A stretch of 64,000 nt of DNA from contig CAWJET010000001.1 in the NCBI GenBank assembly GCA_963842085.1, forward strand, positions 2,656,001-2,720,000. Direction: 5' to 3'. Under the pieces are notes generated by a model, which worked only from the letters and a program-made list of their open reading frames with translations, was not told where the DNA came from and searched no databases. This DNA is from an uncultured delta proteobacterium. GTDB lineage: Bacteria > Desulfobacterota > Binatia > Binatales > Binataceae. Below are positions 1-64,000 of the stretch, in pieces (the first letter of the stretch is position 1; every line of letters begins with the position of its first letter). Both the position numbers and the translations under genes were made by a program.

Positions 1-313
1 CTTCCTGCGGCGCCAGCGTCGTTTCCGAAGCGACCGGGATCGCGCTGAACGGGAGATAGACTCCCAGACTGATGATGGTGAGGAATACGGACAGGCCCGG
101 TTGCGTCTCCCAGAGAGTGACGTTCTTGGTGTCGCGGGCGACTTGTTGTTCATACTCGAGCGGGAATGACACCGACGTTACGCCCACATAGCGATTGTCA
201 ACGTTCACGCTGCCTGATGGAGTACTCTGCAAGCTGAGCTGGGTCTGCTCAGTCCGGAAGTACGAACCCTGCTCCGGAGGTTGGGTCGAGCAGGCGCTCA
301 AAAGTAGCAGCAT
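1..313 (-). CDS. Partial lipoprotein with PEGA-like segment (runs off left edge)
   Basis: Manual translation of the minus strand from ATG at 313: MLLLLSACSTQPPEQGSYFRTEQTQLSLQSTPSGSVNVDNRYVGVTSVSFPLEY... Has a lipobox (LSAC) and a PEGA-like STPSGxVxVDxxYVGxT motif. Not in the ORF track. An in-frame TGA lies upstream at 347-349. Confidence 0.55.
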   Translation of the reverse strand, partial: MLLLLSACSTQPPEQGSYFRTEQTQLSLQSTPSGSVNVDNRYVGVTSVSFPLEYEQQVARDTKNVTLWETQPGLSVFLTIISLGVYLPFSAIPVASETTLAPQE

Positions 314-727
314 GCTGATGACACCTGCCCGGGCCGCGCGTAGCCGTCAAAGTGACACGACTAACAGGCTGAGCGTGAATTCGCATTGATTTCTCTACCT
401 GAGCCGGTGCGATTGGCAGGGTTGCGCTTTCACCTTGCGGCGACCGGGTTCCCGCCTGGGCCGTTTAGCTGCTCCGTGCTAGCCATCGGTTTACCCGCGA
501 AAAATAACACGAAAGCCACCTCTCAACTACATGTTGGCTTTTGTCCGACGCGTGAACTGATACGAAATAGACCAAAGCGCCGACTCTAACATCGCGATTC
601 CTTCGCCTCGAATCGCGTGGTTACCCTCGAGCACGATGGAATCTGCTACTCGATGAGCTGAGCGCGAAGCAGCGGCCGCACTTGACGCAGCAACCAGCGC
701 GACTGTTCCTTAACCCACTTCTAACAG

Positions 728-831
728 GACCCTACGAGTGCTCAGGGTAAACTCCGCCCGCATCATGTTTTAACACTGGGTGCAGGGGTCACCCCTGCCC
801 AGGGATGCGCGAAACCCACGGCGGGTTTCGC
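728..831 (+). repeat. Interspersed two-hairpin repeat, copy 1
   Basis: GACCCTACG..CAGGGTAAACTCCGCCCGCATC..TTAACACTGGGTGCAGGGGTCACCCCTGCCCAGGGATGCGCGAAACCCACGGCGGGTTTCGC. Matches 32697-32761 (minus strand) and 33739-33813. Confidence 0.9.
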
Positions 832-849
832 AGGCAGAAAAAATCGGGT

Positions 850-957
850 TCCTTCGCTGCGCTCTGGATGACACAAAGTAAGCAGGCCGGCTTTTGTGGC
901 GTTGCCAGGGTGAGGCTGCGGAAAGATCCGGGGTCCCTCCGCTACGGTCGGGATGAC
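850..957. repeat. Two GTCAT/ATGAC-ended REP-like palindromic repeats
   Basis: TCCTTCGCTGCGCTCTGGATGACA (850-873) and CCGGGGTCCCTCCGCTACGGTCGGGATGAC (928-957). The reverse complement of the second matches both ends of 9791-9835. Confidence 0.65.
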
Positions 958-1005
958 GGAAGGGGAACGGCATCATGCGTCACCTGCTCCGTCACCTACC
1001 CCTGC

Positions 1006-2835
1006 CTACTCGACCGTGACCGACTTGGCGAGGTTGCGGGGCTGATCGACGTCGGTGCCGCGTTCCGACGCGATGTGATAGGCGAGCAACTGGAGCGGTA
1101 CCGTCATCAGCACCGGCGTCAGCATCCGGTTCGTCTCCGGGACCTCGATAATTTCCCCGACGCTTTTCAGCTCGGCAGTCGCGTGATTAGTCACCGCGAT
1201 AATCCGGCCGTTGCGCGATTCGACTTCCTTGAGATTCGACATCGTCTTTTCGAACAGATCGTCATTGGGAATTATCACCACCACCGGCATCTTGTCGTCG
1301 ATAAGCGCGATCGGCCCGTGCTTCATCTCGCCCGCGGAATAACCCTCGGCGTGGATGTAGGAAATTTCCTTGAGTTTGAGCGCGCCCTCCAGCGCGATCG
1401 GGTAGTTGATGCCGCGGCCAAGGAACAGGAAGTCCTTGGCCGGCGCGTACTTGCGCGCGATATTCTGAATATTCGGCTCGCTCTCGAATATCGTTTTGAT
1501 CTGTCCGGGGATCGCGAACGCCGGCTTTAACAACTGGGCGGAGTCCGCGTCGGACAGGCGTCCCATCCGCGCCGCCAGGTGAATCGCGAACAGGTAGTAA
1601 GCCTCGAGCTGAGTGAGAAAGCATTTGGTGGTGGTGACGCTCGTCTCGGGACCGCATCGCGTGTACAACTGCGCGTCGGCCTTGCGCGCGATCGACGAGT
1701 CCACGGTGTTGGTGATTGCCAGCAGATGCGCGCCGTGCGCGCGTCCTTCTTCCATCGCGGCGATCGTGTCGGCGGTCTCGCCCGACTGCGACACGGCGAT
1801 GATCATCGTGCGGTCGTCGATCGGCGGCCGCCGATAGCGGAACTCGGATGAGTAATCGACCTCGACTGGAATCCCGGCGAGTTCCTCGATCATGAACTTG
1901 GCCACCTGCGCCGTGATCCACGACGCGCCCGCACCCAGCATCACGATTCGCCCGATCGCCGCAGGCCCGCCCGCCGGCAGCAATTCGCCTTCGAAGCGCA
2001 CCGTGGGTGAGCCTGCGTCCGCTCGCCCCGCCATCGTGTCGATCCATGCCTGCGGCTGGTCGTTGATTTCCTTGCGCAGGTAATGGCGAAAGCCGCCCTT
2101 GGTCGCGCCGACGGCGTCCCATTCGACTTGACGGGGCGCGCGACTGACCGCGGTACCGTCGAACTTCATCAGCCGCGCGGCGGTGGCCGTGACCTCGGCC
2201 AGCTCGCCGTCCTCGAGCACTATCGCGCGGCGCGTGTGTTCTAGAATCGCGGGAATATCCGAAGCGATGAAGTTCTCGCCGTCGCCCAGCCCCAGCACCA
2301 ACGGCGTCGCGGTCTTGGCGGCGACCAGCGTGCCGGGCTCGGTTTCCGACAGCACGACGATCGAGAACGAACCGCGGAGTCGCAGGACGGCCTCGCGCAC
2401 GGCCTCGGTCAGCCCGCGACCGCCTTTGAGCTTCTCCTCGATCAGGTGCGAAATGAGCTCGGTATCGGTTTCGGAGCGCAGTTTGTGCCCGCGCGCGAGC
2501 AGCTCGGTGCGCAGCTCGATGAAATTCTCGACGATACCGTTGTGGATGACTGCGACCGGGCCGGCTTTGTGCGGATGCGCGTTTTCCTCGGACGGGCGGC
2601 CGTGCGTTGCCCATCGTGTGTGCCCGATTCCGATATGGCCGCGCAGGGGCGAGTCGGCCAGTAGCAGGCGCAGGTTTTCGAGCTTGCCCTTCGCGCGGCG
2701 AATTTCGAGCTTGCCGCTATCGACGATCGTTGCGATGCCGGCCGAATCGTAACCGCGGTACTCCAGGCGGCCCAGTCCTTCGAGCAGGATAGGGTAGGCC
2801 TCGCTCGGCCCGACGTAGCCGATTATTCCGCACAT
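1006..2835 (-). CDS. glmS: Glutamine--fructose-6-phosphate transaminase (isomerizing)
   Basis: N-terminal MCGIIG (catalytic Cys1), GHTRWATHG, SQSGET and C-terminal DQPRNLAKSVTVE. Start set at ATG 2835, which follows an AGGAG RBS. Confidence 0.98.
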   Translation of the reverse strand: MCGIIGYVGPSEAYPILLEGLGRLEYRGYDSAGIATIVDSGKLEIRRAKGKLENLRLLLADSPLRGHIGIGHTRWATHGRPSEENAHPHKAGPVAVIHNGIVENFIELRTELLARGHKLRSETDTELISHLIEEKLKGGRGLTEAVREAVLRLRGSFSIVVLSETEPGTLVAAKTATPLVLGLGDGENFIASDIPAILEHTRRAIVLEDGELAEVTATAARLMKFDGTAVSRAPRQVEWDAVGATKGGFRHYLRKEINDQPQAWIDTMAGRADAGSPTVRFEGELLPAGGPAAIGRIVMLGAGASWITAQVAKFMIEELAGIPVEVDYSSEFRYRRPPIDDRTMIIAVSQSGETADTIAAMEEGRAHGAHLLAITNTVDSSIARKADAQLYTRCGPETSVTTTKCFLTQLEAYYLFAIHLAARMGRLSDADSAQLLKPAFAIPGQIKTIFESEPNIQNIARKYAPAKDFLFLGRGINYPIALEGALKLKEISYIHAEGYSAGEMKHGPIALIDDKMPVVVIIPNDDLFEKTMSNLKEVESRNGRIIAVTNHATAELKSVGEIIEVPETNRMLTPVLMTVPLQLLAYHIASERGTDVDQPRNLAKSVTVE

Positions 2836-2968
2836 GATGGTTCGCTCCTTTCCCTGCAAACGCAGGGAAGGTTACAGAGTTGTTCCGACGCACACAGACG
2901 GAGCGAAACGATAGCCAAATGATTCTGTCAGGAGAGTTTAGAAAATCACGTCAGAGCAGGATGCTCTG

Positions 2969-3118
2969 CCACTGGAGGCGTTTTTTGTCGCGCGGTCGCC
3001 CGCACGGTTTGTTCACTACTCGCCTCTATCGACTGTGGAGCCGGGAAGCCATCCGCCGAATCTTTCGATACTGCTTCCACCTCGTCAACTCATGCGATGC
3101 GCATGAGTCCTGGCGCTA
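2969..3118 (-). ncRNA. glmS ribozyme (GlcN6P-activated self-cleaving riboswitch)
   Basis: Minus strand reads A^GCGCCAGG ACUCAUGCG-CAU-CGCAUGAGU (P1) UGACGAGG U GGAAGC AGUAUCGAAAGAUUCGGCGGAUG GCUUCC (P2/core) CGGCU-CCAC-AGUCG (P3) ... GAGGCG..ACAAAC CGUGCGG-GCGA-CCGCGCG ACAAAAAA CGCCUC (P4/P4.1, GNRA loop) CA GUGG (P3.1 pseudoknot with CCAC). Located directly 5' of glmS. Confidence 0.93.
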
Positions 3119-3166
3119 CTCTCGATTGTCGTCTTCTATCGCTTCGACCGTCACCTCGTTCCGATG

Positions 3167-3195
3167 ATTATTTCTTTTCAGGAGACTTGGTTCAA
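3167..3195 (-). promoter_or_regulatory. Candidate sigma70 promoter upstream of the glmS ribozyme
   Basis: TTGAAC-N17-AATAAT on the minus strand, just downstream of the glmU stop. Confidence 0.3.
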
Positions 3196-3209
3196 GCTAC
3201 GTGATGACA

Positions 3210-4631
3210 TCAATCATGCTTCTTGCGCCGCAGGTTGCCGTCGGGGCTGTCGTTGTGGCGCTTGCGCCAGGTTGCCATCCAGCCGGACTTTTCGCGCTGC
3301 GGGTGGTGCGACATCACGAGCGCGCCGTCGGGCACCTCGCGGACGATCGTCGTTCCTGACGCCACGTACACGTCGCTGCCGACTTTCACCGGCGCGACCA
3401 GTTGCGTATCGCATCCGACCATGCAGCGGTCGCCGATCTCCGTGTGATGCTTGTCGTAGCCGTCGTAGTTCACGGTTATGACGCCGCATCCGATGTTGGT
3501 GTCGGCGCCGATTGTGGCGTCGCCGAGGTAACTCAGATGGCTGGCCTTGGTGCCGCGTCCGATGCGCGCCTTCTTAGTCTCGACGAAATTGCCAATCCGG
3601 TTGTGGCCGGCGAGTTCGGTGCCGGCGCGCAGGTTGGCGAACGGGCCAATTTCGGAGTCCTCGCCGATCACGCAGTCCTCGGCGCGCACGCCCAGCTTCA
3701 GATGGCATCGCGGGCCAATCGTCACGTTGCTGAGCCATGCGGTGCCGTCGATTCGCACGCCCTCGCCGAGCTTGCACGCGCCGAGAATCTGGACGTTGGG
3801 GCCGATCACGCAGTCGCGCGCGATTTCCGCCTGCTCCGAGATGTAGGTGCATGCGGGATCGACGAGCGTCACGCCGGATTGCATCAGTTTTCGGTTAACG
3901 GCTGCACGAATTTCCGCTTCCATATTTGCCAGCTCCTCACGCGAGTTGATGCCGGCGAATTCCGCCGGGTCATCAGCAACCCACGTTTCAATTCTTTCGC
4001 TACGCGCGCGCGCGATCGCAACGATATCGGTCAAGTAATACTCATCCTGGGCGTTGCCCGGCTTCAGTTCCGCAATCGCGGACCGGAGCAGGGCGCAATC
4101 GACCAAATAGCAGCCGGTGTTGATTTCCTTGATGGCGCGCTCGGCGGGCGACGCGTCGCGGAACTCGACGATTTTCTCGACCTTGCCGCCGGCGTCGCGC
4201 ATCACGCGGCCATAGGCGGCGGGATCGTCGAGAATGATACTGATGAACGAGAGCTTTGCGCGGCGCTTTCGATGTGCGTCGAGGAAGGCGCGCAGGGTTG
4301 ACGACTTGATGGTGGGCATGTCGCCGTAGGTGATCAGCACGTCACCGGTGAAGTTGGCGGGGAGCCGATCGAGGGCGCATCGCGCGGCGTCGCCGGTGCC
4401 GCGCTGCGGCTCCTGGAGCGCGAATCGCGCGTTCGGGGAGTTTACAGCGGCTGCGACTTCGCGCGCCTGGTGGCCGACGACGACGATGATTGGATCGGCG
4501 TCGATCGCGGCGACGGCGCGAACTGCGCGCGCGATCATCGGTTCTCCGCCAAGCTCGTGCAGGACCTTGGCGCGCTTCGAGCGCATCCTGGTCCCTTTGC
4601 CCGCGGCAAGGACGATCGTGGCGACGCTCAT
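3210..4631 (-). CDS. glmU: Bifunctional UDP-GlcNAc pyrophosphorylase / GlcN-1-P acetyltransferase
   Basis: LAAGKGTRM, GTGDA, EYYLTD, hexapeptide repeats, HLSYLGD, NYDG. Confidence 0.97.
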   Translation of the reverse strand: MSVATIVLAAGKGTRMRSKRAKVLHELGGEPMIARAVRAVAAIDADPIIVVVGHQAREVAAAVNSPNARFALQEPQRGTGDAARCALDRLPANFTGDVLITYGDMPTIKSSTLRAFLDAHRKRRAKLSFISIILDDPAAYGRVMRDAGGKVEKIVEFRDASPAERAIKEINTGCYLVDCALLRSAIAELKPGNAQDEYYLTDIVAIARARSERIETWVADDPAEFAGINSREELANMEAEIRAAVNRKLMQSGVTLVDPACTYISEQAEIARDCVIGPNVQILGACKLGEGVRIDGTAWLSNVTIGPRCHLKLGVRAEDCVIGEDSEIGPFANLRAGTELAGHNRIGNFVETKKARIGRGTKASHLSYLGDATIGADTNIGCGVITVNYDGYDKHHTEIGDRCMVGCDTQLVAPVKVGSDVYVASGTTIVREVPDGALVMSHHPQREKSGWMATWRKRHNDSPDGNLRRKKHD

Positions 4632-4643
4632 GATCGCTGCGCG

Positions 4644-5072
4644 CTATTCGTAGTCATCGAAGTTCGAGACTTTCCACGTGTCGCCAGCCTTGCGCGCCGT
4701 TATCATCCAGTTGCGATTGAAGGTGCCGCCGTCGGGCACGTCGATGGTCGCGCGAAACAGGAACTGGATGTGGTCGGGGGCGTCGCGCTCGGCGGTGAGT
4801 TTGTAATGCACGGTGGGCTTGCGGGTGTTGGCGTCGATTTTCTGATCGCCGATTAGCTGCATCTCGCGATGAAGCTTGTCGAGCGCCAGGCCGGTGCAGA
4901 ATGGCTCGGCCGCCTTCAGATCGATCGCCACGTAGTATTGGTCGATGAAGCGATCGGCGACGCCGCGCGCGCTATTGGCCGGATGGCATCCGGTGGCGGC
5001 GAGCGAAGCGAGGGCCGCGACGAAGAGAAGCTCGGCGCAGCGGTCACGAAGCAGGGTGCGGCGCGATGTCAT
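4644..5072 (-). CDS. Hypothetical lipoprotein
   Basis: Start ATG 5072 overlaps the upstream stop. Signal peptide ends ...LAATGC; small alpha/beta domain ending WKVSNFDDYE. Confidence 0.7.
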   Translation of the reverse strand: MTSRRTLLRDRCAELLFVAALASLAATGCHPANSARGVADRFIDQYYVAIDLKAAEPFCTGLALDKLHREMQLIGDQKIDANTRKPTVHYKLTAERDAPDHIQFLFRATIDVPDGGTFNRNWMITARKAGDTWKVSNFDDYE

Positions 5073-5356
5073 GATTTTTTCTTGAAGAGAGCCTCCAGCT
5101 TGTCCTGCGCGCCAGATTTCGCGAGCGGCTTTGCGGCCGCGTCGCTCGGAAAAAAGTATTCGCAAAAATTAAATCGGTCCTTGTCCACCACCCGCTCCGC
5201 CATCGTCTCGCGGCAACTGTTGTTGTAGGCCGGATCGTAAAAGCCGCAGTTGCGGCATGCGTGGAGCGCGCGGCCGCATCCGGGACACTCGTCGCGAAAA
5301 CCGATGCGGTCGCCGGCGAGGACTTCGATTTTTCTGGTGCAATGCCAACAGTTCAT
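5069..5356 (-). CDS. Small Cys-rich (double Zn-ribbon-like) protein
   Basis: MNCWHC...CPGC..HACRNC...C...NFCEYF; 8 Cys in 95 aa. Confidence 0.8.
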   Translation of the reverse strand: MNCWHCTRKIEVLAGDRIGFRDECPGCGRALHACRNCGFYDPAYNNSCRETMAERVVDKDRFNFCEYFFPSDAAAKPLAKSGAQDKLEALFKKKS

Positions 5357-5434
5357 AGCCAGGCGTAGAGTTCTGCGTGCGGTGGAAAGGCGCGCTTTTT
5401 CGGCCGAATCGCCGCTGATAGCATAACCACTCAG

Positions 5435-6364
5435 ATGGGTGCGCGCGAGATGATGGAAGCAGAGGTAGAAGCGTTTGCAGCGGCGCTCAGGAAGGCGTCG
5501 CGCGCGGCGGACAATACGGTGACGAACTATCGCCGCGACCTGCTCGCGTTCCGAAGTTTTTTGCTCGAGCGGGCGGCGCTGGTTGGCAGACGAGTCGATG
5601 AAATCGACGTCGCGAGTATCACGGCAGATCACATCCGCAGCTACCTGTCTGAACTGATGAAAAACAAAGCCGCACGCGCGACCGTCCAGCGCCGACTGAG
5701 CGCGATCAAGGCATTTTTCCGGTATCGCGAGACGACGATTGGCGCGGCAAGTCCGGCGCGATCGATTCGCTCGCCGAAAAACGAACGGCGCTTGCCGTCG
5801 ATACTACAGGAGGACGAGGTTCGCCGCCTGCTCGAGTTTTCGTTGTCGCCGGATGACTCGACGCCCGCGTCGATACGCGACCGCGCGATCTTTGAGACAC
5901 TCTACTCGTCGGGGCTCCGCGTGGGCGAGCTGGTCGGGCTTGACTGGCGCGATATCGACGAAGAGCTCGGAATGGTGATGGTGCGCGCGGGCAAGGGCAA
6001 CAAGGATCGGCTGGTGCCGCTGGGCGAGCCGGCGTTGGATGCGTTGCTCGCGTGGCGCCGCGCGATGCCGGTGGCGTGGGAGCACAATGGTCCCGTGATC
6101 ACAAATCTTCGCGGCGGCCGGCTGACGACGCGCAGCGTCGAGATGATTCTGCAGCGCAGAATCGAGGCGGCGGGCGTCACTGCGGGCGTCACGCCGCATG
6201 GGCTGCGTCACTCATTCGCAACGCATATGCTTGGCAATGGAGCCGATTTGCGGTCGATACAGGAGATGCTCGGCCATGCGAGCCTGGCAACGACGCAGCG
6301 CTATACTCATGTCAGCGTGAATCATTTGAAAGAGGTTTATCGACGTGCCTTCCCACGAGTCTGA
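5435..6364 (+). CDS. xerC: Tyrosine recombinase XerC
   Basis: [41 protein letters not shown]; located upstream of hslVU. Confidence 0.9.
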
Positions 6365-6917
6365 CCAGGGTATCGAGCCGGGCGCCGAAATTCGCCACAC
6401 GACCATTCTGAGCGTGCGCCACGAGGGCCACGTCGTAATGGCGGGTGACGGGCAGGTGAGCGTTGGGCAAACGATCATGAAGGCCAAGGCGAAGAAGGTG
6501 CGCCGGCTGCATCAGGATCGCGTGCTGGCGGGATTCGCAGGCTCGACCGCGGACGCGCTGACGCTGTTCGACAAGTTCGAATCGAAGCTGCAGGAATATA
6601 ACGGCGTGCTTCGGCGCGCGGCGGTCGAGCTGGCCAAGGATTGGCGCACGGATCGAATCCTGCGCCGGCTCGAGGCGATGCTGGTAGTCGCGGACAAGGA
6701 AAGCTCGCTGCTTATTTCGGGCGTCGGCGACGTGCTCGAGCCCGACGATGGAATCCTGGCGATCGGATCGGGCGGCAACTACGCGTTATCGGCGGCGCGC
6801 GCGCTGGTACGGCACGGCTCGGGGATGACGGCGCGACAGATCGCCGAAGGCGCGATGAAAATCGCCTCGGAGGTCTGCGTTTACACCAACGATCAATTCG
6901 TGTTCGAAGAGTTGTAG
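6345..6917 (+). CDS. hslV: ATP-dependent protease peptidase subunit HslV
   Basis: Short leader followed by [27 protein letters not shown]. Confidence 0.97.
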
Positions 6918-6942
6918 CCACAGGATCCGGGAATCCAACGAG

Positions 6943-8313
<1,371 letters not shown>

Positions 8314-8361
8314 CTCCGGTCCACTCGTTGCAGTGGTATTAACCGCCGCACAGGCGATGGG

Positions 8362-8446
8362 TTGTGCCGCGGGCGCAATACTGTTTCTGATTTCCTTTTC
8401 TTGAGAAGGTTCACCCGCGCGTGAAAGTGGTCATCCAATCGAACCG
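8362..8446 (+). repeat. Degenerate duplicate of the argB upstream region and first ~10 codons (left island boundary)
   Basis: TTGTGCCGCGGGCGCAATACTGTTTCTGATTTCCTTTTCTTGAGAAGGTTC..GCGTGAAAGTGGTCATCCAATCGAACCG aligns with 10589-10673. Confidence 0.85.
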
Positions 8447-8480
8447 CCCGGGGGCGTTTTAATCCGAAAATCGATTAAAC

Positions 8481-8663
8481 TTACAACTGCGGGTAAATCG
8501 GGATGCAGGCCAGGCGCAAATCGTGAAGCCTTATCGTTTGTGGAAGAGAGACCTTTTTCAGGATACGCTTAAACTCCGCGTCAATGCGTCTCGGCTCGAT
8601 AGGCGTCCCATTTCTCGTTGTGAAAGCGAGACCGTTATCCTTCAATTCTTCGCAATGACCCAA
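8481..8663 (-). pseudogene. Fragment of a phage/ICE-type tyrosine integrase catalytic domain
   Basis: GLAFTTRNGTPIEPRRIDAEFKRILKKVSLPQTIRLHDLRL matches the HxLRH region of site-specific integrases; the rest of the gene is absent. Confidence 0.75.
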
Positions 8664-8857
8664 AATGACCCAAAACCCGAAAACTCAACTTCCGGTTGGC
8701 TTGGTTTTGCGGAGCAGATCACAGGTCCAATCCCCCCGCTTTCAACTGTCCAGTTTTTGGGGTTCATTTCAGATTGGGCCAGACGATGAGAATCTGGAGC
8801 CATGGGCTGGCGCACCTGCCTATTGCCTTGACATGAACTAAGCGGAAGGAATGAACG

Positions 8858-9676
8858 ATGCAGCCAAAATGGGAGCTAACCCTTGGTGCGGTTAGGGGAT
8901 TCAATCTGCCGGAGAGGATTATTGCGGAAGAGCATCGCCTGAGGAGAGCACTTTCTGTGCACTGCAATGGACCTTATAACGAGGCCGGAACCAATCTCGG
9001 ATTGGCTCTTTATGTTGAAGGGGATAATCAGCCATTGGATTGCGGAGGGATAAAGATTGAGCCTTTCAAGAAGAACAATATCGGGGCTCGAATCTTTATT
9101 CGTAAGGCTGACTGGAGTGCCGACGCTCCAGCGTACCGGCGTTTCCTATGGAAGAACGTGGAAAGGGCCATTTGGGGTTGCGTGGAGACCTTGGACAAGA
9201 AACAAGTTTCGTTAGACGTGGATAGGCTTCGCCGCGATCTCTCTCTTGTCGAAGAGGCGTTTCTCGGGGTCGATCTGGAATCAAAGTCCAGATCGAATGC
9301 GCCTGAGCCTGCGGAGACCAAAGAGCAGGTGTCCTTCGACGAGACTTCCGAAGATGAAATGGATCGGATCGTCGTTCAATACCGGATCGAAGGCCATGGA
9401 AACGGGCAGGATCACGACAAGAGAGTCGCGGTCGAGAAAATTCTTGAGGAATGCCTGAGTGAAGGCGACTTGGGGAACTGTGATGGCGGGGACATCGGCA
9501 GCGGTACGATAAATGTCTTTTGCTTCGTCTCAGACGCTGAAAAGGCAAGGGAGCCTATCCTCCAAACTCTGCGCAACAACGGCTTTCTTGAAGGCGCAGT
9601 GATCCAGGAGACGGTGAAGGGCGAGGACAAAGTCGTGTGGCCTCCCGACTACGTAGGCGAGTTTAGCATCGTGTGA
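8858..9676 (+). CDS. Two-domain hypothetical protein, possibly immunity-protein-like
   Basis: 272-aa ORF with atypical codon usage; acidic linker; C-terminal domain contains GNCDGGDIGSGTINVFCFV. Function is inferred only. Confidence 0.75.
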   Translation: MQPKWELTLGAVRGFNLPERIIAEEHRLRRALSVHCNGPYNEAGTNLGLALYVEGDNQPLDCGGIKIEPFKKNNIGARIFIRKADWSADAPAYRRFLWKNVERAIWGCVETLDKKQVSLDVDRLRRDLSLVEEAFLGVDLESKSRSNAPEPAETKEQVSFDETSEDEMDRIVVQYRIEGHGNGQDHDKRVAVEKILEECLSEGDLGNCDGGDIGSGTINVFCFVSDAEKAREPILQTLRNNGFLEGAVIQETVKGEDKVVWPPDYVGEFSIV

Positions 9677-9790
9677 AGTAGTTCCCGCCTCTGTAGCTCT
9701 CTCGCCGCCTGAATTGATCTACGAAAGTACCGCTCGCAGTTGAAGCCGGTGCGAATTCCCGCTAATCACACTTCGCGGCACAGGATGTCT

Positions 9791-9835
9791 GTCATCCCGA
9801 CGACGGGAGCGAAGCGACGGGAGGAGGGACCTCGG
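9791..9835. repeat. GTCAT-ended REP-like repeat
   Basis: GTCATCCCGAC...GGAGGGACCTCGG, related to the reverse complement of 928-957. Confidence 0.65.
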
Positions 9836-9962
9836 ACAGCTTCGCGTAAGCGAAGCCGGTACCGGTTCTTAGTTGCCCGTCTGGATTGAATTCATCCGCG
9901 ATGGTCTGATTTGAGAGTCTTTTACAGGCACCTTCGCCACCGGTTTTTCGCATGGAGCGCAC

Positions 9963-10028
9963 ATGAACGAGCAAGTCACCCGCCAGATCCTGTGGAACAT
10001 TCCGGTTCCGTTCATCGTGCTGATGTAC
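9963..10028 (+). pseudogene. Truncated N-terminus of a membrane Fe-S oxidoreductase (HdrF/FadF-like)
   Basis: GGAG RBS followed by MNEQVTRQILWNIPVPFIVLMY, which resembles the TRxIxWNI starts of such proteins. Host-like codon usage ends abruptly at about 10028. Confidence 0.45.
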
Positions 10029-10056
10029 GTTAAAAGCACCTCGACGACGGGGCCAC

Positions 10057-10437
10057 CTATGCAGCCAATCGCCTGATTATGAAAATGATCAGTAGCCCCA
10101 GTGGAACGGCGACGATGCCTTCAAATACAGGGGCAAAAATCAAACCCACGTAGCCAAATTCCTGCGGTGGATAAGCATAACTGACAAAAATGAGATACGC
10201 GTGGGTCAAGGAGAACAGGGCTCCGAACACGATTGGAGAGGTGTTGGACGAATCCTTACGAAACACGAAGAAGATGATCAGGAAGGGACTAAGAAGCGCG
10301 ACGAACATAGTGAGGTGATAAAAAACACTGAAAGAAGTGAGAGGTATACTGCGTACCGAGGGCACGATCATGATCGCCGACAACAGCAGTCCTGTTGCGA
10401 GTACGATGAAAATCGACGCAGAGCCTTTTCGGTTCAT
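10057..10437 (-). CDS. Small 4-TM hypothetical membrane protein
   Basis: 126 aa with four hydrophobic segments and AT-rich codons. Confidence 0.7.
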   Translation of the reverse strand: MNRKGSASIFIVLATGLLLSAIMIVPSVRSIPLTSFSVFYHLTMFVALLSPFLIIFFVFRKDSSNTSPIVFGALFSLTHAYLIFVSYAYPPQEFGYVGLIFAPVFEGIVAVPLGLLIIFIIRRLAA

Positions 10438-10588
10438 CTTCCCATTCTAGTCACAGATCAAAAGAAAAACGGCCAAGTCTCATTAATGATCTCGTCAAAA
10501 TTTTCCGCTACGAAAAGGCGTGCCGCTGAGCCAGGTTGAGGCCGCGGTGCGCTCGCGGGAGGATCCGGTGAGAGTTTCATGGGGGAGA

Positions 10589-10673
10589 TTGCGCGGCGGG
10601 CGCAATACTGTTTTGATTTTCTTTTTTGGAGAGGTTCCTTAGGGCGTGAAAGAGGCCACCCACAATCGAGCCG
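10589..10673 (+). repeat. argB upstream region and start (right island boundary)
   Basis: TTGCGCGGCGGGCGCAATACTGTTTTGATTTTCTTTTTTGGAGAGGTTC..GCGTGAAAGAGGCCACCCACAATCGAGCCG; includes the TTGCGC-N5-GCGCAA palindrome. Confidence 0.85.
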
Positions 10674-11590
10674 ACGTGCTCATCGAAGCGCTGCCGTACA
10701 TACGGCGCTTTCGCGGCAAAACGTTCGTCATCAAATACGGCGGGCACGCGATGCAGACCGAAGAGCTGCGCGAGAGCTTCGCTCGGGAAGTCGTGCTGCT
10801 CGACCTGGTCGGCATCAACCCGGTAATCGTGCACGGCGGCGGGCCGCAGATCACGGAACTGATCGGCAAGCTCGGGCTGAAATCGCGCTTCGTGCGCGGG
10901 ATGCGCGTGACCGATACGGCGACGATGGAAGCGGCCGAGATGGTGCTGCAGAGAATCAACAAGGACCTCGTCGCGACGATTTCGCGCATGGGCGGCCGCG
11001 CGGTTGGGCTCTCGGGCAAGGACGGCGACCTGATCAGGTCGCGTAAGATGCGGATGGTGGTCACCGATGACAACGGCAAGCGCTCGCGCGTCGATATCGG
11101 GCTGGTCGGCGAGGTCGATCGGGTAAATCCGGAACTGCTGCGCACGCTCGAGGCCAACAACTTCATCCCGGTGATCGCGCCGACCGGATTCGGCCGCGAC
11201 GGCCAGACTTACAACATCAACGCCGACGTCGCGGCGGGCGAGATCGCGGCGGCGCTCAAGGCGGAAAAATTGATCCTGCTGAGCGACGTCGAAGGCGTGA
11301 AGGATAAGGACGGTAAACTGCTCTCGACGCTGGACGCCGCGGAAGCAAAGCGGCTGATCGCGCGCGGGGTGATACAGGAAGGGATGATTCCGAAGGTCGA
11401 ATGTTGCATCGAGGCGCTGAACAAAGGCGTCGCGAAGACGCACATAATCGACGGCCGGAACAAGCACGCGGTGCTGCTCGAAATCTTCACCCGCTCGGGA
11501 ATCGGCACCGAAGTGGTGCAGCGCCGCGCCAAGGTGTCGGCGTTGAGCGACCCGGCGCGCAGCGCAGAGGGCGGCGGCAAAGCTCGATGA
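10646..11590 (+). CDS. argB: Acetylglutamate kinase
   Basis: [30 protein letters not shown]. Confidence 0.97.
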
Positions 11591-12786
11591 ACAGTGCAGA
11601 GATCATAGAACTCACGCATCGGCACATGGTCGATGTTTACGGATGCCTGCCGCTTGCGTTCGCGCGCGGGCATGGCGCGTATCTGTATGACGCCGATGGC
11701 AACCGCTATCTCGATTTTTTTTGCGGGTTGGCGGTCACCAGTCTTGGTCACGGAAACCCCCGCGTCGTGCGCGCGATCAAGGAGCAGGCGGAAAAGCTCA
11801 CGCACGTTTCCAACGTCTTTCATACGGAGCCGACGGCGCGACTGGTCGAGCGGCTGGCGAATCGTTTCGGCGACGGAAAAGTTTTCCTGGGCAATTCGGG
11901 CGCCGAAGCCAACGAGGCCGCGATCAAGCTTGCGCGGCGATGGGGCAGCAACGCAGGCGCCGGACGCTTCGAGATTTTGACGACGCTTGGCTCGTTCCAC
12001 GGTCGCACGCTCGCCACGCTCACCGCGACCGGCCAGGAACGGTACCATCAGGGGTTCCAACCGCTGATGCCGGGCTTCAGACTGGTGCCGTTCGACGATC
12101 TCGCGGCGCTTGATCGCGCGCGGCGCGACGAAACCGTCGGCGTGATGATCGAACCGATCCAGGGCGAGGGCGGCGTCGTGGTGCCGCGCGCGGACTACCT
12201 GAAGCGAGTGCGCGACTGGTGCGATCGCAACAAGATGCTGCTGCTGCTGGACGAAGTGCAAACCGGAATGGGGCGCACCGGACGCTTCTTCGCGTACGAG
12301 CACGCCGGCATCAAGCCCGACATCGTGACGCTGGCGAAGGCGCTCGGCGGCGGGCTTCCGATCGGTGCGATGATTGCGCGGGCCGAGATCGCGTCGAGCT
12401 TCACGCCCGGCAGCCACGGCAGCACGTTCGGTGGAAATCCGGTGGCCTGCGCGGCGGCGGTCGCCGTGATCGACGCGCTCGAGCAGGACGGCGCGCTGGA
12501 GAACGCGTCGAGCGTGGGCGGCTACATCCTCGAGCGGCTCGGCAAATTTGCGCGCTCGTGCGATCGAATCGTCGAAGTTCGCGGACTCGGGATGATCATC
12601 GGCGTGGTGCTCAAGCACGACGCGCGTCCGATCGTCGAGGAGTGTCTCAAGAATCGGCTGCTCGTCAACGGCACCGCGGGCAACGTGCTGCGGCTGTTGC
12701 CGCCGCTGAACCTCACGCGCGAGGAGGCTGACGCCGGTCTCGCGATTATCGAAAATGCGCTCGAGGGCGGGCCGATTCCGAAGTGA
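11587..12786 (+). CDS. argD: Acetylornithine aminotransferase
   Basis: [31 protein letters not shown]; ATG overlaps the argB stop. Confidence 0.95.
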
Positions 12787-12805
12787 GCCGCGGCGCACAC
12801 GCAAG

Positions 12806-13747
12806 ATGAAACGCGATTTCCTCGACCTCAGCTCGCTCTCGACGGCTGAACTCAACGGACTGCTGGCGCTCGGCGCGCGGCTCAAGGCCGAGCTCAAGAT
12901 CGGACTCGAGCATCCGTACCTGCGGGGCCGGACGCTCGCGATGGTATTTCAGAAGCCGTCGCTGCGGACGCGAGTCACGTTCGAGACCGGCATGGCGCAG
13001 CTTGGCGGGCATGCGATTTATCTCGCGCCGAATGATATCGGTATTGGCGAGCGCGAATCGGTGAAGGACGTCGCGCGCAACATTTCGCGGGCCGTGGATT
13101 TGATCATGATTCGCACTTTCTCGCACGAGACCGCGGTCGAGCTTGCGCGCGAGGCCACGGTGCCGGTCATCAATGGGCTCACTGATTTGCTGCATCCGTG
13201 CCAGTTGCTCGCCGATCTGATGACGCTGCAGGAGCGCTTCGGGCGCGACCTCAGGAAAGTCCGCGTCGCGTTCGTGGGCGATGGCTTCAACCTGGCGCAG
13301 AGCTGGATCGAGGCGGCGTCGCTTGCGGGTTTTGAGCTGCGGCTGGCCTGCCCGAAAGGTTACGAGCCGGAGAAGGCGTACATGAATCGGATGCGCAACG
13401 AGGAAATCGGCACGCTGACCGACGATCCGGCCGAGGCGGTCAAGGACGCGGACGCCGTTTACACCGACACCTGGACTTCGATGGGGCGTGAGAAGGAAGC
13501 GGTGCAGCGACGTCGCGACTTCAAGGGGTTCCAGGTCAACGATGCGCTGCTGAAGAATGCGCGCAAGGGCGCGATTGTGATGCATTGCCTGCCGGCGCAT
13601 CGCGGGGAGGAAATTACCGACGAAGTGATCGACGGACCGCGTTCGGTGGTGCTCGATCAAGCAGAGAACCGGCTGCATGCGCAGAAAGCCGTGATGGTCT
13701 GGCTGATTCGGCCTGAAATTTTGCAGACTTCGCCGTCGCCGGGGTGA
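12806..13747 (+). CDS. argF: Ornithine carbamoyltransferase
   Basis: SLRTR, HPCQ, DTWTSMG, HCLP. Confidence 0.96.
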
Positions 13748-13760
13748 CGGTCCAAAAATC

Positions 13761-14981
13761 GTGGCTACCGAGAAGATAAAAAAACTGGTGCTTGCCTATT
13801 CGGGCGGACTGGACACGTCGGTGATCCTGCGCTGGATCAAGGATCAGTTCGAATGCGAGGTGATCGCATACTGCGCCGACGTCGGCCAGGGCGACGAGAC
13901 CGAGGGCCTGGAAGAGAAGGCGCTCCAGACCGGCGCGAGCAAACTTTATGTCGTCGATCTGCGCGAGGAATTCGCGCGCGACTTCGTGTTCCCGATGATG
14001 CGCGCGAATGCCGTGTACGAGGGTTACTACCTGCTCGGCACGTCGATCGCGCGGCCGGTGATCGCCAAGAAGCTGGTCGAGATAGCCCGCGAGGAAGGTG
14101 CCGACGCTGTCGCTCACGGCTCGACCGGCAAAGGCAACGACCAGGTGCGATACGAGTTGACGATCGCGCGCCTCGCGCCGGATCTGAAAATCATCGCGCC
14201 GTGGCGCCGAACCGATTGGCCGTTCGTAGGCCGCGCGGACATGATCGCATACGCCAACGAGAAGAAAATTCCCGTGTCGGTTACCGCCGAGAAGCCGTAC
14301 TCGATGGATCGCAACCTGGTTCACGTCAGCTACGAGGGCGGTATCCTCGAGGACCCGTGGCGCGAGCCGTACAACGACATGTTCCGCCTCACTGTTTCCC
14401 CGGAAGACGCGCCCGACAAGGCGGAATACGTCGAGATTGAATACGCCGGCGGCAATCCGGTCGCCATTAACGGCGAGCGGCTCGCACCCGCGAGGATTAT
14501 CGAGCGCGCCAACCAAATCGCCGGACGCCATGGGATCGGCCGTGTCGATCTGGTGGAGAACCGCTACGTCGGGATTAAATCGCGCGGAGTCTACGAGACT
14601 CCCGGCGTGACGATCCTCTTCCACGGGCATCGCGCGGTTGAGCAGCTCACGCTTGATCGCGAGGTGATGCATCTGCGCGACTCGCTTATCTCGCGCTACG
14701 CGGAAATGGTGTATTACGGATACTGGTTTGCGCCCGAGCGTGAGGCGCTGCAGGCGCTGGTGGACGATACGCAGAAAAACGTGAGCGGAGTTGCGCGGCT
14801 GAAGCTCTTCAAGGGCGGAGTGTGGATCGCCGGACGCAAATCGCCCAACTCGCTGTATGATCCGAAGATCGCGAGCTTCGAGGAAGCGGGCGGGTACAAC
14901 CAGGCCGACGCCGACGGATTCATCAGGCTCGCGGGAGTGCGGCTGCGGGCGCTGGCGCGTGCGAGCACGAAGGGCGGATAG
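13761..14981 (+). CDS. argG: Argininosuccinate synthase
   Basis: [31 protein letters not shown]. Confidence 0.98.
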
Positions 14982-14983
14982 AG

Positions 14984-15160
14984 TTGGGCAAGGTCATCCA
15001 GTTCAAGCCGCCGCGAACACAGCCCAAGCTGGTGCCCCGTCAGCGCACGGGAGACTGCGCTCACTGCCATCACAAGATGGACGTCCACATCACCCATCCC
15101 GACGGCTCGATGAGTTGTGCGGCACGCGGATGTTCCTGCCAGTTGCGGCCGGTCAATTGA
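14984..15160 (+). CDS. 58-aa Cys/His-rich putative metal-binding small protein
   Basis: Manual translation from TTG, 2 nt after the argG stop: MGKVIQFKPPRTQPKLVPRQRTGDCAHCHHKMDVHITHPDGSMSCAARGCSCQLRPVN*. Host-like codon usage; below the ORF-track length cutoff. Confidence 0.7.
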   Translation: MGKVIQFKPPRTQPKLVPRQRTGDCAHCHHKMDVHITHPDGSMSCAARGCSCQLRPVN

Positions 15161-15202
15161 TTCGCGCGTCGCGAACTACTCCGCTCGCGGAACAGTGAAA
15201 AA

Positions 15203-16585
15203 GTGAAAGGGCGTCGCAGCCAGAAAAATCTCATACGCGGAAGATTTGCGCGCAGCCGCCCGCCCGAGGTCGAAGCCTTCACCGCGTCGTTGCCCTTCGA
15301 TCGGCGGCTCTTTCGCCATGACATTCGCGGGTCGATCGCGCATGCGCGGATGCTGGCGAAGGTTGGACTGCTCAAGGCGGGCGAGTTGCGTACGATCGTC
15401 GGCGGACTCGAGCGCATCGAGAGTGACATCGCTGATGGACGCTTTAAGTTCGATATAGCCGACGAAGACATCCACCTGGCGATCGAGCGCCGGCTGATTG
15501 CGCTGATTGGAGAGCCGGGGCGCAAGCTCCACACCGGGCGTTCGCGCAACGATCAGGTCGCGCTCGATATGCGGCTCTATCTTCGCGACGAGATTGCCGG
15601 CGTGATCGCGCTGGTCGCGGGGCTTCGCGCCGCGCTGATTCGGCTCGCGCAGCGCCACGTCGCCACCATCATGCCCGGCTACACGCATTTGCAGCGGGCG
15701 CAGCCGGTCACGCTTGCGCACCATCTGCTGGCCTACGTCGAGATGCTTGGCCGCGATCGCGAGCGTTTCGAGCAGGCTGCGGCGCGCACCGCGATCATGC
15801 CGCTCGGCGCGGGCGCTCTCGCGGGCACGACGCTGCCGCTGGATCGCCGGATGGTCGCGCGGGCGTTGGGGTTCAAGTCGATCACCGCCAACAGCATGGA
15901 TGCGGTGTCGGATCGCGACTTCGTGGTGGATTTTCTTTCGGCCGCCGCGCTCACGCAGGTGCATCTGTCGCGCATGAGCGAGGAAATCATTCTCTGGACA
16001 AGCACGGAGTTCGGCTTCGCGACGCTGCCCGATGAATTTTCGACCGGCAGCTCGATGATGCCGCAGAAGAAGAATCCCGATCTGCTCGAACTGATCCGCG
16101 GCAAGACCGGCCGCGTGATTGGCGACCTGGTCGCGACGCTGACGGTGTTGAAGGGCCTGCCGCTGGCCTATAACTCGGACTTGCAAGAAGACAAGGAGCG
16201 TGTGTTCGACGCGCTCGACGCGCTCAAGCCCGCGCTCGATCTGCTGGCGAAACTTTGGCCGATGCTGCGGTTCGACGCGAAGCGCATGCGAGCGGCGGCG
16301 GGAGGATTTGCGCTGGCCACCGATCTCGCGGAATATCTGGTCGGTCGCGGCACGCCGTTTCGCCAGGCGCATGAAATCGTCGGCGCACTAGTCCGTGAGA
16401 CGGTCGAAGCGGGCAAGACGCTTGAGGACCTGGACCTCGGGGAGTTGCGACAGCACTCCAGCGCATTCGGCGCCGACGCGATCGCGATTCTTCGCGCCGA
16501 GAACTCGGTCGCCCGGCGCACGATCGAAGGCGGTCCGGCGCCGTCCGCAGTCAAGCGCCGCCTCAAGGAGCTGCGCCGTCGATGA
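15203..16585 (+). CDS. argH: Argininosuccinate lyase
   Basis: HTGRSRNDQ, PGYTHLQ, GSSMMPQKKNPD. Confidence 0.98.
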   Translation: MKGRRSQKNLIRGRFARSRPPEVEAFTASLPFDRRLFRHDIRGSIAHARMLAKVGLLKAGELRTIVGGLERIESDIADGRFKFDIADEDIHLAIERRLIALIGEPGRKLHTGRSRNDQVALDMRLYLRDEIAGVIALVAGLRAALIRLAQRHVATIMPGYTHLQRAQPVTLAHHLLAYVEMLGRDRERFEQAAARTAIMPLGAGALAGTTLPLDRRMVARALGFKSITANSMDAVSDRDFVVDFLSAAALTQVHLSRMSEEIILWTSTEFGFATLPDEFSTGSSMMPQKKNPDLLELIRGKTGRVIGDLVATLTVLKGLPLAYNSDLQEDKERVFDALDALKPALDLLAKLWPMLRFDAKRMRAAAGGFALATDLAEYLVGRGTPFRQAHEIVGALVRETVEAGKTLEDLDLGELRQHSSAFGADAIAILRAENSVARRTIEGGPAPSAVKRRLKELRRR

Positions 16586-17088
16586 ATCGGGAAACCAACC
16601 GTGCCAGGTGCCTGACCTTAGTGCTCATGATTGCTGCGCTTGCAAACGTGGTGTTCCTCGGGTGCGGCGTGAAGTCATCGCCAATACCGCCGGAGGCGGC
16701 GCGTCCCGAGAAAATCCTCTCGCTTGAAGCGATGAATGTGAAAGATGGAATTCGGCTGACCTGGGATCGCCCCGAAACTTACGCCGGCGGCCAAAAGATG
16801 CGCGACCTGGGCAGCTTCTCAATCACGCGCGTCCGAGAGGGCCAGCCGGTCGAGAAGATCGCCGACATCGAGGTGCATGACGAAGGGCGCTTCCAGGTGC
16901 AACGCACCTTTGCGTTCATCGACGGCTCAACAATCATGGGCAAGACCTATCATTACCAAGTGACTTCCAGCACCACCGACGGCTACGTCAGCGAGCCGTC
17001 GAACGATGTGACGATCGTGCGCAGGTCTCCATCGGCCCCGCCGAACCCGGAAACCTTCGTAGTGCCGACGCCAGTACCGCTTCGATAA
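16582..17088 (+). CDS. Lipoprotein with FN3-like beta domain
   Basis: Lipobox FLGC followed by GVKSSPIPPE; LTW ... YHYQV ... SEPSN pattern typical of FN3 domains. Confidence 0.75.
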   Translation: MNRETNRARCLTLVLMIAALANVVFLGCGVKSSPIPPEAARPEKILSLEAMNVKDGIRLTWDRPETYAGGQKMRDLGSFSITRVREGQPVEKIADIEVHDEGRFQVQRTFAFIDGSTIMGKTYHYQVTSSTTDGYVSEPSNDVTIVRRSPSAPPNPETFVVPTPVPLR

Positions 17089-17221
17089 CCGCGGGGTAGC
17101 GAGCGGGTTTGCGGCGAGTGATCGTTTATTCGCCGGGCTCCGCTATGATAGAAACGAACCTTCGCCCAATTGCACCGCTGTCGAGTGGGTGAAGCAGCCG
17201 CGTGACCGACGCCACATCGCA

Positions 17222-18481
17222 ATGAACTACTTCGAATACCGCAACGATCAGCTTTATGCGGAGGACGTGCCGATCGCCGATTTGGCGCGGCGGATCAACA
17301 CGCCGCTTTTCGTCTACAGCGCGCGCACGCTCAGGCGCCATTTCCGGGTTTTCGACGAGGCTTTCGCCGGCACCGACCACCTAATCTGCTACGCGATGAA
17401 GGCGCTCTCCAATCTCAGCATCCTGAAGTTGTTCGCCTCGATGGGTGCGGGATTCGATATAGTCTCCGTCGGCGAGCTGATGCGAGGCCTGCGCATCGGT
17501 GCGGACCCTCGCAAGATCGTGTTCTCCGGCGTCGGCAAGACCGACGAGGAGATCGCGGCCGCGCTCGAAGCCGGCATCCTGATGATCAACGTCGAGTCGC
17601 GCCCGGAACTGCATCGCATAGCCGAGGTCGCGGGACGGATGAAGCGCCGCGCTCCGGTCAGCCTGCGCGTGAATCCCGATCTCGACCCGGGCACGCATCC
17701 ACACATTTCCACCGGCCATCGTGACAGCAAGTTTGGCGTACCGCTCTCGCAGGTCGACGAATATTACGCAGAAGCGAGCGCGCTGGCGCAGCTTGAAATC
17801 GTCGGTCTGAGCACGCATATCGGCTCGCAGATAACCGAGATGGCGCCGTTTGCCGAAGCAGGACAGAAAGTTGCGGCGATTGTCGGGCGGCTCCGCAGCG
17901 CGGGAATCGCGCTCAAGTACCTGGATCTCGGCGGCGGTCTCGGAATCCCCTACCAGGAGCAGCCGCCGCTACCCTCGGAATACGCGCGCGCTCTGCTGAA
18001 GCCGATCGCGGGTCTTGGGCTCAAGATAATCACCGAGCCGGGACGCGTGATCGTCGGCAACGCAGGCGTGCTGGTGACGCGAGTCCTCTATAACAAGCAA
18101 ACCGACGTGAAGCGCTTCGTCGTGATCGACGGCGCGATGAACGACTTGATTCGGCCCGTGCTTTACGAGGCCTATCACTCGATCGTTCCTGTCGACCGCC
18201 GCAAGCCCGGCAAGACCGTGACGGCGGATATCGTCGGTCCGGTTTGCGAAAGCGGCGATTTCTTTGCGCGCGAGCGCGAGATGGCTGAGCCCGCGGAGGG
18301 CGACCTGCTGGCGGTGATGAGCGCCGGCGCTTATGGGTTCGTCATGTCGTCGAACTACAATAGCCGGCCGCGCGCGCCCGAGATCCTGGTCGACGGCGCC
18401 GACGTGCACGTGATTCGCGAGCGCGAGAGTTTCGAGGATCTGGTCCGCGGCGAGCATATCGTTGAACTCAAGCCGGCGTGA
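17222..18481 (+). CDS. lysA: Diaminopimelate decarboxylase
   Basis: YAMKA (PLP Lys), HIGSQ, GGG, EPGR, GPVCESGD, SNYNSRPR. Confidence 0.97.
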   Translation: MNYFEYRNDQLYAEDVPIADLARRINTPLFVYSARTLRRHFRVFDEAFAGTDHLICYAMKALSNLSILKLFASMGAGFDIVSVGELMRGLRIGADPRKIVFSGVGKTDEEIAAALEAGILMINVESRPELHRIAEVAGRMKRRAPVSLRVNPDLDPGTHPHISTGHRDSKFGVPLSQVDEYYAEASALAQLEIVGLSTHIGSQITEMAPFAEAGQKVAAIVGRLRSAGIALKYLDLGGGLGIPYQEQPPLPSEYARALLKPIAGLGLKIITEPGRVIVGNAGVLVTRVLYNKQTDVKRFVVIDGAMNDLIRPVLYEAYHSIVPVDRRKPGKTVTADIVGPVCESGDFFAREREMAEPAEGDLLAVMSAGAYGFVMSSNYNSRPRAPEILVDGADVHVIRERESFEDLVRGEHIVELKPA

Positions 18482-18496
18482 GAGCGCGTAAACGCG

Positions 18497-19387
18497 ATGG
18501 CAACGCTCGAATTCACCAAGATGCACGGCTGCGGCAACGACTACATCTACATCGTCGCAATGCGCGCGCGTCCCGCCGATCCGTCCGCGCTCTCGGTCAG
18601 GCTATCCAACCGCCACTTTGGCGTAGGCGGCGACGGGCTGATCATGTTAGCGCCGTCACGCAACGCCGACATACGAATGGAGATGTACAATGCGGACGGC
18701 AGCCGCGGCGACATGTGCGGCAACGGAATCCGATGCCTGGCGCGGCTCGCCTTCGAGCGGGGTCTCGTGCGCGCGAATCCGATGGTGGTGGAGACTGACG
18801 CCGGGCTCAAGACGGTCGAGCTGCGGCTGGAAGGCCGCCGCGTGACCGGCGCGACGGTCGATATGGGCGAGCCGATTCTCGAAGGCCGCGACATCCCGGT
18901 CAATGCCGACGGCCGAATCATAGACTATCCGCTCGAGGTCGCAGGCAGGAGCGAGCCGATCACGGCGGTCTCGATGGGCAATCCGCATTGCGTTGTGTTC
19001 GTCGCCGATGATGGCGTATTCAAGATGCAGGATCGCGATTTCGCGGAGCTCGGCCGCCAGTTTGAGCATCATCCGTTCTTTCCCCGCCGGGTGAATACCG
19101 AGTTCATCCGAGCAGTCTCGCGGCGCAACCTCAAGATGCGGGTGTGGGAGCGCGGCTCGGGTGAGACCTGGGCTTGCGGCACCGGAGCGTGCGCGGCGCT
19201 GGTCGCCGCGGTGCTGACAGATCACACCGAGCGGACTGCGACGGTAGAGCTGCGCGGCGGCAATCTTGAAATCGAATGGCGCGCCGATGGAGCCGATGCG
19301 AATCACGTTTTCATGACGGGCAACGCAGTTGAGGTTTTTCGCGGCGAGATCGAGCTGGGCGCCGACGAGATGGTCCCGGTGAAATGA
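18497..19387 (+). CDS. dapF: Diaminopimelate epimerase
   Basis: KMHGCGND, NADGS..MCGNG, GNPH, ERGSGETWACGTG. Confidence 0.97.
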   Translation: MATLEFTKMHGCGNDYIYIVAMRARPADPSALSVRLSNRHFGVGGDGLIMLAPSRNADIRMEMYNADGSRGDMCGNGIRCLARLAFERGLVRANPMVVETDAGLKTVELRLEGRRVTGATVDMGEPILEGRDIPVNADGRIIDYPLEVAGRSEPITAVSMGNPHCVVFVADDGVFKMQDRDFAELGRQFEHHPFFPRRVNTEFIRAVSRRNLKMRVWERGSGETWACGTGACAALVAAVLTDHTERTATVELRGGNLEIEWRADGADANHVFMTGNAVEVFRGEIELGADEMVPVK

Positions 19388-19409
19388 ACAAGGCGGGAGG
19401 CTTCGGACG

Positions 19410-20282
19410 ATGTTCTCAGGTGCAATAACTGCTCTCGTCACGCCGTTTCGCGACGGCGAGGTGGACGCGCCGGCATTGCGCGACCTGATAGAATGGCAAA
19501 TTCAGAGCGGAATCGGCGGACTGGTCCCGTGCGGCTCGACCGGGGAATCCGCCACCCTCACGCACGCCGAGCACGACAGCGTGATCAAGCTCACAATCGA
19601 GCAGGTGCGCAAGCGCGTCCCGGTGATCGCGGGCACCGGCTCGAACTCGACCGCGGAAGCGATTCGGCTGACGGTGGCCGCGCGCGAGATGGGCGCGGAC
19701 GGCGCGCTGCTGCTTTCGCCCTACTACAACAAGCCCACCCAGGACGGCATCTACCGGCACTACAAGACGATCGCGGCCAGCGTGGATATCCCGCTGTTTG
19801 TGTACAACATCCCCGGCCGCACGGCCTCGAACATCGCGCCGGAAACGGTGGCCCGGCTCGCTGAAATCAAGAACATCGTCGGCATCAAGGAAGCGTCAGG
19901 CTCGATGGATCAGTCGTCGGACATCCTGAAGCTGTGCGGCGATCGGATAACGATTCTGTCCGGCGACGACGCGCTCACACTGCCGCTGATCGCGCTCGGT
20001 GCCAAGGGCGTGATCTCGACGTGCAGCAACGTAGTCCCGCGCGAGATGCACGATCTTGCGGCAGCCGCGCTAGCCGGGGATTTCGCCAAGGCGCGCGAGA
20101 TCCATTTCCGCTTGCTGCCGCTGATGCGCGCGTTGTTCGTCGAAACCAACCCGATTCCCGTCAAGCAGGCGCTCGCATTCATGGGCAAGTGCGCCAACGA
20201 GTTGCGGATGCCGCTGGTACCGATGACCGCAGGTCCCGCCGAGAAGCTGCGCATCGCGATGAAGGAACTCCGCCTCGTCTAA
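19410..20282 (+). CDS. dapA: 4-hydroxy-tetrahydrodipicolinate synthase
   Basis: GSTGES, PYYNKP, YNIPGRT, GIKEASG, NPIPVK. Confidence 0.97.
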   Translation: MFSGAITALVTPFRDGEVDAPALRDLIEWQIQSGIGGLVPCGSTGESATLTHAEHDSVIKLTIEQVRKRVPVIAGTGSNSTAEAIRLTVAAREMGADGALLLSPYYNKPTQDGIYRHYKTIAASVDIPLFVYNIPGRTASNIAPETVARLAEIKNIVGIKEASGSMDQSSDILKLCGDRITILSGDDALTLPLIALGAKGVISTCSNVVPREMHDLAAAALAGDFAKAREIHFRLLPLMRALFVETNPIPVKQALAFMGKCANELRMPLVPMTAGPAEKLRIAMKELRLV

Positions 20283-20296
20283 TCGGTGATCGACTT

Positions 20297-21094
20297 ATGG
20301 CTGATCCCTACTACAAGCAGCACTGGGTCGATATCGACTCCGAGCGCCACAGTGCGTACGACAAGATCCTTGCGTTTCATCCCGCGATGGAACCGCTGCT
20401 GCGTCCGCTCGAGCTCAAAGCGGGTCTGCGCGTGCTCGATGTTGGCTCCGGACCCGGCCACACCACGCTCGAACTTGCGCGGCGCGTGACCCCCGGCGGC
20501 AAAGTGACCGGGGTGGATATCAACGGCGAGTTCGTCGAGCGATCCGGCGCTCGCGCGCGCGAGGCAAAGCTGGCTGCGGAGTTCGTGCAAAGCGCCTTTC
20601 CGCCGCTGCCGTTCCCGGACGCTTCGTTCGACCGCGTCTGGTGCAAAAATGTTCTTGAGTATGTCGATTCCGCCGCCGATACTGTGGCTGAAATGGCGCG
20701 GGTGGCTGCGCCGGGCGGCGTGGTTGTCGCGGTCGATAGCGACTGGGACATGCTCGCGCTCGACATTGGTTCCGCGGCGCGCGAACGCAGCGACCGAATC
20801 CTCGCGGCGTCGAACGCAATAGCGATCAGGGAGCCGCAGATTGGACGCCAGCTCTATCGGCTGTTCCGCGCGGCGGGGCTTGGCGATGTAAAAGTCGAGA
20901 TTCACTCCCGCGCGGACACGGCCGGGCGCTCGCTGCCTATGCTGAAGGCCAGCTTCGCGCGGTATGCGCGCGACTCCGGCAAGATCGCGGATGCCGAGGT
21001 CGAGCGATGGTTCGGCGACATCGATCGCGCCGTCGCGAGCGGGTCGTTTCTGTTCGTCTTGCCGCAGTTCGTGGCGCGCGGAATCAGGAACTAA
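20297..21094 (+). CDS. Class I SAM-dependent methyltransferase
   Basis: VLDVGSGPG, LPFPDASFD. Confidence 0.85.
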   Translation: MADPYYKQHWVDIDSERHSAYDKILAFHPAMEPLLRPLELKAGLRVLDVGSGPGHTTLELARRVTPGGKVTGVDINGEFVERSGARAREAKLAAEFVQSAFPPLPFPDASFDRVWCKNVLEYVDSAADTVAEMARVAAPGGVVVAVDSDWDMLALDIGSAARERSDRILAASNAIAIREPQIGRQLYRLFRAAGLGDVKVEIHSRADTAGRSLPMLKASFARYARDSGKIADAEVERWFGDIDRAVASGSFLFVLPQFVARGIRN

Positions 21095-21134
21095 ATCCGG
21101 GTGCGAGCGTGCGCATCTTACGGGAGAAAACTGG

Positions 21135-21896
21135 ATGATTTTTGCATGGCTCGCATTCTTCGATGCACTGTTGGCGATCGCGATGATTGCGGCGGGAATT
21201 GTGGGCGCGCACTTCTACCTGACTGCGCCGTTCATGGGGTTCCAGCTGTTCGCACTCGGGTTTCTGCTGAGCATCCTGGGTTCGTTCGTGGGCTTCCTCG
21301 CAATTTTCCTGACGCGCAAGCCTCAACTCGCAGCCGGGCGCATTCGCGCATTGGTGGGCACGGTGATTTGCGTGCTTATCGCGCTGCCGTTGATCGTGAC
21401 GGTGCTGCGCAGTTCCAAGTATCCGCCCATCAACGACATTACCACCGATTTCGACAATCCGCCCGAGTTTATCTTTGCGCAGAAGCTGCAGCATGAACCG
21501 AACCGCGACATGAAGTACAACAAGGCGAAGTACGCCGACCGGCAACTGGCCGGTTATGGCCCGATCGGCCCGATCAAGGAACGCCTTTCACCGGCCGACG
21601 CGTTCGCGCGCGTAACCGAGGTCGCGAAGGCTTCGCCGACGTGGACGATTACCTATTCGGATCCGGCCACGAACACGCTCGAGGCGGTCGCGACTTCCAA
21701 GCTGTTCCATTTCCATGACGATGTCGTGATCCAGATCCGGGCGACGCCCGACGGCGCCAGCCTGATCGAGATGCGATCGAAATCGCGCGACGGGATCGGC
21801 GATTTTGGCGTCAATGCGAGGCGTATCCGGCACTTCTTCGATCGCGTGGCACTGGCTCGCGATGCCAACGATCAGACCGCCGGCGATCAGGAATAA
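21135..21896 (+). CDS. DUF1499-family membrane protein
   Basis: Three TM segments, then PPINDITTD..NPP, FHDDVVI, RSKSR.G.GDFGVNARRI. Confidence 0.85.
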   Translation: MIFAWLAFFDALLAIAMIAAGIVGAHFYLTAPFMGFQLFALGFLLSILGSFVGFLAIFLTRKPQLAAGRIRALVGTVICVLIALPLIVTVLRSSKYPPINDITTDFDNPPEFIFAQKLQHEPNRDMKYNKAKYADRQLAGYGPIGPIKERLSPADAFARVTEVAKASPTWTITYSDPATNTLEAVATSKLFHFHDDVVIQIRATPDGASLIEMRSKSRDGIGDFGVNARRIRHFFDRVALARDANDQTAGDQE

Positions 21897-21916
21897 CAGC
21901 CTAAGGGCGTAATGCT

Positions 21917-22855
21917 CTATTGCTTGAGCGCGCGAATCGTCCTCATCACGGCGGCGTTGCGATCTTCGTTGACCGGATTCGTGAACACGCTCGCGGTGCC
22001 GATTCCCGGCGCGCATAACTCCTGCAGGCGCTCGCGCACGCGCGACTCCGAGCCGACCAGCAGGGTCGCGTCGATGAGCTCGTTGCTGACCGCCTTGATG
22101 GCTGCGTCGGCGTCGCGCCCCGCCGCGCGAATAGCCGCGATTTCCCGCTCGAACCCCGAACGCGCCATCATGTTGCCGTAGAACTTCAGCGCGCCGTAGC
22201 GCGACAGGAGCTTGCGCGCGGGTCGGCGCGCGGCTTCGAGGTCATCGGAAATAAACGCGGTCGCAAAGAGAGTCGCCTCGATCTGTTTGACGTCGCGCCC
22301 GGCGACCTTCGCGCCCTCGGCCAACTCGCCGAGGGCTTCCTTCACTCGCGCCGGTGGAAAGAAGTTGAAGATGACGCCGTCACCGATTTCGCCGGCCAGC
22401 TTCACCATCGGGCGCGACACGCCCGCCAGGTAAAGTGGCAGCTTGACGCTGACGCGCGGCCCGGTCTTGCCGCCTTCGAGCGCGGCGCGGAGCGTCTTCA
22501 CCGTTTCGCGCATCCGGGCCAGCGGCACGCCCATGTCGATTCCGAGGGCGGAATTGCCCTCGCGATGGCCCGTGCCGAGGCCCAGGATGAATCTGCCGCC
22601 GGTAAACTCCTGGACTGCCGCGGCTTCATTGGCAAGCAGATTCGGATGGCGCAGATAAATGTTCGTAATCGCGGTGCCGAGTTTGATGCGCTTGGTGTGT
22701 AGTCCGAGCGCGAGCGAGCATGCCAGCGAATCGTTATTTGCCTCGGTCATGAAGACGCCGGAAAAGCCCGCGTCCTCGGCCGCTCGTGCCCATTCGATCA
22801 GGCGCGCCGGCGGGCTATCGGGAAGTATCGTGCAGGCAAGAGCAATTTTGGCCAT
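21917..22855 (-). CDS. LLM-class flavin/F420-dependent oxidoreductase
   Basis: AEDAGF, T.RIKLGTAI, GRFILGLGTG. Confidence 0.85.
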   Translation of the reverse strand: MAKIALACTILPDSPPARLIEWARAAEDAGFSGVFMTEANNDSLACSLALGLHTKRIKLGTAITNIYLRHPNLLANEAAAVQEFTGGRFILGLGTGHREGNSALGIDMGVPLARMRETVKTLRAALEGGKTGPRVSVKLPLYLAGVSRPMVKLAGEIGDGVIFNFFPPARVKEALGELAEGAKVAGRDVKQIEATLFATAFISDDLEAARRPARKLLSRYGALKFYGNMMARSGFEREIAAIRAAGRDADAAIKAVSNELIDATLLVGSESRVRERLQELCAPGIGTASVFTNPVNEDRNAAVMRTIRALKQ

Positions 22856-23051
22856 GAGAAAAATTCCTTTCGTACGATTTGAGGCGACACTTTCATCCAG
22901 CGGCGGTTTCCGTCAAGCCGTATGGCGCTGGAAACGGACCGGCCGCGGTCGCTGGACATTTTTGACTATCAAATCTACAGATAAAACATCGCTAACGATG
23001 GGGCCGTTTTCCCTTTTCACAGGGTCACATCTCAACCTGGAGGACGAGTCG

Positions 23052-23465
23052 ATGAAACGAATTGCAGTGGCATTGCTCACGACAAGTATGCTGATGAGCG
23101 CGGCAAGTGCGGGATTTGCTCTATCAACGGCCGGTCTCGAAGAGGCATTCGTGGACGCCGTCGGAACCTGCGGTCCTTCGAGCAAGATCGCGGGCTTACT
23201 TGGCGAGAGCAACGATCCTGCGGTGAAGATCGCGCTTCGCAATGCTCTGATTATTGAGGCTGCCGACGATGCTGCCGTTGTCGCGGGTTCCAGCAAGGAG
23301 CACAGCGACTGCATCAGGAAGGAACTAAAGGCGCGCGGATATTCTGACAACGATCTGGAAGCGCTGCCCTATTGCGTTAAGAACGATTGGCCGAGTCCAT
23401 TCACGAGCCTCGGCGTGTGCGTACAGAGTCACAGCCGTCTTGAGGGCGCGATGAAGAAAAAATAG
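23052..23465 (+). CDS. Secreted hypothetical protein with 4 Cys
   Basis: GGAGG RBS; signal peptide MKRIAVALL...AGFA. Confidence 0.7.
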   Translation: MKRIAVALLTTSMLMSAASAGFALSTAGLEEAFVDAVGTCGPSSKIAGLLGESNDPAVKIALRNALIIEAADDAAVVAGSSKEHSDCIRKELKARGYSDNDLEALPYCVKNDWPSPFTSLGVCVQSHSRLEGAMKKK

Positions 23466-23491
23466 CCGCGCAGATCGCTTGTGGCAAAGGC

Positions 23492-23528
23492 CGGCGCGTT
23501 TCCTCCGGGGGAGCGCGCCGTGCTTTTA
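23492..23528 (+). terminator. Putative intrinsic terminator
   Basis: CGGCGCGTTTCCT-CCG-GGGGAGCGCGCCG hairpin followed by TGCTTTT. Confidence 0.5.
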
Positions 23529-23590
23529 GTCGGCTGCGCCTACCCTGCCGTTTTGCGGACGCGAGGACAACTGATAGTTGATTTTATGCG

Positions 23591-24295
23591 ATGTTTTCAG
23601 ATCGTTTTCTCAGACTTTTCGCGTTCCCGCTCGCGCTGGGCGGAATGCTGATTGTCGGGTTCGTCTCCCTTCTTATCGGCTGCGCGAGCGAAGTAAAAAA
23701 ATTGCCGATCACCTATATCCCACAGCAGAACGTGCAGGCGATTAAGGGCGCCGACGCTGTTCCGGTAGAAGTCACAGTTGAGGATCTACAGCCTGACGAA
23801 TACGGGTCGCCTTTGGAGTCGCTCAAATCGAACCAAACGCGTTTCCATGTGGAAGATGCGGCGGAAACCGTGAAAGAGGCAGCCGAGACCGAGTTGAAAG
23901 CGCGCCGGTTTAAGATCGCTAGCGGCGGCGCATTGGTCACTATCCAGCTCTATCGATTCGCGGGACAGAGCGAAATCGGCGGCGCGTTGGGACTCACCGT
24001 GACAGCGCGAGGCTATTTTTCGATGCGGGTTCAGGTTCAGCCGCAAAATGGCAAAGTTCTGTTTTCAAGAAACGTCGGAGCAGAAGCCGATCCAATTAGC
24101 GGAACGCCCTTTACTCTCGGGCGCCATCCTGTCACGCACCAGCTTCAGGAAACGCTCGCTGAAGCGCTCAGGGGACTATTTGCTGATCCTGCGTTCACGG
24201 CTGCGATCCTTGCTGCACGTCAGCCGCCTCCCGCGAAGCCGGCCGTCAGTCCAGTCCGTACCGCCGCCGCTTACGCCACAAGGTGGCGACGTTGA
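23591..24295 (+). CDS. YajG-like lipoprotein
   Basis: Lipobox LIGC; alpha/beta body ending ..ALRGLFADPAF..; the C-terminal tail overlaps the convergent gene. Confidence 0.65.
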   Translation: MFSDRFLRLFAFPLALGGMLIVGFVSLLIGCASEVKKLPITYIPQQNVQAIKGADAVPVEVTVEDLQPDEYGSPLESLKSNQTRFHVEDAAETVKEAAETELKARRFKIASGGALVTIQLYRFAGQSEIGGALGLTVTARGYFSMRVQVQPQNGKVLFSRNVGAEADPISGTPFTLGRHPVTHQLQETLAEALRGLFADPAFTAAILAARQPPPAKPAVSPVRTAAAYATRWRR

Positions 24296-25574
24296 TGCCG
24301 AGCATCTCGGCCGCCTCTTCCAGCGTCATCGCCTGCTCGAGCACCACTTCGATATGCCGGCGCTCCATCTGCTCCAGCGTATTGCTGTGATCGAGCTTGC
24401 CGGGCGAGGCGAGGATCTTGTCCGGCAGGTCGCTCAGGTTGATCGTCTCTCCGCGGCTCAGGATCACAGCGCGTTCCATCACGTTGCGCAGCTCGCGGAT
24501 ATTGCCCGGCCATGAGTAGGCGACCAGCGCTTCGCGCGCCTCGGGTGCGAGCGAATGAGCGGGCTTGTGATGCGTCTGGGCTGCTTGCGCCGCGAAGTGC
24601 TCCGCCAGCTTCAGGATTTCTCCCGGCCTGTCGCGCAAAGCCGGTACCTGCAATTCGATCACGTTGAGGCGGTAGTAGAGATCTTCGCGGAAGCGCTTTT
24701 CCTTGACCAATTGTTCGAGATGCTGATTGGTTGCCGCGATTATCCGCGCATTCACTTTGATCGTCTGCGCGCCGCCCACGCGCTCGAACGTCCGCTCCTG
24801 CAGGAAGCGCAGCAGCTTGGATTGAACCACCGGCGTCAGGTCGCCAATCTCGTCGAGCAAGACGGTTCCGCCTTCGGCCGCTTCCAGACGGCCGGGCTTG
24901 TCCTTGATCGCGCCCGTAAAGGAACCGCGCACGTGTCCAAAGAGTTCGCTCTCCAGCAGATGCTCGCTGAGCGTCGTGCACGCGACCTGTACAAACGGCC
25001 CGTCTTTGCGCGGGCTCAAGCGGTGGATGTACGACGCCAGCATGCTCTTGCCGGTGCCGCTTTCGCCGGTGATCAAAGCGGTTGCGTCGCTGTCGGCCAC
25101 CTGCGCCGCGGTCTCCGCGAGCTTTCGCGAATGCGGACTGTAGGTGAGGAACGGTTCGGGTTCGATCAGGCTCTCGATCCGATCGCGCAGCACCCTGTTC
25201 TCGGCGCGCAGTTCCTGCACTTCGAGAGCGCGCGCGACGACATGCACAATATGGTCGGCCGTGAACGGCTTGGTCACGTAGTCGTACGCCCCTTGGCGCA
25301 TCGCCTCGACCGCGTCGGGAATCGAGCCAAACGCCGTCATCATTACGACCGGAAGCGCAGGGTTGAGCCGCTTGATCGATTCGAGCAGCTTCAAACCGCC
25401 CATCCCTTCCATTCGGACATCGGAGACCACTACCGCAGGGGCCGATTGCCCGAGCAATTCCAGCGCGCGCTCCGCGCTTTCCGCCACGGTCACTTGATGA
25501 CTTGCGGATTCAAGGCTCGCCGCGAGAGTGCGGCGGATATTGCGGTCGTCATCGACGACAAGAATGTTAGCCAA
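24246..25574 (-). CDS. Sigma54-dependent response regulator (REC-AAA-HTH, NtrC/AlgB-like)
   Basis: ILVVDDD, SDVRM, GESGTGKS, ESELFGHVRGSFTGA, WPGNIREL, C-terminal HTH. Confidence 0.93.
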   Translation of the reverse strand: MANILVVDDDRNIRRTLAASLESASHQVTVAESAERALELLGQSAPAVVVSDVRMEGMGGLKLLESIKRLNPALPVVMMTAFGSIPDAVEAMRQGAYDYVTKPFTADHIVHVVARALEVQELRAENRVLRDRIESLIEPEPFLTYSPHSRKLAETAAQVADSDATALITGESGTGKSMLASYIHRLSPRKDGPFVQVACTTLSEHLLESELFGHVRGSFTGAIKDKPGRLEAAEGGTVLLDEIGDLTPVVQSKLLRFLQERTFERVGGAQTIKVNARIIAATNQHLEQLVKEKRFREDLYYRLNVIELQVPALRDRPGEILKLAEHFAAQAAQTHHKPAHSLAPEAREALVAYSWPGNIRELRNVMERAVILSRGETINLSDLPDKILASPGKLDHSNTLEQMERRHIEVVLEQAMTLEEAAEMLGINVATLWRKRRRYGLD

Positions 25575-25656
25575 GCATTGCCCCGGTTAGATGGACGACT
25601 TTCATTCTACCGCTCGATAGGCAGGCCGCATCAAGAGTCAAGCGCGTTTCTTGTTA

Positions 25657-25761
25657 TTGCAAATTGCATGACCGCATCCTCTCAAGCCATTGCGGTTAGC
25701 ACGTTAAAATTCATAAAGCTCACGCAGATGGCGCAAAATCATTGCGGTCTGCATCTTGCAG
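25657..25761. promoter_or_regulatory. Cluster of TGCA-N3-TGCA / CATTGCGGT repeats (candidate regulator sites)
   Basis: TTGCAAATTGCAT at 25657, CTGCATCTTGCAG at 25749; direct repeat CATTGCGGTTAGCAC at 25688 and CATTGCGGTCTGCAT at 25740. Confidence 0.4.
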
Positions 25762-25815
25762 CTTGAAATGCCGCTTTCGCCGATGTTTTCGGCGTTGGCG
25801 TGGGAGATTTTATAC

Positions 25816-27858
25816 TTGGCAGCCACTCCAAAAGTCCTGGGCGCCGAGCGGTCTCAGCCGCAGGCGACCTTCGGCAAACAAACCAAAGCAATCGTAGTAA
25901 CCACCGGGATGCTCGCCTTTATCTCGTTCTGGCGAGCGTCGGCGGTAGTCCTGTGCGATCTTGCCTCGACAGCCTACTACATCGGCGGCATCGTCGAGCA
26001 GGCCTGCGGCCGCTCCGCCCCGTATTTCATTCTCGCCGTCATGCTGTTCTCGTACGCGGTGCGCGCTGTGTACGTAGAGTCGTGCTCGATGTTCACGCGC
26101 GGGGGTGTCTATCGCGTCGTCAAGGAAGCGATGGGCTCGACGCTGGCAAAGATCTCGGTGTCGGCGCTGATGTTCGACTACATCCTGACCGGGCCGATCA
26201 GCGGGGTCTCGGCCGGCCAATACCTGGTCGGTCTGATCAACGAACTGCTTAAGCTGGCGCACTTGAGCGTGGTTCTGCCGGCGGATTTCTCGGCCGCCTT
26301 CTTCGCCATTGCCGTGACCGCATATTTCTGGCGTCAGAACATTCTTGGCATTGAGGAATCGAGCGGCAAGGCGATGCGGATCATGCAGGTCACGACCGTG
26401 ATGGCCGTGCTGATGATTGTATGGTGCGGGCTGACGATTTACCTGCGCGGTGCGCATCTGCCGCCGTTGGAATTGAAGTTCACCGACGACTCGCTCGGAT
26501 GGCTGAAGCACTTTCCCGGCGCGCGCACCATCGGCGCGCTTGGCATCCTGATCGCGTTTGGTCATTCGGTCCTGGCGATGTCGGGTGAGGAATCTCTGGC
26601 ACAGATCAATCGCGAGATCGAGGCGCCCAAGCTCAAGAATCTCCTGCGCACCGGCCTGGTGATCTTCATTTACAGCCTGCTGCTGACCTCGCTGGTGTCG
26701 TTTTTCGCCGTCATGATCATCCCGGACAGCGCCCGCATGTCGAACTACGGCGACGATCTGATCGGCGGGCTCGCGATGTTCATGGTCGGGCCGCTGTGGG
26801 CGAGGATCGCGCTGCGCGCGTTTGTCGTGTTCGTCGGATTCCTGATTCTGGCCGGCGCCGTCAACACCGCGATCGTCGGCTCGACCGGCGTGCTGACCCG
26901 CGTCGCGGAAGACGGCGTGCTGCTCGACTGGTTCCGCCATCCGCACAAGAAATACGGCACCAATTATCGCATCGTGAATATGGTCGCGATGCTCCAAATC
27001 GCTACGATCGTGCTCTCGCGCGGCGACATGTTCGTGCTGGGCGAGGCGTACGCGTTCGGCGTCATCTGGAGCTTCGTATTCAAGACGCTCTCCGTGCTGA
27101 TTCTGCGCTACAAGGATCGGTACCATCGGTTGTGGAGGGTGCCGCTGAACCTGACCTGGTTCCGGCCCGGAGGCAAGGACTTTCCGCTGGGTCTCGCGTT
27201 GACGTTTACCGTTTTGTTTGCGACCGCAATCATCAACCTGTTCACCAAGCAGGTGGCGACGATCTCGGGCGTCGGCTTCACGCTTGCGCTGTTCCTGATC
27301 TTCGAGATCTCGGAAAAGATCAACGGCCAGGCCGAGCACGCCTACGGCGAGGAGCCCGAGAAGTTCAATCTGCAACTGGTCGAGGAGGACCAGATCGATC
27401 CGATTCACCTCGGCCTGTTCGCCACGGCGAAGAAACTGATTGCGATCCGCGATCCCAACAATCTCGCGCACCTGCATCGCTACCTGTCCGAGCGCGATGA
27501 CGCCGAGCTGATTGCGCTGACCGTGCGCACCGAGAAGGGACTTGCTTCCAGCGACGGCGGTCAAATCTTCAGCGACGCCGAAGGAAAGCTGTTCAGCAAG
27601 GTCGTCAAGGTATGCGAGGATCATGGCCGTGCGGTAACGCCGCTGGTGGTGGTTTCAAACGACCAGGTCTATGCGATCGCCCGCATGGCGTATCTTCTCG
27701 GCGTCGATGAAGTCGTGATGGGCGTGTCCGCGCGCTTCAACCCCGACGTCCAGCTCGAGAACTTCGCGATGCATTGGGGATCGCTCGGCGATTCCGACGA
27801 GCATCACGTCAACGTGCGCGTGCTCTCCGACCAGCAGGACATCCGCGCCGAAATCTGA
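25816..27858 (+). CDS. APC-superfamily permease with cytoplasmic USP-like C-terminal domain (KimA/YdaO-like, possibly K+ uptake)
   Basis: About 12 TM segments; DLASTAYY, GGVYRVVKE, SGEES. Start set at TTG 25816, which follows GGGAG. Confidence 0.8.
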   Translation: MAATPKVLGAERSQPQATFGKQTKAIVVTTGMLAFISFWRASAVVLCDLASTAYYIGGIVEQACGRSAPYFILAVMLFSYAVRAVYVESCSMFTRGGVYRVVKEAMGSTLAKISVSALMFDYILTGPISGVSAGQYLVGLINELLKLAHLSVVLPADFSAAFFAIAVTAYFWRQNILGIEESSGKAMRIMQVTTVMAVLMIVWCGLTIYLRGAHLPPLELKFTDDSLGWLKHFPGARTIGALGILIAFGHSVLAMSGEESLAQINREIEAPKLKNLLRTGLVIFIYSLLLTSLVSFFAVMIIPDSARMSNYGDDLIGGLAMFMVGPLWARIALRAFVVFVGFLILAGAVNTAIVGSTGVLTRVAEDGVLLDWFRHPHKKYGTNYRIVNMVAMLQIATIVLSRGDMFVLGEAYAFGVIWSFVFKTLSVLILRYKDRYHRLWRVPLNLTWFRPGGKDFPLGLALTFTVLFATAIINLFTKQVATISGVGFTLALFLIFEISEKINGQAEHAYGEEPEKFNLQLVEEDQIDPIHLGLFATAKKLIAIRDPNNLAHLHRYLSERDDAELIALTVRTEKGLASSDGGQIFSDAEGKLFSKVVKVCEDHGRAVTPLVVVSNDQVYAIARMAYLLGVDEVVMGVSARFNPDVQLENFAMHWGSLGDSDEHHVNVRVLSDQQDIRAEI

Positions 27859-27935
27859 CTCGCTATTCCGCCATCTTCCGGCCTGCCTTGGGTGGCGATG
27901 CGACACCGGCTATGATCGCTGTTCTGGATGGAGCG

Positions 27936-28556
27936 ATGATCGCAATCGTCGATTACAAGGCAGGCAACCTGACCAGCGTTCAGCGCGCGCTCGAATTCCT
28001 CGGTCATAAATCCGAGATAACCGACCGCGCCGAGCGCATCGCCGCCGCTGATCGCGTGATCCTGCCCGGGGTCGGAGCGGCCGGCGCCACGATGGAAAAT
28101 CTGCGCGCGCTCGGACTGGCCGAAGTTCTCCGCAATAACGTTGCCCGCGCCGGCAAACCGTTCCTGGGCATATGCATCGGTATCCAGGTCCTGCTCGATC
28201 GCAGCGAAGAGGACGGCGCCGATTGCCTCGGCATCATCGCCGGCCGTGTCGCGCGCTACCCGCGCTCGATCGACGGCCGGCCGCTCAAGGTCCCGCAAAT
28301 CGGATGGAACCGCGTGCGCCAGACCCGGCCGCATCGAGTCTTCGCCGGCGTGCCTGACAACACCCATTTCTATTTCGTCAATTCGTACTACCCGATTCCC
28401 GACGATCCTTCGCTCGCGATTGCAGTGTCCGACTACGGAATCGCGTTCACCGCGGCGTTCGCGCGCGACAACGTGCTCGCGACGCAATTCCATCTCGAAA
28501 AGAGCGGCGCCGCCGGCCTCAAGCTGCTGGACAACTTCTGCCGGCTGGGTTGCTGA
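27936..28556 (+). CDS. hisH: Imidazole glycerol phosphate synthase glutaminase subunit
   Basis: [25 protein letters not shown]. Confidence 0.95.
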
Positions 28557-28558
28557 CA

Positions 28559-29359
28559 ATGCTCGCGAAACGAATCATCCCGTGCCTAGACGTCCGCGAC
28601 GGCAAGGTCACCAAGGGCGTGCGCTTCCTTGAGAATGTCGACGTGGGCGATCCGGTGGCGATGGCGCGTTACTACTATAATGAAGGCGCCGACGAGATCG
28701 TCTTCTACGATATTACCGCATCCAACGAGCGCCGCGGCATCATGCTCGACGTGGTGCGGGCGGTCGCGTGCGAAATCTTCATACCCTTCAGCGTTGGCGG
28801 CGGAATTCGCACCCTCGAAGACATGCGCGCCGTGCTGCTCGCGGGCGCCGAGAAAGTCTCGATCGATTCCGGCGCGGTTCGCAATCCCGCGCTAATCTCC
28901 GAGGGCGCGCGCGCGTTCGGCAGCCAGTGCGTAGTGCTCTCGATGCAGGTGAAAAAAACCGGCGCCCGTCCCGAAGTGCCGACCGGTTACGAGGTCGTGA
29001 TCGACGGCGGCCGCCATCCCACCGGCCGCGACGCGCTGGCATGGTCGCTCGAGGGCGAGCGGCTCGGCGCCGGCGAGCTGTGCATCAACTCGATCGATCG
29101 CGACGGCACCAAGCTCGGTTACGATCTCGAGATCACGCGGCGTGTCAGCGAAGCCGTTTCGATCCCGGTGATCGCGTCCGGCGGCGCCGGCGAACCGGCG
29201 CATCTGCGCGACGCGTTCACCACCGGCCTGGCCGACGCCGCTATTGTCGCGTCCATCGTTCATTACGGAGAGCATCCGATACCCGCGCTGAAGTCATATC
29301 TCAAAAGCAACGGCGTCGAGATTCGCGACGCCGTCACCATCGACCTGGCGCCGCGGTGA
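28559..29359 (+). CDS. hisF: Imidazole glycerol phosphate synthase cyclase subunit
   Basis: [29 protein letters not shown]. Confidence 0.97.
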
Positions 29360-29769
29360 AAATCGCGTTCGTAGTTTCGGAGTTCAACTCCGAGGTGACC
29401 ACGCCGATGGAACAGGGGGCGCGCCGCCACGCCGAGTCGCTGGGAGTCGAGGTCGCGCGCGTGGTCCGCGTCCCCGGCGTCTACGACATGGGCCCGGTCG
29501 TAAAGGCTCTGCTGCAGCGCAAGGAAATCGAAGGCGTCGTGATGATCGGCGCGGTGATCAAGGGCGAGACCGGGCACGACGAGCTGATCTCGCACGCCAT
29601 CGCCGGCGCCGGCATCCGGCTCTCGATCGAATTCGACAAGCCGGTCGGCCTCGCCATCACCGGCCCCGGCATGACCGACGAGCAGGCCGTGGCGCGAATC
29701 GACAACGCCAAAAACGGCGTCGAGGCCGTCGTCCGTGTCGCGCGCGCGCTCAAGGAAATCCGCGGCTAG
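29356..29769 (+). CDS. ribH: 6,7-dimethyl-8-ribityllumazine synthase, archaeal-type
   Basis: [37 protein letters not shown]; GTG start overlaps the hisF stop. Confidence 0.88.
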
Positions 29770-29813
29770 CTCACGGGCGCTCCACAGGTGTTGAGAAACC
29801 GCGCCGCCCCTCG

Positions 29814-29842
29814 TTGAGAGCATGCGCCCGACTGCTTATACT
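29814..29842 (+). promoter_or_regulatory. Sigma70-type promoter
   Basis: TTGAGA-N17-TATACT immediately upstream of the MerR-TPR gene. Confidence 0.55.
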
Positions 29843-29850
29843 CCTCGACG

Positions 29851-30684
29851 TTGGTGGTGAAGATGTTAGAGGCGGGCGGCGGGGCCGAGACTTTTTCCAC
29901 GCGCACGGCGGCGAGAATTCTCGCGGTCACGCCTGAGCGCATTCGCTACTGGGTCAAGCGCAACCTTGTGCGTCCGCTCAATTCAGGCGGCCGCAAGTAT
30001 CGTTTCGCGTTCAACGATCTGCTCGAGATGCGCCTGGCCAAGGAGTTGCTCGGCACCCGCCAGCATATCGATCCGATCCAACGATGCCTCGAGCGGGTGC
30101 GCACGCTCGTCGATCCCGACCGCTCGGTCACCTCGCTGAAACTTGTCAACGACGAAGGCCGTATCGTCGTGCGCGACGGTCCGTCGCTGATCGAGGCCGA
30201 GACGGGACAGTTGATCTTCGACTTCGAGCGCAGCTATCAGCCCGGCAAGGTCGAGGACAGTTTCGGGCCCGCCCGCGTGCGCGAGCGTTTCGAGGAGGCG
30301 CGCCGAATTGCCGACGAGGATCCGCTCCGCGCGCTCACCATTTACAGCGAACTCGTCGGCCGCGAGCCCGGCAACTTCGGGGCGCATCTGCGCCTCGCCA
30401 CGCTGCTCGAGCGCGAGGGCGACCTGGCCGGCGCTCTGCGCCATCTGCTCGGCGCGGCGACGATTGTTCCCGCCAGCGCCGACGTGCATCTGAAGCTAGG
30501 CCTGCTCTACCGCAAGAAGGACGAGCATCAGAATGCGCTGCGAAGTTTTTTGCGCACGCTCGAATGCGACCCCGCCAACGTTGAGGCCCATCGCAACGCC
30601 GCCGAGATGTACGAGGCGATGGGCCGCAAACGCGACTCGCAGCGCCATCTGAGCGCCATTCATCGTCTGATCAAAGGCGACTGA
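29851..30684 (+). CDS. MerR-type HTH protein with C-terminal TPR repeats
   Basis: FSTRTAARILAVTPERIRYWVKRNLV..P; ETGQLIFDF; TPR patterns such as HLKLGLLY and AHRNAAEMY. Confidence 0.8.
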   Translation: MVVKMLEAGGGAETFSTRTAARILAVTPERIRYWVKRNLVRPLNSGGRKYRFAFNDLLEMRLAKELLGTRQHIDPIQRCLERVRTLVDPDRSVTSLKLVNDEGRIVVRDGPSLIEAETGQLIFDFERSYQPGKVEDSFGPARVRERFEEARRIADEDPLRALTIYSELVGREPGNFGAHLRLATLLEREGDLAGALRHLLGAATIVPASADVHLKLGLLYRKKDEHQNALRSFLRTLECDPANVEAHRNAAEMYEAMGRKRDSQRHLSAIHRLIKGD

Positions 30685-30754
30685 TCGCGCGCAGCGCCGC
30701 CGCGCTCGCGCCGCGTGTTGAATGACCGCAACCCGCGGCGATAAGCTCGCTCGT

Positions 30755-31093
30755 ATGCCCCGCGATTCGCTGAAACCGATCGACATCCTGCGCCACGAGT
30801 TGAAAGCGTTGCGCTTCATCCTGGACAACTATCACTCGGGCAAACTCGGCGCCGAGGGGCTTCCGCCGCGCGAGGATTTCCAGTCCGCGCAAGGCCGCGC
30901 GCTCTACGATTCGATCGTCAATTCTCCCGACCGCGATGCCGCCGAGCGTGCGATCGCGAAGCTCGAGCTGGACGACGTTGACCTCGATTCGTTCCTGCGC
31001 CTGAGCGGCGAGCACTACTACAGCTATCCAGCGCTTGTCCGCGAGCGCGCCGCTGCCATCCGCACGGGTAAGCTGACGGTCGAGGGCCCGTGA
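30755..31093 (+). CDS. Hypothetical protein
   Basis: Host-like codon usage; coupled to the next ORF through a GTGA overlap. Confidence 0.65.
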   Translation: MPRDSLKPIDILRHELKALRFILDNYHSGKLGAEGLPPREDFQSAQGRALYDSIVNSPDRDAAERAIAKLELDDVDLDSFLRLSGEHYYSYPALVRERAAAIRTGKLTVEGP

Positions 31094-31440
31094 GTCCCTC
31101 GATCCCCAACGAGTTCCACCTGCTCCTCGATTCCGCGGGCGCGCTGATCGTCTTTCAGGAAAAGGGCGCGTCCTGGGCCGGCCTGCTCGCCTTTTCGAGC
31201 GAGGATAAAGCGCGCGAGTTCTGCCGCGTAAGCAATCTCGACGCCGCTGAAGTTGCCGCCGTCGCGACCGACGATCCGCAGGCCGTCGCCGGCCTGATCG
31301 CCTCGATCAAGCGGCGCGCCATCCGCAACCTGCTCCTCGATCTCGACTACAAAACCGGCGCCTGCACGCAAATCGATTTTGAGGGCGACGCTTTGGGCAA
31401 CGCGACGCTGCGCCAATTCTCTCCGCCTGCTCATCGCTAG
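31090..31440 (+). CDS. Hypothetical protein (SseB-like LLAFSSEDKA motif)
   Basis: 116-aa ORF with host-like codon usage. Confidence 0.65.
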   Translation: MSPSIPNEFHLLLDSAGALIVFQEKGASWAGLLAFSSEDKAREFCRVSNLDAAEVAAVATDDPQAVAGLIASIKRRAIRNLLLDLDYKTGACTQIDFEGDALGNATLRQFSPPAHR

Positions 31441-31448
31441 CTCTTACG

Positions 31449-32678
31449 ATGCCATCCGCACGATCGTCACTGCCGGAGCAAATCAAAGAGGCGCGCCACC
31501 GTCTCGCAGGCATCGTCAAGCCGACAACGCTTATGCGCAGTGCGACGCTCGAGCGAATCCTCGGCGCCGACGTGCGCATCAAGCCTGAAAATTTGCAGAA
31601 GACCGGCTCGTTCAAAATTCGCGGCGCCTACAACCGGCTCATGACGCTCACCGGCGAGCAAAAGTCGCGCGGCGTCGTCGCCGCGAGCGCCGGCAATCAC
31701 GGGCAGGCGCTCGCCTACGCCGCCACCCGAGCGGGCGTCACCGCCACCATCGTGATGCCGACCACGGCCGCGATTGCCAAAATCGACGCGACCCGCAGCT
31801 ACGGCCAGTCGGTCGTGCTTGAAGGTGTCGACTATCAGGAGGCGCGCGTGGCTGCGGCCAAGATATGCAGCGAACGCGGCGCGAGCTTCATCGACGCGTA
31901 CGACGACGTCGAAGTGATCGCGGGGCAGGGCACTGTCGGAATCGAAATCGCCGACGAAATTACCCCCGACTTCGTGTTTGTTCCGGTGGGCGGCGGCGGA
32001 TTGATCGCTGGAATCGCCGCTGCACTTGCGACGCGCGCGCCCAACGCCGAAGTGATCGGCGTCGAGGCTGCAGGCTCACCGCAACTGTCCGCGAGTCTCG
32101 CCGCCGGCGCGCCCGCATCGATCGGCCATCCCGTCGACACTATTGCCGACGGTCTGGCCACCGGCCGTATCGGCGCGATTCCGTTCGAGGTGATGCGCGG
32201 CCGGGTCAGGCGCGCCGTCACCGTCGACGACTTCGAAATAGGCGAGGCCGTCCTCCTGCTGCTCGAGCGTCTCAAGCTTCTCGCCGAAGGCGCCGGCGCT
32301 GCCGCGCTTGCGGGCGCGCTCAAACTCAAGGACGAGCTGAAAGGCAAGACCGTGGTGCTGGTCGTGAGCGGCGGAAATATAGACATGAACCTGCTTGACC
32401 GGATTATCGGCCACGGACTAGTGAAGGTCGGGCGGCTGTTTCGAGTCGCCGTCGATTTGCGCGATCGCCCAGGCGAGCTCGGCAAGTTACTGTCAGTCGT
32501 CGGCGCGACCGGCGCCAACGTCCGCGCGATCAATCACGATCGCACCCGCCGCGACGTAGCGATCGGCGGCGCCCGCGTGATGCTCGAACTGGAAACTCGC
32601 GGCCCCGCCCACATCGAAGGGATCCGCGAGATGCTCAAGCGTCACGGCTATGAGTTTACAGTTCCAGCGCTCGGCTGA
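31449..32678 (+). CDS. ilvA: Threonine ammonia-lyase with C-terminal ACT domain
   Basis: ENLQKTGSFKIRGA, SAGNHGQ, PVGGGGL, SGGN, DRPGEL. Confidence 0.9.
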   Translation: MPSARSSLPEQIKEARHRLAGIVKPTTLMRSATLERILGADVRIKPENLQKTGSFKIRGAYNRLMTLTGEQKSRGVVAASAGNHGQALAYAATRAGVTATIVMPTTAAIAKIDATRSYGQSVVLEGVDYQEARVAAAKICSERGASFIDAYDDVEVIAGQGTVGIEIADEITPDFVFVPVGGGGLIAGIAAALATRAPNAEVIGVEAAGSPQLSASLAAGAPASIGHPVDTIADGLATGRIGAIPFEVMRGRVRRAVTVDDFEIGEAVLLLLERLKLLAEGAGAAALAGALKLKDELKGKTVVLVVSGGNIDMNLLDRIIGHGLVKVGRLFRVAVDLRDRPGELGKLLSVVGATGANVRAINHDRTRRDVAIGGARVMLELETRGPAHIEGIREMLKRHGYEFTVPALG

Positions 32679-32696
32679 ATTTGGAATTTAATCGTG

Positions 32697-32761
32697 GTGA
32701 AACCCGTCGTGGGTTTCACACTTCCTTGGGCAGGGGTGACCCCTGCACCCAATGTTAAGAG
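32697..32761 (-). repeat. Interspersed two-hairpin repeat, copy 2
   Basis: Reverse complement is CTCTTAACATTGGGTGCAGGGGTCACCCCTGCCCAAGGAAGTGTGAAACCCACGACGGGTTTCAC; abuts the ferredoxin stop codon. Confidence 0.9.
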
Positions 32762-33634
32762 TCACGAGAACATCGACGCGATGCCGGTCGGCCTCACCAG
32801 CTTGCCTGCCGGCTTCATCGAATGTGCCAGCGCTTCCAGCTTTTGCTTGAACGCTTCCATCTCGGCCGCCTGCTTGGCTTCGAACGCCGCGGCCTCGCGC
32901 GCGCGCTTGCGCTCGAATGCTTCCCGATCCGCCCGCCGCCGATTGTAGAAACCCTCGAAAGTCTCTTTCACGGCTCGGTACATCGCGGTTTTCGGCACGA
33001 ACGATCCCGAGCACGACGGGCAATGGAAGACCACGCCTTTCTCGAACAGGCGATACGGAATCGTCCACGGCTCGTTGCAATCCTTGCAGATGACAGGCAC
33101 TTCCCATGTCAGCGGATTGAATTCCGCGTTATCTGCTGAAGTCGGCGCGGCCGCTGCTGGAGCGGCCGCCGCGGGCTTGGGCGCCGCCGGCGTTGGCTTG
33201 GGCGCAGCCGCCGCTGGTGCGGACTTGGGCGCGGCCGGCGTCACTGCTGCGCCATTGGTCTTCGCTTCCGCGCCGCCCGCTGCCGGTGCCGGCGCTGCGC
33301 CTTCCTTGCGAAAGCGCGACGGCGCGTCGTCGGCGAACGTCTCGTCGGGATGCAACTGCCGCGCGCGCGCGAGCAACACGGCCTCGGTCTCGAGATTAGC
33401 CGGGTCGGGGATGCAACAATCTACCGGGCATACCGCGGCGCACGCTTCATGATCGTAAAAGCCGACACATTCGGTGCACTTCGACGGCACGATGTAATAG
33501 ATGTCCTGCGCGATCGCAGCACTGGTCGCTCCATTAAGCTCCCACGGCACTCCGCCCGCGTATATCGCCGTGTTCGGACACTCCGGCTCGCACGCTCCGC
33601 AGTTGATACATTCGCTCGTGATCGTCGTCGCCAT
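32762..33634 (-). CDS. YfhL-family 2x[4Fe-4S] ferredoxin fused via an Ala/Pro linker to a Zn-ribbon and coiled coil
   Basis: CINCGACEPECP and CTECVGF....CAAVCPVDCC; PAAAAPKP linker; CKDC..CPSC; charged helical tail. Confidence 0.88.
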   Translation of the reverse strand: MATTITSECINCGACEPECPNTAIYAGGVPWELNGATSAAIAQDIYYIVPSKCTECVGFYDHEACAAVCPVDCCIPDPANLETEAVLLARARQLHPDETFADDAPSRFRKEGAAPAPAAGGAEAKTNGAAVTPAAPKSAPAAAAPKPTPAAPKPAAAAPAAAAPTSADNAEFNPLTWEVPVICKDCNEPWTIPYRLFEKGVVFHCPSCSGSFVPKTAMYRAVKETFEGFYNRRRADREAFERKRAREAAAFEAKQAAEMEAFKQKLEALAHSMKPAGKLVRPTGIASMFS

Positions 33635-33738
33635 CTGGTGAACCCCGGTCTATCGAGAAGTCTCGCGTGTGATCAACTTGAAACTCTAACAACGGTGATT
33701 TCAGCGGGCAATCGCTCCCCCACTAACTGTTCCAATAA

Positions 33739-33813
33739 GACCCTACGGCGTCTCGCCCAGGGTAAACTCCGCCCGCATCTCTCTTAACACTGGGTGCATG
33801 GGTCACCTCTGCC
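33739..33813 (+). repeat. Interspersed repeat, copy 3 (lacks the second hairpin)
   Basis: GACCCTACG..CAGGGTAAACTCCGCCCGCATCTCTCTTAACACTGGGTGCATGGGTCACCTCTGCC. Confidence 0.88.
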
Positions 33814-33897
33814 TTTTCGCCGCGCCGCGGTTTTGACTATGCTGGGCGCGAAGCCGCGGTACCAAACGTCGCTCACGACCGCAGGAGTGTCTCGCAC

Positions 33898-35085
33898 ATG
33901 GATCTTCAATTCACGGCCGAAGAAGAAGCATTTCGACTCAAGGTCCGCGGATGGCTCGCCGAGAACATGCCGGCCAGCGGCCTCTCCGATAATCGCGAGG
34001 GCCGCGACGACAAAACCTGGCTGATCCGGGCCAAGGCCTGGCAGCGCCGCTTGTACGACGCCGGCTACGTCGCGCTCGCGTGGCCGAAAGAATACGGCGG
34101 GCAGGCGATGGACCCCGTGCGCCAATCGATCGTCAACGACGAGATGGTCCGGGCCAGGGCGCCGTACCTCGTCGGCGGGTCGGGACTCGGGATGCTCGGG
34201 CCGACGCTCATCTCGTGGGGCAGCGAGGAACAGAAGCAGCGCTACCTGCCGAAGATTCTCACCGCCGAAGAAATCTGGTGTCAGGGCTATTCGGAGCCGG
34301 GCGCCGGCTCAGATTTGGCTTCACTGAAAACACGTGCGGAAATCGTCGGCGACGAGTTCGTCGTCAACGGCCAGAAAGTCTGGACCTCGGGCGCGCAGTA
34401 CGCCGACATGATGTTCTGCCTGGTGCGCACCGACCCCGAGGCGCCCAAGCATCGCGGCATTTCATACATCCTCATCGACATGCACACGCCCGGAATCACC
34501 GTGCGTCCGCTCGTTCAAATGACCGGCGATCGCGGCTTCAACGAAGTCTTTTTCGACAACGTCCGCGTGCCGCGCAAAAACCTGGTCGCCAAACTCAACG
34601 AGGGATGGATCGTCGCCAACGCCACGCTCTTTCACGAGCGCAACATGCTCGGCTCCGCCAGCGGCAGCGAGCAGCGCTTCAATCGTCTGCTCGCGCTGGC
34701 CAAATCGATCACGCGCGGCGGACGCCCGCTCACCGAGGATCCCGTGTTCCGCCAGCGGCTTGCGGACCTGGAAATCCGTGTCGAGGCGATGCGCTTTCAC
34801 GCGCTGCGCCAGCTCACCGATCAGATTCGCGGCAAGAATCCGGGCGTCGAGGCGATGATCAACAAGCTGGTCGGTACCGAGCTGAATCACGACCTCGCCA
34901 CCGCCGCGATGGAAGCGATGGGCGACTACTCGATGCTCGCGCGCGAGGACGAAGCTGCACTAGATCACGCCTACTGGCCGTACGAATGGATGTTCTCGCT
35001 AGGCCTGGTGATCGGCGGCGGCACTTCGCACATCCAGAAAAACATAATCGCCGAGCGCGGCCTGAAAATGCCCAAATCCCGCTGA
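33898..35085 (+). CDS. Acyl-CoA dehydrogenase (catalytic-type subunit)
   Basis: WCQGYSEPGAGSDLASL, NGQKVWTS, FNEVFFDNV, IGGGTSHIQKNII. Confidence 0.93.
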   Translation: MDLQFTAEEEAFRLKVRGWLAENMPASGLSDNREGRDDKTWLIRAKAWQRRLYDAGYVALAWPKEYGGQAMDPVRQSIVNDEMVRARAPYLVGGSGLGMLGPTLISWGSEEQKQRYLPKILTAEEIWCQGYSEPGAGSDLASLKTRAEIVGDEFVVNGQKVWTSGAQYADMMFCLVRTDPEAPKHRGISYILIDMHTPGITVRPLVQMTGDRGFNEVFFDNVRVPRKNLVAKLNEGWIVANATLFHERNMLGSASGSEQRFNRLLALAKSITRGGRPLTEDPVFRQRLADLEIRVEAMRFHALRQLTDQIRGKNPGVEAMINKLVGTELNHDLATAAMEAMGDYSMLAREDEAALDHAYWPYEWMFSLGLVIGGGTSHIQKNIIAERGLKMPKSR

Positions 35086-35093
35086 CCTGACCT

Positions 35094-35152
35094 ACCTCGC
35101 CCGTTACACGGGAGAGGTCGCGGACGACGACCAGTCGGCCGAGGGTGAGGGT
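35094..35152. repeat. CCTCxCCCG..CGGGAGAGG..GGGTGAGGG palindromic intergenic repeat
   Basis: ACCTCGCCCGT-TAC-ACGGGAGAGGT hairpin plus GGGTGAGGG, a common REP-like motif in high-GC bacteria. Confidence 0.55.
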
Positions 35153-35184
35153 GCAGCGAGACAAGCTGAATCAAAGGACCAACA

Positions 35185-36288
35185 ATGGATTTCGGACTAA
35201 GCGAAGAACAGCAGCAACTCAAGGAAAGCGCGCGCGCATTTCTGAGCGGCGAATGCCCCACGACGTACGTGCGAAAAGTGATGGCCACCGACGACGGCTA
35301 TCCGCGCGAACTCTACGACCAGGTCGCGAAGCTCGGATGGACCGGGTTGATTGTTCCCGAGAAATTCGGCGGCGCGGGACTCGGGATGCTCGACATGACG
35401 ATGATTCTCGAAGAGAGCGGCTACGCCGCGATGCCGGGGCCATTCCTGTTCTCGTCGGCGCTCGCAGCGAGCGCACTCAAACTAAGCGGCTCTGAACAGC
35501 TCAAGTCAAAGTGGCTCGCCGCGCTCGCGGAGGGCACCGCGGTCGGCGCCGTCGCGGTCGTCGAAAGCGCCGGCAGCATCGATGCGCGCGATATCAACGC
35601 AATCGCGATGAAAGGCGGCGGGGGATGGCATCTCAACGGGGCCAAGATGTTCGTTCCGTATGCCAACGTCGCCAACTTCATTGTCGTCGCCGCCAAACAT
35701 GATTCTGCGATTTTCCTGTTCGTTGTCGACACGAAATCGCCGGGCGTCACGATCCGCCCGCTCAAGAACCTCGATCTGACGCGCCGCGTTTCCAGCGTCG
35801 AACTCAAGAGCGCTCCCGCCGAGCGGCTGAAAGGTGGTACTGATCTCTTCCCAAAGCTGATCGACGTTGCCGCTATCGCCGTCGCTGCCGACTCGCTTGG
35901 CGGCACCGAACGCGCACTCGAGATGGCCGTTGACTACTCGAAAGTCCGCGAGCAGTTCGGCAAGCCGATTGGCTCGTTCCAGGCGCTCAAGCACGCCGCT
36001 GCCGAAATCGTCGCCGACCTCGAACCCGCGCGCGCGATGCTCTGGTACGCCGCCTATGCATTAGACACCGGCGCCGCCGATGCCTCGCGCACGGCCGCGA
36101 TGGCGAAAGCGCGCCTGTGCGATATCTACAGCCGCGGCACCGATCGCGCCGTTCTGATGCACGGCGGAATCGGCTTCACCTGGGAGCACGACATGCATCT
36201 GTGGTTCAAGCGCGCGCGCTTCAACGAGTCCTGCTTCGGCTCGCCCGCGTTCCATCGCGAGCGTGTCGCCATCCTTGGCGCGTATTGA
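35185..36288 (+). CDS. Acyl-CoA dehydrogenase (partner subunit of a heterotetramer)
   Basis: R.QFGKPIGSFQALKH, HGGIGFTWEHD, DLTRR. Confidence 0.92.
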   Translation: MDFGLSEEQQQLKESARAFLSGECPTTYVRKVMATDDGYPRELYDQVAKLGWTGLIVPEKFGGAGLGMLDMTMILEESGYAAMPGPFLFSSALAASALKLSGSEQLKSKWLAALAEGTAVGAVAVVESAGSIDARDINAIAMKGGGGWHLNGAKMFVPYANVANFIVVAAKHDSAIFLFVVDTKSPGVTIRPLKNLDLTRRVSSVELKSAPAERLKGGTDLFPKLIDVAAIAVAADSLGGTERALEMAVDYSKVREQFGKPIGSFQALKHAAAEIVADLEPARAMLWYAAYALDTGAADASRTAAMAKARLCDIYSRGTDRAVLMHGGIGFTWEHDMHLWFKRARFNESCFGSPAFHRERVAILGAY

Positions 36289-36298
36289 GGCGGCCCGC

Positions 36299-37318
36299 GT
36301 GAAGTTCGACATCTTCTACCAACTCCCGGAAGCTGCCAGTCAAATCACCAGCGAGCGCTATCGCGAGCTGATCGCGGAAGCGGCCGAGGCCGACCGCCTC
36401 GGCTTCAACACGGTGTGGCTCGCCGAGGTGCATTTCGCGCCGCGCTTTTCCGTGATGCCGACGCCGCTGATGCTGCTGGCCGCGATCGCCGAGCGCACGA
36501 CCAACATCCGCCTCGGCATGGCTGTCAACCTGATGCCGCTGCATCATCCGATTCGCCTGGCCGAGGAGGTCGCGACGCTCGACGTGCTGAGCGGCGGTCG
36601 CGTCGAGTTCGGCGCCGGCCGCGGCGCGTTCCCGCTCAACTATCGCGGCTACGGCGTCGAGATGGCGAACAGCCGCAAGCTGTTCGAAGACGGACTCGCA
36701 ACCGTCAAGGCGGCATGGACGCAAAAGCGTGTTGACGGGGTCGAGGTTGTTCCTAAACCTCTTCAGCGGCCTCATCCGCCGATCCGGCTCGCCGCCAACA
36801 GCGCCGACACGTTCACTTTCGCAGGCGCAAATCGCTATCCAATCTTCGCCGGCGGTCCGGTGAATCCCATCCCCGTACTCGCCGAGCGGCTCAAGATTTA
36901 CGAGACCGCGCTAAGAAGCGCGGGACACGAGCGGCCCGACGATTGGCTGGCCGCGGCGCTGATGGTGTTCGTCGGACGCGATCGCGCGCATGTCCGCGCC
37001 ACGATCGAGCCAAGCATCCGCAACTACTTCAACGCGGTCAGCGAAATCATCGAGCCTGAGAGCCTCGCCGCCGGCCATCAGGCGGAATTCCAGAAAGTCC
37101 GCGACCGCCTGCGCACGATCGACTACTCGACCGTCGATTCGATCATGGGAATTTTCGGCGACCCCGAATACTGCATCGACCGGATCGCGCAACTGAAAGA
37201 GCAATTCGGTTTCACCCGCCTGGTTTGCTGGTTCGAAATAGGCGGCATCAGCGGCCACCAGCACGTACTAACCGCAATGCGCCAATTCGCCGACCGCGTG
37301 ATGCCCAAATTTCAATGA
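36299..37318 (+). CDS. LLM-class flavin-dependent oxidoreductase
   Basis: GFNTVWLAEVH, HHPIRLAEEVATLDVLSGGRVEFGAGRG, PKPLQRPHPP. Confidence 0.9.
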   Translation: MKFDIFYQLPEAASQITSERYRELIAEAAEADRLGFNTVWLAEVHFAPRFSVMPTPLMLLAAIAERTTNIRLGMAVNLMPLHHPIRLAEEVATLDVLSGGRVEFGAGRGAFPLNYRGYGVEMANSRKLFEDGLATVKAAWTQKRVDGVEVVPKPLQRPHPPIRLAANSADTFTFAGANRYPIFAGGPVNPIPVLAERLKIYETALRSAGHERPDDWLAAALMVFVGRDRAHVRATIEPSIRNYFNAVSEIIEPESLAAGHQAEFQKVRDRLRTIDYSTVDSIMGIFGDPEYCIDRIAQLKEQFGFTRLVCWFEIGGISGHQHVLTAMRQFADRVMPKFQ

Positions 37319-39072
37319 TGCGGCGCTTCTGCCGCCATTTTCACCGCGCGCAGGATATCGGTCTTGGTTACGATTCCTTGCAGAGCGCCGGCGCCGTCCG
37401 TCACCAGCAGCATCTGCGCGCCGCGCTCGCGCACCAGTAGGCGCAAGGCCTCGCTCAGATCGCAATCCTCCATCACGCGAATCGCGTCGCGGTCCGTGAA
37501 TTCGCCGACGGTGGTTTTGTCCCAATTCTCGGGCGCGGCTCGGCTCACATCGGATACCGAAATCGTGCCCGCGACTTTGTCGCCCTCGTACACCGGGAAG
37601 ATTGTGTGCCGGTGATGGGCCACGACACTCGCGGCGAACTCGCGAATCGTTGACCTGTCTTGCACGGAGATTACGCGCCGCTGCATCACATCTCGCACCG
37701 CCATTCCGGATAGCTCCGCGAGTTTGGCCGTCTCGTGAAGATGCTGATCGCCGGAAACCGACGCTTCGCCCGAGATTGCGTACGCGACCGCAGCGCCGAT
37801 GAGGCTTGGGATGATGTACGAATGGCCGCCGGTGGTTTCCGCGACGAAGACCACGGCCGTGAGCGGGGCTTTGTAGCCAGCCGCGATGAACGCCGCCATC
37901 CCGACCGCAGCGTAGAGGTCGTGCGTCGGCGCGTGAACGATCGATTGCCCGTAGGCGTTGCCGATCGCTCCGCCGACCAGTAACAGCGGCACGAACATCG
38001 CGCTGACTCCTCCCGAGCCCAGTGAAAAAATCGTCGCGAGCAGCTTCAACGCGGCGAATGTCAGCAGCACCTCGGTCGGCAGCGGATGCTTGAGCACGTA
38101 GCGCACGGCCTCGTAGTTGGGGCCGATCGGAATGAGCGGCCCGTTGTAAATCGTCACGAACGCGAGGCCGCACAGCCCCGTGCCGAGCCCGCCGATCGTG
38201 AGCTTCAGCCAATGCGGTATCCGTCTGGTTATGGAAAACACGCGCACGCGGCGAAACGTGATGTCGTAGATGATCGCGAGCAGCCCGATTCCGGCGCCCA
38301 GCAGCGCCGACCAGGCGATGTCGACGGCCTTGAAGCTGGTGCTGCCCGCGAAACCGAACAACGGCTGCGCGCCGACGATCGACACCAGCGTCGCGTAAGC
38401 AACCACCGACGCGATCAGCGACGGCAGCAGCGCTTCGTGCGCGAGGTCGTCCTTGTACGGCATCTCGAGCGCGAACACGATGCCGGTCAGCGGCGCGCGG
38501 AAGACGGCGGACATTCCAGCCGCCGCGCCGCTGATCAGCATGATGCGGCGGTCGCGAACTTCGAGACCGAAACGGCGCAGCTTGGTCCATAGCCACGATC
38601 CAATCGCGCCGCCGCTGTAGATGCTCGGTCCCTCGAGCGCCGCGCTGCCGCCCGAGCCGACGGTGGTCACGGCGGCGAGCAGCTTCCACCAGAACGAACC
38701 GATGTCGATGTCGCCCTGATGCTCGTGGTAGGAGCGCACGATCTCCTCGGTCGAGTGTACGTCGGGGTCGGGTGTGCGGAACTGCATAATCAAGCCCGTC
38801 ACCGAGAAGCCGACGACAAGTCCGACCACGATTGCCCAATGATGATCAAGATAGTAGGGAAGTAATGCCGCCCAGATGACGTCGAGAATGAGTACGGCGA
38901 TTCCGGTGACGATGAGGCCTGCCAGGATGCCGATGATCGGCGCGACGAGAAGCCACTTCTGGATGTCGCGCGAGTACGTTGCCGTCAGGTCTTCATTGAC
39001 CAGCGCGGTGTACTTTCGCAGTAGGGGATGTTTGAAAAACCTCGAATCCAGGAAGTTCGCGAAGATTCCCAA
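37312..39072 (-). CDS. ClC-family chloride channel/antiporter with a CBS pair
   Basis: GSGGSAALEGP, SGAAAGMSAVFRAPLTG, KAPLTAVVFVAETTG, two C-terminal CBS domains. Confidence 0.9.
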   Translation of the reverse strand: MGIFANFLDSRFFKHPLLRKYTALVNEDLTATYSRDIQKWLLVAPIIGILAGLIVTGIAVLILDVIWAALLPYYLDHHWAIVVGLVVGFSVTGLIMQFRTPDPDVHSTEEIVRSYHEHQGDIDIGSFWWKLLAAVTTVGSGGSAALEGPSIYSGGAIGSWLWTKLRRFGLEVRDRRIMLISGAAAGMSAVFRAPLTGIVFALEMPYKDDLAHEALLPSLIASVVAYATLVSIVGAQPLFGFAGSTSFKAVDIAWSALLGAGIGLLAIIYDITFRRVRVFSITRRIPHWLKLTIGGLGTGLCGLAFVTIYNGPLIPIGPNYEAVRYVLKHPLPTEVLLTFAALKLLATIFSLGSGGVSAMFVPLLLVGGAIGNAYGQSIVHAPTHDLYAAVGMAAFIAAGYKAPLTAVVFVAETTGGHSYIIPSLIGAAVAYAISGEASVSGDQHLHETAKLAELSGMAVRDVMQRRVISVQDRSTIREFAASVVAHHRHTIFPVYEGDKVAGTISVSDVSRAAPENWDKTTVGEFTDRDAIRVMEDCDLSEALRLLVRERGAQMLLVTDGAGALQGIVTKTDILRAVKMAAEAPHH

Positions 39073-39375
39073 TTCGGCGATCCTTTCCCGGCCCGGAGCC
39101 GGCTCGGCGCGTCACCTACGGCAGCAACGATCAATAGCATGTATCGGGGTGGCACACTCGCCGCAACGAGTGTAGCAGAATTGCCACAAGCAATTAGTTG
39201 CGGAGGGATTGACATATCGAGGAATCGGCAGCGGGTGTGCAGTGTGAAGCGATGTTCAACGTCCAAATTAAGGATTTGCGGGCTATCGAGGGCTTCAATC
39301 GCCTTCGCAACACCATACGTCGGCTAGGCTTAATGTTCCGCTTCATGTCATGATTCGAACTTAAGCTCAGATAAA

Positions 39376-39390
39376 TGGCACGGCAATTGG
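39376..39390 (+). promoter_or_regulatory. Candidate sigma54 -24/-12 promoter
   Basis: TGGCAC-GGCAA-TTGG (consensus TGGCAC-N5-TTGC, one mismatch), about 95 bp upstream of the receiver gene. Confidence 0.45.
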
Positions 39391-39485
39391 ATCATCAGCC
39401 ACTAGGGATTTCACCCGGTTTCGTCTAGGCAACTTTCATTGAGGGTTTGAAAACCGGCTGCTCCGGTGTTCGTTAGGCGGGGACT

Positions 39486-39962
39486 ATGAGCGACCAAGAA
39501 AAAGAACAAGGCAAAGAAGCCAGTCTATTGAGTCCTGCGGTAAGGATATTTCTCGTTGAGGACAATCCGGACCACGTTTTTATCGCGCTCACCGTGGTGA
39601 GGCAGGTGCTGGGCGATGATATCGAATTGGTGCATGCGCAGAATGCCGACGAGGCGTTGCTGATGATTGCGCAGTTCACCGAGCACGACCGCCCGGATTT
39701 GTTCCTGGTGGATTTACGCCTGCCTGACAACGGCGGCTTCTCCGTGTTGCAAGCCGCGTGCGCGAACGAGGCGCTCACGGCGGTGCCGATGTTTGTGATC
39801 ACCAGCTCGCTCTACGACCGCGACATCGCGGAGAGCTATCAACTCGGTGCGTCCGCGGTTCTGTGCAAGCCGCTCTCGCGCGCCAAGCTGCGCGACGAAC
39901 TGGTGCGCGTGGGAGCACTGCCGCTATCGGAGCGGCCGGACGATCCCGCATATCGCCACTAG
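39486..39962 (+). CDS. Single-domain response regulator (Rcp1-like)
   Basis: LVEDNPD, PDLFLVDLRLP, ITSS, YQLGA...KP. Confidence 0.88.
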   Translation: MSDQEKEQGKEASLLSPAVRIFLVEDNPDHVFIALTVVRQVLGDDIELVHAQNADEALLMIAQFTEHDRPDLFLVDLRLPDNGGFSVLQAACANEALTAVPMFVITSSLYDRDIAESYQLGASAVLCKPLSRAKLRDELVRVGALPLSERPDDPAYRH

Positions 39963-40127
39963 TCAAGTCTGATTGCATACCTTATGCGGGCCGTGAGTCG
40001 AGCAACTCACGGCCCGTTCGCTTTTGCCGGCTTGACGCTCGCGACAGCAAATAGGATTCTCGCTGACGGTCCGCCCGACCGAAGGCGGGACCAGCATTGC
40101 GGCGAAAATCATCGCACAGGAGTTGCC

Positions 40128-41369
40128 GTGAAACCCTACACCTTCGAGAACAGCGACGCGCTCATGGAGCGCGCCAGGAAAGTTATCCCCGGCGGCATCT
40201 ACGGCCATCAGACGCCGCTGGTGCTCACCAAGGGCGCCTATCCGTCATTTTTCGCGCGCGGTGAGGGTTCGCACGTCTGGGACGTCGATGGCAACGAGTA
40301 CATCGACTACATGTGCTCCTACGGCCCAATCGTGCTCGGCCATCGGCATCCCAAGGTCGAGGAAGCGGCGCGCCGCCAGATGGATCTAGGTAACTGCTTC
40401 AACGCGCCGGCACCGGTGTGGGTCGAGCTCGCGGAGCATCTTGTCTCGATCACGCCGTTCGCCGACTGGACGGTGTTCGCGAAGAACGGTTCCGACGTGT
40501 GCACCTGGGCGACCGAGGTCTCGCGCCACGCGACCGGGCGGCCGAAGATCGCGATGTGCTCGGGCGCGTACCACGGCACCCATGCGTGGTGCACGCCGCT
40601 GCCCGGAGGAGTGACGCCGGAAGATCGCGCGAACGTGGTTTATTTTCGATACAACGATCTCGACAGCCTCCGCCGCGCGGTCGAGGAAAACAGCGGCCAG
40701 ATTGCGGGCGTAATCGTGTCGCCGTTCAAGCACGACGCCGGCCACGACTCGGAGCTGCCGGTCGAAGGATTCCTGTCGGGCGTGCGCAAGATCTGCGACG
40801 ACAACGGCATCGTCCTCATCCTCGACGACGTGCGCGCCGGCTTCCGGCTGCACATGGGCGGCTCGGGCGAGTTGTTCGGAGTGCGCCCAGACCTCGCGAC
40901 TTACTGCAAAGCTATTGCCAACGGCTATCCTCTCGCCGCGTGCCTTGGGCGTGACAGCCTGAAGCAGGCGGCGCAGGAAGTGTTTTTCACGGGGTCGTAT
41001 TTCACCAGCGCGGTGCCGATGGCGGCGAGCCTGGCGAATCTCAAGGAGCTGCAGGCGAGCGGCGGAATCGAGCGTATGCGCGCGACGGGCGAGAAGCTGC
41101 GCACGGGGCTGCTCGCGCAGGCGCGCAGCACCGGACTCGAGGTGACGTACTCCGGGCCGCCGGCGCTGCCGTACATGACGTTCAAGGCCGACGCCGGGCA
41201 CCACGATCGCGCCAAGGTTTTCTGCGGCGTGTGTTCGCGCGGCGGCGTGTACTTTGCTCCGCGTCACAACTGGTTCATCTCGGCCGCGCACACCGAGCGC
41301 GACATCGAGCAGACGCTGAATGTCACCGAGCAAGCGTTCGCAGCCGTGCGCAAGCAGTTCGGCGCGTAG
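40128..41369 (+). CDS. Class III PLP aminotransferase (GSA aminomutase-like, not canonical HemL)
   Basis: WDVDGNEYID, YHG, DDVRAGFR, YCKAIANG; GTG start follows AGGAG. Confidence 0.85.
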   Translation: MKPYTFENSDALMERARKVIPGGIYGHQTPLVLTKGAYPSFFARGEGSHVWDVDGNEYIDYMCSYGPIVLGHRHPKVEEAARRQMDLGNCFNAPAPVWVELAEHLVSITPFADWTVFAKNGSDVCTWATEVSRHATGRPKIAMCSGAYHGTHAWCTPLPGGVTPEDRANVVYFRYNDLDSLRRAVEENSGQIAGVIVSPFKHDAGHDSELPVEGFLSGVRKICDDNGIVLILDDVRAGFRLHMGGSGELFGVRPDLATYCKAIANGYPLAACLGRDSLKQAAQEVFFTGSYFTSAVPMAASLANLKELQASGGIERMRATGEKLRTGLLAQARSTGLEVTYSGPPALPYMTFKADAGHHDRAKVFCGVCSRGGVYFAPRHNWFISAAHTERDIEQTLNVTEQAFAAVRKQFGA

Positions 41370-41377
41370 GCGCGGAG

Positions 41378-42454
41378 TTACTCGCCGCTAAGGAATCGAT
41401 AGACGAGCTTCTGGAAGTGCTGGATGCCGCGTTCGCGCGACAGCATCAGGTGCCCGTGCTCGATCGTACCCGAGCGCAGGCCGCGCTGCACCGATTCGCA
41501 CAGCACGACGTCCTCGCGGGTTACGAGATCGCTGAATTCCACGTACTCGCGCATCTGTTCGTCGGTCAGATTCTCGGCGAAATAGTAGTCAACGATCTGC
41601 CGGCTGTGGCCCGCATCGATGGGGATGGCGGAGATCACCTGCATGCTCGGTGGATTGCCCGAGAGCGAGAACATCACGTTGGGCCATAGTGTTGCGTAAG
41701 TTACGCCGCGGCCGGGCGACCGCAGGAGAGGGCCGTAGTAGGTGGAGTAGTATTCGTGCTCGGCGTCGACGCGATAGCTGTCGGTGTCGATCACTGATGA
41801 AAACTTCGGATGCGCGATCGGGCAGTGGTAGCATTCGTTGAAATTCTCGACGACGACTTTCCAGTTCGACGCCAGGTCGTAGGTGTCGCGGCGCAGCATC
41901 CGCATTTTTGCGAGATCGATTCCCGCGCGCTCGAAGACAGTCGGCAGTTCGCCCAGCACGTCGCGCATGGGAGCGGCCGCCGGGGACGGATTGACGAAAA
42001 TCAGCGGTCCCCAGGTCTCGACCGCGAACGGTGCCAGCGAAAAGGTTTGCTTCGCGAACGATCGCTGCTCGTTCTCGCGCGGCGCGGTGCGCAGCGTGCC
42101 GTCCAGGTTGTAGGTCCATCCGTGATAGTGGCACTGCAGCGTCATCCGGTTGCCGGCGCATTCGAGGACGACCTCGCTCCCGCGATGACGACATACGTTG
42201 GCGAACGCACGAATCGCCCCGCCGGCATCGCGTACGATGACAACCGGCAAATCGCCGGGCCGGGTAGTGAAAAAATCGCCAACGCTCGCCACCTGCCCGA
42301 TATGTCCGACGTACTGCCACGTGCGACGGAAGATGCGCTCCTTCTCCGCCTGAAAAACGTCGGGATCGACGTACCAGCGGGCAGGCAGCGTATCGCCGCG
42401 CTCAAGCGCGCTCGCGATTGCCGGGTCCGCGCATGCATTTGATGCCAAAGTCAT
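41378..42454 (-). CDS. Rieske non-heme iron oxygenase alpha subunit (choline/carnitine monooxygenase-like)
   Basis: CRHRG..CHYHGW Rieske motif; NWK..ENFNECYHC..AH; ED..LCESVQRG. Confidence 0.9.
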   Translation of the reverse strand: MTLASNACADPAIASALERGDTLPARWYVDPDVFQAEKERIFRRTWQYVGHIGQVASVGDFFTTRPGDLPVVIVRDAGGAIRAFANVCRHRGSEVVLECAGNRMTLQCHYHGWTYNLDGTLRTAPRENEQRSFAKQTFSLAPFAVETWGPLIFVNPSPAAAPMRDVLGELPTVFERAGIDLAKMRMLRRDTYDLASNWKVVVENFNECYHCPIAHPKFSSVIDTDSYRVDAEHEYYSTYYGPLLRSPGRGVTYATLWPNVMFSLSGNPPSMQVISAIPIDAGHSRQIVDYYFAENLTDEQMREYVEFSDLVTREDVVLCESVQRGLRSGTIEHGHLMLSRERGIQHFQKLVYRFLSGE

Positions 42455-42483
42455 TTATTTGGTGACGCCGAAACCTGAATCTA

Positions 42484-43026
42484 CTAAATTGCGCGACAAA
42501 TTTCCTTAACGAGATCTTGCAACGGTCGCGTCCCGTCGAGTCGCACTACGCGGCATGGTAGCTCGGCAAGCCATGCCTGATGCCGCGCGAGATTGCGTCC
42601 CTCGCGAGTGCCGTCATCGTAGTGCGAGGCCCACTCGATGAATTCTTCCGCCTGCCGGTGGAGCGAGCCGCCCGGAGCGACAGCATCAGGACCCAAGCGC
42701 CGAGCCTCGCGCTCCCGCAAGCGTTCGAGGCGAATCACGGTCGGCGTGTACACGAACACCACCAAATCGAGGAACGCAACGATCGGGTCGCCCCAACCGT
42801 CGAGCGAGCCGCTCAGCACCCAGTCCGGCCGCTCCAGGAACATCTCGCGCATCAGACGGAGACGATCCGGAACTTCGCGCATCTCGCGATACGGCGGATT
42901 CGTCGGCCGCCAGAAGTAATCGTCGGTGTCGTGATGCGGGATCGCAAGCGCATCCGCCGCCGCGCGTCCGAGGCTGCTGACGCCGGCTCCAGAAGCCCCC
43001 ATGATGTGCACGCGGCAAGTCTTCAT
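42484..43026 (-). CDS. P-loop adenylate-kinase-like protein
   Basis: IMGASGAGVSS (the Walker A Lys is replaced by Val), HDTDDYFW, WVLSGS. Confidence 0.8.
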   Translation of the reverse strand: MKTCRVHIMGASGAGVSSLGRAAADALAIPHHDTDDYFWRPTNPPYREMREVPDRLRLMREMFLERPDWVLSGSLDGWGDPIVAFLDLVVFVYTPTVIRLERLREREARRLGPDAVAPGGSLHRQAEEFIEWASHYDDGTREGRNLARHQAWLAELPCRVVRLDGTRPLQDLVKEICRAI

Positions 43027-43388
43027 CTAGCCGCTGTCAGATCGCGCAGAATGTCCAGTCGCAGCTTCAACTTCTCTCCCAGCCACAGGGCGTTGACGGC
43101 GTGATCTGTGTAGGCGTCTGTCGTTTCGGGATGGACCAGGATATTCAGGCCGGCGCGGTTCAGCATCAACCACGGCACGATTTTGGCGAACTCTTCCGGA
43201 TCGAATTTCACCTGGTACATCGATTGCGGATGCGGCCCTACCGGCTGGTCACGCCATCGGCCCATTTGGACCTTGAAGGTGCGCCCGATTGCTTCGCGGA
43301 TACGTGCGGCGGTGTCGCGCGACGCATCGTCGTAGTAGATGTGCGCGTGATAGCAACTTATGATCGCGGGATCGATCGCGTCCGCCAT
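43023..43388 (-). CDS. DOPA 4,5-dioxygenase family protein
   Basis: YHAHIYY, PVGPHP, WLMLNR.GL.ILVHP, DH..ALWLG. Confidence 0.9.
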   Translation of the reverse strand: MADAIDPAIISCYHAHIYYDDASRDTAARIREAIGRTFKVQMGRWRDQPVGPHPQSMYQVKFDPEEFAKIVPWLMLNRAGLNILVHPETTDAYTDHAVNALWLGEKLKLRLDILRDLTAAR

Positions 43389-43405
43389 CGCGATTACTCA
43401 GTCGC

Positions 43406-43837
43406 CTACATGCGCTCCAGAACTATCACCGGGATCTGACGCGTCGTGTTCTTCTGATATTCCGTAAAGTTGGGCATCACTTTGGCCTGGGCGTCGAACA
43501 GGCGCTGGCGCTCGGGGTCGGTGGTGATGACAGCCTTGGCCTGGAATTTTTCCTTGCCGAGCTCAATCGTAACGGTCGGGTGAGCCTTCAGGTTGTGGAA
43601 CCAGGCGGGATTTGTCGGGAAGCCGCCCTTCGACGCGATTATGACCATGCGATTGCCGTCCCTCGTGTACACCAGCGGCGTGGTGAAAGGGCGTCCGCTT
43701 TTCGCGCCCGTAGTAGTCAGCAGAAGCAGTGGGGCATTCACAAACGGGCCGCTCAGGACCTTGCCGCCGTTGGCGCGAAACTCCTTGATCAGGTTCTGGT
43801 TGAATTCGTGCATCGCTTTTTCGTTGAACTCGGGCAT
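43406..43837 (-). CDS. Deazaflavin (F420)-dependent nitroreductase/quinone reductase family (Ddn-like)
   Basis: EFRANGG, LLLTTTGAKSG, ASKGG..NPAWFHNL, YQ..T.RQIPV. Confidence 0.9.
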   Translation of the reverse strand: MPEFNEKAMHEFNQNLIKEFRANGGKVLSGPFVNAPLLLLTTTGAKSGRPFTTPLVYTRDGNRMVIIASKGGFPTNPAWFHNLKAHPTVTIELGKEKFQAKAVITTDPERQRLFDAQAKVMPNFTEYQKNTTRQIPVIVLERM

Positions 43838-44015
43838 GGTGGTCTCCTATTTTTTCAGTTGAATGATACAGCGGCGAGTGCCGCTTCTTAATCACGCATC
43901 CTCACACCTCGCCGTACTCGGCCTCCTCCCCCGTGAATAGTGGGCTGGCCAGGAAAAAGAAAGGGCCAGTCGTCGCCGGCCGGCCGCTTCCTGATTCAAG
44001 CCGTTGCAGTTGCGA

Positions 44016-45014
44016 CTATGCTGCCGACGCCATCTGCATCACGCCGAGCTGCTGATACCACGACTCGGTGCGCTCGTTGATCAGATCGATTTGCCGCAGG
44101 CATGGGATGATCGTGTCGACGAACAGGAATGAGTTGAACTGCTTTTCCATGTTGTTCTCGGCCGCGGCCCACGCCGGGTTGCGATGCATCTCGTCCTCGA
44201 TGTCCTTGATCGAGATGCCAACTTCCTCGAACACTGCCGAGCCTGACAGGAAGCCGTCCTTGGGCACGCCGTCGACGACCTTGGTCACCATCATGTCGCA
44301 GGCGGCGAAGGCGAAGTCCTCGAGATCCTTCTTGTCCTTGCCCTTGAGCTTGGTGACGGCGTCGCGCAACGCGAGCATGCCGAAGCCGACGTGGCGCGCC
44401 TCGTCCTTCATGATGTACTCGAGCAGTTCCTTCAGCAGCTCGTCCTTGGTCTCGCGCTGCATGAAGCGGAACGCCGCGATCGCCAGTCCCTCGGCGACGA
44501 CCTGCATGCCGACGTACTTGGGCTCCCAGCGCTCGTGCTCCATTACCGCGGTAAGCAGCCGCTCGAGCGTGGGATCGATCGGGTAGATGCGATCGAGCTT
44601 GGTGATGTACTTGCGGAAGCCCTCGACGTGACGCGCTTCGTCGAAGACCTGCGCCGCCGCGTTCATCTTGGCGTCGAGGTCGGGCACCGCGTCAACCAAC
44701 TGCCCGCAGACCATCAGCGCGCCCTGCTCGCCGTGCAGGAACTGCGAGAGCCGCCAGGCGGCGAACTTGCGGCCGAGCTGGTACTTGTTCTCTTCGCTCA
44801 GCGATCGATAAAGCTCGGTCTGGAACATCGGCATCACCGTCATGTCCAGGACTTCCTTCTCGATCGGGCGGTCCCAGTTGATGGTGGTCGAGACGTTCCA
44901 CTGATCGCGCTTGGCGTTCTCGTACAGCCGATCCATCTGCGGGAACTTGACGCTGTAGTCCCAGTGGAAAACGCTTTCGAGGTCCGTGTTAACAATCGTG
45001 TGGTCGTGAGACAT
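44016..45014 (-). CDS. Ferritin-like diiron protein (AurF-like oxygenase)
   Basis: LSQFLHGEQGAL, two DEARH motifs, EGLA. Confidence 0.85.
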   Translation of the reverse strand: MSHDHTIVNTDLESVFHWDYSVKFPQMDRLYENAKRDQWNVSTTINWDRPIEKEVLDMTVMPMFQTELYRSLSEENKYQLGRKFAAWRLSQFLHGEQGALMVCGQLVDAVPDLDAKMNAAAQVFDEARHVEGFRKYITKLDRIYPIDPTLERLLTAVMEHERWEPKYVGMQVVAEGLAIAAFRFMQRETKDELLKELLEYIMKDEARHVGFGMLALRDAVTKLKGKDKKDLEDFAFAACDMMVTKVVDGVPKDGFLSGSAVFEEVGISIKDIEDEMHRNPAWAAAENNMEKQFNSFLFVDTIIPCLRQIDLINERTESWYQQLGVMQMASAA

Positions 45015-45039
45015 CGTGCAAATCCTCCGGATTCACTTT

Positions 45040-45657
45040 TCACTTTTCACTGGGCGCGAGCCGTGCTGCACGCTCGAGTCCGCCCAGGGCAAAATTTACA
45101 GTGACGTTTTTTAGTTCCGCGTGAGAAAGATCGCGGCTCGCGAGCAGCCACGAAATCGCCTGCGACAACATCCCGATCGTGAGATGCGCAATCGCGTCGG
45201 CGCGCTCGCCGACCGCGGGCGCGAGATCATTGCGGAGGTCGTCGATGAATACCTCGTGGACGCGGACCATCAGATCCAGGAACGCGGGGCTGTGGCCGAA
45301 GACGATCCGAAACAGTTCCGGCGCCTGCGCCGCTGCGTCGAGAATCGTGTCGATCGTGATTTTGAGCTTTTCGGCCGGCGTGTGGACGCCCGCCTTGGCC
45401 TCGGCGAGGTTGCGCCGCAGTTCGGCTGCGCCATGCTCGATCAGCTCGATAAAGATTTCGTTCTTGGTTTTGAAGTGGAGGTAGAAAGTGCCGAGGCCCA
45501 CGTCGGCTTCGGTCGCGATGTCGGCGATACGCGTCTGATGGTAACCCTTGCTCGAGATGACGCGTTCCGCCGCCCGGATTAGATCGACGCGCGTTTTTTC
45601 GCGGCGCCGATCGAAACGGTTTGGCGCATCGCCGGCCTGACGCGCAATTTGTCCCAT
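45040..45657 (-). CDS. TetR/AcrR transcriptional regulator
   Basis: GYHQTRIADIATEADVGLGTFYLHFKTK. Confidence 0.93.
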   Translation of the reverse strand: MGQIARQAGDAPNRFDRRREKTRVDLIRAAERVISSKGYHQTRIADIATEADVGLGTFYLHFKTKNEIFIELIEHGAAELRRNLAEAKAGVHTPAEKLKITIDTILDAAAQAPELFRIVFGHSPAFLDLMVRVHEVFIDDLRNDLAPAVGERADAIAHLTIGMLSQAISWLLASRDLSHAELKNVTVNFALGGLERAARLAPSEK

Positions 45658-45664
45658 TTGGATA

Positions 45665-45693
45665 CAGTTAGTTCAAAGTGAATTGTGTGTCAA
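45665..45693 (-). promoter_or_regulatory. Candidate tetR promoter/operator
   Basis: Perfect TTGACA overlapped by the imperfect palindrome TGACA-CACA-ATTCA; a weak -10 (TAACTG) lies 7 nt before the ATG. Confidence 0.4.
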
Positions 45694-45841
45694 TTACGAC
45701 TTTTCATTCATTGCTGAAGAGAAATTCATATATGAAGCGGACCTATCGGGAGTGAAAACTAACGCCATTCAATGCAGAATCTTGAGTTGAGCCGGTAGTC
45801 TAATCAGACAGCAAATACGCCGAAAAACAAGGATAAAACCG

Positions 45842-46648
45842 CTATGGCGAGCTGCCGGTGGCGTCGGGACCGGATTGATCTGGGGGAGCGCCAGACTGGT
45901 CGGGAGATTGGTCGGGAGGCGGGTTCTCGGTTCCCGCATCCTGAGTCGTATCGGGCAGAATCACCGGCTCGGGGAATTCAGCGGTCACGTTGCAGCAGAG
46001 CAGGTAACTGCTGCCCGCGCGAGGCTGAGCGTTGTAGGCCTGCAGGGAGCCATCAGCGAGCACCTTGACCGCCTGGTAACTGGTCGAGCCCGATACACGC
46101 TCGATTTGAAAGACGTAGTAAGCGCCGCGATCGAGAGGCTCGGGCGGCCCTTCCTCCGGCAGTATCTGCGTGAAGTGCGTGGGCACTTTGGCGTACTCGA
46201 TACTCTTGATCGAGTACTTGGCCGAACCGACTCCGGTGATAGAGCCAAAGGTACCTTCGTCGGCCTTGAACTCCCAGATAGGAACGCCGCCGTCGAATCG
46301 CACGACAGACTCAGTATGCGACGCGTCGCGTTGATGGTTGGCGATCACTTCGGCGCCGAAGAACTTGATTACCGTGGCGCGTGAGAGCGCGTCACCGGGG
46401 TGCCGGTAGCTGATCGCGACATGGGCTACGGGCGGGGGCAGCGGTTCACCTTCGTCGGCGTTGGCCGCATCGTCTAGATCGGATGAGTCGTCGCCTGAGC
46501 TCCACATCGACTTGACGTACGAGGTGACTGACGAGCATCCCTGCGTCGCCAGCGTGAGCGCCAGAATCAGCGCGACTGCGACAGACCAGTGCAACAGGCG
46601 GCATTCACGCATCGGCGGCACTGTGCGGTCAAAAGTCCTCATCGCCAC
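45842..46648 (-). CDS. Hypothetical lipoprotein
   Basis: Hydrophobic leader ending ATQGC; acidic and Pro-rich termini with PPDQS repeats. Confidence 0.7.
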   Translation of the reverse strand: MAMRTFDRTVPPMRECRLLHWSVAVALILALTLATQGCSSVTSYVKSMWSSGDDSSDLDDAANADEGEPLPPPVAHVAISYRHPGDALSRATVIKFFGAEVIANHQRDASHTESVVRFDGGVPIWEFKADEGTFGSITGVGSAKYSIKSIEYAKVPTHFTQILPEEGPPEPLDRGAYYVFQIERVSGSTSYQAVKVLADGSLQAYNAQPRAGSSYLLCCNVTAEFPEPVILPDTTQDAGTENPPPDQSPDQSGAPPDQSGPDATGSSP

Positions 46649-46684
46649 CTCGAAAGGCGCGTCGCAGCGTAAATCGCAATCGCT

Positions 46685-48094
46685 TTGTATATGCGCATGT
46701 CTATCGGGTACTCTCTGCGGCCTGTGGCAAACCGGGATTCGAGCGAAAAGATTGGCCTTCGTCCCCTGTTAATTTACGCGCAGGCGCAGACCGGCCTCAA
46801 CCTGTGCGTGACGCTGATCGGTCTGCACCTTCTCTATTTCTATACCGATCGCATGGGGCTCTCTCCATCGCTGGCCGGACTTGCATTTTTCATCGCGCTG
46901 GTGCTGGATGCGCTGACCGACCCGCTGGTCGGCAATATTTCCGATCGCGCGCGCTTCAAGTCGGGCCGGCGGCGGCCGTTTTTCTTCGCGTCGATTCCGA
47001 TGGCGCTCTGCTACTACCTGCTGCTGTCGCCGCCGCCGCTCAAGGCGGGGTTGTTCGTATGGTTCTTATGTTTTTACTTCCTGATGCTCACGTCGCGGAA
47101 GTTTTACGAGACCGCGTACGGCGCGCTGATGCCGGAACTGACGCTCGACTACGACGAACGCACCAAACTCTCCACCTTTCGCATGCTGCTCGGCACGCTC
47201 GGCGACATCAGCGGCGCGCTGCTGCCGTTTGCGGCGACCTATCTGTTCGCGCGCGGCACCGACTTCAAAGTGACTGGCGCGGTTTGCGCGCTGGTGGTCG
47301 CCGGCGGCGCGATGGTCGCGTACACGGGCCTTCGCGAGCGCACCGAATTTTCCACCCGCGAGCGCTCCCGGCTGTTCGCGTCGATCAAATCGATGGCGGG
47401 TAACCGGCCCTTCATCATTCTGCTCATCGCCACGACGCTGGCCATCATGGCCATCAACATCCCGACGGTGCTGCTGCGCTTCCTCGCCAAGTACTGGTAT
47501 CACGACGAGAACGCGGCAGCGCGATGGTTGATGGCGTACTTCGCCGGCTCGGTCATCTCGTATCCGTTCTGGTTCAGAATCACAGTCAGGTTTGAGAAAA
47601 AGCCGGCCTTCGTGGTCGCGATGATCTGCAACGCGATGGGCTCGCTGGCGTTCATGCTGATGACCCGCCAGAGCACTTTGGGACTTTATTTTTTGATGGC
47701 GTTCAGCGGATTCTCGGCCATCGGAATCTGGGTCACGCAAATGTCGGCGTCGGCTGACGTGATCGAATGGGACGAGGAGCGCACCGGCCAGCGCCAGGAA
47801 GGTGCCTACGGCGGAATCACCTCGATGTCGATAAAGATGGCGACCGCGGTCACGCTGCTGATGGTCGGGCCGGTGATGAGCTGGGTCGGCTACAAGCCCG
47901 GCGGCGGTATCACGCCTCAAGCGGGGGAGAATCTGCGCGCGCTGTTCGCGATCGGCCCCGCGTCGATCTACCTGATGAGCGCGCTGGTCTTCTCGCGCTA
48001 CCCGATCACGCGCGAAAGCCACCGCGCAATGCGCGACCGGCTGGCTGCCCGCAGCGCCGCCACCGAAGAAGAAAAAGCAAAATCCATCGCGTAG
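46685..48094 (+). CDS. MFS transporter, GPH (MelB-like) family
   Basis: DALTDPLVGNISDR..SGRRRPF, ELTLDYDERT, ADVIEWDE..TGQRQEG.Y; start position uncertain. Confidence 0.9.
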   Translation: MYMRMSIGYSLRPVANRDSSEKIGLRPLLIYAQAQTGLNLCVTLIGLHLLYFYTDRMGLSPSLAGLAFFIALVLDALTDPLVGNISDRARFKSGRRRPFFFASIPMALCYYLLLSPPPLKAGLFVWFLCFYFLMLTSRKFYETAYGALMPELTLDYDERTKLSTFRMLLGTLGDISGALLPFAATYLFARGTDFKVTGAVCALVVAGGAMVAYTGLRERTEFSTRERSRLFASIKSMAGNRPFIILLIATTLAIMAINIPTVLLRFLAKYWYHDENAAARWLMAYFAGSVISYPFWFRITVRFEKKPAFVVAMICNAMGSLAFMLMTRQSTLGLYFLMAFSGFSAIGIWVTQMSASADVIEWDEERTGQRQEGAYGGITSMSIKMATAVTLLMVGPVMSWVGYKPGGGITPQAGENLRALFAIGPASIYLMSALVFSRYPITRESHRAMRDRLAARSAATEEEKAKSIA

Positions 48095-48128
48095 GCGTTT
48101 TGCGATAGTTCATCCAATCGGCGAACAA

Positions 48129-48161
48129 AGAGGGCCGCGGGTTCGTCACCCGCGACCCTCT
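48129..48161. terminator. Hairpin between convergent genes
   Basis: AGAGGGCCGCGGGT-TCGTC-ACCCGCGACCCTCT (14-bp stem, one mismatch). Confidence 0.6.
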
Positions 48162-48187
48162 GGTCGCTCAATCTTAAATCGTCGCGA

Positions 48188-49315
48188 TCAGCCCAGCAGG
48201 GACTTCGCCACCGTCTCACGATGTACTGGCGCGTTGCCGAAGTTTGCTTCTCCCGCCAGCGCGCGCCGGTGGTACAGGTGCATGTCGTGCTCCCAGGTGA
48301 ATCCGATGCCGCCGTGCACCTGGATTGCCTCCGACGTGACGTTCTTCGCCATGTCCGATGCGTACGCTTTCGCCATCGGCACGGCAGTCGCCGCTTCGGC
48401 ACCGCGTGTATCGACGGTCCAGCATGCGTAGTAGGTCAGCGAACGCGCGTTCTCGACCGCGACCATCATGTCGACGCACTTGTGCTTGACGGCCTGGAAC
48501 GATCCGATCGGCTTGCCGAACTGCACGCGCGTCTTGGCGTATTCGACCGACATGTCGAGCGCCTTCTGCGCTGTCCCGACCATCTCGGCCGCAAGCCCCG
48601 CGGTCGCGATGTCGAGCGTGCGCCGCAGGATCGGCCATCCCTCGCCTTCCTTGCCGACAAGTTCCGAGGTCTTCACATTGTCGAACTTCACGTGGCACAG
48701 CCGCCGCGTCATATCGACAGTCTTGAGCTGAGTGATCGTGACGCCCTTCGTCTTCGAATTGAGGGCCAGGATCGTGATTCCCTTTTCGCCGCTGCCGCCG
48801 GTGCGGACCGCAACCGCCATCCCGTTGGCGACGTGGGCGTCGGGCACGAAAAACTTCTCGCCAGTGATCGTGTATTCGTTGCCGCTCTTGGTCGCCTTGA
48901 GCTGGATTCCGTCGGCGTCGAAGCGGCCCGCGGCTTCGGCGATCGCGACGGTGCCGATAAACTCGCCCTTCGCCATCCGCGGCAGCAGATCTTTCTTTTG
49001 CTGGTCCGAGCCGCCCTCGATTAGCAGCGGCGCCGCGAGCAGCGCGGAAGTGAAGAAGGGCCCCGGCACGAGAGCCTTACCGGCCTCTTCGACAATCACC
49101 GTCATGTCGAGGAAACTGCCGCCTTGGCCGCCGTAGCTCTCCGGGATGAGCAGCCCGGGCCATCCGAGATCGACCAGCTTCTTCCAGAAAGCGGCGTCGT
49201 GTGCGGTCGCGTCCGCCATCATCTGGCGGACAAACTTGGTCGGGCAGTTGTCGGCCAGAAAGCGCTTGGCCGCGTCCCGGAGCATCTCTTGTTCCTCAGA
49301 AAATCCGAAATCCAA
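48188..49315 (-). CDS. Acyl-CoA dehydrogenase (partner-type subunit), paralog of 35185..36288
   Basis: MDFGFSEEQ, RVQFGKPIGSFQAVKH, HGGIGFTWEHD. Confidence 0.92.
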   Translation of the reverse strand: MDFGFSEEQEMLRDAAKRFLADNCPTKFVRQMMADATAHDAAFWKKLVDLGWPGLLIPESYGGQGGSFLDMTVIVEEAGKALVPGPFFTSALLAAPLLIEGGSDQQKKDLLPRMAKGEFIGTVAIAEAAGRFDADGIQLKATKSGNEYTITGEKFFVPDAHVANGMAVAVRTGGSGEKGITILALNSKTKGVTITQLKTVDMTRRLCHVKFDNVKTSELVGKEGEGWPILRRTLDIATAGLAAEMVGTAQKALDMSVEYAKTRVQFGKPIGSFQAVKHKCVDMMVAVENARSLTYYACWTVDTRGAEAATAVPMAKAYASDMAKNVTSEAIQVHGGIGFTWEHDMHLYHRRALAGEANFGNAPVHRETVAKSLLG

Positions 49316-49490
49316 CTTGCGTTCCTCCGTTTTTTCGATGGGGAATCCTGCGGCTTGAAACCGCTCGAATCCATGTTTCAGGTACCATTAAGGCTTTCAG
49401 GCGTGCAAGCGCCGGAAATCCCGCAAGGCGCGGGTTGCGCGCTTGATTCGCGCGCGGGAACCGCGAGAATAGGCGACTCGGACCGCTCCT

Positions 49491-50276
49491 ATGGAACACA
49501 AAGATCTCGTGCGCGAAGAGTTCACCCGGCAGGCCAACGACTACGCAACGGCGCCCGCCATCCTCGACGCGGAGCATCTGCGCAAGCTGGTCGAGCTTGT
49601 CGCCCCGCCGCGCGATGCGCGCGTGCTGGAAGTCGCGACCGGACCGGGGCACGTCGCGATGACGTTTGCGCGGGTGTGCCGTGAAGTCGTGGGAATCGAT
49701 CTGACTGACGCGCCGCTCAAGATTGCCGAGAAGATGCGCGCGGAGCGGGGAATCGCCAACGTCCGTTTCCAGAAGGGCGATGTCGAGTCGCGCCTGCCGT
49801 TCAACGACGGGGAATTCGACGTCGTCGTGTGCCGGTTCGCGGTTCATCATTTTGCCGCGCCGGAAAAAGTGATCGCCGAGATGGCGCGAGTGTGCCGCGC
49901 CGACGGACTGGTGGCAATCGAGGATTTGATTGCCAGCGAACAGCCGGCGCGTGCGGCGTACTACAACCAATTCGAGCGGCTGCGCGACACCTCGCACACC
50001 AACGCGCTTGCGATGAGCGAACTGATCCGAATGATGGGCGCGGCCGGCCTCGAGATAGTCAGGTTCGCGTCGCACGGGTACCGCACCGCGGTATCGCAAT
50101 GGATCAAGGCTGCGCATGCGTCGCCGGAGCGCGCGGCCAAGGCGATCGCGATGGTCGAGCGCGATGCGGACGAGGATCTAAGCGGCGCGCGTCCGCTCCG
50201 AATCGATGGCGAGCTGTATTTCACCTACCGGATCGCGATGCTGGTGACGCGCAAGCTGGCGTCACGCGCGGCTTAG
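49491..50276 (+). CDS. Class I SAM-dependent methyltransferase (UbiE-like)
   Basis: VLEVATGPG, LPF.DGEFD, CRFAVHHF, RDTSH. Confidence 0.88.
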   Translation: MEHKDLVREEFTRQANDYATAPAILDAEHLRKLVELVAPPRDARVLEVATGPGHVAMTFARVCREVVGIDLTDAPLKIAEKMRAERGIANVRFQKGDVESRLPFNDGEFDVVVCRFAVHHFAAPEKVIAEMARVCRADGLVAIEDLIASEQPARAAYYNQFERLRDTSHTNALAMSELIRMMGAAGLEIVRFASHGYRTAVSQWIKAAHASPERAAKAIAMVERDADEDLSGARPLRIDGELYFTYRIAMLVTRKLASRAA

Positions 50277-51454
50277 GATTTCCTTCCCGAGATCAGTGCG
50301 AGGACGCCCGAGTATTGGAGCAGAGAAGTCTGCTCCGCGAGCGAGCTGATTTCGAAACCGGTGAAGAAGCCGGCGATCGGAACAGGTCCGAGGTAGCGCC
50401 TGATGTACGCGGAATCGTGACCGGGGATGTTGTAGAGGCCGGCGCCGCGCGAGACGCAATCGAAGTACAGGCCGAACGCGGGCGGCGCGTCCAGGCGGTC
50501 GCTTAATTCTTGCAGCGTTGCCTTCAAGTCCTCGCGCGAGCGTTCGGCGTCGCGCAGCACGAACCCGACCGTGTCGCCCACTTTGGGCTGGAACGCGACC
50601 GCGATAACGCCGTGCTCCTCGCTGGCGCCGACGATATTGCGCACAACGAACTGTCCCCGCTCGATCGTCTGCGTGTTCTCGTACACGGGAACCGCAACGA
50701 AGACGTAGGCCAGCGCGCGCCGCAGATCGGCAGCCAGGGGTCCGGCGGCCTCGGCGAAGACTTCGTAGGCCGGCCGGCCGTCGAGCTCGATCACGATATT
50801 GTCGCGCGCGGCGGTCACGCGATGCGCCGTTCCGATCAGGCCGCATGCGATCGAATTCGCCAGCGTCAGGTCGAAGTCGCCCGCCAGCAGCATCCCGGAG
50901 ACCGCATTCGAGCTGATCGTGTCGCCGCAGAAAACAAACGTCTCGCCAATTGAGCCGTCCTCGCTGGCGCCGCCGCCCGCGATCTTCACGCCGGGCAATT
51001 CAGTCCGGAGAGCCTCGAGCGTGGCCTCGGCTTCGAAGTTGTAAGTGTCGGCAAAAAGAATCAGCAGGTTCGTTTTGCCGAGATTGGAGCGCACCGCCGA
51101 CGCCACGTCAGCGGCGACGCCCGCGGCCCGGCCGCGCAGCGTCGGCGCGAAGAATCGAGTCGCGTGAATGTCTTCGCCGCCGAACACCATCACGGCGAGC
51201 GCGTGTCCGGACTCGATTTCGGTCTCGCCGGCGATGACGCCCATGCTCGAGCATCCCGCGACTTCGCGCGTATGCGCTTCGGAAGCCACCGCGCGCAGAA
51301 TCATCGGGTAAGCCGCGCCGTACGCGGGAGTTGCGAAACAGAGTGCGCCCTTCGCGCGGCTGAGCCCCGCCTGCGCCATCGCGGCGGCGGCTGCCTCGGC
51401 GGCGGCGATCCGCGGATTCAGCGCGGCCGAGAAACCGACGCCCGCTCGAATCAT
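50273..51454 (-). CDS. FIST N/C domain sensory protein
   Basis: GCSS.G.I, GGGAS, ELDGRPA, FDCVSRG, AGFFTGFEI. Confidence 0.88.
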   Translation of the reverse strand: MIRAGVGFSAALNPRIAAAEAAAAAMAQAGLSRAKGALCFATPAYGAAYPMILRAVASEAHTREVAGCSSMGVIAGETEIESGHALAVMVFGGEDIHATRFFAPTLRGRAAGVAADVASAVRSNLGKTNLLILFADTYNFEAEATLEALRTELPGVKIAGGGASEDGSIGETFVFCGDTISSNAVSGMLLAGDFDLTLANSIACGLIGTAHRVTAARDNIVIELDGRPAYEVFAEAAGPLAADLRRALAYVFVAVPVYENTQTIERGQFVVRNIVGASEEHGVIAVAFQPKVGDTVGFVLRDAERSREDLKATLQELSDRLDAPPAFGLYFDCVSRGAGLYNIPGHDSAYIRRYLGPVPIAGFFTGFEISSLAEQTSLLQYSGVLALISGRKS

Positions 51455-51462
51455 TGCATCAC

Positions 51463-52950
51463 CTATTGGCGGCCTCCGAAAATCTTGAGCAACTCTACCA
51501 TCCGTTGAATTCCGTCGGCGAGTTCCTTGACGCCGATTCGCTCGTTGATCCCGTGAACGCCCTTAGCCTCGACGGGAAGCACTTCGATTGGGATGAAGCC
51601 GTAGGAGACGATTTTCTTCTGGCGGAAGTAATGGCTGTCGGTGAACCCGATGATCATCGAGGGCACGACGCTGGCCTGGTCGTGGTCTTTGGCCAGCCTC
51701 GCAATCGCGGTCATCAACGGCGAGCGCGACGGCGACGAGATCGGCGGGAAGTTCAGCATCACGTCGATCTTGATGGTATCGTCGCCGATCACTTTTTTGA
51801 TGTCGCTCATGACCTTCTTGGGATCGCTGCCCGGCAGCAGCCGGCAATCGATTTCGGCGTACGCGGTCTCGGAAATCACGTTGGTCTTGGGGCTGGCGGA
51901 CAGCACCGTGGGCGTGATGGTGTCGCGCACCCGCGCGTTCTGGCCTGGATCGGAGAGAAACGTCTTGAGATAGGCGGGACTCTTCAGCGCGGCGGCGAGA
52001 TCGAGAAACGGCCGGGGGCCATTATCGAGCTCGGCCATCGCGTGAAAGTAATCCTGTACCGGGCCGACGACGTGGATCGGCGTTTTGTAGTCGATCAATT
52101 TATCCAGCGCCCGAACCAGGCGCGTGACCGCGGTTTCCGGCGGCGGATCGGAGGCGTGCCCGGCCGGGCCGCTGGCCGTAAGCTTGAGCCACAGCGGCGT
52201 TTTTTCGGTGACTGACACCACGTAGGCTTTGCGGTTGCCGGTCAGCCCGCGAATTCCGCCGCCTTCGTTGAGCAGGTAGCCGGCGTCGGAGAAGACGTTG
52301 GCCTCGTGATCGACGAACCATCCCGCGCCATTCTTACCCCCCTCTTCTTCGTCGCCGGTAGCGACAAACAGCACGTCGCGATCGAGCAGGATGCCCGCGC
52401 GCTTGATCGCGAGCATCGCCATCAACTCGATCACGCCGGGGCCCTTGTCGTCGATCGAGCCGCGTCCCCAGATTTTTCCATCCTTGACGGCGCCCGAGAA
52501 CGGCGGCACCTCCCATTCCTTGGGATTGGCCGGCACCACGTCCATGTGGCTCAGCAGGATGATCGACTCGGTATGCTTGCCGATGCCGCGCAAACGCGCG
52601 GCGACAATTCCGCGTCCGTGCTGCGGCTCCCAGGTTGTAGCGGGAATTCCGTCGGTCAGAAATTTCTCCTTGAGCATCCGCGCCGCGCCCAGCTCGTTGC
52701 CGGGCGGATTGGTCGTGTCGATCTGGATATACTTCGACAGCAGGTCGGTCGCTTCCTGCGTGACTTTGTCCCAGTTGATCGGCTGAGGGGGCGGCGCCTT
52801 GGACACGCTCTTGGACTCAGCGGGCAGAACGTTCGAAGTGGCCGCCGGAGAGGCGGCGAAGGCAGACCCGTAAGTCGCGAGACAGGCCAGCATACAGGCG
52901 GCGGCAATCGCGATCGCGCGGCATCGCGCGAAATTTACGATTTCGGTCAC
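51463..52950 (-). CDS. Secreted M20/M25/M40 metallohydrolase
   Basis: Signal peptide; SHMDVV, GRGSIDDKG, DEEEGG, TDS, HG.NE. Confidence 0.9.
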   Translation of the reverse strand: MTEIVNFARCRAIAIAAACMLACLATYGSAFAASPAATSNVLPAESKSVSKAPPPQPINWDKVTQEATDLLSKYIQIDTTNPPGNELGAARMLKEKFLTDGIPATTWEPQHGRGIVAARLRGIGKHTESIILLSHMDVVPANPKEWEVPPFSGAVKDGKIWGRGSIDDKGPGVIELMAMLAIKRAGILLDRDVLFVATGDEEEGGKNGAGWFVDHEANVFSDAGYLLNEGGGIRGLTGNRKAYVVSVTEKTPLWLKLTASGPAGHASDPPPETAVTRLVRALDKLIDYKTPIHVVGPVQDYFHAMAELDNGPRPFLDLAAALKSPAYLKTFLSDPGQNARVRDTITPTVLSASPKTNVISETAYAEIDCRLLPGSDPKKVMSDIKKVIGDDTIKIDVMLNFPPISSPSRSPLMTAIARLAKDHDQASVVPSMIIGFTDSHYFRQKKIVSYGFIPIEVLPVEAKGVHGINERIGVKELADGIQRMVELLKIFGGRQ

Positions 52951-53044
52951 GCCATGAAAGAACTACGGCGCGAGCGCGCCGTCAACCGCTCGACGGTCGA
53001 AAGTGCGGCTGAAGCGAACGCCTCAATCACAAGGCGCGCGTTAA

Positions 53045-53076
53045 TTGACCGCATACCGGGATTCGGTATATACGAT
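53045..53076 (+). promoter_or_regulatory. higBA promoter region with operator palindrome
   Basis: TTGACC followed by the inverted repeat ATACCG-N5-CGGTAT (53053-53069). Confidence 0.55.
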
Positions 53077-53084
53077 TAAACGTT

Positions 53085-53362
53085 GTGATTCGTTCCTTCG
53101 GCGATGAGCAAACCAGGGTATTATTCGCCGATCGCTTCGTGCGCCAGTTCCAGGGCGTGGCCCGTCGTGCGAAGCGCAAGCTGGAGGCCCTGAATGCGGC
53201 GGGTCGGCTTGAAGATCTAAGGGTGCCTCCTTCGAATCGGCTGGAAAAGCTGAAAGGCGAACTGAAAGACTTCTACTCGATTCGAGTGAACGATCAGTGG
53301 CGCGTGATTTTCAAGTGGAGCGATGGTGACGCCGAGGAGGTAGAGTCGTTGACTACCACTAG
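53085..53362 (+). pseudogene. higB: HigB (RelE-family) toxin, frameshifted near its C-terminus and read through into higA
   Basis: MIRSF..., LRVPPSNRLEKLKG, YSIRVNDQWRVIFKW. The expected ending VDYH* (GTT GAC TAC CAC TAG) is in another frame after GAG TC. Confidence 0.85.
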
Positions 53363-53372
53363 GAGAGTTTCG

Positions 53373-53675
53373 ATGAAGAATGAATTTGCGCCCGTCACTC
53401 CCGGCGAGATGTTGAAGGAGGAATTCCTGGCCGAATATGGGCTGTCGCAAAATCAGCTTGCGAAGGCAATTGGCATTTCTCCGAATCGGATCGCCGAGAT
53501 CGTGAACAACCGTCGCCGGATAACCGCTGACACGGCGCTGCGATTGGGATTGTATTTCGGTAACAGTCCGGAGTTCTGGCTGAATCTTCAGACCCACTAC
53601 GATCTCAAGATGGCGCGCAAGAATCTCAGGCCCGAGGCCGTGAAGCGGAGCGCGCAGCCTGAACGACCTAGCTGA
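53373..53675 (+). CDS. higA: HigA antitoxin (XRE HTH)
   Basis: Has its own AGGAGA RBS; TPGEMLKEEFL, ITADTALRL, FWLNLQ. Confidence 0.9.
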   Translation: MKNEFAPVTPGEMLKEEFLAEYGLSQNQLAKAIGISPNRIAEIVNNRRRITADTALRLGLYFGNSPEFWLNLQTHYDLKMARKNLRPEAVKRSAQPERPS

Positions 53676-53697
53676 GATTGATTCGACAGATCGACAG

Positions 53698-54411
53698 ATG
53701 GCATCGGCTAAGAAAACCGAAACGTCGCGGAGTCCGACGACGCGGCGGGCGCCGCTTGATGCGCGCATGGTGAGTCGCGTGCTGCGCGTGCTCAGGCGCG
53801 AGGCGCCGAAGTGGAACGCGCCGATCGTGAGCTTCATCGCGGTGCAGCATCGCGATCCGTTCCGCACGCTCATCTCGTGCATCCTGAGTCTGCGCACCAA
53901 GGACGCGACGACGGCGGCGGCGTCGACTCGATTGTTCGCAAGAGCGCATACGCCCGAAGCGATACTTTCGCTGGCGCCCAAGACGCTCGAGCGGCTTATC
54001 TTTCCGGTGGGCTTCTATCGCACCAAGGCGCGCGTCATCCGCGGAATATGCCGCGACCTGATCGAAAAATTCGGCGGCCGCGTGCCCGACGAAATCGACG
54101 CGCTGCTGACGCTCAAAGGCGTCGGGCGCAAGACCGCCAACCTGGTCGTGACCGAGGCGTACGCCAAGCCGGGCATCTGCGTCGATACTCACGTGCATCG
54201 AATTTCGAATCGGTGGGGCCTGGTGCGCACCAAGACTCCCGACAAGACCGAGATTGCGCTGCGCGCGGTGCTGCCGTTGCGGCATTGGATTGAGTACAAC
54301 GGGATCCTGGTGGCGTTCGGCCAGACGATTTGTCATCCGACGTCGCCGTGGTGCTCGCGATGCAAAATCGCGTCGCTGTGCCCGCGGATCGGAGTCGTAC
54401 ATTCGCGCTGA
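53698..54411 (+). CDS. nth: Endonuclease III
   Basis: HhH motif LKGVGRKTAN, VDTHVHR, C-X6-C-X2-C-X5-C. Confidence 0.93.
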   Translation: MASAKKTETSRSPTTRRAPLDARMVSRVLRVLRREAPKWNAPIVSFIAVQHRDPFRTLISCILSLRTKDATTAAASTRLFARAHTPEAILSLAPKTLERLIFPVGFYRTKARVIRGICRDLIEKFGGRVPDEIDALLTLKGVGRKTANLVVTEAYAKPGICVDTHVHRISNRWGLVRTKTPDKTEIALRAVLPLRHWIEYNGILVAFGQTICHPTSPWCSRCKIASLCPRIGVVHSR

Positions 54412-54474
54412 CCCCGAAGTCGCCGCGTAGTCGAATTCATTGCGACAGGCGGGCCGAGTGATAGCCTGAATTTT

Positions 54475-55371
54475 ATGACACATAAGATCGGATTTGTCGG
54501 ACTGGGCGCGATGGGTCTGCCGATGGCGGCGAACCTGCTGGCCGCGGGATACCATCTGACGGTTTACAACCGCACCGCGTCGAAGGCGGAGCCTCTCGTT
54601 GCCAAGGGGGCGCATCGCGCAGCCCGAGCGGGCGACGTCGCGCATTCGGGGGGTGTCGTGGTTTCGATGCTTGCGGATGATGCGTCGGTCAAGGCGCTGG
54701 TGACAGGCGAGGATGCGCTCGCCGAGCATCTGGCGCCTGACGGGATTCATATCTCGATGAGCACGGTGTCACCGGCGACTACGCGGGAACTCGCCGCATA
54801 TCATGCGTCGCGCGGGAGCGTGATGTTGGCGGCGCCGGTGTTCGGGCGGCCGAACGCTGCACAGGCGAAGCAGTTGCGGATCTGCGTTTCGGGGCCGGCT
54901 GACGCGAAGGCCAAGGTGAAACCGCTCCTCGATGCGATGGGGCAGGAGGTCTTCGACTTTGGCGACAATCCCGGCGCGGCGAACGTGGTAAAGCTCGCGG
55001 GCAACTTCATGATCGCGGCCGCGCTCGAGTCGATGGGCGAGGCGGTCGCTATGATGCGCAAGAGCGGCGTCGATCCGGCGGCGGCGCTCGAGATGCTGGC
55101 GAAAACGATCTTTGCGGCGCCGGTGTACCAGGGCTACGGCCCAATCATCGCTCATGGGCGGTTCACGCCGGCGGGGTTTCGGCTGCCGCTCGGACTCAAG
55201 GATATCGACCTCGTGCTGCAGACCGCATTTGCGGCGAACGTGCCGATGCCGACGGCAAGCCTGCTGCGGGATCGATTCGTCTCGGCGATTGCCAAGGGGC
55301 GCGCCGATCTGGACTGGTCCGCGATCGCTTTGGGAGCGGCCGACGACGCCGGACTCAAGGAACCGCGTTAG
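54475..55371 (+). CDS. NAD(P)-dependent beta-hydroxyacid dehydrogenase (3-HIBADH/6PGD family)
   Basis: IGFVGLGAMG, YNRT, APVFG, VKLAGN, LGLKD. Confidence 0.9.
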   Translation: MTHKIGFVGLGAMGLPMAANLLAAGYHLTVYNRTASKAEPLVAKGAHRAARAGDVAHSGGVVVSMLADDASVKALVTGEDALAEHLAPDGIHISMSTVSPATTRELAAYHASRGSVMLAAPVFGRPNAAQAKQLRICVSGPADAKAKVKPLLDAMGQEVFDFGDNPGAANVVKLAGNFMIAAALESMGEAVAMMRKSGVDPAAALEMLAKTIFAAPVYQGYGPIIAHGRFTPAGFRLPLGLKDIDLVLQTAFAANVPMPTASLLRDRFVSAIAKGRADLDWSAIALGAADDAGLKEPR

Positions 55372-55392
55372 AGGACTTCATCCGAGACGCCG

Positions 55393-56175
55393 GTGGCGAA
55401 GTACGTCCGTCATATTTTTGCGCTCGCGCTGTGCCTCGTCGCGATGCTCGCGGTTGCGCGTCCGTCGCACGCGATCGACTTCTATGAAATTCAGATTTAC
55501 GACACGGATACTGCGCCGGTCGGTCACCTGACGCTTGAATTGCATTCAAACACGACCTCGACGGCGACCGGGCAGTTGGCGAAAAGCCAGACGGATGTTT
55601 ACCAGGTGCACGAGACGGTCGAGGGCACCTACGGAGTCGTCCGCTGGCTGGAGGTCGGCCAGTATTTCTGCACCGCGAAGCTATCCAACGGCGGCTACGA
55701 ATACTCGGGGTCGCGCACGAAAGTTCATTTCGGAATCCCGCAGACGTTCGAGTGGCCGGTGCAATTCGGCGGCAATATCGAGCTCGACTACATGCGGCAC
55801 GCGGCCGAGGAAAATCCGACGACGCTCGAGCTGCGGCCGATCGCCGGCGCGAGCTACAAGGGATTTCGGCTGGTCGGGAACTTCGCCTTCGAGGATCCGT
55901 TCAGCGGTCCGGGGGCGCATCGCGGAATGCAATTCGATCCGTCGGGCATGCTGGTTTACAAGCTCAACGACTGGCTTTCGCCGGCGCTCGAATACTACGG
56001 CGACATGGGCTCGATTCAGCCGCTGGCAAAGGTGCAGGAGCAGCAGCACTTCATCGTGCCGGCCCTGAATTTTGATTTCATTCCGCAACTCGAGCTGAAC
56101 CTGGGCGTGGGCATCGGAGTGACTCGCGCGAGTAACGGGCTATTTCTTAAATCGATCGTAGGCTGGACGTTTTAG
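55393..56175 (+). CDS. Putative outer-membrane beta-barrel protein
   Basis: Signal peptide, alternating amphipathic strands, C-terminal ..IVGWTF. Confidence 0.75.
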   Translation: MAKYVRHIFALALCLVAMLAVARPSHAIDFYEIQIYDTDTAPVGHLTLELHSNTTSTATGQLAKSQTDVYQVHETVEGTYGVVRWLEVGQYFCTAKLSNGGYEYSGSRTKVHFGIPQTFEWPVQFGGNIELDYMRHAAEENPTTLELRPIAGASYKGFRLVGNFAFEDPFSGPGAHRGMQFDPSGMLVYKLNDWLSPALEYYGDMGSIQPLAKVQEQQHFIVPALNFDFIPQLELNLGVGIGVTRASNGLFLKSIVGWTF

Positions 56176-56224
56176 ATTCATCGTTGCGTGACCGGCGGAG
56201 CTAAACTATCCTCGATCCACGCGC

Positions 56225-57595
56225 TTGGCGCCTTCGATGTCGTTCTCCTCACAAGACAGGCGAGCTGACGAGAAACTCGGGTTAATCCTGGGTAAAGTCG
56301 GTTCCGTACGCACGCGACTGAACTCGCTGGCAATCCAGCATGCGATTTTCTACACCCTCGCGATCGCGATCGCAGGCGGCGCCGTCATATTTGCCGGCGC
56401 GTCCTTGCTGTCGCCGCTCCCGTTCCTGATTGGCAGCTCGGTGCTGGTGGTTATCGCAGCCGTCGGCATTGTGGGCGCGATCGGCGCAGGCTGGAAAATG
56501 CGCGCCAGCGCGGTGCGCGCCGCGGCGGTGGCCGACGATCGCGCCGAGCTGAAGGGCCGTCTCTCGACAATCGTCGCGCTCGAGCGCAGCGAGGGCCGTG
56601 GCCCGCTGTGGCCATACCTGGTTGAGGATACGCTTGCCTGCCAGGACCAATTCGAGGCTGCGCGGATCGAACGGCGCCGAGTCTCGCGCGCGATCTATCC
56701 TCTGGCTGGAGCAATCGTGCTGGCGGCGCTCGCGCTTCCGATTTCGAGGATCAAGCGCGCGCCACAAATCATCCCGGGCGACGGGCAGAACGACGTGACG
56801 GTCGATCTGGACGACCTGCATTTGCGGCCGGCCGAACCGGGCGATGGATCGGGAATGCAGGTCACGGCCAACGCCGCGACCATGCGCCGGCTCGAGGACA
56901 AATTGGCGCGCGAGGGCGCCGCGAATGGCGACGCCGGCGGCAATTCGCTGAACCAACTGGTGAATCGTGCGCGCGACATGGCCGCGAACTTACAGAGCAA
57001 GCTGACCGGACAGCGGGCGCCCTCCAAGCAGCGCCTGACCTTGCGGCTGGCCGACGCCGGCAACGATCAGGATCGGAACGAAATTCATCGTGCGCCCGAT
57101 TCGCAGACGAATCGGCACAGCGACGTTGCGGGACAGTTCAAACAGGAACAGCCAAGTTCCAACCACGAAATCGATCTGCCCAAGCAGGACGATTCGCGTC
57201 AGCCGAATTCGGAGCCGTCGCCCGGCGGCAACGGTGAGGCGAGCGTAGAGTCCGACGCCGGCAACAACAATCCCAATCAGGACGAGAGTGCGACCGATCG
57301 CAGCGTCCAGCAAAGCGGCGAGAACAGCAGCAACGGCGGCTCGGCGCATGGAATCGGGGCCGATCCCGACAGCCTGTTCGGCGCGCCCGCAGCGGCGAAA
57401 CTCGGCAGCGAGGGTTTCGAGATCGCAATCGAAGCGCGACCGGTCGATCGCGGCGCGAAGGGCGCCGGCCGCGCCTACGTTCCTCCCAAAGTGCGCACGC
57501 CGCTCAGCCTGAACCAGGAGCCGGACGAGCCGGTGGCGCGCGCCGCGGTGCCGGCCGACGATCGAACCACTATCAAGCGGGTATTCGAAAGATGA
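56225..57595 (+). CDS. Membrane-anchored protein with a long polar disordered region (MoxR operon accessory)
   Basis: Three TM segments, D.RAELKGRLST motif, Q/N/S/G-rich tract, C-terminal VPADDRTTIKRVFE. Confidence 0.75.
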   Translation: MAPSMSFSSQDRRADEKLGLILGKVGSVRTRLNSLAIQHAIFYTLAIAIAGGAVIFAGASLLSPLPFLIGSSVLVVIAAVGIVGAIGAGWKMRASAVRAAAVADDRAELKGRLSTIVALERSEGRGPLWPYLVEDTLACQDQFEAARIERRRVSRAIYPLAGAIVLAALALPISRIKRAPQIIPGDGQNDVTVDLDDLHLRPAEPGDGSGMQVTANAATMRRLEDKLAREGAANGDAGGNSLNQLVNRARDMAANLQSKLTGQRAPSKQRLTLRLADAGNDQDRNEIHRAPDSQTNRHSDVAGQFKQEQPSSNHEIDLPKQDDSRQPNSEPSPGGNGEASVESDAGNNNPNQDESATDRSVQQSGENSSNGGSAHGIGADPDSLFGAPAAAKLGSEGFEIAIEARPVDRGAKGAGRAYVPPKVRTPLSLNQEPDEPVARAAVPADDRTTIKRVFER

Positions 57596-58632
57596 GCGAG
57601 GTGCAGGCGGAAACGCCAACGGTGGCGGATTTCGCCCGGACGTTTCGGCGCATCCAGGCCGAGATCCACAAGACGATCATCGGGCACGAGCAGGCCGTCG
57701 AGGAGTTGTTGTCGGCGCTGTTTGCGGGCGGCCACGTGCTGATCGAAGGCGTGCCCGGCACCGGCAAGACGACCCTGGTCAAGACACTGGGGCTGGCGCT
57801 CAACCTGAGCTTCAACCGAATTCAGTTCACCGTCGATCTGATGCCGGCCGATATAACCGGCACGCGCGTGATTTTGTCGGGCGAGGACGGGCGGCGCGAA
57901 TTCACCTTTCAGCCGGGGCCCGCGTTCTGCCACATCCTGCTGGGTGACGAAATAAATCGCGCGACGCCCAAGACGCAGTCCGCCCTGCTCGAGGCGATGG
58001 CGGAGTTGCAGGTGACCGTATCGGGCACGACTTACCGCCTCAAACCGCCGTACTTCGTGATGGCGACGCTCAATCCGATCGAGATGGAGGGCACTTATCC
58101 GCTGCCGGAAGCGCAGCTCGATCGCTTCCTGTTCAAAGTCCGCTTGAACTATCCGGACGAAGGCGAACTGACTCGAATCATCTCGTCGACCACCGGGCCC
58201 GAAGAAGCGGGAATCCAGCCGATTTTCCACGCCGACGAAGCGGCCGAGCGAGTCGAGGCGCTGAAACGGCTGGTGCGCGAGGTGATCGCGGCGCCGGCGA
58301 TGGAGATATACGCGGCGCGGCTGGTGCGAGCGACGCAGCCGCAGAACTCGCGCTTCGTGACCGACGAAGCCCGGGCCGTGCACGACGAGATGGTCAATCG
58401 CTACGTGATGTTCGGCTCGAGCCCGCGCGGTGCGCAGGCGCTTATCCTGGGCGCCAAGGTGCGGGCGCTGCTCGACGGGCGCGCCAATATCGCGCATGAA
58501 GACATCGAGCAGGTGGCGGTTGCCGCGCTGACCCATCGCATCATGCTCAACTACGCCGCGCTGTCCGACGGAATCGACGCCGCGCATATTGTCGAGCGCG
58601 TCGTCAAGTCGGTTCGCGCTGCGAAGTTGTAG
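57592..58632 (+). CDS. moxR: MoxR-family AAA+ ATPase
   Basis: GVPGTGKT, RIQFT.DLMPADITG, DEINRATPKTQSALLE, NPIEMEGTYPLPEAQLDRF. Confidence 0.95.
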   Translation: MSEVQAETPTVADFARTFRRIQAEIHKTIIGHEQAVEELLSALFAGGHVLIEGVPGTGKTTLVKTLGLALNLSFNRIQFTVDLMPADITGTRVILSGEDGRREFTFQPGPAFCHILLGDEINRATPKTQSALLEAMAELQVTVSGTTYRLKPPYFVMATLNPIEMEGTYPLPEAQLDRFLFKVRLNYPDEGELTRIISSTTGPEEAGIQPIFHADEAAERVEALKRLVREVIAAPAMEIYAARLVRATQPQNSRFVTDEARAVHDEMVNRYVMFGSSPRGAQALILGAKVRALLDGRANIAHEDIEQVAVAALTHRIMLNYAALSDGIDAAHIVERVVKSVRAAKL

Positions 58633-58642
58633 GCGGTCGACA

Positions 58643-59548
58643 ATGCTCGAGGTGCGCGCATTCGAGCCGGAGTTTTTGCGCAAGCTCGACCGCCTGGTGC
58701 TGGGCATCAAGCGTGCCCGCACGGTGCGCGCGGGCCAGCGTGCGCTGGGCAGAGTCCAGGGACTCGGAATCGAACCGGAAAATTTCAAGGAGTACGCGCT
58801 CGGCGACGATTTGCGGTTTCTCGATTGGAACGCGTTCGCGCGGCTTGACGAATTGATGCTGCGGACCTACCGCGCCGATCGCCAGATCGAGGTCACCTCG
58901 CTGGTCGATGCGAGCGCGTCGATGGGTTTGCCCGAGCGCGACGACAAGCTGGGGCTCGCGCTGGCCATTGGCGCGTCGCTCGCCTACATCGGGATGGCCG
59001 ACAACGACGCGGTTCGCATCGGCACGTTCTCGATGCACCGCGGCGCGATGAAGTTCGAAGCGACGCCGTTCCATCGCCGCCGCGAGTCGTACCTCAACTT
59101 CAAGCCGTTCGTCACGTCGGTGAAAGCGGGCGGCGAGACCCGCCTCGGCGCGGCGGTCGATCAGTTGCTCCTGCAGCGCCGGCCGGCAGGAACGGTGGTG
59201 GTCATTTCAGATTTCCTGGCGAGCGAAAGCGACATCGAAGACGCGCTCAAGCGGATGGTGGCGGCCCGCTGCGACGTAAAGGTTATCCACGTGATGGGTG
59301 AGCAGGAGAGCACTGCTGCGTATCCGCCGGGAATGTTCCGCGTGCGCGACGCGGAGACCGGCGAAGTCCGCGAGACCGTGCTGGGGCCGGCTGCGGTCGC
59401 CGCGCTGCGGCGCAAGGTCGAGAAGATCGCCGCACGCATACGCGAGATTTGCACCGCGCACGCGATTACCTATGCGCAGGCGTTCGGCGCGGGCAATCTG
59501 GACAGTTTTATGGAACGCGAACTCCCGCTGCTGGGAATCGTGAGATAG
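58643..59548 (+). CDS. DUF58 protein (VWA-like)
   Basis: EY..GDDLRFLDWN..AR, VDASASM, VVISDF. Confidence 0.92.
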   Translation: MLEVRAFEPEFLRKLDRLVLGIKRARTVRAGQRALGRVQGLGIEPENFKEYALGDDLRFLDWNAFARLDELMLRTYRADRQIEVTSLVDASASMGLPERDDKLGLALAIGASLAYIGMADNDAVRIGTFSMHRGAMKFEATPFHRRRESYLNFKPFVTSVKAGGETRLGAAVDQLLLQRRPAGTVVVISDFLASESDIEDALKRMVAARCDVKVIHVMGEQESTAAYPPGMFRVRDAETGEVRETVLGPAAVAALRRKVEKIAARIREICTAHAITYAQAFGAGNLDSFMERELPLLGIVR

Positions 59549-59550
59549 CC

Positions 59551-61443
59551 GTGGGCCTGCTCAACCCGCGCAACCTCGCTTATGGACTCAGCCTCGCGCT
59601 GTTGGTGCTGATTTACCTGCGCTCGCGCTCGCGTCCGACGATCGAAGTGTCGAGCCTGATGCTGTTTGACGAAGCGCCCGCGCCGGTCGCGAGCGTCCGT
59701 CACGTGCGGCTCGATCCGCTGTTCTGGCTCGAGATGGCGACGCTGTCCGCGCTGACGCTTGCGATTGCGGGACTGTACGTGATGAGCGCGCCCGCACCGG
59801 GTCACGGCCGCAGCCATGCGCTGGTGTTCGATCTCGGCGCCGGGATGAGCGCGCGCGACAGCGCCGGCACAAGACTGGAGCAGGCCCGGCGCGATGCAAT
59901 GGATATAATCGATCAAGCGCCGGTTGGAGACGAGTTCAGCGTTATCGCGTACGCGCTGGAGGCGCAGGTGCGTCATCCGCAGACGGCGAACCGGGCCGAT
60001 TTGCGCAAAGCGCTTGGCGAGCTGATTCCGATGGCGGTGCCTGCACGCACGGCGGCTCTGAGAGCCGCGCTGATTCGCGCGCGCGGCACGTCGGAAATCG
60101 ATCTGTTCGCCGATCGGCCGCCCGCGCCGACGCTCCTTGCCGACGCCGGCTCGATCGCACGCATAAATTTCCACCAGGTCGGCTCCGGCGACTCGAACCT
60201 GGCGATCGTATCGCTCGATCCCGGCGTGCCGGGCTCGACGCGTGGCCGCGCTGTGATTCGCAATTTCTCTGCCCGGCCTCATCCTGCCGAACTGGCCATC
60301 GACCTCGGCAACAGCGAAGTGTTTCATCAGACCCTGATGCTCGCGCCGCGTGAACAGGTGGTGGTGGGGTTTGGACCGCTCCCGACCGGGGGTCTGCTGC
60401 ACGCGCGAATCCTGACTCCTGATGCGATCGAAGCTGACAACAGCCGATACGCCTACGCGCCGTCCGAGCAGGCGGCTCGGGCGCTGGTGCTCTCCCCCGA
60501 CCCCGCGGTGCGCGACGACATCGCGCGCGTGCTGCTTGCGGTAAACGGGAATTTCCAGATCGAGGCCGCCGATCCCGCCACGTATCTGGCGCAGGCAAAT
60601 TCATCCGGCGCGAACGCGAAGCCGTTTGACCTGGTTGTAATGCACGATTGCTATGCGCCAGTGGCAGGGGCCGGGTCGATGCTGCTCATCTATCCGCCGC
60701 AAAACGTGAAGAATTCTCCGTACGCTGGCGTCGGAATCTCCGTCAATGGAACGATGGCGAGCGCGGATATTCGCGGTGACCAGATGGATGAATCGGCGGG
60801 AATCGAATCGCTGGCGCTGGGCCCGACGCGAATTGTCGCGCTCCCCGAATGGATGGATCTGCTTGCGACCGCTACCGGCCCCGGTCAGTCGTCGATTCCT
60901 CTGGCCGCGGTCGGACGCGCCGCGGGCGGTCCCGTCGGCGTACTGGCATTCGACGTGCGCGATCATCTTCTGCTTGCGCCCGATCATCTCGACGCGCTGG
61001 TGCTGACGGTCAATCTGATCAAACAACTGACCGCGCCGCGCGACATCTTGATCGTGCCAACCGGCGCCGATGTGAGCGTACCCGCAACTGGAACCGCGCG
61101 AATCACCCAGCCTGACGCAAGCGTACGCACCATCACAGCCGACAAATGGGGCCGTGTGCGAATCCGTCCGCTGCAGGCCGGTCGCTACGCCGTCGAGTCG
61201 GGCGGCGCGACGACGCAGGTGCTCGCCAACTATTACGACGCCGCCGAGTCCGACCTCGGTGCGAAACCGCAGGCCGAAGCGAACGCGCCTGCGGCAAAGA
61301 CCGCGGCCGCATCGAGCGCGCCGTCGGCCAAGGAAGTGCAGCCGCTGGTTTTCATTTTGATCGCGCTGGTGCTGCTCGCCTTGACCGTTGAATCCGCGAT
61401 GCTGATTAGCCACGCCGGCCGCTGGGGGATGCGCCATGTTTGA
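59551..61443 (+). CDS. BatA N-terminal + degenerate VWA domain membrane protein
   Basis: LLNP...LVLIYL....VSSLML BatA motif; MIDAS degenerate (DLGAGM); DN..Y; C-terminal TM segment. Confidence 0.85.
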   Translation: MGLLNPRNLAYGLSLALLVLIYLRSRSRPTIEVSSLMLFDEAPAPVASVRHVRLDPLFWLEMATLSALTLAIAGLYVMSAPAPGHGRSHALVFDLGAGMSARDSAGTRLEQARRDAMDIIDQAPVGDEFSVIAYALEAQVRHPQTANRADLRKALGELIPMAVPARTAALRAALIRARGTSEIDLFADRPPAPTLLADAGSIARINFHQVGSGDSNLAIVSLDPGVPGSTRGRAVIRNFSARPHPAELAIDLGNSEVFHQTLMLAPREQVVVGFGPLPTGGLLHARILTPDAIEADNSRYAYAPSEQAARALVLSPDPAVRDDIARVLLAVNGNFQIEAADPATYLAQANSSGANAKPFDLVVMHDCYAPVAGAGSMLLIYPPQNVKNSPYAGVGISVNGTMASADIRGDQMDESAGIESLALGPTRIVALPEWMDLLATATGPGQSSIPLAAVGRAAGGPVGVLAFDVRDHLLLAPDHLDALVLTVNLIKQLTAPRDILIVPTGADVSVPATGTARITQPDASVRTITADKWGRVRIRPLQAGRYAVESGGATTQVLANYYDAAESDLGAKPQAEANAPAAKTAAASSAPSAKEVQPLVFILIALVLLALTVESAMLISHAGRWGMRHV

Positions 61444-64000
61444 TCGGCCGTATCTGCTCTGGCTGCTGGTGCTCGTGCCGCTGGCCGCGACGCCGGGAAT
61501 TCTCGCGATGCGCGCCGGATTGCGTCTGGCGGGCGCTGCGGCTGCGACCCTTCGCGCGGCGTGCGTCGTAGCTCTGGTCGCGATGCTCGCGGGGCTGCGC
61601 ATTCCGGGACGAATCGCTGCGCGGAGCGTCGTGGTAGTCGCGGCGCTCGACGAGTCGCGTTCGGTGTCGCCCGATCAACAGGATTGGATGCGCAGCCAGA
61701 TCGAACGGCTGAAGTCCTCGATGGCTCCGACCGACCGGCTTGCGATTGTCGGCTTTGGCCGCGACGCGCGGCTGCTGGCGCCGTTGACCGATCCCCGGCT
61801 GTTGGGTCACTTCGGCGACGGTGTCGATGGGGGAGCCACCAACATTGCCGGCGCGCTTACCGCGGCTGAGAGCCTTTTCCCGTCGGAGGCGGACAAGCGA
61901 ATCGTGTTGCTGAGCGACGGCAACGAGACCGAGGATTCCGCGATGACGGAAGTTCCTGCGATGCTCGAGGATGATGTGCGAATCTTCGCCGCCGCGCCGC
62001 CGCCATCGGCGAGCGAGAGAATCGCGGTCACCAATTTCTATTCCCCGGACACGGTCCGCGCCGATCAGCAGTTTGCATTCAGAATCGACGTTGAAAGTGA
62101 ATCGCAGTCTCCCGTTGTCGCCCTGCTCAAGCTCGACCGCGATGGCGTCGCGGTCGGCGGTGAATCGATTACGCTCAAGCCGGGGCTGAACCGCTTCGAG
62201 CTGCCGTATCGGCTGGCGCGCCCGGGCGCATACCTGATGAGCGCGGAAGTGTCGATTGCTGCGCCGCGGGTGGCGCTGAATCCGCGGGTCGAGGCCGCGA
62301 TTTCGGTGACCGGCGCGCCGCGGATTCTCATCGCCTCGGCCACGCCGCCGGAAAGCCTCGTGACCGCGCTCAGGATGCGCAACTACCGGATAGATTTCGT
62401 GTCGCCACGCAGCCTGAGCGAGCACCCGGCGGACTACCTGCCTTATCAACTGGTGATCCTCGACGATGTACCCGAGGGCTCACTGACGCCCGCGGCGCAG
62501 CACGCCCTGAATCGCTACGTTGCCGACTACGGCGGCGGACTGGTCGCCACGGGCGACACCTTGCGCGACGACAAACTAGCCGGCGGCGAGCTGGAAAAAG
62601 CATTGCCGGTGAAGTTCGTGCCGCAGCCGCCGCCCCCGTCGCGCGAGCCGATCGCCGTTTATCTATGCATCGATCGCTCGAACTCGATGAGCTACGACTC
62701 GCGCTATCCGGCGGTGCGCGATGGCGAGCGTATCCGCTACGCCAAGCAAGCGGCCATCGCCTTGCTGCGCCAGCTCGACGACACCGACTTCGCCGGCGTG
62801 ATCGCCTTCGATTCGCAGCCGTACGTGCTCGCGCATCTGCAGCCGCTCGGCGACGATCGCGGCGAGCTCGAGAACCGCATCGACCGCCTGCAACCCGGCG
62901 GCGGCACCGACTTCAAGGAAGCGCTCGAAATCGCGGAACGTGAGATTCTGCAAAGCGGCATCCCGGTGCGCCAGGTGATTCTGCTCACCGACGGCGACAC
63001 CAACCGCCAGTACCACGACCACGACGATCTGATCGCCGAATTCGCCCGCCAGCACATCCCGGTCTCGACCATCCGCATCGGCCCCGACCTCGCCAATCTG
63101 CAACTGCTGCAGGACTTCGCGCAGGCGACCGGCGGCATCTTCTATCGCGTGCAGGATATCGAGAAGCTGCCGCTGCTGCTGGTCGGGCTCACGCGCGAGG
63201 CGATGAACCGGCGCAAGCAGGATCGCACTACCGTCGAGGCCGGCCAGGCGTCCGCGATGCTCTCCGGCATTACCATCAAGGAGATTCCGCCGATCGATTT
63301 TTTCGCCGCGGCCGAGCCCAAGGACGGTGCGCAAGTCGCGCTCAAGATCGTGCGCGCCGACAAAACTGCACCGCTGCTCGCGTCGTGGCAATATGGACTC
63401 GGCCGCACCGCGATTTTCGCCGCCGATCCCGATTCGCTCGGCACGCTTAGCTGGATTCGATGGAACCGCTACGCGGAATTCTGGTCGCAGATGGCGGGCT
63501 GGACGATGCGCCAGGGCGACTCCGGGATGTTCACGATGCGCGCCCACGGCGCACCTGACGGCTCGATCAGCGTCGAGGCTGAGAAGGCCGATCCCAATCC
63601 CGCGAGCAACCTGGTCTGCCGGATCACAGGACCGCGGCGGGCCGTCGATGTTGCGATGACCGAGACCGACGCCTCGGTCTATCGCGGCGAAGTCGGGCCG
63701 CTGCCACGCGGCAAGTACGTCGCGACGCTGATGTTCAAGGCGGGCGATTCCGAAAAAGTCCTCGAGCAGCGCGAATTCGCCGCCGCCGGATCGATTCCAG
63801 CCGACGGCGCCGAGTTGCGCATCAAGCCGCCCAATCTCGAACTCTTGCGCCGGCTATCGACCGCGACGCACGGCGCGTTCGACGCTCCCGCCGCGACGAT
63901 TGCCCGCCACAGCGGTCGGACCGTGGCATTTCGCCATAGCGCGAATTCGTGGCTGATTCCAATTGTCATTATGCTGTTCCTGGGAGAAGTTTTCGTGCGA
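61436..64000 (+). CDS. Double-VWA / GATase-like membrane protein (stop just beyond the window)
   Basis: Manual translation from ATG 61436: MFDRPYLLWLL..., DESRS, LLSDGNET, DRSNSM, GGGT, LLTDG, WQYGLGR, ending in the TM segment LIPIVIMLFLGEVFVR. Absent from the ORF track because there is no stop in the window. Confidence 0.88.
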   Translation, partial: MFDRPYLLWLLVLVPLAATPGILAMRAGLRLAGAAAATLRAACVVALVAMLAGLRIPGRIAARSVVVVAALDESRSVSPDQQDWMRSQIERLKSSMAPTDRLAIVGFGRDARLLAPLTDPRLLGHFGDGVDGGATNIAGALTAAESLFPSEADKRIVLLSDGNETEDSAMTEVPAMLEDDVRIFAAAPPPSASERIAVTNFYSPDTVRADQQFAFRIDVESESQSPVVALLKLDRDGVAVGGESITLKPGLNRFELPYRLARPGAYLMSAEVSIAAPRVALNPRVEAAISVTGAPRILIASATPPESLVTALRMRNYRIDFVSPRSLSEHPADYLPYQLVILDDVPEGSLTPAAQHALNRYVADYGGGLVATGDTLRDDKLAGGELEKALPVKFVPQPPPPSREPIAVYLCIDRSNSMSYDSRYPAVRDGERIRYAKQAAIALLRQLDDTDFAGVIAFDSQPYVLAHLQPLGDDRGELENRIDRLQPGGGTDFKEALEIAEREILQSGIPVRQVILLTDGDTNRQYHDHDDLIAEFARQHIPVSTIRIGPDLANLQLLQDFAQATGGIFYRVQDIEKLPLLLVGLTREAMNRRKQDRTTVEAGQASAMLSGITIKEIPPIDFFAAAEPKDGAQVALKIVRADKTAPLLASWQYGLGRTAIFAADPDSLGTLSWIRWNRYAEFWSQMAGWTMRQGDSGMFTMRAHGAPDGSISVEAEKADPNPASNLVCRITGPRRAVDVAMTETDASVYRGEVGPLPRGKYVATLMFKAGDSEKVLEQREFAAAGSIPADGAELRIKPPNLELLRRLSTATHGAFDAPAATIARHSGRTVAFRHSANSWLIPIVIMLFLGEVFVR

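Follow-up and report, generated by a model that had tools for sequence, protein, structure and literature searches.

A glmS ribozyme upstream of glmS in a Candidatus Binatus bacterium and its probable role in feedback control

The glmU–glmS locus and its host

We analysed a stretch of 64,000 nucleotides of DNA (the window) from an uncultured soil bacterium, in which glmU and glmS follow one another on the minus strand with an RNA element of the glmS ribozyme family between them (Table 1). The order glmU then glmS, claimed in a first-pass annotation made from the sequence alone, is borne out by the TIGR01173 and TIGR01135 matches of the two proteins, encoded on the same strand. The distance from the glmU stop codon to the predicted cleavage site is 92 nt, and the ribozyme ends at position 2966, 130 nt before the ATG of glmS. 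It therefore lies directly 5′ of glmS and on the same strand, an arrangement also seen in 56 of 59 distinct relatives, where glmS starts 121–232 nt downstream (a median spacer of 130 nt over the 56 loci). Upstream, xerC and hslU are found on the opposite strand. Three open reading frames of the window, at 4644–5165 (minus strand), 8858–9676 (plus) and 56225–57595 (plus), encode 173, 272 and 456 amino acids and are without a Pfam match at E ≤ 1e-5; only 13 nt separate the end of the first from glmU, with which it may share a transcript.

The genome from which the window derives is 4.93 Mb in size, in 2 contigs, and 100% complete. The closest GlmU loci in public genomes (85–96% identity) belong mostly to Candidatus Binatus, Binataceae or ‘uncultured delta proteobacterium’, and Binatus is placed by the NCBI taxonomy in the Binataceae, Binatales, Binatia and Candidatus Binatota. 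BamA (607 bits) and LpxC (244 bits) are both encoded in the genome. Together with the Binatus-type GlmU relatives, these genes identify the host as a non-Firmicute with the genes for a lipopolysaccharide-containing outer membrane, so that the diderm, non-Firmicute host proposed in the first-pass annotation stands; the outer-membrane beta-barrel gene that it had cited was not found among the 12 open reading frames of the window that were scanned. Also encoded are RNase J (TIGR00649; 464 bits against a cut-off of 400), RNase E/G (497 bits) and a protein with a RapZ-like N-terminal domain (150 bits).

Table 1. Genes and RNA or promoter features at the glmU–glmS locus, with positions in the window.
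Feature	Position	Strand	Evidence or remark
glmU (bifunctional UDP-GlcNAc diphosphorylase / GlcN-1-P acetyltransferase), 473 aa	3210–4631	−	TIGR01173, 525 bits, cut-off 367; stop codon 3212–3210
glmS (glutamine--fructose-6-phosphate transaminase), 609 aa	1006–2835	−	TIGR01135, 773 bits, cut-off 418; ATG 2835–2833
Predicted sigma-70-type promoter, TTGAAC (3195–3190), 17-nt spacer, AATAAT (3172–3167)	3167–3195	−	Consensus scan; starts 15 nt after glmU stop
Shine-Dalgarno-like GAGGUGA in leader removed by predicted cleavage	3151–3157	−	GAGGT in 54/59 leaders
glmS ribozyme (GlcN6P-activated self-cleaving riboswitch, family assignment)	2966–3128	−	RF00234 and covariation over 60 sequences
P0, 5′ strand GAGAGU (−7 to −2)	3118–3123	−	5/6 positions invariant in 60 sequences; first G kept in 59/60
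Predicted cleavage site UA^GCGCC, A(−1) 3117 / G(+1) 3116	3116–3117	−	Alignment to RF00234 consensus aAGCGCC
P1, nine Watson-Crick pairs and a closing G-U	3109–3087	−	
Core segments GACGAGG and UUCGGCGGAUG		−	
P2, GGAAGC with GCUUCC	3078–3073 with 3049–3044	−	
P2a, UCGA with UCGG		−	
P3, CGGCU with AGUCG	3043–3039 with 3034–3030	−	
P3.1, CCAC with GUGG	3038–3035 with 2972–2969	−	
P4, GAGGCG with CGCCUC	3026–3021 with 2980–2975	−	
P4.1, GCGA cap	3006–3000 with 2995–2989	−	
P5 hairpin, CAGAGC-loop-GCUCUG, directly after P3.1 GUGG	2952–2968	−	Both-side changes in 4/6 pairs
P0, 3′ strand ACUCUC, inside conserved AAACUCUCC	2932–2937	−	55/59 sequences, 28–35 nt after GUGG
Hairpin 2869–2862 with 2857–2850, abutting glmS Shine-Dalgarno AGGAG (2849–2845)	2845–2869	−	MFE fold

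Structure and conservation of the ribozyme

When all 64 kb were searched with cmscan and Rfam 15, the sole above-threshold match in the window was that to RF00234 (glmS), which scores 76.1 bits against a gathering score of 37 (E = 1.1e-15) and spans positions 1–167 of the 167 in the model. A permissive Rfam scan of 2700–3300 returned nothing besides the glmS ribozyme at E ≤ 1, and a search of the 4.93-Mb genome with the Rfam model found the element in single copy. The first-pass annotation had read a complete glmS ribozyme at this place, had listed its elements and had proposed a covariance-model search with the Rfam glmS model as a check. That search is positive at twice the cut-off and full length, each of the listed elements is present in the minus-strand sequence, and the span originally given (2969–3118) corresponds to the core, the Rfam match being a few flanking bases wider. 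The standard Rfam model finds the element at once, and annotation pipelines that run Rfam models would do so too.

The cleavage context A^GCGCC and the core segments GACGAGG, AUCGA...UUCGGCGGAUG and ACAAA are all present here and are invariant in 60 Binataceae sequences. The CGCC that lies 3′ of the cleavage site is complementary to GGCG within UUCGGCGGAUG, both segments being invariant, and this pairing is presumably that of the P2.2 scheme of the glmS ribozyme.

An nhmmer search with the window's ribozyme yielded 82 loci with 63 distinct cores among the retrieved DNA of relatives. The alignment made from these holds 60 distinct sequences, with three from unpublished genomes omitted (one of them replaced by its public twin, L029) along with one cut by a contig end. 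For the 51 pairs of the named structure, 98.7% of cells in the 60 sequences pair, compared with 28–41% when the partners are slid; both sides have changed in 19 of the 51 pairs, and on none of five measures is the alignment reached by any of 500 shuffles. RNAalifold recovers P1, P2, P2a, P3, P4 and P4.1 with 15 compensatory pairs, and within each of these helices 97.6–100% of cells pair. Both-side changes affect four pairs of P1, one each of P2 and P3, five of P4 and three of P4.1, P2a being invariant. The P3.1 pairing (99.6% of cells) is near-invariant and hence without covariation. Folding energies of single sequences were no different from those of shuffles (z = −0.95 and −1.30). Judged from the alignment, the ribozyme structure is under purifying selection, and the pattern is that of a working RNA rather than a relic.

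The full-model match at twice the cut-off, the invariant core and the compensatory changes in P1, P2, P3, P4 and P4.1 across several genera also weigh heavily against an inactive relic, that is, a ribozyme-like sequence that does not cleave, with glmS controlled in some other way. We regard a relic as highly improbable here, even though inactive members of the family have been reported elsewhere: two Fusobacterium candidates are reported as inactive in vitro in the accessible portion of Esser and Mayer (2022; PMC10099748). In the Binataceae themselves one genome has only a sub-threshold match of 26 bits, so decay may well happen within the family.

The Binataceae sequences also carry lineage-specific additions to the ribozyme, which we call P0 and P5. 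P0 is a predicted 6-bp helix between the hexamer just 5′ of the cleavage site and a conserved segment of the tail, in which 99.4% of cells pair. Its exceptions are one sequence with AAGAGU and ACUCUU, which is a compensatory change, one with a G-U pair and two with one mismatch. A full complement to the sequence's own −7 to −2 hexamer occurs in 59 of 59 tails against about 21% of shuffled tails, a comparison in which the sequences are related and not independent. In the MFE fold of the window RNA P0 is formed and encloses the whole ribozyme, and it is absent from the centroid structure. Such a helix would enclose the ribozyme and hold the 5′ cleavage fragment. P5 was flagged as terminator-like by a scan, a role that we rejected; because it covaries and has no conserved U-run in other genera, we read it as a structural hairpin.

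A further conserved element is the strong Shine-Dalgarno-like GAGGUGA near the 5′ end of the leader, which in the longer leaders is preceded by an extra 5′ hairpin. A leader peptide can be set aside, with no ATG, GTG or TTG within about 12 nt downstream of this motif. GAGGUGA might be a 5′ stabiliser.

Promoter, linkage to glmU and proposed mechanism

A consensus scan found one promoter site, against 0.3 expected, from which transcription would start near 3160. The corresponding best-scoring sites in 59 distinct ribozyme loci are strongly alike. The −35 hexamer is TTGAAC in 35 and TTGTGC in 10, the −10 hexamer is AATAAT in 36, GATAAT in 9 and CATAAT in 5, and the two are 17 nt apart in 50 of the 59. 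From the −10 box to the cleavage site the distance is 46–50 nt, or 67–78 nt in leaders with the extra 5′ hairpin, and the sequence of the 17-nt promoter spacer varies freely while the hexamers stay conserved. The promoter score is at least 9 of 12 in 39 of the 59 loci, and in three loci the scoring chose another site though a GAATAAT box is visible in the leader. Conservation of the hexamers around a spacer that is free to vary is the mark of a real promoter, which here is predicted by its resemblance to the consensus.

The connection of this unit with glmU is much looser. Among 36 glmU loci with a ribozyme downstream, the gap between gene and ribozyme is at most 130 nt in 15, 131–300 nt in 4 and more than 300 nt in 17, with a maximum of 2.9 kb, and the promoter–ribozyme–glmS unit is intact where 0.3–2.9 kb of other DNA separates it from glmU. 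Although the ribozyme is present in 31 of the 32 genomes from this genus, several of the glmU loci there are not followed by glmS within 3 kb. Since glmU is distant or unlinked in these congeners, the ribozyme travels with glmS and its own promoter. In one such gap an AAA ATPase fused to an Mrr-type restriction endonuclease domain is encoded between glmU and the promoter–ribozyme unit (L042:4838–6166); another holds a DNA methylase gene and, on the opposite strand, a SnoaL-domain gene (L037:5314–6309 and 6490–7050). The gap seems to accept defence-type cargo.

The ribozyme-free relatives look different. In 22 Binataceae loci that lack the ribozyme and have glmS after glmU, the spacer is 4–113 nt long in 20; of the other two, one is 485 nt (L064) and one is spurious, resulting from a broken frame. 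Promoter scores in the ribozyme-free spacers are only 6–8 of 12. Given how compact these spacers are, promoter, ribozyme and spacer make up a module of about 375 nt that a locus either has or cleanly lacks. The 485-nt spacer of L064 (4437–4923) was considered as a possible site of a decayed ribozyme and gave no Rfam match at E ≤ 1; the GlmS of this locus groups with those of ribozyme-bearing genes, and something else fills the slot.

These observations bear directly on whether the ribozyme acts chiefly in a glmU–glmS co-transcript, cleavage of which would leave a stable glmU part and a degraded glmS part, as with RNase E and GlmZ in E. coli. The two genes are on the same strand with only 92 nt from the glmU stop to the cleavage site, a scan found no terminator-like site between glmU and the ribozyme, so that read-through from glmU is possible, and the compact spacers of 20 of the 22 ribozyme-free loci suggest that co-transcription is probably ancestral. 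The arrangement in the ribozyme-bearing loci argues the other way. In almost all of the 59 distinct loci the promoter keeps a constant distance from the ribozyme that follows it, in 17 of 36 congener loci glmU and ribozyme are more than 300 nt apart, with the restriction-type, methylase and opposite-strand SnoaL-domain genes in the intervening DNA, and several glmU loci lack a downstream glmS in a genus where the ribozyme is near-universal (31/32 genomes). We consider action chiefly in a co-transcript to be possible, though on balance we doubt it. The first-pass annotation had proposed that cleavage could split a bicistronic mRNA and uncouple glmS from glmU. The adjacency of the genes and the lack of a terminator-like site between glmU and the ribozyme fit this proposal, whereas the conserved promoter and the distant glmU of many congeners count against it; uncoupling by cleavage would apply to read-through transcripts only and would be secondary at best.

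Logan contigs from RNA libraries of four studies, 85–95% alike and present in small shares, cover 2943–3172, and 3189–3375 is uncovered among the RNA-library contigs listed. They are consistent with transcription of the ribozyme region in relatives. One relative's contig crosses the −10 box into the promoter spacer, which would fit the co-transcript model as read-through from upstream but may equally reflect DNA in the library. Another starts at 3117 rather than at the expected 5′ end, 3116, and was given no weight. Because transcript ends cannot be read from contigs and the libraries may contain DNA, these data say nothing on co-transcription.

The reading that we prefer is that a functional glmS ribozyme-riboswitch feedback-controls glmS in this Candidatus Binatus bacterium, to which, on the comparative evidence, we assign a probability of roughly 0.8. 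In this scheme most transcription of glmS would begin at the gene's own sigma-70-type promoter, shortly after glmU, giving a transcript with, in order, a leader of about 45 nt, the ribozyme, a structured spacer of about 130 nt and glmS. Abundant glucosamine-6-phosphate (GlcN6P) would bind the preformed core and serve as cofactor for cleavage between A3117 and G3116, which would strip off the 5′ leader and leave the glmS mRNA with a 5′-OH end, and the host RNase J would then degrade the cleaved mRNA from 5′ to 3′, as in Bacillus subtilis. For the characterised ribozymes, the accessible portions of four papers describe GlcN6P as the cofactor, a 5′-OH end as the result of cleavage, and degradation of the product by RNase J1 in B. 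subtilis (PMC3997798, PMC4152352, PMC5473149, PMC10099748). For Binatus, the dependence of cleavage on the ligand, the point where transcription starts and the part of RNase J in decay are inferred.

The last step of this scheme might be carried out differently. The spacer between ribozyme and glmS is long (median 130 nt) and structured near the Shine-Dalgarno sequence: the hairpin abutting that sequence recurs in congeners with changed pairs, and in the predicted fold UUCGCUCC (about 2898–2891) pairs with the Shine-Dalgarno region GGAGCGAA (2848–2841). Loss of the leader could free ACUCUCC or other segments of the spacer to occlude the Shine-Dalgarno sequence, glmS being lowered mainly by refolding and not by RNase J. 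The co-conservation of GAGAGU (−7 to −2) and ACUCUC, with its one compensatory change, is in keeping with this, as is the presence in the host of RNase E/G, an enzyme that handles 5′-OH ends poorly. However, ACUCUCC can form only about 4 bp with the glmS Shine-Dalgarno sequence, and the anti-Shine-Dalgarno-like segment CGCUCC varies in congeneric spacers without compensation in its target. Moreover, RNase J is encoded in the genome, so a simpler, known route of decay is available, and we think it unlikely that refolding is the main means by which glmS is lowered.

Distribution, origin and relation to known systems

Of 151 Binataceae genomes, 68 have the ribozyme, and 12 of the 30 genera are represented among them. 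The pattern by genus is clean: 31 of 32 genomes in the window's own genus carry it, as do 11/11, 9/10, 5/6 and 3/3 in others, against 0/17, 0/13, 0/7, 0/7, 0/5 and 0/5 elsewhere in the family. A separate sample of relatives gave the ribozyme in 22 of 24 genomes of the same genus and in none of 16 from other families of the class. None was found in 133 genomes from 18 further families of the Binatia, nor in 150 genomes from elsewhere in the phylum. All of these distribution counts are from samples in which some genomes are incomplete, and they include the unpublished genomes G018, G023 and G084, omission of which shifts the counts by at most 3. RNase J is far more widespread, occurring in 145 of the 151 Binataceae genomes and 28 of the 30 genera (above the cut-off in 132 genomes; the tally includes seven unpublished ones). 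A link between RNase J and the ribozyme was therefore rejected, 28 of 30 genera against 12 of 30 giving no correlation; because it is found with or without the ribozyme, RNase J is permissive and not a correlate. These figures also answer the survey of relatives for ribozyme and RNase J that the first-pass annotation had suggested.

A few Binataceae genomes have weaker matches. The sole match in G085 (C180:3729–3843) is the sub-threshold one of 26 bits; G139 has a second match of 52 bits (C14:337–484) alongside one of 78 bits; and both matches in G151 are weak, at about 52 bits (C63:61098–61236 and C113:11803–11924). Decay, divergence or mixed genome bins could each account for such matches.

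The origin of the element was approached through GlmS, whose first 400 residues were used for a maximum-likelihood tree of 71 rows (45 with the ribozyme, 21 lacking it and 5 representing other Binatia families; L001, L002, L016 and L120 were omitted). It is the tree of a single gene, obtained by a quick search. The Binataceae proteins form one group with a support of 100, beside the five other Binatia, which indicates that glmS is native and leads us to reject a foreign glmS gene as the source. On this tree the ribozyme label changes five times, two of the changes being forced by well-supported branches: a clade of 17 ribozyme-free rows has a support of 97, and one ribozyme-bearing gene is sister to a ribozyme-free gene with a support of 99. 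A gain near the base of the Binataceae, or of a large part of the family, followed by several losses, is one history that fits this pattern, which proves no direction of change.

Taking these strands together, one can picture a Binataceae ancestor that acquired a promoter–ribozyme cassette horizontally without a foreign glmS. The cassette would have entered a compact glmU–glmS operon, making glmS separately transcribed and metabolite-controlled, and would later have gained parts undescribed for glmS ribozymes, namely the 6-bp P0 clamp and the Shine-Dalgarno-like GAGGUGA or 5′ hairpin. These parts could constitute a 5′ stabiliser, and its loss, combined with the 5′-OH end, would open the mRNA to attack by RNase J, RNase E being present in the host as well. 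As a whole, this joint reading is speculative and rather unlikely.

The glmS ribozyme is the textbook metabolite-dependent ribozyme and is usually described as a Gram-positive device. In the accessible portions of the sources, the class is said to be found in many Gram-positive bacteria (PMC5473149), and 5 of more than 450 representatives are listed as coming from Gram-negative bacteria, none of them verified (Esser and Mayer, 2022; PMC10099748). A full-text literature search found no paper on a Binatia riboswitch, a glmS ribozyme of the Deltaproteobacteria or glmS of the Binatota; the lineage may be listed in distribution surveys or supplements. What we describe is thus a known RNA family in a lineage for which we found no published description, and both the family and its logic are already well known. 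Nothing known of the mechanism of the glmS ribozyme family is changed by it. The points of interest are the type of host, the restricted distribution, the native glmS and the P0 and P5 additions. Presence in part of one family, with a native glmS and compact ribozyme-free spacers, makes the distribution a clean case for the gain and loss of a riboswitch without its gene. The Binataceae also offer many well-conserved natural variants in a host with lipopolysaccharide, BamA, RNase E and RNase J, and are therefore a good place to test whether a diderm can use the ribozyme route and how this relates to control based on RNase E.

Among known occurrences, those in Deinococcus radiodurans and Fusobacterium likewise have non-Firmicute hosts, and the D. 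radiodurans element was found by the same model in our control set. The Binataceae differ from both in phylum and in forming a large set (68 genomes) that is well conserved. With the glmS ribozymes of B. subtilis, B. anthracis and Thermoanaerobacter tengcongensis the Binatus element shares the family RF00234, the cleavage context, the core, P1 to P4.1 and the position 5′ of glmS, and, as in the B. subtilis system, the genome encodes an RNase J homologue that could carry out the decay step. Unlike the Bacillus and Thermoanaerobacter ribozymes, it occurs in a diderm of the Binatota with BamA and LpxC, stands directly after glmU and adds P5, a P0 across the cleavage site, the leader motif GAGGUGA and a structured spacer of about 130 nt.

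Comparison with the glmUS operon of E. coli is equally instructive. The gene order is the same, and in both cases RNA is cut between the two genes under GlcN6P feedback, as described for E. coli in the accessible portion of PMC4152352 and as predicted for Binatus. Binatus also encodes RNase E/G and a protein with a RapZ-like N-terminal domain. The latter says nothing on a GlmZ-type system, as such proteins are widespread and a match was also obtained in the B. subtilis control. The GlmZ small RNA (RF00083) had no match in the 100% complete genome, with the E. coli control found. The two systems differ in how the metabolite would be sensed and in how glmS is expressed: in Binatus sensing is predicted to take place in cis, by the ribozyme itself, and glmS has its own conserved promoter.
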